Assembly: GCA_951406725.2 (NCBI GenBank)
Contig: OX597816.1
Span: 102,796,001 to 102,860,000, forward strand
Source: Octopus vulgaris
Taxonomy: Eukaryota
Direction of reading: 5' to 3'
DNA length: 64,000 bases
Both the position numbers and the translations under genes were made by a program. The notes below the pieces were generated by a model. That model was not told the origin of the DNA. It did not search any database and saw only the letters and a program-made list of their open reading frames with translations. Of this stretch, positions 1 through 64,000 are shown piece after piece; positions within the stretch are counted from its first letter, which is position 1; every line of letters begins with the position of its first letter.

Positions 1-1590
1 AGAACAACGAGGTGGACTATATCACATATGCTGGTAGAGTTAACAGGGAATGTGAAAAGTTCAAGCTGGACGAATTAACACCAGATATTTTCAAGTGCCT
101 GATATTTACTCAGGGACTAACTGCAGAAAATGACGCAGAAGTAAGAACAAGAATTCTCGCTACGCTGAAACAAGATCAAGCTGTAACTCTACAACAAGTG
201 TCAGAAGAGTGTGAAAGAATAATATATTTAAGACACGACACAGAGAAAATTGAACATAAAGATGGCTCCCAAGTGAAACAAGTGCAAAATAGACAGAATA
301 GAAATCGAGTGTGCACTAAAAAACAGTACAAAGAGGACAAAAATCAGGATACAAACCACTGTTTTGCATGTGGAGGTCGACATCTGAGGAAAAATTCCAT
401 TTAAGAAAGCAGAATGCTTCCGTTGTAGAAAAATTGGACGCGTAAAAGCGCACTGTAAAACCAAGATCACAAAACGTTAGAACAAAAGAAAAAGAATAAA
501 CAAGATGTCAAAAGAAAATGGTAATATAACAAAGAGGAAATCTGTAAATGTGAAAATTAAAAATAGAAGAGTAAAAATGCAGTTAGACACTGGAAGGGAT
601 ATTACCATTGTGAATGGTAAGCCGAAACTAATTAAATCTACAAAAGTCACAGTAAAACAAACGATTGTACTTTGTCGGTGAATTTGTGTGTAATGTAACA
701 TTTCGTGACCAAATGAAAGCGACAAAAATATATGTAGTAAAAAATTCAGTTAATCTATTCGGCACAGAGTGGACGGAACTATTCAAATTATAGATTACGC
801 CCATAAATGTTTTGAGTGGGAATATAGTCGATTCAGTCGAACGTTCGAATGATGTTGAGGGACAGAAACAAAAAATAAAACATTTATTTCCAGATGTTTT
901 CTCAGAGGAACCGGGTTGCTGCACGAAAACAAAAGCAAAAATTGCTGTAAAACAAAGTGCAACACCTGTATTTAAGCCAAAACGGAATGTATCGTTTGCG
1001 GCAAAATTATCCACGGTAAAAAGTGAACCTTGGTCAGAAGTAGATATTCTGTGGTCGAGACTACACATTGATTTCGCTGGTTCATACTACTTAATGGTAG
1101 TTGATAGGTTCTCTAAATGGCCAGAAATCTGTAAGTGTTAAAAAACCAGCCTCCTCAACTGTGACAAATTTTTTACCGGAACTGTTTGCGAGATTTGGCA
1201 TCCCAGACGTAATAGTGTCTGACAATGGAACGCAATTTGTGTCTTTTGATTTTAAAAAGTTCTGTAAAACGTTCGAAGTAGAACATGTACTCTGGAACCA
1301 TATCATCCCAGATCTAACGGATAAGCATAACGCTTTGTCGATACGTTCAAGAGAGCCCTAAGTTGAATAAGGAAATCACGAATGAGGTAGTTCTACAACA
1401 ATTCTAAAGAGTATACCGTGTGACACCAAATCTAAATATACCAGCGGACCTGATGTTTGTGAGGAAAATAAAATCGGTCTTCGACAAATGGTAAGAAAAG
1501 AAAAACTGCAATGAAGAATACAGCAAGATATTTCAAAATTGGTGAAAAGGTATTTGTGAGGGCATATAAAAACGGAAAACAGTGTTTTGC
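1..1590 (+). mobile_element. Ty3/gypsy (Mag/K02A2.6-like) LTR retrotransposon internal fragment, decayed, most of RT and RNase H deleted
   Basis: Gag with two zinc knuckles (CFACGGRHLRK; CFRCRKIGRVKAHC), protease QLDTGRDIT (~580-607), RT start FPDVFSEEPGCCTKTKA, then integrase WSRLHIDFAG, VVDRFSKWPE and RFGIPDVIVSDNGTQF; frameshifts and stops. Confidence 0.92.
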
Positions 1591-1681
1591 TCAAGAACAC
1601 AACGCGTCACCCGGTCTAGCAATCGAAACCACAATCTTATGATCATGAGTCCAGCACACTAACCACTAAGCTACGCGCCTC
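1589..1681 (-). mobile_element. tRNA-derived SINE head (family C)
   Basis: Minus strand reads GAGGCGCGTAGCTTAGTGGTTAG (A box) ... GGTTTCGATT (B box) ... TGTGTTCTTGAGC; homologous to 45158 and 62359. Confidence 0.8.
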
Positions 1682-1699
1682 AACAAACCTATAGCATGC

Positions 1700-3010
1700 T
1701 TGAATGTGATGCATATAACATAGGTTGCTTAAATATATTTCCCAAGATTATTGCGTAACACAAAATGTAGTAACTGATGAGCAGGTGGGTAGAAAGAAAG
1801 GAGTCTAGGGCTGTGCTGAACAACTCCTTATCTGCAAAGCTGTCTATAAGGAAGCGAAACAGCAGCGCAGAAAACTGTCCCATCTGATATAATCGACCCC
1901 ATTAAGAGACTGATGACAACATGATCTTCAGAGCTCTTGGTAAGAACAGAATCAGGCTTTCAACAGAAATATTTCAAGGTGACAGCTTATCTGTAACGCT
2001 TCTCGTCCAGTAGTTAACCTATTGTTAACCTTATTAAAAGAAATGCAGACGCTACATGAGAAGGTCAGCAGAGAGAGATGAATTACTCTTCCCCACATCC
2101 TTTTTGTTGACGCCTTTAACCTATATACTAGTAATATTCACTGCACCAAGAGGCAGTTTTCACGGGACAGAGAAATAAGTTTCGTCAGGACAAGTGTTCA
2201 TACATGGTGGTCAAACGACTAGTAACGTCCACATCAACAGGGATACTATCAGGGTCTATGCTAAACGGCAGGACAGAAGCAATAAAATCAGTTTAAATGA
2301 CCTTCGAGTGTTGCATCATGTCACTTAGAGAACGCCTACTGAACACTGCACGAAAAATGAGTACAAAACGTGAGTACTCCTCAGCAAAAATAATAAACAG
2401 ATTAAACACTTGAGGAGATACTTTGAGTGTACAACTGTTCCATATGAACCAAGCACAGTTGAACTAGGAGGACTCCTTACACCTGTAGCAGCGTCCATGT
2501 GATGGGGAATGGGTCTCTCATGACCTGGTTAACTCTTACTTTGTGGGAAACTGAATATACTCAGTTCCGTGTAGGTGCAATAAGCAAAGGTACATATCTT
2601 GCAAACTAGGGAATAATAGCATTGACAGGAATAATAGCTTCTTCTGGACTTGGTATAAATACGACATACTTCTCTTTGAAGTCTATGCGTTAGCTATCCA
2701 AAACAAGAGACAACTACTAAATACCTGGTCAACAAGAGAGATGAGGATGCCTCTATGCCTCCACTGTGTGACAGTAACAGCTGATTGTGCTATACCAGTG
2801 TGGAAGGTCTCACGAAAGCAACAGCATCTGTTCAAAATTGTCAGCAAGACACTACCTTTCCTGAGGTTCGAGATTGTCATCTACAATGCTATACGCAAAA
2901 AGAAGTCCAGACAGTCATAACAAATGCACACCAGAAGTAGAATGTATCCACTCTTTTACAAATGAAGACTACTAGTGGAATAAGAATATCTTAAATACCT
3001 TAGATCCCCG
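1700..3010 (+). mobile_element. Decayed non-LTR retrotransposon RT remnant, restriction-like endonuclease (R4/Dong-like) group
   Basis: Manual translation gives IFQGDSLSVTLL (~1969-2005), HILFVD-like (~2094-2112) and AIQ..TTKYLV (~2692-2730); no intact ORF. Confidence 0.6.
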
Positions 3011-3206
3011 GAAGGGGATCTCCATTTAAGGTATCTGGGCGAACACCTGCACACAATCATGTATGCATATGAAATAAACTTACACACGCACACATAAAAG
3101 AGTAACGAAGTATACACATTTATGGACTAAACTGACAAAGTTCAAATTTATCCATATGCATATATATGTATGTATGTATATATGCACACACACACACATG
3201 CACGCG

Positions 3207-3237
<31 letters not shown>

Positions 3238-3250
3238 GCACGCATATCAA

Positions 3251-3445
3251 AGCGGTGAGCAGACAGAATTGTTAGCACGCCGGGAAAATGTTTAGCGGTA
3301 TTTCGCTAGTTATTATGCGCTGGATTCAAATGACGCCGGGATCAACTTCGCCTTTCCTCCTTTCGGAATCGATAAAATAAACACCAGTTGAGCACTGGGG
3401 TCGGTAATAATTGACTTATCTCCTCCCTCGAAATTGCTGGTCTTA
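3251..3445 (+). mobile_element. SINE family A copy
   Basis: Matches the shared consensus GGCGAGCTGGCAGAA..GTTAGCACGCCGGG..GTTCAAAT..GCCTTTCATCCTTTCGG..GATAAAATAAGTACCAG seen at 4296, 5596, 25451, 26195 and 60245. Confidence 0.85.
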
Positions 3446-3605
3446 TACACATACAGACTTCACACATATTGTCATTGACCACGTTGCAGTTTGTTGGACG
3501 AAAATTTTAACACCAAATAACAAATAATACATGTTTAAGTGAAGTTAACAATTTGTATGCACTTTTGAATGGTTGTTAAGCGTCTTCCACGCTGCAATCG
3601 TTACA

Positions 3606-3656
<51 letters not shown>

Positions 3657-4295
3657 CTTAAAAAATTATGCACACTAGTTGAAATCAGTCATCCAATAGA
3701 TGTTAACATGGTGTTAAAGATTAGTTAAAAAAGGAAACATCTATGTCGAACTAAAGAAATCTACAATTACTCAGTACTGTCAATAGTTTTCGATTATCAT
3801 CAATGATTAACAGAGCACTTGGATATGCGTGACAAACTTTCTCATTACCAATCTTCAGTGACTACACGGCTCAATCGAAACATTACAGCCAAAAGCTATT
3901 TAAAGCAATGTCAAAATGTGTAAATTATTCAATAATGTTAGCGTTTAATGAGATCCACATATGCAGTGACATCCAAGTCTGCAAGCACGTGTACAAGTAC
4001 ACATTACATGTGTGTGAATGTGTGCGTGTGATTGTGTGTGTGTGTGTGCATGTATGCGTGTATGTGTATGCATGTATATACGTGTGTGAGTGTGTGCATA
4101 CATATCTGCATGCATACGTATGCAGATTCAGCCATCCGTCCATCTATCCATCCATCCATCCATCAATCCATCCATCCATCTTTTCGTTAACATGACCATC
4201 CATTCTTCCAGTGAGTCAGTTAACCAGTCATACATACATATCAAATTTAGAGCCATTTAATGAATATACATATATATATGTGTATACAGTATATA

Positions 4296-4596
4296 AGGTG
4301 GCGAGCTGGCTGAAGCGTTAGCACGCTGGGCGAAATGAATGAATGAATGAATGACTGAATGAATGAATGAATGAATGGATGGATGGATGGATGGACGGGC
4401 GGATAGCTGAGTCTGCATTTTGTCTGCCGCTACGTTCTGAGTTCAAATTCTGCCGAGGTCAACTTTGCCTTTCATCCTTTCGGGGTCGATTAAATAAGTA
4501 CCAGTTACGCACTGGGGTCGATATAATCGACTTAATCCGTTTGTCTGTCCTTGCTTGTCCTTCCTGTGTTTAGCCCCTTGTGGGTAGTAAAGAAAT

Positions 4597-4597
<1 letters not shown>
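4296..4597 (+). mobile_element. SINE family A copy interrupted by an ~80 bp insert (4338-4418)
   Basis: Near-complete family A consensus; a (TGAA)n(TGGA)n-containing insert replaces part of the head. Confidence 0.88.
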
Positions 4598-4627
<30 letters not shown>

Positions 4628-4789
4628 CACACTGTATATAAATGAAGCTAAAGATGGAAAGCGCCTGAAAACAAAACAAAGTTTTACATATTCAAATGTC
4701 ATTATACATAATTTATATGTCCACGTGATATGAAATTTTGGCTTCGGAAATTAGGACAAAATTAGCATAGTTCAATCAGTTATGCACCT

Positions 4790-5007
4790 TAGGACTCACA
4801 GAGCCGGGATTTTACTCGGTTTCTTAGGCCTTTAAGTGAACGAAACCCCGGCCCATCATAGGTTTAACTTCTAGCTACTGTTGGACCTGGCTTATAAATG
4901 GCTGGACTGGAACAACGTGAATTGAAGTGATTTGCTGAAAAACACAACACACTGTCCGGGAATTGAAACTCCGATCATACGATCGGTCACTAACCATTAG
5001 GCCACGA
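4790..5007 (-). mobile_element. Decayed tRNA-derived SINE (family C-like)
   Basis: Minus strand CGTGGCCTAATGGTTAG ... GTTTCAATTCCCGGAC ... TGTGTT ... CACGTTGTTCCAGTCC. Confidence 0.6.
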
Positions 5008-5400
5008 AACATCAGAGTTTGTATAGTATTTGCAGTCAAACTAAACATAAATTGGTTTTCTGTTTTGGTTGCTTCAGAGTATCTGCGACGTTTTTTTTAT
5101 CAATGTGTATTCCACCAGCAAAATTCTGTTACTATTGTTTTTGTCGCCTCTGAAGATATCAGATGTAGTTTTTATTTTTATGGACCGTTGACTACATGAA
5201 ATATGAATTTCATGGTCAGAGGTGACAGGAATAGATTATATATATTTATATCTTTTTTTAAAGTATAGGACATGATTAAATTTTCAAGTGATTCTAAAAT
5301 CTGTCTTTCATTTGAACCCTCAACTAAGCGCTATTCACAAAAGAAGATATCTGTTTATCTTTCTGTCTCACTTTCCTTCTCCTTCTTTGTCTCTCTCTCG

Positions 5401-5516
<116 letters not shown>

Positions 5517-5595
5517 CATATAATATATGTATTTATACATGCATATATACATAAATACATGGAGTATTATCTCTTTTACTATACGCACAAGCCAT

Positions 5596-5778
5596 GAAAT
5601 TGTCGGGGAGTGGGCTTGTGAATTTCATCGACTCCAGTGCTAAACTTTCTTCCTTTCGATCTTGAAAGGAAGAAAGGCAAAATCGACTGCGGTGGTATTT
5701 GAACTCAGGCAATAAAGACGAGCAAAATGCCACTAAGTATTTTGCCCTACGTACTAACCATTCTGCCAACTGGTCGCT
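5596..5778 (-). mobile_element. SINE family A copy
   Basis: Reverse complement of the family A consensus (GAAAGGCAAAATCGAC..TTTGAACTCAG..CTAACCATTCTGCCA). Confidence 0.8.
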
Positions 5779-5879
5779 TTATATACATAGAGTAATAACG
5801 TCATGAGAGGTTGCATCACATCACACTGCGAAGGCTATTCATCCAAGAACCAGAAATTGCTACAAAATACATAATAAGC

Positions 5880-6450
5880 AAAAGAGACAGCAAAGTCCTT
5901 GGGGCCCTAAGATCCAACTGACAATGTCGATTATGTCACAACGCAAAAGTGATCAGCTGTTACTCAAAAATGTCATTAAGGTACTACCTCCCACGATGCT
6001 TTCGCTAAAACAATATGCAATGGATAAGAGAGACTGTTCTGGGATAAAAAATAGTGAGCCCTCAGTTATTGAATGCATACATGAACATCAACACAAGAAA
6101 TATTGGTGGATCAGTCCCATCAAAATTTCCATCAAGTGCATACATAATAGGTCGGATATCGTTGTCTGGGACAGACAAGAAAAAGTATGTACCGTCATAG
6201 ACGTCCTCTGCCCTGCAGATGAGACTATCTCTTCGAAAATTAAAGAAAAAGTGGATAAATACTGACAAGCGCTTTGAAACGTCCAGCTTCTATATTAAGG
6301 TTATTGATTCACATTTATATCAATAATATTAATAATTGTTACACTTTGTTTTGTGAGTAAATGTCTAAGTGGCAATCTGGATAGCTAGGCTTTTCAGTAA
6401 AAAGCGGAACAGTAAAATTATGCAAGACTTTTTTAAAGTTCAAAACGTGA
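5880..6450 (+). mobile_element. 3' fragment of non-LTR retrotransposon with restriction-like endonuclease (R4/Dong-like)
   Basis: ORF 5924-6265 contains HNRSDIVVWDRQEKVCTVIDVLCPAD...KEKVDKY (PD..D-type RLE motif and K..KY); related piece at 51663. Confidence 0.8.
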
Positions 6451-6699
6451 GATTATTTTCGTTATCTACGTCCCAACGATGAAGTTTTATATCTTTGTTA
6501 GAAACCAGCTCCTTCACAACTGGAAGGCATCAAATAATATAAAAAAAACAGAACACATACACACACACACACACACATACACATATGTCTACATGCGCAT
6601 GTATGTATATATACCTAAATAGATGTTCACTCACATGCTTGCTGTGAAAAATGTGTATAAGCATGTAAGGAGACGCCATAAATAACTTTCGTGGTGAGG

Positions 6700-7430
6700 A
6701 GAATATAAGGAAACAAAAAAAGGAGGGAGTGAAAACTGAGGGTGAAGAATTTCCAGAGGGAAAGAGAGAGAGAGAGAGAGAGAGAGTGGGGGGAAGAGAG
6801 AGAGGACGAGAGATAGGAAGAGAGAGAAGGAGGGGAAGAAAGAAGTGGAGGAATAGTTAGAAATAGGTTGAAAGTGTGAGAAATGAAAAAAGGAAAATGA
6901 CGGAATAAGGTTGGCAGAGAATGATTGTAAAAGTGTACGAGTGGGAGATGGAGAAAGAGAGGAGATTAAAAGAAAGGACTGAGTAAAGGCAGAGGAGAAC
7001 ATGAAAGAGCGAGAAGGAGAAATAGAGAGATAGAAAGAGGTGAAATTTAACTGGACGATGGGAGTGGAGAGAGAGAGAGAGAGAAGGAGATGATGAGGGA
7101 GAGAGGATGAGAGAGAGAGACAGAGAGAATGTAAGAGAATAGTGAGAGAAGGTTGAGAGGATGGAGTAGAAGTAAAAGAAACTCATAGACACGAGAAGAA
7201 GGAGTATATGTATGTGTGTTGCGTGTGGTTGTATGTTTGTGTGTTGCGTGTGGTTGTATGTTTGTGTGTTGCGTGTGGTTGTATGTTTGTGTGTCTGTGC
7301 CGTGTGTGTGTGTGTGTGTGGACAAATGACGACAGAATAAGCAGGGGAGGAAGAGGGAAAGAAAAAATAGATAAATACTTGGCCTAAGTGGAGTAAGTAC
7401 ACTGTTTGATATTAGCAGAGAAAGAAAGAA

Positions 7431-7461
<31 letters not shown>

Positions 7462-7504
7462 AAAAGAGAGAGAAAAAGAGAGAGAGAGAAAAAAAGAGAG
7501 AGAG

Positions 7505-7560
<56 letters not shown>

Positions 7561-7580
7561 AGAGAGAGAAAGAGAGAGAG

Positions 7581-7618
<38 letters not shown>

Positions 7619-7650
7619 TGTGTGTATGCATGAGAAAGAGAGGTGGGAGG
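6700..7650. repeat. Purine-rich (GA)n tracts with a 25-bp tandem repeat x3 (7214-7293)
   Basis: Directly visible; unit GTGTGTTGCGTGTGGTTGTATGTTT. Confidence 0.9.
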
Positions 7651-7960
7651 GAAAATAATAAAAAAATCAGCAAATGGCGATGGAAATGGAGAGAAGCAAG
7701 GATAAGGTGTGGGCAAAGATAGATTAATTAGGATGAAATCTGATTCTAATCTGATACTGTGATCATTGATTGGCAGATCTTCCAACAGAAATTGCTACCG
7801 TTCATTTCCCATCAGGCATTGCGTCTAATGACCTCAACAGAAATGGAAGGAATAAAGCAAATGGCGCTGTGAAAACGGAAGTCAGCGGTGACTGAAAATT
7901 TATAGCAACTCCCTCTGTGAAATTCGATATTTGTACAGACAGCCATGTTAGTGTGTGTAT

Positions 7961-8020
<60 letters not shown>

Positions 8021-8730
8021 CTAACCTGCATGTGTAGAAAGCGTGCATATATGCACAAACATATAAGCATTGATTTATGTGCATGCTGATAAACTATGTT
8101 CTTATGCATTCGTGTGACTGTGTGAATGTGTGAATGCGTAAATCTGTTGTGAATGGGTGCTCGCATTCGTATAGATGTGCACATATGCCTTCAAAACATT
8201 TAGAAAATTACTGATATGTCGAACCCTATACAGGCACACCTCAAATTACGTCAGTAATAAGACATGCGACTCAAATCGGATAACGACGTAACACGAAAAA
8301 CATTAAAAAAATGATTTAACTCTTATCGTTTTTTAATAAACCGTTTGTATATATTTTCACATGTATTTTATTTGATTTCCCACTTTAAGTATTGGCTTTT
8401 AGGTGTTTTCTTTTATGGTTTTAAATATGCTCACCGAGACCTAGGTACTGTTGAATAAATCGACTGATATAAAAGATCGGCGTAAAGTCGAACAAGACGT
8501 AACTCAGAACGACGTAAGTTGAGATATGCCTGTATTTAGCTTATTTAATTCTTATTTAATTCTTTGAAATCATGTGAGAAAAGTTTCTAAGAAAAACTGT
8601 TTCATGGTCGAAATTTATATAATATTTATAATAAAGGGTCAGTTTTTATATTCTGTTTGATTCAGCATGCACATAAATCAATGCTTATATGTTTGTGCAT
8701 ATATGTACGCTTTCTACACATGCAAGTTAG

Positions 8731-8770
<40 letters not shown>
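7961..8770. repeat. Local inverted duplication: 7961-8089 versus 8662-8770
   Basis: About 72 bp of unique sequence plus the (TG)n/(CA)n tract occurs in both orientations with about 2 mismatches; ORFs 7948(-) and 8657(+) give the same peptide. Confidence 0.93.
8231..8532. mobile_element. Tc1/mariner-superfamily (pogo/Tigger-like) MITE
   Basis: TA|CAGGCACACCTCAAATTACGTC ... GACGTAAGTTGAGATATGCCTG|TA: ~22 bp TIRs and a TA target-site duplication. Confidence 0.85.
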
Positions 8771-8772
<2 letters not shown>

Positions 8773-8861
8773 GTTAATAATCCTACACCGGTTGTCAAGT
8801 GGTGAAGATAAGAAACAAACATATGCACAAATACACAGACACATTGATAAACACATACACA

Positions 8862-8972
8862 TGACAGGTTTCTTTCAGTAGAAGATACTTGCGTAAGTTG
8901 TCACGCAGTGGGACTGAACCAGGAATCATGTGGTTGGGAAACAAACTTCTTACCACACAGCTACGCGTGCGC
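8862..8972 (-). mobile_element. SINE family B head fragment
   Basis: Minus strand GCGTAGCTGTGTGGTAAGAAG..GGTTCAGTCCCACTGCGTG; same family as 26712-27098 and 58855. Confidence 0.8.
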
Positions 8973-9104
8973 ATGTAACGATGTCTGGTCTATTTATTGA
9001 ATTACAGAATCCGTGTAAAATATATTGACTCTTAGCTTTCATAGATTAATTAATTAAGCACTTATTAACATAAATATGTTTGACTATGATACTCTCTCTT
9101 TTAC

Positions 9105-9238
9105 TCTTTTATTACTTGTTTCAGTCATTTGACTGCGGCCATGCTGGAGCACCGCCTTTAGTCGAGCAAATCGACTCCGGGACTTATTCTTTGTAAGCCC
9201 AGTACATATTTTATCGGTCTCTTTTGCCGAACCGCTAA
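9105..9238 (-). mobile_element. SINE family B 3' fragment
   Basis: TTGTTTCAGTCATTTGACTGCGGCCATGCTGGAGCACCGCC matches 12673 and 26712. Confidence 0.85.
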
Positions 9239-10571
9239 TAATGGAGAAAAATTAAAATTTATAATCTAGCAAGAGGCTGTAGTTTACGAACCAGTTCTCT
9301 AGTAGAGTCCTCTTTGTTAACAATATATGAACGATATTTTCACATCCGGTGGGCGGCTGAACGACACAATATGATGTAGTTATCACTTTCTGTTGTAAAT
9401 GACTATATAAAGCTTTTGCATTCACATATGTATTAATTGGAATGTCCTAACAATAATTCTCGTGTTAAAAGGATTGCATGTAATCAAAGCCACAGCTACC
9501 GTTGTATCTAGTGAGAACATTGTTTCTTATGGATAGCATTGTATATCACTATAACATACATGCTTATATGTATGCATATGTGAATTGTGGAATGGATGGA
9601 TATACGGAGTTGCGAAGCGAACAATTAACTACACAGCCGTATCTACACCTGCACAGCTCTTTCTGCGCCTATACAACTACACCTACAGTGTATGTATGTA
9701 TGTATGTATGTATGTATGTATGTATGTATGTACGTACGTATGTATGCATGTAGTGCATTATACATGTGTATATCTGTTGTGTGTGTGCGTGTATATTAAA
9801 CGCACACACACACACGCACGCACATACACATACACGCGCGCACCCCCCCCACACACATGTCATCCATGTTTCATGCTTAATATCTACACGCTATCGATAT
9901 CGATAAGTCTGTTACTGACGTATTTGTCTTGAGATAATATCTTGCTGTGTTAAAAACAATAAATATCAGAGAGAGACGAAAGTCCGTCACAGTGGCGACT
10001 AGCCTGAGCAACAGTTGCATTGTGGTATTTGGTGGCTTTTTCAATGATACCTACTCACAGCTAACCCATGTTCGGTCGAGAATTCGTCCTCTCTGATATG
10101 AACTCTCAGAGCAAATGATACAGTAACTGGTCTATCGACAATGTATATATATATATATATATATATTAAGCATGACATATAGAAGTCTATTTTGATTAAA
10201 TACTTAGTTGCATATACCGGATTTTTCATCAGCTTGGTGGCTATTCGCATCTTAATACTTCTATACCAGAGACGAGACGACATATTCTCGTACCAGCTAG
10301 GATCTGTCTGCGAGTACGCAAAAAGCCCAAAGAGTACGAAATTTATCTGGTGCTCTCGTTGACCATGCTGAGACGAATCATCGTCTCACATTGATATTCA
10401 TTTAAAAAATAGAAGTCAAAGAATATCATTGATATTTTGAGATTTCATTTCCTATAGCCGTTCCATGTGTGTGTGTGTACACTTACATACATACATACAT
10501 ACATACACACATACACACACACATATATACAGATACATATATGTCTTTGTGTGTGTGTGTGTATGTATTTC

Positions 10572-10611
<40 letters not shown>

Positions 10612-10724
10612 TATGTATACAAATAGATATACATACATGCATATCTATAAATGCATATATCTCTATATGTATATACACACACGCACACACACATTTCAGT
10701 AATAAAATATAACCGTTAGCAGTA

Positions 10725-10921
10725 TTTTTCAAAAACTCGTTTCCAACCGTTGTTTCAATAACTCCTACACATCTTCATAATTATATAATTATTTAACGAT
10801 GTCCTTGAAATATCTTTGAAAATACAATTCTCATGTTCTGCATAATCATGTTAAATTATTACGTAATTAGATTGAGACGTAGGAGTTATTGAAACAACTT
10901 TAGGAAATGAATTTTTCGAAT
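10725..10921. repeat. Foldback/MITE-like inverted repeat
   Basis: GTTGTTTCAATAACTCCTAC (10749-10768) is the perfect reverse complement of 10879-10898; pairing extends imperfectly outward. Confidence 0.7.
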
Positions 10922-11077
10922 ATATTTGTGTGTGTGTGTGTGTGTTTGTGTGTATGTGTGCATGTGTAAGTGTGTGTGTGTGTGTGTGAGTATGTTGCTG
11001 TCAATTTTTCAAAATATATTATATACGTATTCATATACATACATACATACATACATACATATGATTGATTGATTGAT

Positions 11078-11143
<66 letters not shown>

Positions 11144-11153
11144 TTATATACAG

Positions 11154-11189
<36 letters not shown>

Positions 11190-11199
11190 TTATATACAG

Positions 11200-11243
<44 letters not shown>

Positions 11244-11439
11244 TTCAGATGAATATGGTACTTAAGTTTAGGCAAAATCGCAGAAAACCTTGGGTTCTCG
11301 CTTTGTAATAGGGTGAGTGTGCAATTCACTAGATAATGGAAGGAGTTCACATCACCTTCCCGAGGTCGATCAGGTCCTCTGATAGAACCCTTTGCTTCGT
11401 TAAGTGAAGTGTGGAGGATAATCCTCATTGCAAGGCCTC

Positions 11440-11950
11440 TGACATAGCAAAAAAAGTTGATGTCAATCCCTGAACAGCTGTCAGGTATCTCTACAAACTT
11501 GGTTACTATGACAGAGCAGCAAGAAGGAAGCCACTTCCCCAACCTGCCAATATCAAGTGGAGAAAAGGTTGGACCAGTGAGATGAACGACCAGAGCATTT
11601 TGGCATTGTGGAACACTATCATATTCTCTGACGAGTCCAGATTTGCTGTATTTTCTGACAATGGTCGAGCGTGGGTTTGGAGACTGATGAAGAATTTGAC
11701 ATGAAAAGATTGCTGCCAACAATGAAACAAGGCAGCTATTCTGTAATGGTTTGAGGAGCAATTTGTACCAACTGGTGGAGTGTGATGGAAACATAAACTC
11801 AGATAAATATGTGTCCATATTGCAGAAAAGACTCCTTCCAATCTTCTCCAGTGGTGAAATAATTGAAGAAGATACTTTATTTATGGAAGGTAGGGCCCAT
11901 TGTCACGGGGCTAAAAAGACCCAAGACTGGTTGGAAAAGAATGGATAGGT
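11440..11950 (+). mobile_element. Tc1-like transposase fragment (pseudogenised)
   Basis: RAARRKP...WNTIIFSDESRF (~11610-11644), LPTMKQG..VMV*GAI, LVECDGNINSDKYVSIL...HGAKKTQDWLE. Confidence 0.85.
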
Positions 11951-12660
11951 AAAATTTGTCTGCTTCATTGTTTCTAGGGTTGTACGTTGATACCAATGGT
12001 AGTGTTTTGAGATGTGGTGTGGTGTTACATTTTGTTTCCCTTAGTATTTTAAGGCCTAATTTCTTGGCACGCTTAATTCCATCGTCTATAAGTAAGGGTG
12101 GATATTGTCCCTCAGTTAGTGTTGTTCTGAAGTCTTGAAGACGGAGTTCCTGAGTATTTCTATCAGACACTATTGTGCAAATCATCTCTCTCTATATAAA
12201 CGGCAGTTTGTCTGTGCGTGTTTCTGTGTGTCTGTTTGCTTGTACCCTCACCCTGACCACGGCTTTCAACCGATTCTGATGAAACTTGACACACACATAG
12301 CCCAATGTCATAATTCAAAACTAACGCAGCGAAAATTTTGAAAAGTTCCCCCAGTTCTGAAAAAAATCGATAAATTCGACATGGGGTCGAGAATCAGGAA
12401 TACGAACCACAAACTGTCTAGGGGACGCAACTCTACCTTTTTTAAATCTCAAAAAAAAATTTACCATCATTTTTTTCCATTTTTTTGCTATAATTCTCTA
12501 AAAATGCTTTATAGTTATTTCCCTTACAAACCTGAGCAACGCCGGGCGATACTGCTAGTTTTTATTAAATAAAAGGGGATATTCCCTTTTGATGTGAGCT
12601 AAACAGAAGATATTGTTTCGAGGACGTTGGCTTATGATAAATGACAGTTACGTAACTGAC
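11951..12660 (-). mobile_element. Penelope-like element RT C-terminal fragment, split by a Helitron insertion
   Basis: IYHKPTSSKQYLLFSSH..NIPFYLIK (12560-12655) continues as MICTIVSD...QYPPLLI...LPLVSTYNP (12184-11975). Confidence 0.82.
12185..12558 (+). mobile_element. Non-autonomous Helitron (374 bp)
   Basis: 5' TC (TCTCTCTCTATATAAA), 3' hairpin CCTGAGCAACGCCGGG then CTAG, inserted between A and T with no TSD. Confidence 0.85.
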
Positions 12661-12672
12661 ATTTATTATAAG

Positions 12673-12860
12673 CCAGTTTCATTTATTTGACTGCGGCCAT
12701 GCTGGAGCACCACTTTGAAGGGTTTTGGTCAAACAAATCTACCCCAGGCCCCTTTTTAAAGCCTGGTACTTATTCTATAGGTTTCTCTGCTAAGTTACGG
12801 GGACGTAAATACACCAACACCGATTGTCAAGCGGTGTTGGGGGACAAACACAGAAACGAA
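12673..12860 (-). mobile_element. SINE family B 3' half
   Basis: TTTGACTGCGGCCATGCTGGAGCACC..CTAAGTTACGGGGACGTAAA. Confidence 0.8.
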
Positions 12861-13011
12861 CACACATACATACGCACACACAAACACACACATATATGTA
12901 TACACACATACATATATATCTTTCTTTCCTTCTCTGGGCGACTTATTAATACTTTGCATGTACCATGTCCTCGCGTTGTTGTTTTTCTCTTGCCCTTTTT
13001 CTCCGTTTTTT

Positions 13012-13061
<50 letters not shown>

Positions 13062-13296
13062 CATATATATATATGTATGTATATATAAACATATATTTAT
13101 CTCTATCTATCTATCTATCTATTTATCTATCGAGCTAGCCATCATCCATTCATCTATGCATTTATGTATATATATATACATACAAACATATGTATATATA
13201 AATATATATATATACATACGAACATATGTATATATAAATATATATATATATACATACGAACATATATATATATAAATATATATATATATACATACG

Positions 13297-13347
<51 letters not shown>

Positions 13348-13593
13348 GTACATATATAAATACACACACACACACACACACACATATGCAATTTTATGTA
13401 TAGTATACAATATATAACTTTTATGTATAATCTATTTCACTTAATCTAATCTATTTCACATTTACATTATGAAGACTGATTATGTGAAATCGTATGCTGA
13501 AATAAATGTCGCTTTATCTAGCGAGAGTACTTTAGCTACTAAGGAATACACGCAGAGCTTTCATCGGATATCTTTTTAATAGTCAACTCGTTA

Positions 13594-13830
13594 ACTAGTT
13601 AATCAATTAAATAAGCAATTGATTTATTAATTGTTCGAGCAATCAATCAATCTGTCACGCCGGTTTCAAAACTCTGTGTTTGGAAACATTGCAACAGATA
13701 TAGATTAGTGAGGGCATGTCATTGACTGGGTAGCACGCGGACGACATGGATAGGTCGCTGAAAAACCAGTTAATCGATAATTTGATCGAACGATTAATGA
13801 AGCAATCAATTAGCTAATTAGTTAACTAGA
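13594..13830. repeat. Imperfect foldback element; part of it (13710-13810) recurs at 14589-14693
   Basis: CTAGTTAA..ATTAATTGTTCGAG versus TCGAACGATTAAT..TTAACTAG; the ~100 bp direct copy is visible downstream. Confidence 0.6.
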
Positions 13831-13953
13831 TTAGGAAAAGTAAAGAAAAAAGGAATAAAATAGAATAATTATGTTTTTTTTATTGATAAAATCATCCCCA
13901 CAAAATACAACCACAAATGTAATATATATTGCAAGTACGTTATATTTAACATA

Positions 13954-14050
13954 TGCGGGCGTAGTTGTGTTGCAAGAAGTTTGTTTTTCAATCACATGTT
14001 TCCGGGTTCAGTCCTATTGTTTGGCGCATTGGGTAAGTGTCTTCTACCCG
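13954..14050 (+). mobile_element. SINE family B head
   Basis: GCGTAGTTGTGTTGCAAGAAG..CCGGGTTCAGTCC..GGTAAGTGTCTTCTAC. Confidence 0.7.
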
Positions 14051-14059
14051 TAGCCTTGC

Positions 14060-16200
14060 GCCTGTACCTCTCACGGTGCAAATCACGTTAGATCTCGTTA
14101 AGCACTTGCCTTCTTGTATATCTCTCTTGGGATATTAATGACTTGGAGGGACGGCGTATTTCGTTTTGCAGCCATAATATACTATAAAATATAGTAAACA
14201 TTTTTATAAGTTAATACTGTGTGCTACTGTGTTAGCAGTGCTATTACATCACTTATTAAGGTTATTTCTATAGAAAATCTGTAGAGATAGCCTTAACAAA
14301 TCCTTTGAGATGGTGCTACATGCATGTGTTTAAGACATAGGACATATTCCACTGTTTGCCTTCGCAGAGTGGGCAAGTAGAGTAATGAAATACCTCTTCC
14401 CCACCCATTTCAGATTAGAGGACAAGAGATCACGCACAGATGTGAGGATGGAGCTGATTCTAAGGGGAACCATATGCTATGTCATTCTCCTATATTGTAC
14501 ATTGCTTCCTTTGGACTGCCTTCTGGATTCTCTTGGCATCGTCTTCTCTCCATAACAATGTTCCTCTGTGGCATCCCTTTCATCTTTCAGGGTATGTCAT
14601 TGACGGGGCAGCACGCGGATGACAAGGATAAGTCGCTGAAAAACCAGTTAATCGACAATTTGATCGAACGATTAATGAAGTAGTCAATCAGTTAGGTCCG
14701 GTTGGATCTGGTGTATTTGATAATCTTGTCATTTTCTGGTGCATTTGATAGTCTTGGTTTCAATTATTCCCACTGTGCTAATGCTCATATCCTATATAAG
14801 CAAGGACTAGCGGAGCTTTGGTGAATTACAATCTCTGGACTTTGTATTTGCCATAGAAGCCACATAAGTTTATTGCCTGCAAGCTGTTCTTTGACATTTG
14901 ATGGCTTAGTTTTCATTTTTTGTGTCATTAAAAGTTGTTATATCACCTTCCAAAGTTCTTGACTAATTATTCTACTATTGTTAGAATGGATTGGTTGGCT
15001 ACGGTGAACGAGACCTTATCCGCTACCTTCTCTTTCTGCTGTGAGAAGGCCTGTGACATCTTAGGTTAGACGCTTATTTTAGATGAGGTGACAACATCAT
15101 ATAATTGCTTCAGTATCCCGTATATCTCGTCTTCCGATGTGGACGGAACTGTAGTGTTATCGATAAAGGCTTTTAGAGGGGGCCATCAGTACACATTTTC
15201 AAGATCTGCCGGACATGAATAATTCATCAATGCTTTCTATATGATCGCCATTGCCAACACACAATGTCGAAGGAATGGCACAGCCCATTGCTATGTCAAC
15301 TTTCAGATTGACCCAGTCTGTTACAAAATGGAAAAACGCATCGAAAAGCCATGAAAGTATTTTATGAAAATATGTTGGCTGTTCTTTGGAATGTGATACA
15401 TCTCAAAAGCCAGCTGAATCATCTTGTGCGGAACTGATCTGTAGGAATTTGCTAGATCGAGCCCTCGATGTCCTCTTCTTTAGCTCTCTGTATTACTTGC
15501 CAAATCACCGAAGCGTGCTCCATACCTTTTTTCTGAAGTGACATATCCAAATATGTATTAGCTGTGATGTATTTTATTAGCATTGTTACTATAACAGAGA
15601 ACATTTTCGGTTCAACATTTACAAATGATATTGGTCTGAACTGATTGATGTTATACGAATTCTGTTCTTTGGGAATATATACTTCGTCAGATATCATCCA
15701 CTGGTTGTTGATCTTCATGTCCTTCCATGCTGAAGTTTTTGCAATCACAAACGAACATTGGAACACTTTTTGATGGAGCTGATAGGGAATTCCATTTGAC
15801 TCTGGCGTTTTAAACTACTTTCTATTTTTCACCCAGTGTTGATGGCTTACAATTGAACATTTCCTCTGGTATTGCTGGGCACATCAGGCCCTTGATCTCA
15901 AATGATGCTTTCCAAAGAGATGCTTGAGATGCTGTTCATGAGTTTCTTCATCTACTGTACCACAGATTGGCTGCTCGAATAATTTGTTGGCAAACTGAAA
16001 AGTGTCTCTATAGAAGTGATCGTGGCTCTTCTCTTTACTCATCCACCACGCTGATTCTACTTTGCTGAAGACATTGTGTCTTACTTTTAGGCCTTTCCAG
16101 AACTTTTCCAGCCGTTGAATCGCAAAATATAGCCAAACAGTTATTCCTTTAGATACGGTCAAAGTAAAGAATCTTTGATGTGTCCACCTAACCATGACGC
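14060..16200 (-). mobile_element. Hero-clade (RLE-type) non-LTR retrotransposon remnant
   Basis: YIPKEQNSYNINQFRPISFVNVE..YLDMSLQK..EHASVIWQVIQRAK (ORF 15452-15766), DLANSYRSVPH, IAMGCA, AFIDN, and CPLC..VLNTC knuckle near 14320-14380. Confidence 0.78.
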
Positions 16201-16919
16201 CCTGATTGCTCGAAATACATTTAGAATTTAGTTGGCACGCTCACCAATCCGTGACATCTAAGCCACACGGTCACTAGTCAAAATACATTTCGTAAACTTC
16301 AGCCTGCTGGAGCCCATTGGATGGTATTTAAAGGATAAAGCCAACCAATTCGCTACAGTTGTCAATTGTAACATAGGTTGCTAACAGGGCTTTTCAACCC
16401 AGACTCAATTGTGGAACACGACTGTCACTACATATATATTTAAATGTATGTATGTGTGATGTATTTATGTATGCATCTCTCTGTCTATTTGCTTGTCTGT
16501 CTGTCTATATACATATATATTTGAGGTATATTCCTTTAGGAACGTAGCAGATTTCGTAACATGAAGAACGGATAAAAAATCGGATAATACCAAGATAAAC
16601 ATCCAATAGATCCAATACCACTCATAGCAGGAAAACATAAGCAAGTTAACAGCAAGCGGAATGAAACTGCCAGCATCCACTAAACTCAAACAAGGCAGAT
16701 GAATATGTTAGCATCGAAGTCGAAGTTTTTTTTAACTAATGGCGACGGCAATTGCATATCACCTGAGGAAATACAACTGGATTCCATTATACAGGTAAAT
16801 GGTTGCATAATCAAATACCTGTATATATGAAGAACTATGATGTATGGAAACATTTGTAGTGATTAAAAAATAACTGTCCAACCGTACTCCTTCATCTTTA
16901 CTATATCTCATACAATTAT

Positions 16920-16936
16920 CTATGTGTGTGAGTCTT

Positions 16937-16970
<34 letters not shown>

Positions 16971-16973
16971 CAC

Positions 16974-17004
<31 letters not shown>

Positions 17005-17354
17005 CACTCACACACACACATATATATATATACATATATATATATGTATATAAATATATATATACATATATACATACATATATATATATACTTATACATA
17101 CATGCATATATACATACATATACATACATGCATATATATACATATACATACATGCATATATATACATATACATACATGCATAAATATACATATACATACA
17201 TATATATATATATATGCATACATATATATATATGCATACATATATATATACATACATATATAAATACATATATACCTACATATATAAATACATATATACC
17301 TACATATATATACATACATATATACATACATATATATATATATACATATATAAA

Positions 17355-17386
<32 letters not shown>

Positions 17387-17618
17387 CATATATAAATACA
17401 TACATATATACATATATATATATATACATATATAAATACATACATATATATATACATATATAAATACATACATATATACATACATATATATATATACATA
17501 TATAAATACATACATATATACATACATATATATATACACATATATAAATACATACATATATACATACATATATATATACACATATATAAATACATACATA
17601 CATACATATATAAATACA

Positions 17619-17650
<32 letters not shown>

Positions 17651-17701
17651 CATATATAAATACATACATATATACATACATATATATACATATATAAATA
17701 C

Positions 17702-17732
<31 letters not shown>

Positions 17733-18018
17733 CATATATATATATACATATATATATACATATATATATACATATATATATATATATGCATACATATATA
17801 TATATGTACATACATACATATATACATATACATACATATATACATATACATACATACATATATATACATATTATTATATTCACACATATATATATATACA
17901 CATACATATACACATATATGCATGCATATATATAAATACATACATATATACATACATATATATATATATATATACATGCACATATATACATATACACACA
18001 CACATATATATATATATC
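16920..18018. repeat. ~1.1 kb compound (TA)n/(TACA)n microsatellite with higher-order periodicity
   Basis: Directly visible; recurring TATATAAATACATACATATATAC blocks. Confidence 0.95.
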
Positions 18019-18439
18019 ATGGATTCGGAGGTTTCGGCAGATGATTTGTTTAAATAAGCTTACTCCCTCCATCAAATCGACATTACCTGTACAGGTGTAT
18101 GGTGTGCCACACCTCAGGTGACGTAATATAGTGACGTACAGCATGTCTTGTACCTTTTTTTTAGATGTAGCAAAAGTACATGTTAGCATTATTAAGATAT
18201 TTCAATCCCGAACAACATATGATACACTGTAAGCCTCAAGTGGGGCCTACAAAGGATTTCCGTTCCATGTCCAGGGCGGAACTGAAGTAGCAGACTGACA
18301 TCAAAGATCATATCCAGAGAGAGTTTATCGGTTGTCTCGCACCCCCAAATTAATGGACTAATTCCAGTCACTGATCTTGGTCAGTACCTTCAGTAAGTTC
18401 AAAATAGTTAAGTTACATACATAGTAGAATTATAGAAGC

Positions 18440-19260
18440 AATAGGAAAAGCTCTATTACTTTTTATACCTAAGTAGAATATAAAGCCCAAAAGATTGTCT
18501 ATAGACAGCCTTGCAATGCGATAAAGATCAGTAAGGACATTTAATCAAATCAATATCACAGATCAAGCATTTAATCAACAACAACCTGTATTTTCGTGAA
18601 ATAAAGGATGGTTTGAAACTTTTAAATATTAAAGCTTTCTGCGGAATATCAACTTATACAGTGGAAATGGATCAGATGATGAACTAATTGCCGAAAAAAA
18701 AACCTGTTTTACAATTCGCTTAAATAATTAATAATATGTTCCTAATCTTTATTACAAGTATGTAATAAAGGTGGCAGTGAACGAGTGAAGGGATGAAACT
18801 AATCTGTTCTTGAAGAAATTGCTAAAGAGAATTTTTATAGCAAGAACAGAATAACCGGTTAAAGGATTCAAAAAGTCTGATTATATTACTATTATGTTGT
18901 AATGCATCCGGTGGCTGTTTCATGAAGACATTATTGAATAGTAGAGCTCTTAATCCACTTGCAATGAAAAGACTGAATTTAAATACCCTCCCCAGTTCAT
19001 TGAAATGCAAATAAAAATATCAATGAATGACTACTGCAATATTTGAAAACTCATTTTACCAAAACTTTGGTGAAATTTATAAAAAAGAAAATAATTGACT
19101 TAAAAATTGATAACGTTCCATCATATTCCTTTGTTTTATAACGCCTTCATGTTAAAGTTCTTTTCTTGTCACCCAGTGTCATACCATTAGATCAAGGCAT
19201 AATTAGTAATTTTAAAACTAATTATGTTATGCATTCATACAAAAAATACTGCATGAAATG
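18440..19260 (+). mobile_element. pogo/Tigger transposase remnant (CENP-B HTH plus DDE_1 region)
   Basis: Manual translation: KGWFETFK (18603-18626), NPLAMKRLNLNTLPVH*NANK..MTTAIFE, DNVPS..VKVLFLSPSVIPLDQGIISNFKTNY (~19110-19226). Confidence 0.78.
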
Positions 19261-19674
19261 GCAGAAAACCAGCTTACTCTTCCAGAAATGAAATATTCTG
19301 TGTAGTGTGAAGATAACTGACACATATTTGGATATACCACATGAAATGTTTTTCGATGTGAATCGTTTTCGAGTTATGATAATAGATATTAAAAAAGTAG
19401 CTAGGGGTAAATTTATTTTCTATTACTTGTCTAGTTCTTGTATTCATTTGGATTTACCATCCTCCATGTGATGTTTTTTGCTTCTAAGGATTGCTTCGAA
19501 GGATTGTTTCTGTGTCCCTTCTTTAATACGGTGACTTTGAAGTAGTAGGGCTCCTTTTTTATACGGAATAAAATTAAGGTATGATAAAACTGATGGCAAG
19601 TAACAATTGGGGAAAGTTTTCACAGGTACGCGAAGTGGAATTTCCTTTACTAAGAGAGGGAGAGAGAGAGGAGG

Positions 19675-19722
<48 letters not shown>

Positions 19723-19753
19723 AAGAAAGAGAGAGAGAGACAAGAAGAGAGAG

Positions 19754-20020
19754 TGTTGTAACGTAATTTGTTACGTACTATAAATAAGATAACCAGACAA
19801 CAGTAAAAGCAATGTAATGAACTAACAAATCTCTTTACGAACCAACATTCAATATTTCTTGTGAACTAACCAACCGACACCTTCCGTATCCACTGCGAAC
19901 TAATACGAACTTCACTCGACTCTGAACTCTGAACATTGAACTCACCTGGATCATTACTATTTATACTTTATTGGACCAGTCTATCTCTCGCAAGGGGGCG
20001 TCGTAATACTCATCACAACA
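19754..20020 (-). repeat. 3' LTR (267 bp) with adjacent polypurine tract
   Basis: TGTTGT...ACAACA termini; minus-strand AAAAAGAAAGA immediately precedes it (20021-20031). Confidence 0.9.
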
Positions 20021-23000
20021 TCTTTCTTTTTGAGATTTCGACTACTGTGAGAAAGTGGAATTGCTTTTATTTGTTTCTCTTTCCAGCACCTCACCCTCAT
20101 GTTTTTCTTTTTAGCTGCTCTACCTTAATTGTTACTCGATTTTAAAGGTAGTATTGTTCGTTGCACACAGCACTTTTTCTTTTCGTTGTACTAAGTACTC
20201 TTGTTAGCACCTTAGGTCTTTTAGCTTTTGAAAATTTAATATCTTTTTCGTTTAGGTATTACTTCTAGATATTCAGTTAGTTTTCGTTTTCTGAAGCTAG
20301 TTCTACTGGGTTCAATATCTCTCGTTGCTGACACTTCAAATATATCATAGAAGATCTCCATTGGTATAACCCTTCGTTCTTCTGTATGTTTCATCTTTAA
20401 CTATTAAAGGTGTATCTTATATTTCGAACATTGTCCATTAATTAAATACATCATGTTACCTAATCTTTTGATCACATAACCGTCCTCCAAACCTTCTTTA
20501 CCATTTTTGTAATTTTTAAAATGAACTTTATCTCTTATTTCGAAATGTTTTGTAATATTTCTTGTATTTCCTTCAAATATATTTTTTGTCTTTCCTGTAT
20601 ATGGAGTTTTTTCCTGGCAATTTATCGAAAGTCGATATTATTTTACGCGCGAACATTAACTCTGCTGGTGACTTCCCTGAATTAGTATTTAGATTTGGCA
20701 TTATTCTATATACTCTCAAAAATTTAGTTAGTGTCTCGTCATTATCAAGCTCGTTCTTAGTTTTTTTAGAGCTCTTTTGAACGTGTTGACAAATCTTTCC
20801 ACTTGCCCATTTGACCTCGAGTGGTAGTACCCTGGGGGTAAAGATGTGCTTTATGGCATGTATTTTGCAGAAATTTCTTCATTCATATCCTGCGAATTGT
20901 GTTCCGTTATCTGAAACTAACGTGGCAGGTATCGAGTAGGAATTTTATTGTTGTCTTTGCTGTGGATTTATTACATCTGCATACCTCTGGCCACTTTGTA
21001 TAGCTATTCACAACAATTAGATAGTATGCACTGTTCACTAGCCCAGCGTAGTCAATATGAATCCTGGACCATGGGCTCTCATTCTCCTGTCACTATTGGT
21101 ATTTTACTGGTGTTGGTTTGGTTGCCAACGCGCAACCTCTACATGCTTTCACCAATTTCTCGATGTCCCTGTCCATAGTCGGCCAATATACAAAGCTCCC
21201 CATTAAAAAGTTTCATTCTGGACATACCCGGGTACCCACAGTGGAATTGTTGCAATACTTGTTTCTGTAGTGCACTTAGTACTACTATTCTCTGCACGTA
21301 CATTAAGACATCGTCGCATGGTGAGAAAATATTTGAACTTGCATTTTTACTATGTCAATTTTTCAATGTTTCTTTCATTCTTGTAATGTAACTATCCTCT
21401 ACAGATTTCATTTTTATATCATGCGCTGTCACCGGCACTTCCTGGATTATATTACACACAATACTTCCTAGTTAATTTTCTGACTGTAATGACACTATCA
21501 CGGGCTCTTCCAGCAGTTCTACACTTTTGGGAGTTAGACTTAATAAGCAGTGGGACTAATTTTCTGCATCTTAAAATTGTAGTTCAGCAATATTGTACCC
21601 CAGCGTTGCAGACGGTTCGCTGTATGTATATACAATCCCTTCTTTGATCCAAAAATCGATAGTAATGGTCGAAGGTCGGTTTGCAACAAAAAAAAACCTA
21701 AAAAACTTCTATCATGTAGAAATTTGTGAAATCTTTTTACCGCAAAAATAATCGATAGAGCCTCCTTCTCTATCTGACTATACTTTGTTGCGCTGCTATC
21801 ACTGAAGTATGCACTACTGGCTTCATATTTCCATCTTAATACTTGTGTAGCAAGACTGCTCCTGTTCCATACTTCGAAGCATCAGACGCTACAACAATGT
21901 CCATTCTAGGATCGAAATGCGCTGATGACCAGTCAGAAATTAGTATTTTCTTTATGTCTTCAAATGTGTTTTGGCACTTTACTGACCAATTCCATTTTAC
22001 TTCTTTTTTTAAGAACTAGTTTAATGGTGTTCTCAATTTATGTATATTTGGAATGTACTGTTGATAGTAATTTACGAGGGCAAGGAAAGCTTGCAACGCC
22101 GGTATATTCGTTGGAGGAGGCATATTCTTGATTGCATCTGCCGTCAACGGGTCAGGACGTCTTCCATTTTTAGCTATGATTTGACCTAAGTATTTGATTT
22201 TAGACAAAAATATCCACACTTCTCTTCATTGAGTGTGAAACCACAATCCTTAATGTTTTTAAAGACACACTTCACGTGTTCCATATGCTCATTACACGAT
22301 TTGCTTTTGGTTAACATGTCATCAAGATAAAGAATAGCAAATCGACAATATAGCGTCCATCACATATTGAAATATTGCAGGTACAATCTTCAGGCCAAAA
22401 AGTAGTCTATTGTATTTGCGTAGACCTCTGTGCATGTTGGCCGTTTTTTTTTGATCTGTAGTTATGCGTTCAACAGATCGAGTTTTGAAAATACTTTTCC
22501 TCCGTTTAGTTTTGTAAAAATATCTTCTAGTGTCGGTAGTGGATAATGGTTCATTTTTAAACAGTCATTTAAACCGGTCGAAAAATCGGCACACAACCTA
22601 ATTTTTTTTCTTTTTTTATACATACAGTCGGAGCTGCCCATTTCGCATAATCTACTTTTTCAACGATTCCGTTTTTTTCCAATTTGTCCAACTCATCGTC
22701 CACTTGTTTTATTGCCGCAAAACGTACTTTCCTATTAGGCTTGAACATAGGTGTAACGTTATCATCTAATTCAAAATACGCTTCAGTCTTTGTGCACAGA
22801 CCTGGTTTATCCGAGAATACTTGCGGAAACATTAAACAAAAATTTCTCTTTAACTCTTCTGACGAATTATTTTTAGATGGATAACCATTTGTGTTTTTAC
22901 AATATAGGTTTATGGGGCGGTCCTATAAATCGAATAATTCTAACCAATTGGTACCAAACTGATCGGCTGCATTTTTAATGACGAAAACTTTCGCTTTGCA

Positions 23001-24220
23001 TGTTTTCCCTCGAAATATGACATTAGTCCACATTTCGCCTATGAAATGTAATTTGTCGCCCGTCACGCTACGAGCAGATTTCTCAACATAGGTTTCCCTA
23101 TTTTCTTCCATGTGTCAATATTTATTATTGAAATATCACTTCCATTATCCAATTGAAGATTAATATGTATTCCATTTATTTTAACATGTACGAATTTTCT
23201 TATTTGGGAGTCCATTTTTGTTTCTGCTGAAACAAATCCCATTCTAGGATTTTTAACGTTTGACTTTCCTAATTTTGTTCTGCAGTGTGAACTTTTGTGA
23301 CCAATTCTTTTACAACTGTAACATTTTTGATTTTTATACGGGCAGTTTTTTCTCAAATGTCCCCCATCCATAGCATGGATTAGGACGTGGCGCTCTTTTT
23401 TGGTTGTACATTTCTAGTCGGCATATCTATATTTTTGAGGAATCCTCTTCTTGAATTTTTTCTACATCGTGTTTCGGGTTTAACATCCTTTGGCATTTTT
23501 CTGCCACGGACTTTAAGGTTAGAACTTGGTTCGCTTGTTCCAGTTTAGAAAGAATTTTTGCCGAATTTCTGTATCTTCGCTTGCTGTAAGGCCTTGTACG
23601 AAAATAAGACACTTGAACATCTCAGGTGTAAGTTCTTTGAGTTTAAAACTATCTCATCCTGTTGACTGTTCCTACGTATGTGATAAAATCATCATCCATT
23701 TTCGTTATAGTCCAACACGCCATTCGAGTGTTAAATAGAGAAGTTTTATCACCGAATATGTTAGACAGTAATATTATGATTTCTTTAAAACAAATTTGAT
23801 TAGGTTTTTTGGGGGATACTATGAAATTAAAGTAAAGTTCATGCTCTAACGGAGCTAATTTTCGCAATAACAATCTCACTTTTTGTTCTTTCGACCATGA
23901 TTTGCAGTCGTGCTTAAAAATCTCCTCGTACCTTCTGTAGTACGATGCAAAAGTTATACCCTCCTCTGGGTTATAACTGAATTCATTAATCGAGTTCGAA
24001 ACATCGTCTGGCGAAATCGAGCTTACCTCATTTTTGGACTACTTTGAATATAGTTCGAATAATTGTTGTTATAGTTGTTGCTGTAATAGCTAATTCTGCA
24101 ACTCCTGTTGCTGCTCTTGTTGTTACTTTTGTAACTGTACTATGGAAGCTAATAGGTCTTCCATTATTTAACAAGTTGTATCCCGAACAAAATGTTAAAT
24201 AACCTACGTGAGCTTCGAAA

Positions 24221-24324
24221 CCCTCGTCGCCAGATGTTGTAACATAATTTGTTACGTACAATAAATAAGATAACCAGACAACAGTTAAAAGAATGTAACA
24301 GACTAACACATCTCTTTACGAACC
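24221..24324 (-). repeat. Truncated 5' LTR (24235-24324) and primer-binding site TGGCGACGAGG
   Basis: About 90 bp match to 19754-19843; the PBS is complementary to the 3' end of eukaryotic tRNA-Ser(GCU). Confidence 0.85.
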
Positions 24325-24599
24325 TGTTGATGTGAAATGGTACACCTCTTCCCACGTGACAAGTGATCCAACCACTATGAATTCAGGCATCAGCCGTTGT
24401 AGGAGATCATTAGTAGTAGAGTCTTTTTCTGTTCGTTTCATCAATTTTGATCCCTGTGAGTCACATTGTTATATATTTACTGAAGGTCTCCTGTAAGGGT
24501 GAACCTACTTGTTAAACATCATTGTTAAATTGTTGGAATGCTGTTCCTGTTTTTTTTTGCCTGTGAAATTGTTATTGTTTTATTCCCCATTTATGGGTG

Positions 24600-25090
24600 A
24601 AGTAGAGAAAAAGCAAAGGATGGAGTGCGAACCAGTTCCAGCCGGCAGCTATGCTTCAGCCACTGGAAGAAATTTGACGTGTTATAGGCACGCGAGATAA
24701 AAATGGAGTAGAGGGAGCTGAAGAAATTCAACAGACTCATAGAGAAGAATGGAACTAGTTTGAGGTAGACACCGCCAGAAAATTTAACAGCGAGCGTGAT
24801 GGAGCGCAGAGTGGTGTATAGAACGCTGTCCACAACATCGGAAAAATTAGAAATAGCCGCAGTAGAGGCTATAGAGGAATGCTTAAAGGAGGTAAAAAAC
24901 CTCACAACATTTTATACGAGTGGAAGTAAGGTTTGCTAGTGAACAAGAAGCGATAAACCACTCCACTGTGGCACTAAGGACACGAGAGTGGATACTTCTG
25001 CCGACTTACTGTGGCAAACAAGTGGCCAGGGTAAGGATTGGCAGAGTACCCCCGGAGATTGAGGAGGCGTGGCTGGTGGTAGCCTCGAAG
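24600..25090 (+). mobile_element. Probable L1/Tx1-type LINE ORF1 5' fragment
   Basis: Coding-like, GC-richer peptide VEVRFASEQEA..REWILLPTYCGKQVARVRIGRVPPEIEEAWLV with frameshifts; family call is by resemblance only. Confidence 0.5.
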
Positions 25091-25450
25091 TTGCCATCCA
25101 AGTTAGTTTACAAGACTTGCACAAGATAGCGAAGGAGGTAATATAAGATATATATAAAAGAATGGATAATTGCAATTATTATTTGTCCCTCCGAAAAATT
25201 TATTGATAATATAAATATTTCAGCTTTAATCAGCTTTAAAAGTTTGTGTATAGGCCATTATACAGGCGGAAATAGATTTTCGTAGTTTCAACTTTCTTAT
25301 TCTGTGTTTCAATATGAACATGTAATTTTATCTCATTTCACGGTCTATATATTCTGGGAGACGGTTAGAAACATATAAAAGAATTCGATAAAAATCTATT
25401 ATTTACTATAAAGATTAGTACAGTAACACTTCTATATATTAAAGAGTTTA

Positions 25451-25648
25451 TGGCAAAGAGCTGGCAGAATCCTTGTTAGCATGCCAGACAAAATTCTCAG
25501 TGGCATTTCTTCTAGCTTTACGTTCTTAGTTCAAATACTGCCACGGTCGACATTGCTTTTCATCCTTTCGGAGTCGATAAAATAGGTACCAGCTGAGTAC
25601 TGGAGTTGTTGTAATCAACTTACTCTTCCCCTGAAATTGCTGGCTTTA
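25451..25648 (+). mobile_element. SINE family A copy
   Basis: Matches family A consensus. Confidence 0.82.
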
Positions 25649-26194
25649 TGAGTCCTGTTCGTACTTTGCTTTAAGTATATTCTGTGCTTCTATCCCACAA
25701 ATCTTGCATTACCCCTATCTTGTTCTTTTAGTTTGCAATGCTGCAGCAAAAAAAGAAAGAAAAATGAAATTTTAGATTATAGTGTAAATGATGTTACCTT
25801 GTTACACAATGCCTTAGAATATCAAATTTACTCTGGATCCTCTGAAATAAAAAAAAAATTAAAATTTTGAAAAAAGAGCATGAGTACACTATTCTTAGAA
25901 ATCTTGAACTATTAGATTCCCACTTATGTATAAATTGTTAGACATTAATAAGTATTCTTAAGCACCAAGTATTGAATCAAGTATTCTTAAAGAAGTAGCA
26001 GCAGAAAGTACTGAGGATTCATGTACTTCATCAGTCTCAAATTTATTCAACTATCAACATGTCTCCTTCAAAGGACCTTGACCTATCCCAAGTAAACACA
26101 TACATCATGGGAAGTTACTTGGAGGAAAGTAAAAGAAAATAAAGAAAAACACTAAGAGTATTTTACGGCAAATAAAACGAATCAAATAATAATG

Positions 26195-26398
26195 GTTTCA
26201 AATTTTGGTACAGGATCAGTAGTTTTTGTTAGGAGTAAACATGATTACATCACCCCCCCCGCCCCCCAGTGTTCGATCCCGAAAGGATGAAAAGTAAAGT
26301 CGACCTCGGCGGAATTTGAACATGGAATGTAAAGATGGACGAAATGCCGCTAAGCAATTTCATCTCATGTTCGAGCGCTTCTATTAGCTCGCTGCCTT
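26195..26398 (-). mobile_element. SINE family A copy, internally deleted
   Basis: CCCGAAAGGATGAAAAGTAAAGTCGACCTCGGCGGAATTTGAAC. Confidence 0.8.
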
Positions 26399-26711
26399 GA
26401 CTGAATATGTAATAATTAAATATCTGTTTTGTTGAATGAATAATGATTGAATTTGTAAATATCTGTACACTGAATGATACAGTTTAATTAGTGAATAATG
26501 TCAGTCACTTTAATAGGTAACACTTTTTCTAGTACAGATTTATATTGTTTACAACTGGTATAGTTTGCAGGCAATGAGAAAACATGGACCTTCAAACTTC
26601 TAAAGACAACAGAGAAAACGAAGAGACTTACAGAATCTGCGTCCATAAACAATTTCCCATCTCAGCCAAAAATAATTCTGAATCATTTAAGTCCTATCAT
26701 GCATATTCTTT

Positions 26712-27098
26712 TATTCTTTTATTTGTTTCAGTCATTTGACTGCAGCTATGCTGGAGCATCGCCTTTTTAGTCGAACAAATCGACCCCAGGACTTATTCAT
26801 TGTAAGCCTAGTACTTATTCTATCGTTTTTTTTTTGCCGAACTGCTAAGTTGCGGGGACGTAAACACACCAACATGGGTTGTCAAGTGATGATGGGGGGA
26901 CAAACATACACACACACACACACACATATGCATATATATATACGACGGGCTTCTTTCAGTTTCCGTCTACCAAATCCACTCACAAGGCTTTGGTCGGCCC
27001 GAGGCTATATAGTAGAAGACACTTGCCCAAGGTGCCATGCAGTGGGACTGTACCCAGAACAATGTGGTTGATAAGCAAGTTACTTACCACACAGCCAC
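26712..27098 (-). mobile_element. Full-length SINE family B copy with internal (CA)n
   Basis: tRNA-like head at 27098, body and 3' tail all present; joins the fragment types seen at 8862, 9105 and 12673. Confidence 0.9.
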
Positions 27099-28099
27099 AT
27101 TTTTTTGTATACTAATAGATAAATATGTCTATGGTTATGCCAAATAAATAATTTCAAAGCATCACCAATTCATGAAATGAATCTAATCGCATCCGTGGCT
27201 CTGGTAGGTTTTATGATAAGGCCTACACCCCACTTAATCAGGAACAGCTAGCACTTCAATTGACGGTTCTCACTATTTCAGAAGATCTATCATGTTGAAA
27301 GCACATCTTTAACGCAGTCGGGTACCGTCCCAACGACAGGCTCTTTCTTCAGGGACAGAATATATAAAAGACCGCAATAATTATTGATGTTCTATAAAGA
27401 GTCATCCGACTCATTTATATAATGTTAAAGACAAATTCATGTCTCTCTCTCAGTGCTAAGCTTTCTCCTTTCTTTTCTTTTTTACTAACAGGGCTGATGC
27501 CGTCTCAACCTAGATTCCTCCGACCCCCTCGTCTCTCCTCTTCATTATTGTGTGCAGCTTCCCTCGGTGCCTCACTAATTATATCCTGTCCTTCCTCTCT
27601 AGAATGTCGACCCTCTGGTATTCCCTCCCTTCTTGTACCTTTCCTACAAGCGTTGAGATACAAAGATTCAACAGAAAAATTAAAAAAATTAATGGCATTA
27701 ACCTCATTGATCCAAGAGGACCTGCAAAAGCCATGGGCAAGTAAAAAATGTATATCAAGTTACCTAGTTCGATATCTTGAAACAACGTACTTGGGAAGTT
27801 CGACATACAACTATTTGCAATGCATTAGAAATGTTAGTTTATAGCATTATCGAGATTTTACGGTATCTTATAGACATTGACATAATTTCAAAATATGGTG
27901 CAGGCTGTAGTTTATGCCAATCTTTACAACATATATTATGCAACAAATATCTCCCCGTCATCCTCTATATATATGTGTTGCAGGATGTAGCGAATCAATA
28001 TCATTCTACATCTCTAGACATCTATTTACTAAAAAGAAAATCTTAAGAACAGCATTTATATAAAATATCTTAGGATACTTTCTGTATTATAAACTCATA

Positions 28100-31000
28100 A
28101 CTTTAATTTTCTACTATTCTTAGGTCTATTCACAGTTACATACAGTTGATCGTGGCAAACATAATCCTACTGTATCAAATGACTAGTCTTGAGAATTTTT
28201 AATAGTCAAAACAAATTAGGGGATAATGGGGAAACTCTTCATTTTCAAAATAAAGCTTATTGTTTTTATCACTTGAGTCTAAATCTACTCTTGGGTTTTA
28301 CAACATTTCCTTTTCTGCTGTTAGTGATAATATCTGTAGTAATACAGTGGACGTCTAAAGATTTGATGATAAGTCTAATGCCACTTTGTAGTTTTTTTTA
28401 ATGGGTTTGAGGTTATGCAAGAGTATTATAATTAAGCTAACTTTTTGCTTTAGTTTATAAGAAAGTAATCCCTAAGGAGAAAAAAATTCTGTATGATAAT
28501 TTACTGCTTTCCTATTATCCCCAGTTGTGATGGTGTCTATGATTTCAACTAGGATGAGAGTCAGAATCGTTATTTAGATGCATAGCATATTTGTTTTTGG
28601 AACAGTCCTGCCATCGTTTAGCAAGTCAGCAGCAAAGCTGATTAAAGTATGAAACAGCATATTCTTGTCATGTTCGTTGAAATATCTTCTACGTGTATTG
28701 TACAGATATATTTTCCTTAATCTCAAAGATTATGAAAGGAAGTAGTGCCTATATTATACATCATCGTCATCTAATTTTGAAATAACACTGCCAAATGCAT
28801 CATGTTGCATCTCCTTCAAACTCTGTTTTTTAACATCAAAATCAATAACAATCTCCTCATGAATGTCCTTAATGTTATTAAAACTAGCGAACATGCAGTT
28901 ATTTCTAAATTGTAGTTGCGTAGACAGGATGATGAACATTTGCGATTAAAGTGTTGTCGATCTTTCAGTATTAGCGAATGATCACTCGGTCTATTTAGGG
29001 TAGAGGAAAATAGGAAATTATTCTCCCAATTGGGGCCCCAGTTTGACGTCTACTTCTGATATGCATTGCAGCCATTCCCTTCATAATTTTGTAAATTTCT
29101 GCTTTTAGCTTCTGATTTGTAAGATTTTGAGTGTGAATCTTCACACATCGTGGCCCATGTTACAGCTCCGGTATCACAGGCACATGGTTAGAACATCCGA
29201 AGAAAGAATAGCAAGGTAGGTTTTTATAGGTAAAGCAATCTGATAGGAAATCTAAAGCTAGACTACGAGCAAAATGGTTGGATAACATCTGTAGCCTCGC
29301 TGGATTGCGCTTAGGGACCCAATTGAATCACTTACTGACAGTTGCTTCAGGTAGGATTCACTAGAACGAGCATCTGAAGATTCTGTTCCCTCGTTCCTAA
29401 TTGGAATAAGTGAGCGATGAAGATGGGTGGATAATAATTGGAAGTATAACTTTAGTTTCTGTAGATGTGAAATACATTCTAGAGTTCAATTTATCTTTCC
29501 CATGTTTCCTCTGTTTCCATGTTCTTCTATTTTCAATTATATATATGCCAGAAATTTCAGAGAAAAATACCGTTTTGTAGCTCCAGCAGTTTCAGAAACA
29601 TACATTGAGGCGAATGTTTCTGTTTTGGGTATTTTGAAATACCAGTCTAGCATCTTGAAAGTACACTATAAATGTTTAAGCGGTTGTAAATGTTCAAGAT
29701 GAAAGATGGCTCACAGCATGTTATATAACATGCATTTTACATTCTAGTAACCCCTTATTGTTTCTGGAAAAATAACTAATCAACCATGTATATACGGCAA
29801 AATTTCATCATAAACAAAAGAAATTGCGTTGTTGCATTTGCTTCAGCACATGGTCATATCTTTTATATATGTATTCGGAGATATGTTTACAGAATTTATG
29901 GAAGAGTGAATTTAAGTATTAATGCCATAATTGTATTTGTATGTGAACTACTTGATGTATGGTATATTTCGGTTGTGAGCATAATTACAAGCTTGAAATA
30001 CTTGGTCATAGTGCCTTTAGTGAGTGTAACCCTCGACACTAGCCGTTGTGTTATCTCTGAAATCCTTAGTAACCCTTTGGAGTAATTATTATTCTCTACG
30101 CAAGTAGTATTGAGATTTGCATGACCATAGAATCCATGAATCTGACAGTTTTTACAGAGTATTAGTGGATAAACTCTGCACTGGGTTTGGAAGCTCTACA
30201 CACATAAAGTAATAAATTATAGTGAAATCAGTACTTGTTTTGAAATTTAATGGAATAACCCAATGCTTGGACTGTTCCAACAGCAGAAACTTGTAACTAT
30301 GTCGTCGGATAGTTTAAGTTTGAGTACTCGAGCAATCAAATTAAGTCGACTATTTATTTATTTATTTATTTTGATGACCACGATAAATTGCAAGTAACTG
30401 TAATAAAAATATTAAGCTTCTTTATAGGGACACTGTTGCCATTGCATTGCAGTAACGCTCTTTCATGTTGTTAAATGACCCCTGAAAGGATGATAGCGAT
30501 ATCACCAGACACCCAACCTGTACTTCTTTATTAACAGCAGTTGCAAAGTGATCGAGAAGTTTTAGCATCTTAATCATGCTTGATGACACCTGACATAGAT
30601 TCTTCCTGCACATAGTCGTCCACTATTCACTGTGGAAATAATTTGTAGCTACAGGTTAGGTTAAATTCGTTTTTTAGTGTAGTTTGCAATATTGTGTTGC
30701 AGCGTTCTTTCAGTAAGTGGCAAATAAAGCTGCCGACTTAGTTTATCATACGGATAAAATAAGTATATCATATATATTAATGTAATATTTATAATATTAC
30801 ATTAATAAATTGTCCATCTATCTGCATTCCTGAAAACCTTTGCCACCTCGTCCACTGCTGACTAATAATAGTGCCAAAACAGAAGAATCTCTGAGACTGG
30901 TCTGTTTTCTGCTCGTTGTGCTCGCTCCATTTCTTCCACTCCTCATATAATTTTGTATACCTTTGCACAAAAATTATTTCCACTAATAATTTTATGTCGA

Positions 31001-31900
31001 GTGACCATTATTTCGGAGATAGCTTGCTGACTAAGGCTAGCATCATTCGTCATTGTTAAATCAGTAATATACAGTTAAGTAAATTATCTTTCATCTCCTT
31101 CTAGAGAGTACATATTAGAAGTGCGATGAGAAATTTGCTCATGCACTCTGTTTCAGCTATTTGCACACCCACCCATTGAAGCAAAGGAAAGGGCGGTGTT
31201 GCATGTTCTAATATTGTTTTTAAAATTGGAATAACGAGGATGACCTAACTGACTCATAATATGTTTCTGTTATTCCGAGAAAATGTTGCTCTTGCGGAAT
31301 GTGAACTTTACCTTTATGGCAGCAATTATGAAGTAAGACTTCGTCATTAAACTGATATATTACGCTAAATTCTCTACGAGAATGCTGCTTAGTATTTTTT
31401 CAAAAAATGTTGAATAATTTATGTATTGCCTTATATCATGTTAATGCTTGCCTCATGTCATTATTACCATATCTCCTAATATTTCTATTACCCTTTGTTT
31501 CATTTTGTATGTACTCAGTGTCTCTCAATCTTTATTTTCTAGCAGTTTAATCTTCAAATCTTACTACAGCTCTTTGTATTAAGTAACCTATTCATATTTC
31601 TCTTTGTTCTTCAGTTTCATTTTATAATCAAATAACAGCTCTTTGTCTTAGATCTTCTCTAATTTGATTTCTTTGCTCTTCACCTAATTATCTTCATTAT
31701 TATTTTACTTTTTCTCTTTCACTTTCATTTTGCAGTCCATCTGCTGCTTTGTATCTTGCTTGTGCTCTAATCTTTCTCACTTCACCAATCTTCTCGCGAC
31801 TCTCTCTATCTTGCAATATTCTCATCCGAATTTCTTCATATATTTTTCGGATTCTCTGAGACCTTGAGCGTCAGAAGCTCGCCTTGCTGCTATTACACCA
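28100..31900 (-). mobile_element. Highly decayed autonomous Helitron Rep/PIF1 helicase gene
   Basis: Collinear minus-strand motifs: CCHKGKV (~31310), FKNNIRTCNTALSFASMG (~31200), LSSFQGSFNNMKERYCNAMA (ORF 30422-30613), RLNLIARVLKLKL, IHGFYGHANL..C (~30125), YDEI, AADLLNDGRT (~28620), PRVDLDSSD, SQD*SFDTVG, HDQLYV (~28145). Confidence 0.85.
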
Positions 31901-32079
31901 GCAATCTGATCTGACTTACATTGTGGTGCTTCATATACTCCACTCTGGATGTACGTCAGCTATTCTCTTTTCTAGGATTGCCGCTTCTAATATTCCTTTT
32001 TATTATAATACATGTGATATTATGCCTTTATTTACCCAACGACTTGCTGTTAATTTTCAGACACATATTTTTAAGTAGA

Positions 32080-32141
<62 letters not shown>

Positions 32142-32149
32142 TAGATAAA

Positions 32150-33047
32150 CTTAGATATGTTTCGACCAAAGATTGGTCCAGGCCATGTCTAACTTAATAG
32201 CACCACCTGATAGATTATTTGAATCCTGTTTAAGTCAAGTTTTGTTTATGGTCCATTCAAGTAGTGAGTTTTTGTTGGGTGAGTTGTATCCAATTATGGG
32301 TGGCTTATCTGGTATTCCTTGAAGGAATCTATCCAGACTCCATTTAAAGTTCATGGGATCCTTTTCCTCTTTGATCTCTTTCGGGACAATGTTAAATAGG
32401 ACAGGGCCTGTTGAGGAAAAGAAATTATGTTGCAGTGTACATGTATGCTGTGATCTTGAATTGGGCAGGGGACGTATGGCCCGTGGTCCGAGTCTTGGAT
32501 GAACCTTGAAGCTAATGTTCAGGTCGTTTGGGCAAAGTTGGCGGTATATTCTCCACATCGTACAAATGATGTACCGCTCACGGCGATGCTGGAGAGAGTA
32601 GAGTTTCAAGGCTTTAAGGCGATCCCAATAATCGAGAGCAGCCATGCCTTCAATTCGTTTAGTGAGTGCCCTCTGGGGTGATTCAATCCTCGAGATGTTT
32701 TTCTTGTATGGGGAGACCACAGTGGGCAGCAGTATTCTAGGTGTGGCCGTAAAAAGGAGGAGAAAAGTGGTATGATGACACCTTGTTCTCTGGACCGGAA
32801 AGTTCTTAAGATCCAGGAACTCATCCTACGAGCTATATCGACCTTCTTGTTGATGTGTGCACTCCAACTGAGATCGTCATCAACAATTACACCCAGGTCT
32901 CTGATATTGTTAGAGGCTGTGAGCGGTTCCCCTGAAGGAAGAGAGTATGGCTGTTTTAGTGAAGAATTTTTTCCAAAATGCATCAACTCAAATTTTCCCT
33001 CGTTCAGTCGCATTTTGTTTCTGTCTGCCCATTGACTCACAGCATGT
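32150..33047 (-). mobile_element. CR1/L2-like LINE, 5'-truncated, with 3' tail
   Basis: WADRNKMRLNEGKF, RDLGVIVDDDL, LRPHLEYCCPLWSP, LYSLQHRRERY; the 3' UTR is shared with 38000-38100. Confidence 0.9.
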
Positions 33048-33479
33048 CCATACATATCTACATGAACAAATCCATAGGTAGACACGCACACACTTACATA
33101 CATACATGCAGGGATAAAAACTTACATTAATATGTGCATGCGCGTAACACACAACATCTTAAACTTTTATTTCAAATGTCTGGATAAAACGAAACTGTTA
33201 TAATTATATTTGTGTAGCGAACTAATTCTTTGGATACAAAAACGAACAGATTTCATTTAATCTTGCTATTATATTACTTATGATTATACAAAGCTGAGAA
33301 TGACAGAATAACTCAAGATGCAATGATATCACAAATTTTTCTACGCATTCCTGCTTTTTCTTCTCCACTCCTGCCTGCATATATCTAGTTCTCACTCTTA
33401 CTCTTCCAATTATCTACTCTCTCTCTATCGCTCTCGATTTCCCTCTTCCCCCAAACACACACACACACACACACGCACA

Positions 33480-33525
33480 TATTATATAACTTACCACACA
33501 TATATGTGTGGTAAGTTATATAATA
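33480..33525. repeat. Perfect 46-bp palindrome with no spacer
   Basis: TATTATATAACTTACCACACATATATGTGTGGTAAGTTATATAATA equals its own reverse complement. Confidence 0.95.
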
Positions 33526-34139
33526 CTTATAATTGAGAGGACCCGATTCAGAAGCAAGCGCTACATGCTATTGTAGAAAAATTATATATTCATGAGGTGT
33601 AATTAAATAACAAATTAATTATTCAAGATGGTCACTCTGTGAAGTCTTCTGTGAGATGAGAAAGTATGAGAAAATAGACTAGTCTCGTTTCATTCTAAGG
33701 AAGAGATATATAGTATAGCGACCATAATACTATAATACATTCACCTTCATTCCACTGTGTATGATTGTGTCAATATATGAAGAAGCAAAATGTTCAAAAT
33801 TGATTTTAAAATATTGATCTATAAAATTATGTAAAATTGGATAATAATAATCAGATGAGCATAACATATAGAGTGTGCACTTGAGCTCATAACTGGCGTG
33901 CATGTGATGTTAGTGTTCGAGCGAATGAAAGTATTTCAGTTCACAACCATGTTAGGATTCATAGAAAGTTGAAGTTGTTAAAGAGTAATATGAAGAGACA
34001 GAAGAAAGAAAGGGGAAAATAAAAAAGAGAAAGAAAAAAGAAAAAGAAGAAAACTAGAAAGTGATGTTTAGAAGAAAATGAGAGAAAAGAAGGAGAGAAG
34101 AAGTGGGGTAAAGTTATTCTCGAAGGTAGTTTGCGGGCC

Positions 34140-34370
34140 GGAGTCCGGACTTTCCAGTGAGTTAGTATGTTCTCGTGAGTATATATTGTAAAGATTTCAT
34201 TTTTGGAAGTGAGACAGGTATCAATTGAGGCGTTTTTATTTCTTAGAATTGTGCCTTCTCCGTTGCATATTCTGCATTTCTTGCCCAATTTATATATGTC
34301 TAGTCTTTCGACTATTTTCCATTTCATGATATATTTAATCGTTATGTCGTAGTTCTTCTCTTTTTCGAGT
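34140..34370 (-). mobile_element. Penelope-like element C-terminal (GIY-YIG region) fragment
   Basis: KWKIVERLDIYKLGKKCRICNGE...LTSKNEIFT resembles the PLE W.I....Y.....C.LC..EK...LN.R.E motif. Confidence 0.7.
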
Positions 34371-34739
34371 GATAGAAAGATAGATAGAAAGATTACAACT
34401 GGCTATAAACATTATATTGGAATTACCACCACGTCATTCATGATTCAGAGCGTTTAGGTGAACAACTGACAAGATATAGTATACATGATTTAAAGAACAT
34501 TTATCTCTTTTTATACATGAAGATTTGGGCCATCAAATTGTTTGGGTTTCTTTTTATATGTTTTTTGTGATTTCATGTTTGGAAATTATTTTAACTGTAT
34601 TGTACAAGGAAATACCCGTTTAGAATGGCCCAGAGATAGCTTACCTTAATTTTAGCGTTTAAAGTGTAAAGAAGTGAGAATAAAATAATTTTCTTGTGTC
34701 TATATTTAACTCAATGAATGTATCTATCAATCAATAAAT

Positions 34740-34834
<95 letters not shown>

Positions 34835-35092
34835 CCTATCTATCTGTCTGTCTGCCTGCATGTCTGTCTGTCTATCTGTTTGTCTGTGTGTCAGTCTGTC
34901 TGTGTGCCTGTCCGTCCGTCTGTTCGTCTGTCTGTTTATATAAACATATAAACATATAACCATACACACACGCACACCCATACACATACATATACATATA
35001 TGTACATATATATATATATGTATATATATGTATGTATATATATATATATATATATATACATACATACATACATACATACATACATACATACA

Positions 35093-35128
<36 letters not shown>

Positions 35129-35257
35129 TAAGCAAGAATGCCAGCTGTGCATCGTTAACCACCTAGAAGAGATGTTCTCTTGGGCTTAAAAAATCGCAGT
35201 AAAGTCCGTTCCAACGGAACAGCCATATTGAAGTACCTACGAACATTACTATATGCG

Positions 35258-35297
<40 letters not shown>

Positions 35298-35389
35298 GAG
35301 AGAGAATAAATACACATACGTAAACTAGACACTTATAATATTAATTATCTTGGTGACATACTTATTGCGAGTGTACAATATATATATAC

Positions 35390-35650
35390 GATCTGAAGCG
35401 ATGCAACATTCCCTTTTCTACCTGGGAAAACAAAGCATTAGAACGCAGGACCAGGCGCCAATCCTGCTTCTCCTTAGTTCAAAGATTTGAGCAAAGTCGA
35501 GTACAACATCAGGACAAGAATCATGCAAGCATGAAGATACGCTGGTAAAACGCTGCTCCTCCAAATGGAAACCTTACCTGATATTGTGGTCTTGTAGCAT
35601 GAAGCTAAGCAGGCCTTGCCGTCCTCTCAAGAAAACACATAGGAAAGGAT
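35390..35650 (+). mobile_element. RTE LINE 3' fragment
   Basis: DLKRCNIPFSTWENKALERR followed by a degenerate C-terminal zinc-finger-like segment. Confidence 0.55.
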
Positions 35651-35812
35651 TCAGAAGTACTCAAACAAAGTGAGTCCTCAACTTGTTCCATTAACCAGAA
35701 GATTTGCAAGGCACCAGCAGGAGTTAAGAGGCATATCCGTGTCCATAGAACATGATTAATGTTTTATTTTACTGAACCCTCATCTGTCGTGAACGACAAG
35801 ATTGTCCATCCA

Positions 35813-35866
<54 letters not shown>

Positions 35867-35874
35867 GATGTATA

Positions 35875-36118
35875 AAAACCACCAGTGGTGTCCCCCAGGG
35901 GACTGTCTTGGGCCCGTTTCTGTTTACAGTCTATATAAACGACATTTCAAGCGTAATAAAACACAGCAGAATGAAAATATTTGCCGATGACTCCAACCTC
36001 CGGAAAATTATCAACGGAAAAGAACGAACTAAACTCCAGTCTGATTTACATGCTGTAAGTCAATGGACAGATAAAAACAAAATGCAACCAAACGAGGGAA
36101 AATTTGAACTGATAAATT
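35875..36118 (+). mobile_element. CR1/L2-like RT core fragment
   Basis: SGVPQGTVLGPFLFTVYINDI..KIFADDS..LQSDL..WTDKNKM; same family as 32150-33047. Confidence 0.88.
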
Positions 36119-36309
36119 TGAGAGTTTATGAGAATTACTTAACACAGTTTTTGAAGTGTACAGGTGATTAAAAATATTATTAAGAAAAAAATGATATGAA
36201 ATCTATTATGAGGATATTACTAACCGTTTTGGGGGAGACTTTTTTTCTCGCGTGTGAGCGCTTTCGTTTAACCTTTTCAAACACATGTGCTCTTATATAT
36301 ATATATATA

Positions 36310-36530
36310 GTTAAAGTTAATCCAAACAAGAAAGCACAAAAAACACAACAACGTGAGGACGTGGAACAAATATAGTATTATTGGACGCTCAGGAAACGTT
36401 TCGAGCGGAGCTCTTCGCCGGAAACACAGGAGAAGGAAAGATCCAGAGAAGAGAAGAGAGAGGAAAAACATCGCCAACGGTACACACGAGGTCGTCGGCT
36501 CCAGCTCGTATCCGAGCATTGGGTTTTCAT
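36310..36530 (-). mobile_element. Non-coding repeat, probably a Penelope-derived terminal repeat, with a degenerate minimal hammerhead-like motif
   Basis: Minus strand CCGGCGA-AGAGC TCC GCTC-GAAACGTT; part is homologous (inverted) to 12920-13010. Confidence 0.5.
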
Positions 36531-36534
36531 TCAA

Positions 36535-37985
36535 TCTCCTCGGCTGATGTTTGTGCCGAAAGTGACTTTGGAGTCCAAGTCGGTGGTGAAAAAATCATGG
36601 GAAGAAATCGGACGGGATGGTCTGTGCAGGGCGAGGATGTTGGAGACGCTCCTTTCTTCTGCATTTTGCTTCCTAATTCTGTTGGTTGTTCTGCTTGAAG
36701 GAGCTAGCTCCATTGCAGATAGCAGTCCTCCAGGCTTTCCCATCCATGGCAATCTGTTCCCATGAGGATAGCTCGATTTTAGCTTGAACCAAAGTCCGTC
36801 TGAGCTGGTCTTTAAAACGGAATTTCGGACCTCCTCTGGGTCTTGTTCTGATTGCAAGTTCTCCGTAGAGCATGATCCTTGGGAGACGAGAGGGCTCCAT
36901 ATGCTGGATGTAACCTGACAGCGGAGACGATGGCTTCGACACTTGGAAGTAAGGCGCAGCGAAGAACCTCGTTGTTGGTAAAGTGATCTTTCCTTTGTGT
37001 GTTGAGAATCTGTCGTAGCTTCGATTGCTGAAAAAATTCAAGGCGCTTGAAGTCACAGCTGTACAACGTCCAAGTCTCACAAGCGTAGAGATGGTAGGAC
37101 AATAGCACAGAAGACCATGATCTTTGTCCGGATGGTCAGCGCGTGATTGAAGAACACACGTTGGCTGAGTCTGTCGAAGGCGGAGTGGGCCGTCCCAATC
37201 CGGTTCTCCACGTCCTTTTCACACGTGGAGGTCTTCGAAAGGATACTTCCAAAGTATGTGAAGTGTTCAACTTCTAGGGGTTGGCCGTTGATGCTAATGT
37301 TTGTGGGGGACTGTTCTGGTCTGGTACAGGTTGGGTCAGTGTCTTGATCTTTAATATGTTTACCTGCATCCCGAAGCGTTCGTAAACCGCATTGTAAAGA
37401 TCGGCCGTCCTTTGTAGGCCATCTGCGGTCCGGCTCGGTGTGGTATTGACGTCGGCATACTGCATCTCACAGACTGAAATGGCGGAGGTCCTCGTCTTTG
37501 CACGATGTGCGAGATTGAAGAGTCCGCCATCCAAGCGATAGTGCATGTTGATGGAAGATGAGTTTAGTGGGATTTCGTTGAACATGGTGGTCATGTACAA
37601 AGAGAAACAGTTTGGTGACAGGACGCATCCTTGCTTAAGACCCCAGTGATGGGACGTGTCTTTGTTGGTCCACGAGTTGCGTTTTGATGGCAAGACTAAC
37701 TCAATGGATGCGTGGTTCATTAGGATTCTTCCCCTTCCGAAACATGGGGTATTTGGAACCAGCTTCTCTGATGCTGCCTACTCTGAGAAGCCTAGCCTCG
37801 CTCAAGGGTGCCACGTCGATGTTGAAGCAGGCAAGTTCCTTGCTGACGAGGGCTGTACGTCGCTCTGGTCGATTTATGTCTTTCTTGTCCTGGAGAGTGC
37901 GATTGTTCCAAGCCCCGAATGTGAGAGGTTGTGGAACAGAATCATTGGAACACACAGGTTCTTCCACCACGGGAAGGGACGATCA
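36535..37985 (-). mobile_element. RTE-clade LINE, internally deleted (APE start fused to RT)
   Basis: LTFGAWNNRTL..RPERRTALVSKELA..DVAPLSEARL, then GLKQGCVLSP, YRLDGGLFNL, YAD, LYACETW, RLPRIMLYGEL. Confidence 0.92.
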
Positions 37986-37999
37986 GATAAAGTAGATAT

Positions 38000-38450
38000 G
38001 CTTTGACCAGTGATTGGTCCAGGCCATGTCTAACTTAATTTAATAGCACCACCTGATAGGATTAACTAAATCCTTTTTAAGTCAAGTTTTGTGGTATCAT
38101 GGTTCATTCAAGTTGTGAGTTCTTGTTGAGTGAGTTGTATCCAAGTATAGGTGGCTTATCTGGTATTCCTGAAGAAATTTGTCCAGATTCCGTTTAAAGG
38201 AACCCTTCCCGCTTTGATCTGTTACGGTACAATGTTAAGGAGGGCAGGGCCTGTTGAAGAAAAAAAATGTGTTGCAGTGTATTTATGTGTTGTGATCCAC
38301 GTATGGCCCGTGGTCCTAGCTTTGGATGAATTTTGAAACTAATGTTGAGGTCGTTTTGGCAATCCTGGTGGTATATATTCTCCACATCGTGCAAATACTG
38401 CACGGCGGCGCTGGAGAGAATAGAATTTCAATGCTTTAAGGCAGTCCCAA
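38000..38450 (-). mobile_element. CR1/L2-like LINE 3' end
   Basis: Homologous to 32160-32630 (NDLNISFKIHPKLGPRAIR; shared 3' UTR). Confidence 0.88.
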
Positions 38451-38454
38451 TGCT

Positions 38455-39285
38455 TTAAAGTGGTCCCGTTGAGTTTGATGATAAGTTCCTTGAGACATTA
38501 CTTGAAGAAAATCCTGCATTATCAGTTGAAGAATTAGTAACAAAGCTTGGTTCAAACCATCGTCATCGTCATCTTCAACAACTCGGAAAGGTTCATAAAC
38601 GAGGAAAATGGGTGCCTCATGAATTGTCCGAAAGCAGCCACAAATCCCGAGTTGGCATCTGCTCTTTTCTCCATTCTCGCGAACACATTTCACCCTTTTA
38701 GATAGATTTGTGACTGGTGACGAAAAATAGATCTTCTATCGAAATATTAAACGCTGTAAACAGTGGCTTGGTAAAAGGGATAAAGCTCAACCACAACTGA
38801 GAAGGGAACTTCATGGAAAACAGGTTCTTCTCTCTATCTAGTGGGATTGCAAAGGAGTAATTCACTTTGAATTGTTACCACCTAATGCAACAATCAATGC
38901 TCAAGTCTACTGAGCAATTAGAGCGTTTGAACCAAGCTTTGAAGAAAAGAAGACCCGCTTTAGTGAATCGAAAAGAAGTGATGTTTCATCAGGAATAATG
39001 CGCGACCCCAGACTGCAAATATCACATCATAGAAGATCGAAGAGCTTGGTTGGGGAAAAATTCCTCATCCACCTTATTCTCCCGACCTTGCTCCTTCAGA
39101 CTACTATTTGTTTCGTAGTTTACAGAATCATTTGGGGACATAACTTTCGCAAGCCAGGAGGAGGTAGAAACTGACATTTCAGAGTTCTTCGCTTTGAAAC
39201 CAAAAGAGCTTTACATTGATGGGATTAAAAAGCTTGTAAATATAACATTTGATCACTTGTTTTCAAAAATTTGGACAGAACTTAT
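38455..39285 (+). mobile_element. mariner (DD34D) transposase remnant
   Basis: KWVPHELS (38609), VTGDEK (~38710), PHPPYSPDLAPSDYYLFRSLQNHL (~39062-39135); stops present. Confidence 0.9.
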
Positions 39286-39286
39286 G

Positions 39287-39319
<33 letters not shown>

Positions 39320-39321
<2 letters not shown>

Positions 39322-39925
39322 CAACAGTAAACAACATGAAATACGGAAACAAATGAGTTCAATATGCAGACAACGAGAGAAACAAATAGAAAACAGGACA
39401 AGTAGTATAAAGAAGGACCCTTCATCAGTTGTCGGCCGCCTATCTACTCATTTCGAACACTGAACGACAATATGAGTCTTCGAAAACAGTTACTCCCATA
39501 AGTACCAAATTAAAATTTGGGATTTATAGAGGGTCAAAGTTGGGAACGAAAACAGGACAGTGGAGACATACAAGGAAACCGAACGAAAACAAACATGGAG
39601 GGTCGTTAGATCGGAACTAGGGTAAGATAGCGAACGCTGGAGAAATATTTTCTTTGACAAGAGAAAAGATAGAAGAGAGAGATAGGATACGTCCAGACCT
39701 TAGCACATTCCTGAAAGAAAAGAAAGATAATCACTTGAGGAAAAGAAAGATGGACGATGGTCACGTTTGAGCAACGAGAGAGAGAAAATGAGAAAGAAGG
39801 GGAGAAGGAGACTGATAGAAAACGGTGAAGGGGAGAAAAAAGGGAATTAGAGAAAGGACGAGAAAGAAAACGATGGGGAGAAACAGTATAGAGTCGCATC
39901 AAAAAGATTAAGATAAACTTACTTC
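39320..39925. repeat. Non-coding purine-rich repeat, possibly Penelope-derived terminal repeat
   Basis: Starts at a (TA)n tract, purine-rich, with a degenerate hammerhead-like arrangement on the minus strand near 39440-39490. Confidence 0.35.
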
Positions 39926-39951
39926 GAAATGGATGCGCATGTATGCATGTA

Positions 39952-41190
39952 CGAGGGGCGTTCAATAAGTAATGCTCCTGACCCACTTCCCAAAGCAGTA
40001 GAGCAACGACACTTAGCACAGTTATTAGTCTTCTCCTACATAGGAACTACCCAGAGTTATGCATTTCTCCCATCGTTTGAGACCGTTTTTGTAGAAGACC
40101 CCAGCTTGGTCCTCCAACCACGACGTGACTTCAGAAATCAAGGCTGCATCATCTGGGAAACGCTTTCCTTTCAAAATCAACTTCATGGCTGGGAAGAGGT
40201 GAAAATCAGAGGGTGCAAGGGGAGGAGTTCATAGCTGCACGCCTGTGCTTCTGATCTGGCGACACGCGAGTTGTGGACCGGAGCGTTGTCCTGCAGGAGG
40301 AGGATGCCTTTGCTGATCTTGCCCTGCCTCTTAATTTCCTCAAAAGTGAAGCATAATAGGCTCCTGTAATTGTGGTACCCTTTGCCAGGAAATCTGTCAT
40401 CACTACTCCGTCCTGGTCCCAGAAGACTGTGAGCATAACCTTGTCAGCGTAGGGCTGCACCCTTGCCTTCTTTGGAGGAGGTGAGTCACGGTGCTTTCAC
40501 TGCATTGACTGGGTTTTGGTCTATGGATCATAGTAATGGACTCAGGTTTTATCCTGTGTGATCAGTCTTTTGAAAAATTTTGACTCATCTTCTTGGCACA
40601 TCTCCAAATTCATCCTCGAGCACTCAACGCGTTCTAGCTTCTGGAAAGGTGTGAGCAACCTGGAAATCCATCTGGCAGACACCTTTTGTATATGCAAATG
40701 GTCATGAATGATAGTTTCCACAGACCCGGTACTAATCTTGACCTTATGGGCTATTTGGCGAATAGTTATGCGTTGACCTTCCAAAATGGCAGCCTCAACT
40801 TGACGGACAGACGTCTCATCAACGGCAGAAGGGGGCAACCAGATCTGGGAGCTGTTTCCACAGAGTTCCGACTATGTTTGAATTCACAATGCCAGCGTTT
40901 TACAAGGTCATATGATGGGGCATCATCACCATAAGTTACTTTCATTTCATCAAAAGTCTCCCGTGGTGTGCGTCCTTTCAAATACAAAAAACAGATCACT
41001 GCCCGACACTCAACAGGCTTCATTTCACACTTGACTCAGTTCAAACACCTGTAAATCAGAAACCACAATTATTTCAGAGCTGTAATTCGCCACTTAATCT
41101 ATAGAGGTATAAATAAGTGCACATGCAAAATTTCAGCTAGATCAAACAACTGCAAGTGGGTCAGGGGCATTACTTATTGAACGCCCCTCG
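39952..41190 (-). mobile_element. Full-span mariner element with defective transposase
   Basis: TA|CGAGGGGCGTTCAATAAGTAATGC..GACCCACTT TIRs at both ends; RAVICFLYLKG, KVSARWISRLLT, ITQDKT, KVMLTVFWD, LLQDNAPVH; YSPDL region deleted; frameshifts. Confidence 0.95.
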
Positions 41191-41246
41191 TATGTATGTA
41201 TGTGTGTATGTATGTATGTATGTATGTATGTATGTATGTATGTATG

Positions 41247-41309
<63 letters not shown>

Positions 41310-41489
41310 GTATGTATGCTTGCATGCATGTATGTATGTATGTATGTATGTATGTATGTATGTATGTATGTATATATCTATGAATATGAGTGAAAGTGTC
41401 TCGAGAAAAGGAGGGATAATTACACCTGAGGTCAATCCGACTGAGAGACCACATTCAGTGGGTTCTCCATTTCTATAAACGTAAAGCTC

Positions 41490-41900
41490 GATAAACAAAT
41501 TAAACTGCTCTTTGGCTTCTGAGACGCCAGAACATTGTTGGATGGAACCAGTTCTGGAAGGCCCGAATTCAGACCCGTGATAGTTGATAGGAAATTCACA
41601 TACTCCACTATGGTCATTGCTGCTCTGTCAGAAACATAACCGAGGAAAATAAGAAAGTTACAAGGAAAAAACTATTTTCTGGTCAAGGAATGAGGCAACC
41701 GATCTGAGTAAAGCTATTGTTGGCCTAACTTTCGCAAATAGAGTTTTTGTGTTGATTCCTGTTGTTATATCCGATAGGTGAATGAAGGAAAGAGTAATCC
41801 GAAGTGGAAATCAAAACGTAACTGACTTTATTGCCTATGCTCCTGCGAGGATAAATGAGTAGAATAAATTGAATGAGTTTTATAACTCGTTTTCCCAATT
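41490..41900 (+). mobile_element. RTE LINE APE endonuclease fragment
   Basis: [16 protein letters not shown]...IAALSET, TIFWS, IAYAP: the same motif series as 37800-37930. Confidence 0.7.
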
Positions 41901-42103
41901 TTCAGCACTTCTAACCTTGTACCAGGGATCCATTAATCATCCATACAATATACAAATTCATAAATAAACTAAATTAGTCGACCTAATTTGCGTAACAGTG
42001 TAGGCATTGTCAACTTGATTTGTTTAATTAACAGAACGATACATCTATATAGCTTAAGCGGAGATGTATGGTAAACTTACAAGTAGCCTGATAGTGAAAA
42101 GTA

Positions 42104-42255
42104 CAGTCGTGGCTAAAAGTTTGGAACATAGGTCTGAAAATTAGAATTTTTATAAGATATGCCAAAATATATGTTGTATATATTTGATTTGAATTGTTCT
42201 CAGGCATAACAATTTTAATTTTAAAAAAACTGTTCCAAACTTTTGGACACTACTG
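42104..42255. mobile_element. Tc1-type MITE (152 bp)
   Basis: TA|CAGTCGTGGCTAAAAGTTTGGAACA ... TGTTCCAAACTTTTGGACACTACTG|TA. Confidence 0.85.
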
Positions 42256-43289
42256 TAGCGAACATATTGAAACCACAATCTTCCTCTGTAGCCGAGCAAA
42301 AGATTCATTCTTGATTCAGAAATCGGTGACTCGTTCTTGTCCACTGACGGAATAAAAGCCTAAGCTATCGATTTCTAATCATAAGTGAATAAATCTTGAA
42401 ATTAGTCACATCGATCTTATTTTCCGGTGAGAGAGATGTAATTTTACGGTTTAAGGTTTGTATACGGTTTGTTCCTGGCGGGAAATGTAGCATAAAAATG
42501 AAAGAGAATCTCTTTTTAGACAAGTTTGATTTTTTTCTTTTCTCAGATTAGAGAAATTATACGCTAACCTAACGCGGTGCTGTCCGTCTATTCCTTAATT
42601 CGTGTGGCCAGCAATTGAAATATTATGTAAATTAAACAGAGTAATTTAGTCCTGTCTGAACTAATATTTACAATAAATATCTACATATTACTATTCTTTT
42701 CATGGAATAGTAACGGAGAGCCGATCTCTGACGATGTGTATTAAAAGTTGAAACTAGTTACATCGATTCCATTTTTTTCTAGCCGCAGAAATGAAGAAAG
42801 ATGTGGTTTAATCAGCATGTCGACTTTTTCACATGCTTACTTAAAATATGCGCTCGTAAGTTTACCCTACATTTCTGTGCACACATACACAAATACAAAG
42901 ACAAGTACGACATACAGCATAGAGGGAGAAAGAAAAGAAGAAAGAGAAACACACACACACGCGCACACTTACGCAAACAGTTGTACCGAAAGACCTCCCT
43001 GATCTACATCAAAGGAACTGAAACAAATGTCATCATGACGTCATATTCCACTAACATCACTAACAGTCTATATATTATAGCGTAATAGAGTAGGTTACAA
43101 GGGAGTGCATGTGTATGTCTATGTACGCTTGTTTGAGTGAGTGGTGCGTGAATGTTACATGGCTTGTCGGTGGTAGCAGTGTTGATGGTATTCGTAACTA
43201 GTAGTAGTAGTAGTAGTAATTTGTTGTATTGCTTTTATGTGAGTCATCTGTTCTGTGATTAATTGTTGCTTTCATGAACAAAATATGTA

Positions 43290-44230
43290 TTAGCTGGTGG
43301 GGGTAGTATATCTGATTGATGTTTTTGCTATTATTATTAATTTTGAAAAAAAAAAATTTTTTTCTAATTTTGCTTCGAAAAATACTTTAATTTGCAAGAT
43401 GGCGTCGTCTTCGCCGAACAGCATGAGCTTCAAGTGGGAGGGAATTTTGAGAGTTAATTTGGATCTGCCATTCAAAACTATTCATTCTCTCTTTTCTTGA
43501 GAAGTAATCCGCCCCTAACTCTGACTATCCAAAGTTCAGTAAGTAGCACTGCCAACTAACATGGCGACAAGCGACAGCAGCAATAGCCACATGTCAAATG
43601 GGAACAGCAAAAGTAACCTAACTATTACCAATACCGCTAGAGCAGCAAATAATCACAAAAGCAATGCTGTTAACTGAAATACTACCACCATCACCACCGC
43701 TGTGGATGCCAAAGGTAGCAGTGAAACAAAATTAACAGCACAAAATGTACCCAGATCGCAGAAATGAATGCAATTTTTGCTAATATAATAAACTCCATAA
43801 CACAAACTTGAGCTACAGAACGAAGTAAAGGTCAGTATATGATTTCTCAAAACGGAAGGGTATTACTAGATGCGCCCTTACCATTTCGAATACGGAATTA
43901 GGTTTAATGAGTTGAAGGGTGGAAAACCTTACACTCACACAGATGGAATGGTACCTTCAAACCATGTATTATAGGCAATATAACGGTGGAGGAAAGATTT
44001 GCGTCAAAGATAAAGGGTAAGAAAGCACGCCGCATTGCCATAAAAAATGAGGAACGTATCCAACTGTATTACGTAGGGGGAAGTCTGCTGAAGGTCAAAA
44101 GTCTAGAGATGACATAAGAAGTATATACCCGTTGGTTGGTGGTAGTCATTATATCCAGTGACAAGGTCAACGAAATGATTATGGATACGGACAAGGGCAC
44201 CAGAAGAAATGGTCATGGGTAGGGCTAAAT
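43290..44230 (+). mobile_element. Possible decayed L1/Tx1-like 5' UTR and ORF1
   Basis: MEWYLQTMYYRQ and EVYTRWLVVVI weakly echo the 24920-25090 peptide; many stops. Confidence 0.3.
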
Positions 44231-44239
44231 CGCTTGATC

Positions 44240-44835
44240 CGCTTCTTCCTCCGCCTCCTTCTCTTCTTCTTCCACCACCTCCTCCTCTGCCTCCTTTTCT
44301 TCTTCTTCTTCTTCTTCTTCTTCTTCTTCTTCTGCTTCTTCTTCTTTATCTTCTTCCTCCTCCTTCTCTTCATCTTCCGCCTCCTCTTTCCTCTCACCTC
44401 CCTCTCCTCCTCTTCCTCCCTTCATCTTCCGCCTCCTCTTGTTTTTCCCCTCCTTTTCTTCTTCCTCCCTTCTTCTTCCTCTTCTTCATCCAGCTCTTCT
44501 TCTTCCTCCCCCTCTTCTTCATCCAGCTCCTCCTCCTCCTCCTCCTCCTCCTCCACCTCCTCCTCTACTTCTTCCTCTTTCTCCTCCTCCTCCTCCTCCT
44601 CCACTTCTTCCTCCTCTTCCACTTCTTCCTCCCTCCTCCTCCTCCACTTCTACCTCCTTCTCCTCATCTTCTACCTCCTTCTCCTCCTCTTCGCCCGCCT
44701 CCTCATCCTCTTCTTCCTCCTCTGCTTCCGCCTCCGCTTCCTCCTCTCCTCCCTCCCTTCTTCCGCCTCTTCCCCTTCCCCCTCCTCCTCCTCCTCCTCA
44801 TCATCATCATCAATATCATTATTATTATTACTACT
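44240..44835. repeat. ~600 bp (CCT)n/(CTT)n polypyrimidine tract ending in (CAT)n/(ATT)n
   Basis: Directly visible. Confidence 0.95.
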
Positions 44836-45157
44836 ATCATAAACCCGGACAAATCGGTTGACTTGCAGCTTGCAGCTGTAGAGGCAAGTGTATGTCATAG
44901 GAGAGGGTCGCTGGACAGACAGATCGGTTAAACGGCTCGGGGTTCGGTTCGGACCTCCAAGTGAACGGGGACTGGAATGAAATTACTAGCGGCGTTGCCT
45001 TGTTCATCCAGAAAGAAAAAGAGGCAACTATGTCTGTGCCCAGATAGCCAGGAAGGACCAGGACTGGAACATCCTCATATATTCACCTCCCTCTACCACT
45101 CGGACAATGCAGTCGGTAGAAGTTCCACTTAGACAATATATAGCGGACTAGTGGTAT

Positions 45158-45472
45158 GAAGGCGCGTGGATTAGTGGTTACTGTATTCGGCTCACGATCG
45201 TAAGGTAGTGAGTTCGATTCCTGGCAGCACGTTGCGTCCTGGAGAGTGACACTCTATTTCACTTCGCTCCAGTCCACTCAGCTGGCAAAAATGAGAGCTG
45301 CACCGTTAGTTCAATGGGCCAGCCTTATTACATTCGGTGTGTCATACTGAATCTCCCTGAGAACTTCGTCAAGGGTACGCATGTCTGTGGAGTGCTCTGT
45401 CACGTGCACAGTAATTTCACGAGCAGACTGTTCCGTTGGTCGAATCAACTGGAACACTCGTCGTAACCGATG
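45158..45472 (+). mobile_element. tRNA-derived SINE family C
   Basis: GGCGCGTGGATTAGTGGTTA (A box), GAGTTCGATTCC (B box), TATTTCAC..GCTCCAGTCCACTCAGCTG core. Confidence 0.82.
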
Positions 45473-47006
45473 GAATTCTCCAGCCAGGTGTGCAAGAGCG
45501 ATGAGGTTCTTAGGGAAATTCTAAGCATTGACGAGAGTGGGGCACTAACGGTTCGAAACAAACCCTACAAGTTCGGAACTGTCCCGATGCAGAACTATCC
45601 GTGATTCAAGCAGAGAGACAAAACTCTGCTGCGTGTACTTGTCTAATATCCGAGCATTGCTGACTTGTGACATTATATCGAAGAGATGTTGTCGAGTGAC
45701 AACGAATATAGTTATGAGACCAGTCCACCGTAAATATCACCTATTTGCCGTCCTTTAAGGCTGGGCAGCAGTGACCCTCAGGTTGGTGGCTATGGTGAAA
45801 GAGATTGTGTGGTGGAAAAGGCTGAAAGGATTAAGGGCAGACGCCTTCCTTTTCCGACAAGCTTTCATTGACATTTAAAGTTCTACTTGTAGAGCAAAAT
45901 ATGTGGGGAGAGAAAGATGCTCTCATTTAGAAAATTTGTTAAATAGTGAGTGACTATGGCGAAAAAGATTAGTATGAATGAAATTATCCCAAATATGTGC
46001 ATGTAGGTTGGATTACAATAGTTAACTGAAGGCAGGGTAGTCCTGAATTGATTTGGTTTCTTGGTGGTCTCCATTTGGAGACTTCTATGTATCGGAAGGT
46101 CTGCATCTTCTGTATAGTAATTTATTTTATTTGTGCCTTAATCAGAAACAATTGTTTTTATTTTTATGATTGATAATTATCATTATAGCGAAATAGAAGA
46201 CCTTTCTTTTTCATATATGCAGATATCGCGATTTAAAAGTAACAGCTGTCGTAAACAGACGATCAGATATTCTGAGAACATCAATTGAGATTAATGTAGA
46301 TGTACAGCATCACCTAAATCTCAAATACAAAGCTATTAATAGTTAAACCCAAGCCGTTTTTAAAACGAGGAAAAAATCTCAAACAAGATAGAACACCAAA
46401 CAATTATAGAGCGAATATATTCGCAGATGACTAGAAGAATCAAAATGTTAGAGTTTAGTATACTGCAAAACGTATGCAGTATATATGAACCCAACACTCA
46501 CGAGAAGGAAGTTAAAAAACCTTATCCACTCAATCATTTCTACTGCGATTTACTTGCAGCCTGCCCATGGGAAAGGCTTATCTGATAACTCTCAATGTTA
46601 CTTAATATGTGTTTGGGGTCTAACTTCATGAGGTGGAGTGGTTTTGTGGAATCTTCAGTTCATTAGCAAACGGTATAATCTAGACTAGTAAATGATATGT
46701 TCGAGATATTTGAGTGCTACGTAAGCAGTTTCCCGAAAAGAGCAAGCGTGTTTCTAACAGTACTACATCATGGATGAAATCTAGCTATGTTGAAGTGGTG
46801 ACATATTGGAATTTACTTCAAGTGGCATATTTCCAGAATTGTTCTACACAAATAAGCTCTAAAAATGTTTATACATAATAGATTAATGTGATCTATGGTA
46901 CATAAAATAACCTTACTAGTGTACTACTCTCTCTCTCACACACACACGCACGCGCATATACATACATACATATATACATACACACATACATATATACATA
47001 CATACA

Positions 47007-47075
<69 letters not shown>

Positions 47076-47259
47076 GTATACCCGTCTCAACATTCCTTCG
47101 GTGATCAGACGAGAACCAGTATTTTCAACGTGATATTATCCATGTATTCCTGTGCGTATGTGTTTCTATATATATTTACACGCACACACTCACAAACAAG
47201 AAGAAAGGTAATTTTTTATTATCTTATTCTCAATAAAAAGATAAAGACAACTCCAGAAA

Positions 47260-47370
47260 ACAATATTATTCGGAACAGCTAGGATACTTAGGAGGATTCT
47301 TGGCATCTAAGGTTACTTGTTGTAGCCCGATGTAACGAAATTTTCTTTTCCAACAGTCTAATCTGTTGTG
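47260..47370 (+). mobile_element. R4/Dong-like retrotransposon extreme 3' end, followed by long (AAT)n
   Basis: ILFGTARILRRILGI* then a short UTR and (AAT)n at 47379-47485. Confidence 0.6.
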
Positions 47371-47379
47371 CGTATATTA

Positions 47380-47487
<108 letters not shown>

Positions 47488-47502
47488 GACATCGACAACA
47501 AC

Positions 47503-47873
47503 AACAAGAGCACTCAGAGAGCGCAAATCTCCGCCAAGGCAACACCAACGTCCTCTCAACGGTTAGTTAGAGAGGATTTTTAAAATGAGAATATCTGAAA
47601 TAAATTCGACTGCTCTCACAAACGAGAATACTAAAAATGAACCCGACCGCTCTTGAGAATTAAGTAAAGAAACCGGAAAAATAATTCAGAATTTGTCTTC
47701 TACCGGATCGATGCCAAAATATAAGCGGTTCGTGCCAGTTACGAGGCCAAGTATTCCTGAAATTTTCATCCGAATCCATCCAGCGTTTCTTGAGATATCA
47801 TGTCCACGGACAAACAAACGAACAAACACACAAATACGACTGAAAACAATACTTCTGCCTTCGCTAAGGCGGA

Positions 47874-47878
<5 letters not shown>
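47503..47878. mobile_element. Non-autonomous Helentron/HINE (DINE-1-like) element
   Basis: Subterminal inverted repeats CTCCGCC / GGCGGAG, a terminal CCTT..AAGG hairpin, an internal ACAA microsatellite; embedded in AAC/AAT repeats. Confidence 0.55.
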
Positions 47879-47914
<36 letters not shown>

Positions 47915-47915
<1 letters not shown>

Positions 47916-48540
47916 CTAGGCAACATCCCAGGAGAACCATGTCTCAGGGAAATTCAAAAGATTGTGCTGACAAGTATTGCCCGTAGTCTGAGAAAAAACC
48001 CCATCAATTTCAATGTCTGTGTTGTATTACATGAAGATATTTTGTCACTGTTCTTGCTACTTCCTCTCCCCAAGCTTCCAGTTATACTATAACATCTCTG
48101 ATCCTGTACTTGACCTAGGGCGCTGAGTGAGTCTCGGCAGGTGATTGCAACAAACATGCAGATTAAAATAAAAATAAATAATAATAATTAAGGAAGTGGA
48201 GAAATATCAGGAGCAGATGCGACAAATCTAGAAACTATGGAGAATCAGGTACGTAGAAATGGTACCGAATGTGGTTGGTGCAGTGGGAGCAGTTCGTAAA
48301 ATGTTGGATGCATGGCTTGAAAAGCTAGGAATCACCATCAGGACCGTTGCAGAAAACAACCTTGTTAGGATCAACAAGGATTCTGAAATGGCTGTTAGAA
48401 TGTTGAAGGAGAAAGAATTACTCAATGGATTTTGGGCCATTTTATATGCCTCGCTCTTTTGGTAAAGTATCAGTATAACATCTGCTAGAGCAGAAGCAAC
48501 AATGAAAAGAAGAAGAACAACAACAACAACTAACTACTAC
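47915..48540 (+). mobile_element. Two tandem R4/Dong-like 3' fragments (47915-48180 and 48190-48540)
   Basis: NIPGEPCLREIQKIVLTSIARSLRK; KEVEKY..KLW..VPNVVGAVGAV..LQKTTLLGSTRIL; each ends in AAT/AAC repeats. Confidence 0.78.
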
Positions 48541-48567
48541 AACAATAACAACAGTAACAATAATAAT

Positions 48568-48982
48568 CTTGGTATAAAAGATGGGCTACAGCAGATATTC
48601 TGCTCAATACCACCGATTTGCTTGTCAATTGTTTGATTTTAGCCGGTTGAGCGTGTCCTTTGGTGGCTGACGAGCAGAAGTAGTGGAGGAGCAGCATACC
48701 CATGTGTTGAAAGGAATTCTTTGGGGCTTGAATAATTCGTCTCCGGAAACATGGGTGCTACGTTCAACATCCTTAAACGACCCTTACTGAGGGACCCTTT
48801 GAGCAGTATGGGCTACACCACTTGCAGGTGGGCCCCACCTGCAAGTTCATGTGATATTTATCTTGATACGAGGTCACCATGTTGCGGACATATGGTTGTG
48901 ATGCATATGCGTGCTGCACCCTTATCAGGCGGGATTCGTATATTTGAACTCCAGTGCCACTTTGATGGTATGCACTGCTCTT
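48568..48982. repeat. Unclassified interspersed repeat; second partial copy at 50210-50430
   Basis: Shared GGGCCCCACCTGCAAG..CCATGT..ACCCTTATCAG..TGCACTGCTCT; both copies end in AAT/GAT tracts. Confidence 0.7.
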
Positions 48983-48989
48983 ACATACA

Positions 48990-49027
<38 letters not shown>

Positions 49028-49049
49028 AATAATAATAATAATAATAACA

Positions 49050-49730
49050 ATAATTGACTCGCCACAGTGTAGGTGGTGCTCTGAGAAGGGAGAAAGTATA
49101 AACCATATTGTTAGTGAGTGATGTAAGCTCGCACAACGCGAATACAAGAGGAAACACGACAATGTAGCCAAGTATGTCCAGTGGCTGTTGTGCAGTAAAG
49201 CAACCCTCGAGAGAGCCGAACATTGGTATGAACACAAGCCAGAGTGAGTAATGGAAAACGAACATTACTAAATACTCTGAGATTTTAACATACAGTGAGA
49301 CCAAGTTATAGAGGTGAGACGGCCAGATATAGTCATTTATCTGTAAAGATGGAAAAGAAGTAAAGATAATAGATGTTGCAATACCAGGCGATTCGAGGGT
49401 GAAATGTAAGGAAACAGAAAAAAATGAGAAATACCAGCCACTGCGGACGAGATAGGAAAGTTATGGGGCATGAGGAAAGTAATGGTGATACCAGTGGTAA
49501 TTGGAACATTAGGAGCAGTTTCCGAAGGCGTTGAAAACCATACTAAGAATATTGAAGCTGCTGTCAGGCTCGAAGTGATCCAGAAGACGGCATTATTGGG
49601 TACAGATCGCATTCTAAGGAGAGTCTCTTTGAGTCACAGGAGAAGGCACTATTTGAAATCTCTGGTGATTTGTTATTGCCTGCTTTCAAGTAACGAATAA
49701 CCGGTAATTAAGAACTAACCGAGAGTCTCT
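49050..49730 (+). mobile_element. R4/Dong-like 3' fragment: zinc knuckle plus RLE endonuclease
   Basis: SPQCRWCSEKGESINHIVSEC, YKRKHDNVAK, WYEHKPE, RRPDIV, IIDVAIPGD, VIPVVIGTLG, IQKTALLGTDRILRRV. Confidence 0.9.
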
Positions 49731-49777
49731 AACAACAACAGCAACAACAACAACAATAACAACAACAACAACAACAA

Positions 49778-49812
<35 letters not shown>

Positions 49813-49853
49813 ACAACAACAGCAGCAGCAGCAGCAACAACAACAACAACAAC

Positions 49854-49894
<41 letters not shown>

Positions 49895-49897
<3 letters not shown>

Positions 49898-50200
49898 ACA
49901 TAAGGAAATAGAAATTGAAATACAAATGATGTGGCATCTTAAAGCAAGAACTGTTCTTGTTATTGTAAGTGCCCTAGGTATGATAAAAAAAGGATGCCAG
50001 AAACATCTAGACAACATCCCAGGAGAACTATGTCTCTGAGAAATCCAACGGATTGTGCTGACAAGTACTCCCCACATCCTTAGAAAAACCCTATCAATTT
50101 AAATGTCTGTGTTGTATTTCATAAAAATATTTCGCCGCTGCCTCTGTTACTTTCCCACCCCAAACTGTCAGTCATACCGTGACATCTCTTACCTTTCACT
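49895..50200 (+). mobile_element. R4/Dong-like 3' fragment (same family as 47915)
   Basis: EIEIQMMWHLKARTVLVIVSALGMIKKG..NIPGELCL*EIQRIVLTSTPHILRKTL. Confidence 0.82.
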
Positions 50201-50789
50201 CACCCTGAGACCTTTTGAGCGGAATAGCCTATTCCACCCGAAGAAAATTCTAACTGGGCCCCACCTGCAAGGTCATTTACTGTTTATCTTTATATGAGAT
50301 CAACCATGTCGCGCACCATGATTGTGATATATGTGCCTGGTGTACCCTTATCAGATTGGTATTCATGATGGGTATACTGGGTTTCGCATATTTTACACGT
50401 GTATCACTTGGATGACATGCACTGCTCTCTCAATAATAATAATAAAATATTAGAAAGGGAAAGATATCAGTTTATGATATTTCACCAGCACTGGCGGATG
50501 ACACTATAGTATCACGTGAGTTCAATGTATTACGTATCTCAGCAACAGTCAGTCAAACACTGAGTTCTAGACATAAAATTTACCGGCAATGATGTTGCGA
50601 AAAGTTGGCGAGTTACCTATGCATAAATTAGTTATTAGCAACAGAAACAGTCTTTGTAACAAATGCATCATTGTTATATATTGACATTAGACAGACTGTA
50701 CACATTGTATCTATTTTCATAAATAATTTCAAAATATTATAAAAAGAAATACAGCATTTGGTACAGAAATATATCTACATTGCAAATTA

Positions 50790-50837
<48 letters not shown>

Positions 50838-51189
50838 CACACACACGCGCAGAGACACACACACACACGCACACACACGCACACACAATAATAATAATAA
50901 AAAGTGACAACAAAAGAAGGAGACCTCGATTTTAGATAAATAGAGGATTATTAATAGCCGACGAGAATGTATCGTAGCTCTTCGCTCCGACATTTGAAAC
51001 TCTGAGTACTATATGGATAACTTACTGTTTGTTCTAAATTATAATATATAAATGTATGTGTGTGTGTGTATATATATATACACACATAAATACGTACATG
51101 CATACATGTATGTATGCATATATAGGTATACGTGTATAATACACGCATACACGCACACACTCATACACATATACACATATGTGTATCTA

Positions 51190-51290
<101 letters not shown>

Positions 51291-51630
51291 TTATGTACAA
51301 TTGAATGATTCTTGATAGGCGAAATATGAAGTCGCAGCCAACCTCGCCGTTGACAATAATAACAATATTGATAAAAATAATAATGATGATGATGATGATA
51401 ATGATGATGATATATTAATATATTGAACTGAACTTTCGGTGTTATCTATTTAATATACTCTTTGTTAAATTCAATGTCTTTCAGTTTACATACACTGGAA
51501 GTTATTGGACTAGAATCATTTAATTGTATAATCGTTACGTATTGTATTGTTCTCAACTGCTTTTTCATACAAACGTAGTGCATACATACATACATACATA
51601 CATACATACATACATACATACATACATACA

Positions 51631-51662
<32 letters not shown>

Positions 51663-52180
51663 CATGTACAGTGGTGGAAATCAGATGCCCAGATGATGTC
51701 AACATACAGCTAAAGATCATTGAAAATAGAAAATAACTATTGAGAAATCTAGTTACTCTACCCAGATAACAAGTTTAGGTTCATATCTGTAATTATTGGA
51801 GCTCTGGAATATGTAACAAACTGCCTGAACACAGATCTTGAGAAATTAGGCTTCTCAAAACTGGAAAAGGGAAAGCTAATTGGAAGATTACAGAGTTAAG
51901 CCACGAATGGAACTGTAAATAATTGGAAAACTTTCCAGAAGTCTAGTATTTAAGTCTAGTATGCACATATCTAGATATGCAACTATATGTATGGCAATAC
52001 AAACACAAAATAAACCATACAAATTTGCACACGTAGTGTCTTCAAATACTGTACATATATACACAGCCATGCACAAATAACTTGTTGATGTTAAAATTCC
52101 ATAGAAAGAGCCGTGGATTTAGGTTAGAAACCGGCTCTTTCTCTATTTTCTAATCTTGAAATAAAACTGAATAATAACAT
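51663..52180 (+). mobile_element. RLE non-LTR retrotransposon 3' fragment (related to 5880-6450)
   Basis: CTVVEIRCPDDVNI, YPDNKFRFISVIIGALEYVT, LEKLGFS; GTTAGAAACC.GCTC in the UTR as at ~6500. Confidence 0.75.
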
Positions 52181-52197
52181 ACTTATCTACATATATG

Positions 52198-53462
52198 CAG
52201 TGGTGGGCACAGCTGACCAAAAAGTTAGCTTCGCAGACCGCTAATCCGCTAACTAAAAAGGTTAGCTTCGCAAACGCTAAGGTGCTAAACAGGTAAAAAA
52301 ATTAGCGGACATTTATTTCAGATAGCTATTATACATTTTACTACATTACTTAAGAAAATAATTATTTAATAAATAATTAAATAATTAAATCAAATTAAAT
52401 TAAGAAAATATGAAGTACGCCATACTATTAATTTAATCATCTTGTATAATTTTAATTTATAAATACTGTGTAAGATACTCCGCCAGCGGTTTATGGCCTG
52501 CAAAGATCATCCTGCACAGGGAGCGGCGGGACATCGACGTCTTGCTGGGGTTCAGCGTCTTGATCAGGCCGACCAAGGTGGAGGACTTCACTATATTCAG
52601 GGGTAGCATGTCGACAAACAGGTCTACAATCCTTCTGTGCACCAGAGACTGACGGACGCTAGTGCCAGCAATTTGAGTAAACACCTTACCAATGCTGGGC
52701 TGGCGTACTTTCGTTGCACATGGCTGCGACGATTGACTACTGGTACTGTTACCAGACGATTGCCCGTGTTTCCCACGGAAAGAGCCGGCCTTGATCCTCT
52801 CTTCAAACTGCAGGGTGTTTCTTCTTGACACGCGAATTCAATTTGTAGATGCTCGCCGCTTGTCCCTTGATGGTCGTGTCTTTGGGCTGGCACATGACGC
52901 GCCGGAAATACAGGATTTTGACGGAGGGACAAAGTAGTCCTGCATGTGGGGCCAAGGGTCCTGAGACTCCTGGCTTTCAAACTTAGAGGCCTCTGCCTCA
53001 CCCACAGCCGTTGTAGACTCCTCAACAGGCCCTTCATCCTCAGGCTGAACAGAAACGTCTTCACTTTCTATAACGATAAGCGATAACTTGATACACCGAT
53101 AACGTATACTGCTGTCGCTGATACTGTAAGACTGTCTGTAATGTGACAACGTCGTAAGTGAACACAACTCGAAACTGCAGAAGTGAACACCATTCAAAAC
53201 TTCAGACCAATCACGTCTTGTCACGTGTACACGTAGTCAGCCAATAGTGTGCCTGACGGACTCTTCGAGATGATGCATCACAACAAACAGGGACAAACGT
53301 ATGAATTTTGTTAGCAGACTTAAACTTTGCGGAACTAATTTTAGCGAAAGCTAATTGGTTCGCTAGCGATTTCCAAAGTCAGCGAAAACGCTAATCCGCC
53401 AAACGAAAAGTTAACTTCGCTAATTAGCTGTTAGTAGATTGTCGGAACCGTATCCACTACTG
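52198..53462 (-). mobile_element. Internally deleted hAT DNA transposon
   Basis: TIRs CAGTGGTGGGCAC / GTATCCACTACTG; 8-bp TSD CATATATG vs CATGTATG; subterminal GCTAA repeats; BED-finger-like DPWPHMQDYF..CQPK..KKKHP and DMLPLNIVKS..LNP..SRRSL. Confidence 0.9.
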
Positions 53463-54808
53463 CATGTATGTATGTATATGTACACAAACATGTGCACGCA
53501 GATATGCATAACACCAACACACATACACGCACACGCACACACAGCGACACACAGACACACGCACACAGAGATTCACTCATGAATATCCATATGCATATGA
53601 TTAGAAATCAAAACTCTTGCCATCATATTAATTTTACTACCTTGCATATTGACTGCCAACTCCAATAGGCGCACCTTAATTATATTTGAAGTAATTACAG
53701 TAATGGAAATAAAGAAAATGAGGAAACGAGACCTGTACGATTTGTAAACTATTGGTTGCTAAGGATACATCATTGATTTCACCAGTCGGATTTTGCTGAA
53801 TAATGTTGTACAAGGCTGGTGATCGAATGAAGCGTAATCTCTTTGATATATAACATCTAGTATATACTTCTTGTCTAGTTGTCATATTGCTCTGAGTGTA
53901 GAGAGGAGAACACACATTAAGGGTCTTGACACACATTCAAGAGTTGCATGTATTTGTATAAAATTGGACTGCACGTATTCAAAAATTAGTCGTGCATTTA
54001 AAACTATAGTTCTTTCATTAGTTCGTTAGAGCTATACTGAGCACTAGCCATCCTGGGATAGCATACGCACATTCAAGTGTAGTGAATGCATTCAAAAGTC
54101 GAATACATACACTAAAAGAATACATATAATCAAAAGTCCTATGTATGTATGTGAGAGTTCAGTGTACATTCTGAAGAGCGGAGTGTGCTTATGCAGAAAG
54201 GAGGCTGAGTACCTTTTCCCAGGGTAAAAAAAAAACACTTTAAACTTCACCAGCTGCTCATCGTCTACAGAGCTGATGAATAGCGTATAGTAGTGATCTC
54301 ATATTATTCTAAAAGGTTATCCTGTTGAATGGAAAAGATTCACTTTCTAACAGATCATATCCAATAACTTTTGGTTGGGTTGTTTCAACACTTCCTCGAG
54401 GACTCTAACGGCCTCTGCTCCTCTGAACTAGTAAGAAGCGCCCGATCTATCGAATCAGGCCAGCTCACATCTACAGTCATTTGCATTTCTTCTCTGCCAA
54501 ATTCAAACTAAACATGAAAAGTATATCGGTCTCACCATCTTGAATGAGCCTGCAAAGAGTTACTCCACCAAGTAGATAAAGTACTCCATACCAACTTGTA
54601 GGGGTGAGCTTAATTAATTCCATCACAGGCGTGCTGTTTTGTTTTTATTTTGCTTCTGGTGAAATCTATCTACTTTTCATGGAAAATAGGCGGTAAATTT
54701 TCTGGGAATAAAATGTCAACAAAAATTGATAGTAATAACCACATAAGTCATGTGTGTGCATGCATGCGTGCATGTGAGAGCGCGCTTGTGGTGTGTGTGT
54801 GTGTGTGT

Positions 54809-54885
<77 letters not shown>

Positions 54886-55007
54886 TGTGCGTGCGTGAGT
54901 GTATTTTTATACATTCAATTTTCCAGTCACAGCTTGCCTGAAGTTCTTGAGCTCCTACAGGTGAAACTTAGAATAGTAAGAGGTGAACCTGACCCAAATA
55001 ATATATG

Positions 55008-55089
<82 letters not shown>

Positions 55090-55094
<5 letters not shown>

Positions 55095-55240
55095 GGGATA
55101 ATTCCCAAAAAACAGCAAAAGACGAAAACAAGTCGTGCAGACAACAAGCAGATGTATTAGTTTAACGTTCGGGAAGCGACAAAGTCTTTAACGTTTCGAG
55201 CCTACGCTCTTCCACAGAAAGGAACACAGAAAGAAAAATA
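55090..55240 (-). mobile_element. Probable Penelope-derived terminal repeat with minimal hammerhead-like motif
   Basis: Minus strand CTTT-CTGTGGA-AGAGC GTAG GCTC-GAAACGTT-AAAG. Confidence 0.55.
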
Positions 55241-55699
55241 TGGTGTCCAATTACGTAGTGCAATAGTTATGTACAAGTGCTTAGTTTGATGTATCACCTA
55301 AAACTCCGACTTGAACTTCGACTAAACCAAAAGGTGGTGTTGTTCCTGCTAAGCAATGAATGGCTACAATTGGTTTATTATTGAGTGGGTACATGTACAG
55401 TAGAAAGAAAGAATGAACAGTATGGAATTTATATATGTAAGCATAACCGCTGGGTTGTTACAATTGAGTTCTTAGAATAAAGTGTATCAGAAGTAAGAAG
55501 TGCAGATAGTCTCTTCAGCTGTTCCCAGAATAAATGCACATATGGTGCATTTCGTAGCGAACGAAGATAATAGTAGCGGACTTTCCTTCTTCAGACAGAA
55601 AAAAAAAAACGAGAAAGCTCTTCAGTAGAAAATTTTAGTAGTGAACAGTTACATCGTCTGAGAGTTCCATCTTTTCGACGATGGAACTGTTTACTATCA

Positions 55700-56075
55700 A
55701 AAGGAGCAGCAGTCCTAGAGTCAAGTACGGTTCATGATCTGGGGATCAATATGAACAACAATGTCTCGTTTCGAGTGCATATCACCAAGATGGTGGCAAT
55801 GTGCAGGCGAATGGCCAGAAGGATCCAGAGAAGTTTCAGAGGACGGGGAACAAGAGACTATGCTGGTTTTATGGAAGACATTTGTCCTCGGCCTCTTAGC
55901 AATGATCACCCAACAATGTCAAGTTAATAGCGGAACTTGCAGCAGTTCAGCGGTACTATATCAGGAAGATTGCATCAATGGAACAGTCGAGCTGCTGAGA
56001 GAGAGAGACTGACTCTACTGCCTGGAGCGAAGACGGGAGAGATATGCAGGGATATATGTATGGAAGAATGGCATC
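55700..56075 (+). mobile_element. CR1/L2-like LINE RT 3' fragment
   Basis: HDLGINMNNNVSFRVHI.. and LERRRERYAGIYVWK. Confidence 0.72.
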
Positions 56076-56624
56076 GAGAGCTATACAAGTTCCCGAACTG
56101 GACATCACCCTACTGTTCCAAAGGTCTCAGCTTTTCCGTCTACACACATGTACACACACATGTATTATGTATATATATATATGTGTGTGTAAATATATTC
56201 AATTCTTTGACGAATGGTGTTTATTGAAACTTCAGGGTAACTCAAACGTTGTGAGATGAAATGGGTAATGGACAGATGGAAGTTGTATAGAAACTCTAGA
56301 GTTCAAAAAGTACAGTGTTGTCCAAAATTTACGTTAAAGAAACATATTTGTGGAATTCACAGACACATAAACGATAATTCAGGTGCACGAAATTGTCAGT
56401 GTTCAGAAAAAGAGATTTACCTCCATGTATATATATTTATATATATTATAACAACATGCATGATTATCTGAGGACTATCTGCTCCTTCCTCCTTTTCCCT
56501 ATCTCTGGATTTGTTTCTCTTTTCGACGCTATGCTCGAAACGCCATTTCCATTCCTATTTTTCCATTTAAAACTTTCGCTGAGTGCCAATCTAATATGTA
56601 AAGAACTTTTGTTTTTGGTTCGCC

Positions 56625-56655
<31 letters not shown>

Positions 56656-56738
56656 GCGCATACTCATGATTGTTTGTGGGTATGTATATATGTAATTTAA
56701 AAGGGTTTTGTGTTTTTAGAATTATAATACACAAACAC

Positions 56739-56797
<59 letters not shown>

Positions 56798-56919
56798 CAA
56801 GGTAACGGTTTTTATTTTTCTTGTACTTCGAAATTTGCTATAAAATTGTGGTTTTTGGCCGTGTTTGGCTGCTATTTCTAGCATGTAAAAATTACCTGTT
56901 AAAGGGTAATTTTCTATGA

Positions 56920-56969
<50 letters not shown>

Positions 56970-56970
<1 letters not shown>

Positions 56971-57804
56971 GAGGTCTGATGAATAAGTGTCCGGACTGTT
57001 GCTATAGTAACGAAACTAAAGCACGCAGAGGAAAGCTGCTTCGCAAAGATTCACTCAAGAACTCTGCTGTGCATGCGCATTAAGTTTTAACGTTCTAGCT
57101 CACTTTCGCTGTTTACAGCAGTGCTTGGAAGGAAGGTGTGTAGCATGTGATTGTTGTTTTGACCTTGACAGAGGAAGCTGTCATGTTGATACCTGCGCAG
57201 ATGACTGCACAGAGCTGCAGAAAGTGTATGGAGTGGAGTGTATGAGCCGCACACATGTGTACGAGTGGTTGAGACGTTTCCAAGATGGCCGAAAAGATGT
57301 CGGTTTTGATGAATGCCATGGGAGACCTGGAACCAGCAGAACTGCGAAAAACATCGTCAGTATGCGTGCAGATGTGAGGGGAAATCGTCGAATCACAATC
57401 CGTGAGTTATCAGAGGATGTGCAGACTAGTTACGGTTCAGTTCAGTCCATTATCACTGAAGATGCGTGTATTCCATGTTTGTGCCAAAACTGCTTTCAGC
57501 TAACCAAGACAACACTCGGATTGCAGGTGCACAAGATCTCCTTGATTGTGTCGAGAACGATGGCATCTGAGCAGGCATCAGCAAGCTTTTGGCAAAATTT
57601 GATGCAGTTTCTCTGCTCATCTTTCTCTGTCATGGTCAACTTCATCACAAACACTGCTGTAAACAGCGGAAGTGATGTAAAACCTTAATACTTAGTGTGC
57701 ATGTCCAACAGAGATCAAGGTCAATCTATGCGAAGCGGATTTACTCTGTGTGATTTAGCTTCGTTACAATGGCAACAGTCCGGATATTTATTGATCAAAC
57801 CACG
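56970..57804 (+). mobile_element. mariner-derived element with ~160 bp TIRs; only the HTH region of the transposase is kept
   Basis: TA-flanked CGAGGTCTGATGAATAAG.. / ..TTATTGATCAAACCACG; LQKVYGVECMSRTHVYEWLRRFQDGR..GRP..NRRITIREL. Confidence 0.9.
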
Positions 57805-58543
57805 TATATATGGAGAAATTTTATCCACCAATGCGGTGTTAAGAGCTCATTCTCGTTGTTCGACATTTGCGGATATATATGTGTGTGTGCGTGTGTGTAT
57901 GTATGGCGCGTGTATGTATGTATTTAAAGCTTTCACGCTCAAACTATTTCAAATATTAATCAAATTTCTCGAAATCACCCACTTCAATCTTTGTACAACG
58001 CTGTCTACGTTTTTCAAAAAGTTGGGATTGTCACGACTGAAAGGCTTTTGATGATACGTCTGCTCAATGGAGGGTGACATGGAATTGAACAACAGCAACA
58101 GCAACATATGTTAAATTAAAGCTGAAATTAAATATGCTTAATACTGCTTAGGTGAATAAACAATAAGTTATTTATATATTCTTGTAGTTATTTCTTTCTT
58201 TTCGAAATATTGCTTCAAAATGTGATATCTTGCTTTCTTAGACATCCGTAGAAGAAGCTGGCTCTTCTATACAGGAACTCTAGGTGACTGATTAATTACT
58301 AGTGAAACAAACGAACGCAAAGCAAAAGTTAAACAGCCAGTTAAAGCAAACTGAAAGAAAAGCAAACTGACACTCACAGTTGCGAAATAAAAACATGGTA
58401 GCGGAATAACTGTACAAGCGAAACATGAGTTTTGTTCTATTTTCGATCGGAAATTGGTGTTCACATGCTCACCCGCGCAGACACACGCATATACAAATGT
58501 ATGTATGCACGTATATATATGTATACATACATACTTACATATA

Positions 58544-58632
<89 letters not shown>

Positions 58633-58650
58633 TCAAATATATATATATAT

Positions 58651-58691
<41 letters not shown>

Positions 58692-58854
58692 TATAGATGC
58701 ATATATATATGTATACATATGTGTGTATGTATGTATGCATGTATGTATCGTGCCCTCTCGTTCTCTCTCGCTCTATCGATCTATGTATATATATATAATA
58801 CATATATAGATACACATACAGACACACACACACACACACACACACTCACACACA

Positions 58855-59010
58855 GAGGCGTGACTGCGTGGTAAGAAGCTTGCTTCCCAGCCATAACGTT
58901 CCTGGTTCAGTCCCATTGCGTTGTACCTTGGCCAAGTGTCTTCTACTATAGCCTTTGGCCAACCAAAGCCTTTGTGAGTGGATTTGGTTGACGGAAACTG
59001 AAAGAATCCC
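58855..59010 (+). mobile_element. SINE family B 5' half
   Basis: GGCGTGACTGCGTGGTAAGAAG..GGTTCAGTCCCA..AAGTGTCTTCTACTATAGCC..ACGGAAACTGAAAGAA. Confidence 0.85.
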
Positions 59011-59675
59011 GAGTATGTATTTATATAAGATCTTTGTGGTTTTCGTTACTGCTTACAATTTCGTACCAATTGCTTTCAAATTTAGCATATGGATTGCGTT
59101 TTGTATACTAATTATAAAAATGAAGTTCACTTTTCATATAGATCCATAATTAAAAAGTTATTAGCCTTTAAAATTTACGAAATTTGAGTATTTTAACCGA
59201 TCAGAAGTGAGTATTTTACACATCACCATGGCGAAGACCTCTGTTTCCAGAGTAACCAAAGATGCTGCGCATGCGCACGAGGAGTGTAACCACTAACTTG
59301 AGTGTAATCAATGAATTGAGAGTACCTGCGTATCTTTAAACCTAGAAACAAACGCCGGTGTGGGACATACCGTTCCATGGTTGACTCTTAAGTTTGTGAA
59401 TTTATGTGAAGAAAATATGGGATAGAAAATTTATTTTATAAAATCTTAGAAGGCATTGCAAACTTTCATTCTTCCATTTTTTTCACAACTTTTCAGATGT
59501 TTGTTCAGGCGATTTGCAATTTATATATAGGAGGTGTGTAATTATTTATCCCTGTCTATGAATGTACATGTGTGTGTATGTATGTATGTATGTATGTATG
59601 TATGTATGTATGTATGTATGTAGGTATGTAGGTATAAGTGTGTTTCTGTGTGTACATCTGTGTGTACATCTGTGC

Positions 59676-59717
<42 letters not shown>

Positions 59718-60208
59718 ACGTATATATAAATGCATACGTATATATGCATTATACGTATATATACATGTATACGTATATATGTATATATTCATGAACGTAT
59801 ACATATATAAACAATCACACACGCGCACACACAGATGTATATATGGAGCATACACAACAAACATGCATGCATACATATACATATGTAATACATGAAAATA
59901 AGTATTTTTTTATAATAGTGCAAATATGAAGAAAGTCATAAGAATGCTCAGCTGTGGGATCCTCGATATCGTTTACAAATGGAGAGTAAGCAAATTTGTA
60001 AAAACATTGATAGTGTTTAAATTGAGAGAGTATATGTTGCGTGATAATGTCTTTGTGTAGCCCGAAGGAATTGATGACTGATGGGTGATATTTCAAAATC
60101 AAAAACGTTGTTCACAAACACACACACATATATATATATACATACTCACACAGATATAGATACATGTCTCTCTCTCTCACTTTCTCTCTCTCTTTCTCCA
60201 CACACACA

Positions 60209-60243
<35 letters not shown>

Positions 60244-60244
60244 T

Positions 60245-60458
60245 TCTTTATTGTCCACAGGGGGACAAACAAGGACAGACAAAGGGATTAAGTAGATTAC
60301 ATCGACACCAGTGCGTAACTGATACTTATTTAATCGACCCCGAAAGGATGAAAGGCAAAGTCGACCTCGGTGGAATTTGGACACAGAACGTAAAGACAGA
60401 CGAAATACCGCTAAGCATTTCGCCTGGCGTGCTACCATTTCTCCCAGCTCGCCACCTT
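60245..60458 (-). mobile_element. SINE family A, complete copy
   Basis: Reverse complement of 4296-4597 without the insert. Confidence 0.9.
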
Positions 60459-60960
60459 GTTTAGTCTTTATATCATATCAGATAAGAGCATAGGTAATTT
60501 ATATGTATTACAATGCCTATATACTTCTGCATGCATATAAATACATACACACATATATACATATAAACACACATATATATACATATATATAGACACACGC
60601 ACGTATATATACATATACACATATATATAAACACATATACATATATGGGTATATATATATATATATTAGGGAGTAAATCCAAACTTACAGGGAAATATTA
60701 GATTTAGGATTAAATCTAATTTTATAGTATAAATATATATATTATATTATATTAAATTAGAGATAAAACCACTATTAGGCAAATCAAACAGTGAAAATCA
60801 TAAGCCAATACATATAAATAAAATTAATTAATAAAATATATAAAAAATATAAAATATAGAATTCCAAATTAAAATATTTAAATTAAAGTTAAAATTAAAA
60901 AAATTATTTAAATCAATAATTTAAACTTATAAATTTTAAAAATATATATATATATATATA

Positions 60961-61020
60961 TGATTGATTGATTGATTCTAGTTTCAGCTCACGAGCTGTG
61001 GCCATGCTGGGGCACCGCCA
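60961..61020 (-). mobile_element. Extreme 3' tail of a LINE or SINE with (AATC)n tail, inserted in the left arm
   Basis: Minus strand TGGCGGTGCCCCAGCATGGCCACAGCTCGTGAGCTGAAACTAGAATCAATCAATC. Confidence 0.75.
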
Positions 61021-61120
61021 TTATATATATGTTTTATTATTATTTTATTTAATTAATTAATTTTTTTTTAAATATATAACTATCAAAAAGTATTAAAAGC
61101 TTAATATAAGATAAAGAGTA

Positions 61121-61222
61121 AAACCACTACGATCGTTTCATGCCCGTAACCAATTCGAATAACAATAATTTAAATTCAATTAATATTTCGAATTATGGTT
61201 ACAATCAATCTTCAGGTTAATT
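61121..61222 (-). ncRNA. Hammerhead-ribozyme-like motif (left arm)
   Basis: CUGAAGA, long stem II (GUAACC..AAUUCGAA / UUCGAAUU GGUUAC), GAAAC GAUC GUA; stem I weak. Confidence 0.5.
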
Positions 61223-61921
61223 GTAATATTTTAATAAATAATCAGAAATATTTAAACAATATTTTTTAAGAAAGAAATAATATAATATTTTTTCTAATAA
61301 AAAACTCTATTATCAGACTAGAAACTTAACGATTATGATTATGTCAAAACATCGATTATAATGTTAAATATTAATTTTAATTTTTTAAGTATTAATTTTT
61401 AAGGTAAGAAATCCACCAATAATCTAATATCAGTTATAGTCAATATCTAATTACATAAATATTTTACAGAAAAAATGACTATTCATATTATTAAAAATAT
61501 AATATTTAAATAATATATAAATTATATATTATTTAAATATAAATATTTAAATAATATATAAATTATTAATGAAAATATATAAATGTATATAAATATTAGA
61601 ATTAAGATCTAAAATTATCTCTATAAATAAATATATATGCACAATAATAAAGACCTAATAAATTAATTATTCATATTACTAATATTTATGTAATTAGATA
61701 TTGATTATAACTGATATTAGATTACTGGTGAGTTTCTTACCTTAAAAATTAATACTTAAAAAATTAAAAATAATATTTAACATTATAATCGATGTTTTAA
61801 CATAATCATAATCGTTAAGTTTCTAGTTTGATGATAGAGTTTTTTATAATAAAAATTATTATATTATTTATTTCTTAAAAAATATTGTTTAAATATTTCT
61901 GATTATTTATTAAAATATTAC

Positions 61922-62023
61922 AATTAACCTGAAGATTGACTGTTACCATAATTCGAATTATTAATTGAATTTAAATTATTGTTATTCGAATTGGTTACGG
62001 GTATGAAACGATCGTAGTGGTTT
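61922..62023 (+). ncRNA. Hammerhead-ribozyme-like motif (right arm)
   Basis: CTGAAGA 61929-61935, GAAAC 62005-62009, palindromic GATC loop, GTA 62014-62016; stem I weak. Confidence 0.5.
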
Positions 62024-62358
62024 TACTCTTTATCTTATATTAAACATTTAATACTTTTTGATAGTTATATATTTAAAAAAAAAATTAAATTAATTAATAA
62101 TAATACTATATATATATATATATATATATAAAATTTATAAGTTTAAATTATTAATTTAAATAATTTTAAAAATTTTAACTTTAATTTAAATATTTTAATT
62201 TGGAATTTTATATTTTATATTTTTTATATATTTTATTAATTAATTTTATTTCTATGTATTGGCTTATGATTTTCACGGTTTGATTTGCCTAATAATGGTT
62301 TTATCTCTAATTTAATATATATATATATATATATATATGCATATGTCTATACACACAC

Positions 62359-62680
62359 AGTGGTTAGACCGTCAAGTTTACGATCGTGAGTTTGTGAGCT
62401 CAAATCCCGGACCAGGCTGCGTGTTTTGTTCTTGAGCAAGACACTTTATTTCACGTTGCTCAAGTTCACTCAGCTGTAGAAATGTGTTGCGTCGTCACAG
62501 GTGCCAAGCTGTGTCGGCCTTTACCTTTCCCTTGGATAACACCGGTGCCGTGGAGGAGGGAGGCCGGTATGCATGGGTGACTGCTGGTCATCCAAATACA
62601 AACTTGCCCGGACTTGTGCCAGGGAGGGTAACATTCTAGGTACAATCTCATGGTCTGTGTCGTGACAGAAGGGGGTCTCA
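62359..62680 (+). mobile_element. tRNA-derived SINE family C
   Basis: AGTGGTTAG..CTCAAATCCCGGAC..TTCTTGAGCAAGACACTTTATTTCACGTTGCTC..CACTCAGCTG. Confidence 0.82.
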
Positions 62681-62696
62681 GATATACATGTGCGTG

Positions 62697-62749
<53 letters not shown>

Positions 62750-62789
62750 ATACGTGTATGTGTATATATTTATATATACATATACATAA

Positions 62790-62843
<54 letters not shown>

Positions 62844-62878
62844 TTACCTGTCTGACTGCCTGCTTGTCTGTCTGTCTA

Positions 62879-62929
<51 letters not shown>

Positions 62930-63291
62930 ATATATATATATACACTTGCATACAGAAGAGTAAGAAGATGAAATAAAACAAACTACAATATTGATTTCAG
63001 TATAGACAGTTACTACACCGAAATGGACAGTTTGATGAACATGTTACCACATATGCAGACAACCAAGTTAATATGCAGTACACCCTCCCCCCACACAAAC
63101 ACGCACACGGACGCACAAAAAGCACACACAAACACATGCACACACACAAACGCACACATACATATGTAAACTTATATAGACATGTTGAAATGGACAGTTC
63201 GATGAATTTGTCACATATATAGACAACCAGATAAATATAGACTATATTTAGAGCATGTGTTCACACACACACACACACACATATATATACA

Positions 63292-63325
<34 letters not shown>

Positions 63326-63364
63326 CATATATATACATACATATATACATATATATACATATAT

Positions 63365-63425
<61 letters not shown>

Positions 63426-63532
63426 CACAAGTACATACCTATAGCTATGTCCCTATATATGTATATATACTTAAATGTATTTGCATATACATGTATATAT
63501 ATACGTATATGTATATGCATACACACACACAC

Positions 63533-63649
<117 letters not shown>

Positions 63650-64000
63650 TATGAATGTGTACATATGTTTATATTAGTATGCTCATATAAACATACGCAT
63701 ATCCACGCATGCCTATCTTTATGCATACCACAGATACACATATGCATACACAGGAATATACGCCTATATTTACCTAAATAAAACATTATCTGTTTATATA
63801 TATATATATATTTTACACCGGTCTTAGAAAACAATGCTTTTATTATTTCATGTCGTTTCCCTTCATTTAACGTTGATTTCCAAATCGACTAATAGAGACA
63901 AACGAGTCAATCCGAGACAGAAATAATTAATTGGTTGGTTAATAAGAAAGAAATCTGTAATGGAAGGTGTCTATAATGCGTTTGATGAAAAAATCGACCG

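What the first reader, a model, noticed from the sequence alone, without database searches (positions are those of the whole stretch)
60748..62319. 1.57 kb AT-rich palindrome with a hammerhead-like ribozyme core in each arm
Seen: two ~640-715 bp non-coding arms in inverted orientation around a ~217 bp spacer, bounded by (TA)n. Each arm has CUGAAGA, a long imperfect stem II, then GAAAC-GAUC-GUA (plus strand 61929-62016; minus strand 61215-61128), so a transcript from either strand carries one core. Stem III is minimal with a self-complementary ACGAUCGU. Established: Penelope-like elements and retrozymes carry minimal hammerheads with palindromic stem III loops that can act as dimers, and Penelope terminal repeats can be inverted. 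Inference: this may be a non-autonomous foldback retrozyme-like unit mobilised by Penelope RT (PLE fragments lie at 11951 and 34140). A read-through RNA would form ~640 bp of dsRNA that masks the core and could be an ADAR or siRNA substrate. Caveat: stem I (AAUUAAC / GUGGUU) pairs poorly, so this copy may be inactive.
Basis: partly seen in the sequence, partly recalled or inferred. Interest (0 to 1): 0.75.

Follow-up and report, generated by a model that had tools for sequence, protein, structure and literature searches.

The report
Back-to-back Penelope ends; ribozyme cut footprint
This mirror-image sequence is two truncated ends of a Penelope-type jumping gene joined head to head, a known layout; its sister copies are the useful part, because about four in ten begin right after the ribozyme's predicted cut site, which likely means this weak-looking ribozyme cut its RNA in the living animal.

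Summary
The palindrome and both hammerhead cores are real. It is not a foldback retrozyme unit. It is a 1.66-kb insertion (60663-62319) in (TA)n of two 5'-truncated pseudo-LTRs (pLTRs) of a Penelope-like element with Hydra-clade motifs. The 'spacer' is unmatched pLTR of the longer left arm, which alone carries the tail. The arms differ by 4.6% but share a private 1-nt insertion (0 of 51 other copies): one event, no assembly artefact. A full-length relative (L045) has pLTR-tail-ORF-pLTR-tail. Other palindromes have variable junctions. Family evidence bears on open questions. (1) 40 of 94 copies start at -2..+8 of the predicted cut, none at -3..-27, although stem I has only 2 firm pairs and folding models disfavour the active form. 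(2) In a young sister subfamily 35-36 of 79 copies carry a spliced leader, so the template was sense RNA. (3) 24 of 26 sister palindromes have the tail on one arm only. (4) This subfamily lost both intron splice sites, which likely explains its long arms. The scan noted such palindromes before, here and in other genomes. Cleavage is untested at the bench.

The parts
60650..60662 (.). (TA)n target, left flank
   Evidence: sequence
60663..60740 (-). PLE 'tail', about 75-80 nt: the sequence that follows the 5' pLTR and leads into the ORF; present on the left arm only; marks the inferred distal RT start site
   Evidence: 96-99% to the tail of L007 and L045; lies between pLTR and ORF in L043-L061
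60741..61677 (-).
   Evidence: maps to positions 4153-5225 of the L045 unit; duplication
60961..61025 (.). Later 65-bp insertion (48% GC) of an unrelated repeat end into the (TA)n inside the left arm
   Evidence: gap in arm alignment; 38-nt match at window 11043-11080
61128..61215 (-). Type I hammerhead core of the left arm; predicted cut after 61128
61677..61684 (.). Head-to-head junction of the two 5'-truncated ends; AT-rich, about 4 nt ambiguous
61681..62319 (+). Right arm: shorter 5'-truncated pLTR copy starting about 333 nt upstream of the predicted cut, ending at the pLTR end without tail (inferred proximal RT start site)
   Evidence: maps to positions 4320-5225 of the L045 unit
61911..61917 (+). 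Dead splice acceptor of the pLTR intron (AG in sister subfamilies, AA here); the arm sequence upstream of it is retained intron
   Evidence: alignment A1; acceptor use shown by spliced sister copies
61929..62016 (+). Type I hammerhead core of the right arm: CUGAAGA, 68-nt stem II, GAAA, palindromic ACGAUCGU, GUA; predicted cut between 62016 and 62017
   Evidence: copy 5' ends pile up just after the homologous position
62315..62337 (.). (TA)n target, right flank
   Evidence: sequence

Best explanation
The palindrome is a head-to-head pair of 5'-truncated pseudo-LTR copies of a Penelope-like retroelement in a (TA)n tract, likely built in one insertion when both nicked target strands primed reverse transcription on the same sense RNA. 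Shown: both arms are pLTR of an ORF-bearing family; only one has the tail; they share a private insertion. Inferred steps: (1) a promoter in the pLTR starts a transcript at an initiator-like site about 1.05 kb upstream of the ribozyme; (2) the element's RT-endonuclease, probably a dimer, nicks both strands of (TA)n; (3) one strand primes at the pLTR end and the other at the tail end, and both cDNAs run toward the RNA 5' end, the second presumably displacing the first; (4) the two cDNA ends join by microhomology. The cDNAs stop at random, at the transcript start, or at an RNA end made by the hammerhead. At this locus both arms run through the ribozyme, so its template was uncut. Across the subfamily about 40% of sampled copies start just after the cut site, which I read as in vivo self-cleavage, probably as a dimer or with protein help (about 0.75 for this step alone). 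The arms are long probably because this subfamily lost both splice sites of the pLTR intron. The palindrome is a by-product, not a replicating unit.
For: Full-length structure pLTR-tail-ORF-3'UTR-pLTR-tail plus a small inverted 5' piece in L045; L007 joins this pLTR to an inverted RT fragment. Sister elements with open 821-862-aa frames share the tail. Arms are 4.6% apart over 390 nt, all 18 differences private, with one shared A insertion absent from 51 of 51 other copies. 9 of 9 head-to-head pairs agree at the GTGG/GTGT allele. In the young subfamily 26 pairs among 79 matches: tail on one arm only in 25 by script, 24 after correcting one false pair; stem III allele agrees in 24 of 24 scorable pairs. 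13 of 28 top hits start within 45 nt at the initiator-like site. Cut-site ends: of the first 94 of 203 matches to an anchor at +8..+29, 40 end at -2..+8 (11 at -2..+2), 0 at -3..-27, 10 at -28..-100, 44 beyond; 37 of 91 after removing 3 duplicates, p 1e-29 against a uniform spread over -100..+8. Cut-ended copies are scattered over the subfamily tree (65 rows). One contig of run X2 leaves the family sequence exactly at 62017. Spliced leader joined at GT..AG, with a second donor 4 nt further on used in some copies; 0 of 34 junction matches carry genomic sequence upstream of exon 1. Donor GT>CT (L048 keeps GT) and acceptor AG>AA in this subfamily; no spliced copy of it among the loci fetched. Literature: nicking and extension of both strands, two internal RT start sites bounding the tail, predicted dimer, protein-assisted hammerhead (PMC11167929); inverted 5'-truncated copy and one-sided tail (PMC8557442).
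Against: Folding models disfavour the active fold of this motif: 14-15 kcal/mol above the ensemble as a monomer against 3.5-7 for short sister motifs, and 6-8 per monomer as a dimer against -3.6 to +2.3. 28 of the 40 cut-class ends lie at +6..+8, at the edge of my anchor and at the first TA, so microhomology and anchor choice shape that peak; a control anchor at +33 also shows ends at +10..+33 (4 of 18 after setting aside 12 composite-repeat copies, read by eye). The young subfamily, with the better-looking ribozyme, has fewer such ends (11 of 79, only 1 exactly at +1; Fisher p 1.4e-4), which I cannot explain. Frangieh et al. found no RNA-seq reads ending at the anole cut site and no strand difference in RT start site. 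One RNA versus two RNAs from one source locus is not resolved. No intact ORF of this exact subfamily was found among 20 long loci fetched. The tree has weak support (14 of 62 inner branches starred; 29 of 94 copies lacked the second block and were left out).
Confidence: 0.85

Rival explanations
1. Same origin, but the ribozyme of this subfamily is dead; the pile-up of 5' ends comes from RT stalling at the foot of the large hairpin or of a competing helix that spans about -3..+9, followed by TA microhomology joining.
For: The GU-allele motif is predicted to pair its upstream A/U tract across the cut site, and the active fold is 13-15 kcal/mol uphill in the long-stem motifs. 28 of 40 ends are at +6..+8. 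The subfamily with the long hairpin has more such ends than the short one.
Against: 11 ends sit at -2..+2 and none at -3..-27; the -1/-2 cases are explained by A or TA shared with the flank, and L189, L207 and an X2 contig break exactly at +1. A stall would not be expected to respect the scissile bond. The young subfamily shows the same step (11 ends downstream, 1 in the 43 nt upstream).
Confidence: 0.2
2. The second arm was copied from the first arm's cDNA or from an antisense read-through RNA by self-priming (Arkhipova et al. 2013), not by a second target-primed event on sense RNA.
For: Arms share private and minority alleles, which fold-back copying also predicts; the model was proposed for such palindromes (PMC3846280).
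Against: Many young palindromes carry the spliced leader in both arms, which needs a sense, spliced template. Here the two arms end at different 5' positions with unmatched family sequence between them, and each outer end sits at one of the two family start sites. Fold-back copying of a first cDNA is not fully excluded.
Confidence: 0.15
3. A non-autonomous foldback retrozyme-like unit that is transcribed and retrotransposed as a whole palindrome.
For: Palindromic copies are common: 9 pairs in the first 100 core matches; 26 pairs in 79 matches of the sister subfamily.
Against: Junctions and spacings differ from locus to locus (152-1671 bp; 35-14736 bp); none of the 28 other top hits repeats this locus's junction; no tandem hammerhead monomers among the first 100 core matches; the sequence is the pLTR of an ORF-bearing element.
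Confidence: 0.03
4. Assembly foldback artefact.
For: No contig of 4 public runs was shown to bridge the junction with 31 letters a side (the piece table was cut).
Against: Arms differ at 18 of 390 sites, one holds a 65-bp insertion, the tail and 214 extra nt.
Confidence: 0.01

Closest known systems
EN+ Penelope-like insertions with inverted pLTR and optional tail (Adineta vaga Pen2a/Pen2, PMC3846280, passages; overview PMC8557442, passages and section 11)
   Same: 5'-truncated inverted copy next to a pLTR, tail on one end, initiator-like motif in the pLTR, partial tandem full-length copies, microsatellite target
   Different: Tail about 75-80 nt rather than 30-40; pLTR about 1.4 kb; no ORF in this insertion; spliced copies show a sense template, whereas PMC3846280 favoured an antisense one
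Hydra clade of C-terminal EN+ PLEs (Craig et al. 2021, PMC8557442 section 11)
   Same: DKT, CxCX5C linker, CxxC and CxH around the EN end, no GxKF/Y, (TA)n targets, hammerhead
   Different: Unit 5-6.3 kb rather than under 3 kb; RIKWK rather than RWK; phylogeny against named Hydra proteins not run
Minimal PLE hammerheads, incl. the Drosophila virilis variant (Cervera and de la Pena 2014, PMC4209133, parts 1-2 of 4)
   Same: Type I, palindromic helix III, short helix I (2 bp in D. virilis), intron end next to helix I, opposite-strand pairs 100-700 bp apart already noted in Schistosoma
   Different: No G10.1-C11.1 pair (U-U here; A-U, U-A or A-A in sisters); stem II grown from 16 to 68 nt within the family; that paper had no in vivo evidence of cleavage
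PAc Poseidon element of Anolis (Frangieh et al. 2024, PMC11167929, parts 1-2 of 4)
   Same: Two RT start sites bounding a tail, both strands nicked and extended, AT-rich targets, uncut RNA is a valid template
   Different: Here the hammerhead lies upstream of the ORF in the 5' UTR; genomic copies show ends at the cut; the two start sites are split between the two arms of one insertion
Animal non-LTR retrozymes (bioRxiv 10.64898/2026.07.22.740005, part 1 of 5; PMC7229834, search listing only)
   Same: Type I hammerhead related to PLE pLTRs, non-coding insertion
   Different: Defined by head-to-tail tandem units each with a hammerhead; not seen in the sampled matches

Membership tests
EN+ Penelope-like element insertion | Sequence is the terminal repeat of an element with one RT + C-terminal GIY-YIG ORF | tested here: met
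   L045 structure; RT and EN motifs read in P0001. Pfam itself did not recognise the ORF
EN+ Penelope-like element insertion | Partial tandem forming pLTRs; inverted 5'-truncated copy | tested here: met
EN+ Penelope-like element insertion | Tail at one end only | tested here: met
   window left arm only; 24 of 26 sister pairs; longer than the published 30-40 bp
EN+ Penelope-like element insertion | Spliceosomal intron in the pLTR/5' UTR | tested here: met
   GT..AG intron of about 1.8 kb with spliced copies in the sister subfamily; both sites mutated in this subfamily
EN+ Penelope-like element insertion | Target-site duplication | tested here: inconclusive
   both flanks are (TA)n
Hydra clade | DKT, CxCX5C, CxxC and CxH motifs; no GxKF/Y | tested here: met
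   DKT 129, CTCRDKSNC 692, CYLC 798, CRH 827, no G.K[FY] in sister ORF P0001; its N-terminal RT part is about 90% identical to the fragment joined to this pLTR in L007
Hydra clade | RWK motif | tested here: inconclusive
   RIKWK at 42
Hydra clade | (TA)n insertion and hammerhead | tested here: met
Hydra clade | Generally shorter than 3 kb | tested here: not met
   unit 5.3 kb in L045 (with inserts), period 6.3 kb in L055; a tendency in the paper, not a strict criterion
Hydra clade | RT phylogeny groups with named Hydra families | not tested
   reference proteins not fetched; supplements of PMC8557442 not read
Type I minimal PLE hammerhead | CUGANGA, GAAA, NUH core kept while surroundings vary | tested here: met
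   core nearly invariant in 16 motifs with stem II of 16-68 nt
Type I minimal PLE hammerhead | Palindromic helix III for dimers | tested here: met
   third pair G-C 11, A-U 3, G-U 2 of 16; related sequences, so not independent events
Type I minimal PLE hammerhead | Helix I of 4-5 bp and G10.1-C11.1 | tested here: not met
   2 Watson-Crick pairs plus a possible U-G after a bulge; U-U at 10.1/11.1; sisters have 3-4 bp
Type I minimal PLE hammerhead | Self-cleavage after NUH | not testable with these tools
   indirect footprint only; folding models unfavourable
Non-LTR retrozyme | Head-to-tail tandem units, each with a hammerhead | tested here: not met
   0 same-strand core pairs within 5 kb in the first 100 of 200 matches
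Non-LTR retrozyme | Circular RNA intermediate | not testable with these tools
   no raw RNA reads served
Foldback unit copied as a whole | Dispersed copies share both arms and the junction | tested here: not met

The most novel reading that the evidence does not exclude
The genome holds a fossil record of this element's RNA life cycle. A hammerhead with a 2-bp stem I and 68-nt stem II, which folding models call dead, cut about 40% of the templates in vivo, more than its canonical-looking sister, so cleavage depends on dimerisation or the element's protein. Each inverted insertion was made by one RT dimer using the two start sites of one sense RNA on opposite target strands. The pLTR intron is spliced only next to the cap, which would explain intron retention in Penelope elements without an antisense template.
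Probability: 0.4. Interest if true: 0.7.

Novelty: new member of a known kind. Interest (0 to 1): 0.5.

Why it matters
The locus itself is an ordinary relic. Its family gives countable genomic evidence on three points that the papers I read leave open: whether PLE hammerheads cut in vivo (PMC4209133 had no in vivo evidence; PMC11167929 found no reads ending at the cut; PMC8557442 calls the function unclear), whether the template is sense or antisense RNA (PMC3846280 favoured antisense), and how inverted pLTRs form. A young sister subfamily with many open 820-860-aa frames and over 1,000 copies offers material for an in vitro test. My searches found no paper reporting PLE copy ends at the hammerhead cut, or hammerhead-bearing Hydra-type elements in octopus. 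Subscription papers and supplements were not seen, and Lunse et al. 2017 is recalled only.

Tried and rejected
Rfam scans: no hammerhead model matched this motif or the short sister motif. Pfam did not recognise the PLE ORF and found only other retroelement pieces in 35 window ORFs (3 of 35 with hits, no host gene family), so no host transcript context was established. Idea that splicing switches the ribozyme off: rejected, the spliced young form folds slightly better toward the active state (3.5 against 5.3 kcal/mol). Idea that a cap-derived extra base marks the transcript start: every candidate junction was ambiguous. Idea that cut-ended copies are a separate sublineage: not supported by the tree. 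Idea that gene conversion keeps the arms alike: they are about as far apart (4.6%) as from their nearest relatives (3.5-4.8%). The third test printed (17 of 20) used provisional numbers and is discarded; one search replaces it. double-counted pairs and crashed; one search is the valid run. In one search the script classed L143 as unspliced although it shows the spliced leader (hence 35-36 spliced, 26-27 unspliced). In one search one L174 match was placed at -11; exact matching puts it at +6.

Full report
Observation. The window lies in a 2.8-Gb genome (G000:C3:102796001-102860000); the scan's earlier notes call it octopus, a label I did not test. The inverted repeat is real: 61061-61463 pairs with 61681-62083 at 96%, and 60729-60965 with 62102-62338 at 92%. 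Each arm holds CUGAAGA, a 68-nt stem II region, GAAA, ACGAUCGU and GUA at the coordinates given. No Rfam hammerhead model matches. The arms differ at 18 of 390 sites and the left one carries a 65-bp foreign insertion, so this is not a foldback assembly error.

What it is. A 201-bp query gave 1,521 first-look candidates, with the 40 scored at 93-97% apart from the self hit. L007 joins the same sequence to an inverted RT fragment. Searching with that fragment gave 150 scored matches, many with open frames of 820-860 aa. Among 20 long loci, L045 shows pLTR, tail, ORF (broken), 3' UTR, pLTR, tail, with a small inverted piece at its 5' end. The sister ORF has RT motifs, a C-terminal GIY-YIG-type region, DKT, CxCX5C, CxxC and CxH, the marks that Craig et al. 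give for the Hydra clade (PMC8557442 section 11). I did not run the phylogeny, and the unit is longer than the sub-3-kb elements described there. The locus is therefore a long minus-sense pLTR copy with tail, head to head with a shorter plus-sense copy without tail, in (TA)n. That layout is published for Penelope-like elements.

One event, not a unit. The arms share a 1-nt insertion found in none of 51 other copies, and two minority alleles. In the first 100 of 200 exact core matches there are 9 head-to-head pairs 152-1671 bp apart, all 9 concordant at a common two-state allele, and no same-strand pair within 5 kb (by hand). In a young sister subfamily (1,170 exact anchor matches) 79 consecutive matches form 26 head-to-head pairs; 25 have the tail on one arm only by script, 24 after correcting one false pair seen, and 24 of 24 scorable pairs share the stem III allele. 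Junctions differ at each locus. Palindromes are thus built at insertion. The fit with the anole element, which nicks and extends both strands, starts at two sites bounding the tail and is modelled as a dimer (PMC11167929), is close; that the two sites serve opposite strands of one insertion is my inference. At 2.3% per arm and the calibration quoted in PMC13282606 (JC 0.09 = 25 million years), the insertion would be roughly 6 million years old; this is a rough inference.

Template. In the young subfamily 35 of 79 copies by script (36 by eye) carry a leader of up to 23 nt joined to the base after the genomic acceptor; in full-length copies that leader is followed by a GT donor about 1.8 kb upstream. 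None of 34 junction matches carries sequence upstream of the leader. These are cDNAs of spliced sense RNA run to its 5' end, which argues against the antisense self-priming model of PMC3846280 for this family. In the window's subfamily the homologous donor reads CT (GT in sister L048) and the acceptor AA. No spliced copy of it was found among the fetched loci, and 13 of 28 top hits begin within 45 nt at the leader. This likely explains why its stubs are up to 1.4 kb while the sister's mini-palindromes are a few hundred bases.

Ribozyme. Across 16 motifs the core is nearly invariant while stem II ranges from 16 to 68 nt; 90% of cells in the named structure pair, and the third stem III pair, which cannot close a 2-nt loop in one molecule, is G-C, A-U or G-U in all 16 (related sequences, so the shuffle control is not a probability). 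This fits the dimer mode of PMC4209133. In the window's subfamily stem I has two firm pairs, 10.1-11.1 is U-U, and the active fold is 14-15 kcal/mol uphill as a monomer and 6-8 per monomer as a dimer. Yet copy ends say otherwise. Of the first 94 of 203 matches to an anchor 8 nt after the predicted cut, 40 end at -2..+8: 3 at -2, 1 at -1, 3 at +1, 4 at +2, 1 at +3, 28 at +6..+8. The -1 and -2 cases share A or TA with their flank. None ends at -3..-27, 10 end at -28..-100 and 44 run further. After removing 3 duplicates, 37 of 91 remain (p 1e-29 against uniform). These copies have unrelated flanks and are spread over the subfamily tree (65 rows, weak support). One X2 contig breaks at 62017 exactly. 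Against this: most ends sit at my anchor's edge and the first TA; a control anchor at +33 shows further ends at +10..+33; and the better-folding young motif has only 11 of 79 such ends, 1 exactly at +1. RT stalling at a competing helix is the main rival. The sharp edge at the scissile bond favours cleavage, at about 0.75. Both arms of the window's copy run through the ribozyme, so this insertion came from uncut RNA, which the anole work also found usable.

No RNA evidence was obtainable and no host gene family was found in 35 window ORFs.

Comparison and verdict. It works like, and by the tests listed is, an inverted-pLTR insertion of an endonuclease-bearing Penelope-like element, probably of the Hydra clade. 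It is not a retrozyme as defined by tandem hammerhead units. I looked at the scan's notes only after forming this reading: several describe the same architecture in this and other genomes, one notes ends at the RNA start and cut site in another genome, and one gave me the lead to PMC3846280; they are unchecked notes, not support. Papers seen: PMC11167929 parts 1-2 of 4; PMC4209133 parts 1-2 of 4; PMC8557442 abstract, passages and section 11; PMC3846280 and PMC13282606 passages; the 2026 retrozyme preprint part 1 of 5; no supplements, which may hold end maps or octopus Hydra families. Novelty: new member of a known kind. Interest 0.5, carried by the family-level record of cleavage, splicing and twin priming rather than by this copy.

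Noticed in passing
L093, L094, L097-L099, L109-L111, L113-L116: 12 of 30 control-anchor hits are one composite repeat that captured the post-cut fragment of this pLTR behind a shared (TG)n-containing flank and spread it.
   Followed up: no
L044, L046-L051, L053, window 61936-62003: Stem II grows from 16 to 17, 19, 38-39, 44 and 68 nt across related subfamilies while stem I shrinks from 4 to 2 firm pairs; the base of stem II covaries.
   Followed up: partly
L127, L214, L251: Spliced copies that used a second donor 4 nt downstream, independent support that the leader junction is made by splicing.
   Followed up: partly
run X2, loose end at window 61913: A contig joins the exon-1-like leader of this lineage directly to the acceptor position behind (TA)n, probably a spliced insertion of a close sister subfamily that kept its splice sites. 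The run's RNA status is a guess.
   Followed up: no
L058, L059: Young-subfamily copies with a mutated first donor (GA for GT) and a shorter intron, about 1.15 kb: splice-site loss may have happened more than once.
   Followed up: no
L045:1350-1420 and window 60961-61025: The same unrelated repeat end is inserted, apparently independently, in a (TA)n inside the pLTR 3' part in both loci.
   Followed up: no
P0001 residues about 490-600: Long asparagine-rich stretch inside the open ORF, like the N-rich inserts reported for Adineta Penelope ORFs.
   Followed up: no
L032:113 (-), L049:840 (-), L023:2313 (-), L005:1014 (+): Other hammerhead families in this genome with different palindromic stem III octamers; one has a C-C-G-A core variant.
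   Followed up: no
window 33962-34402 (-): Decayed endonuclease C-terminus resembling another Hydra-like PLE family (E 1.6e-6 to the L005 protein).
   Followed up: partly
window 21543-24038 (-), 37277-37777 (-), about 11200-11900 (+): Pieces of an LTR retroelement (RNase H-like, DUF7083), an RT fragment, and frames that look like a Tc1-type transposase by eye (label recalled, not tested).
   Followed up: no
window 62365-62460: Immediately right of the palindrome lies a GC-richer repeat that contains the same ACGATCGT octamer (62381-62388); not examined.
   Followed up: no
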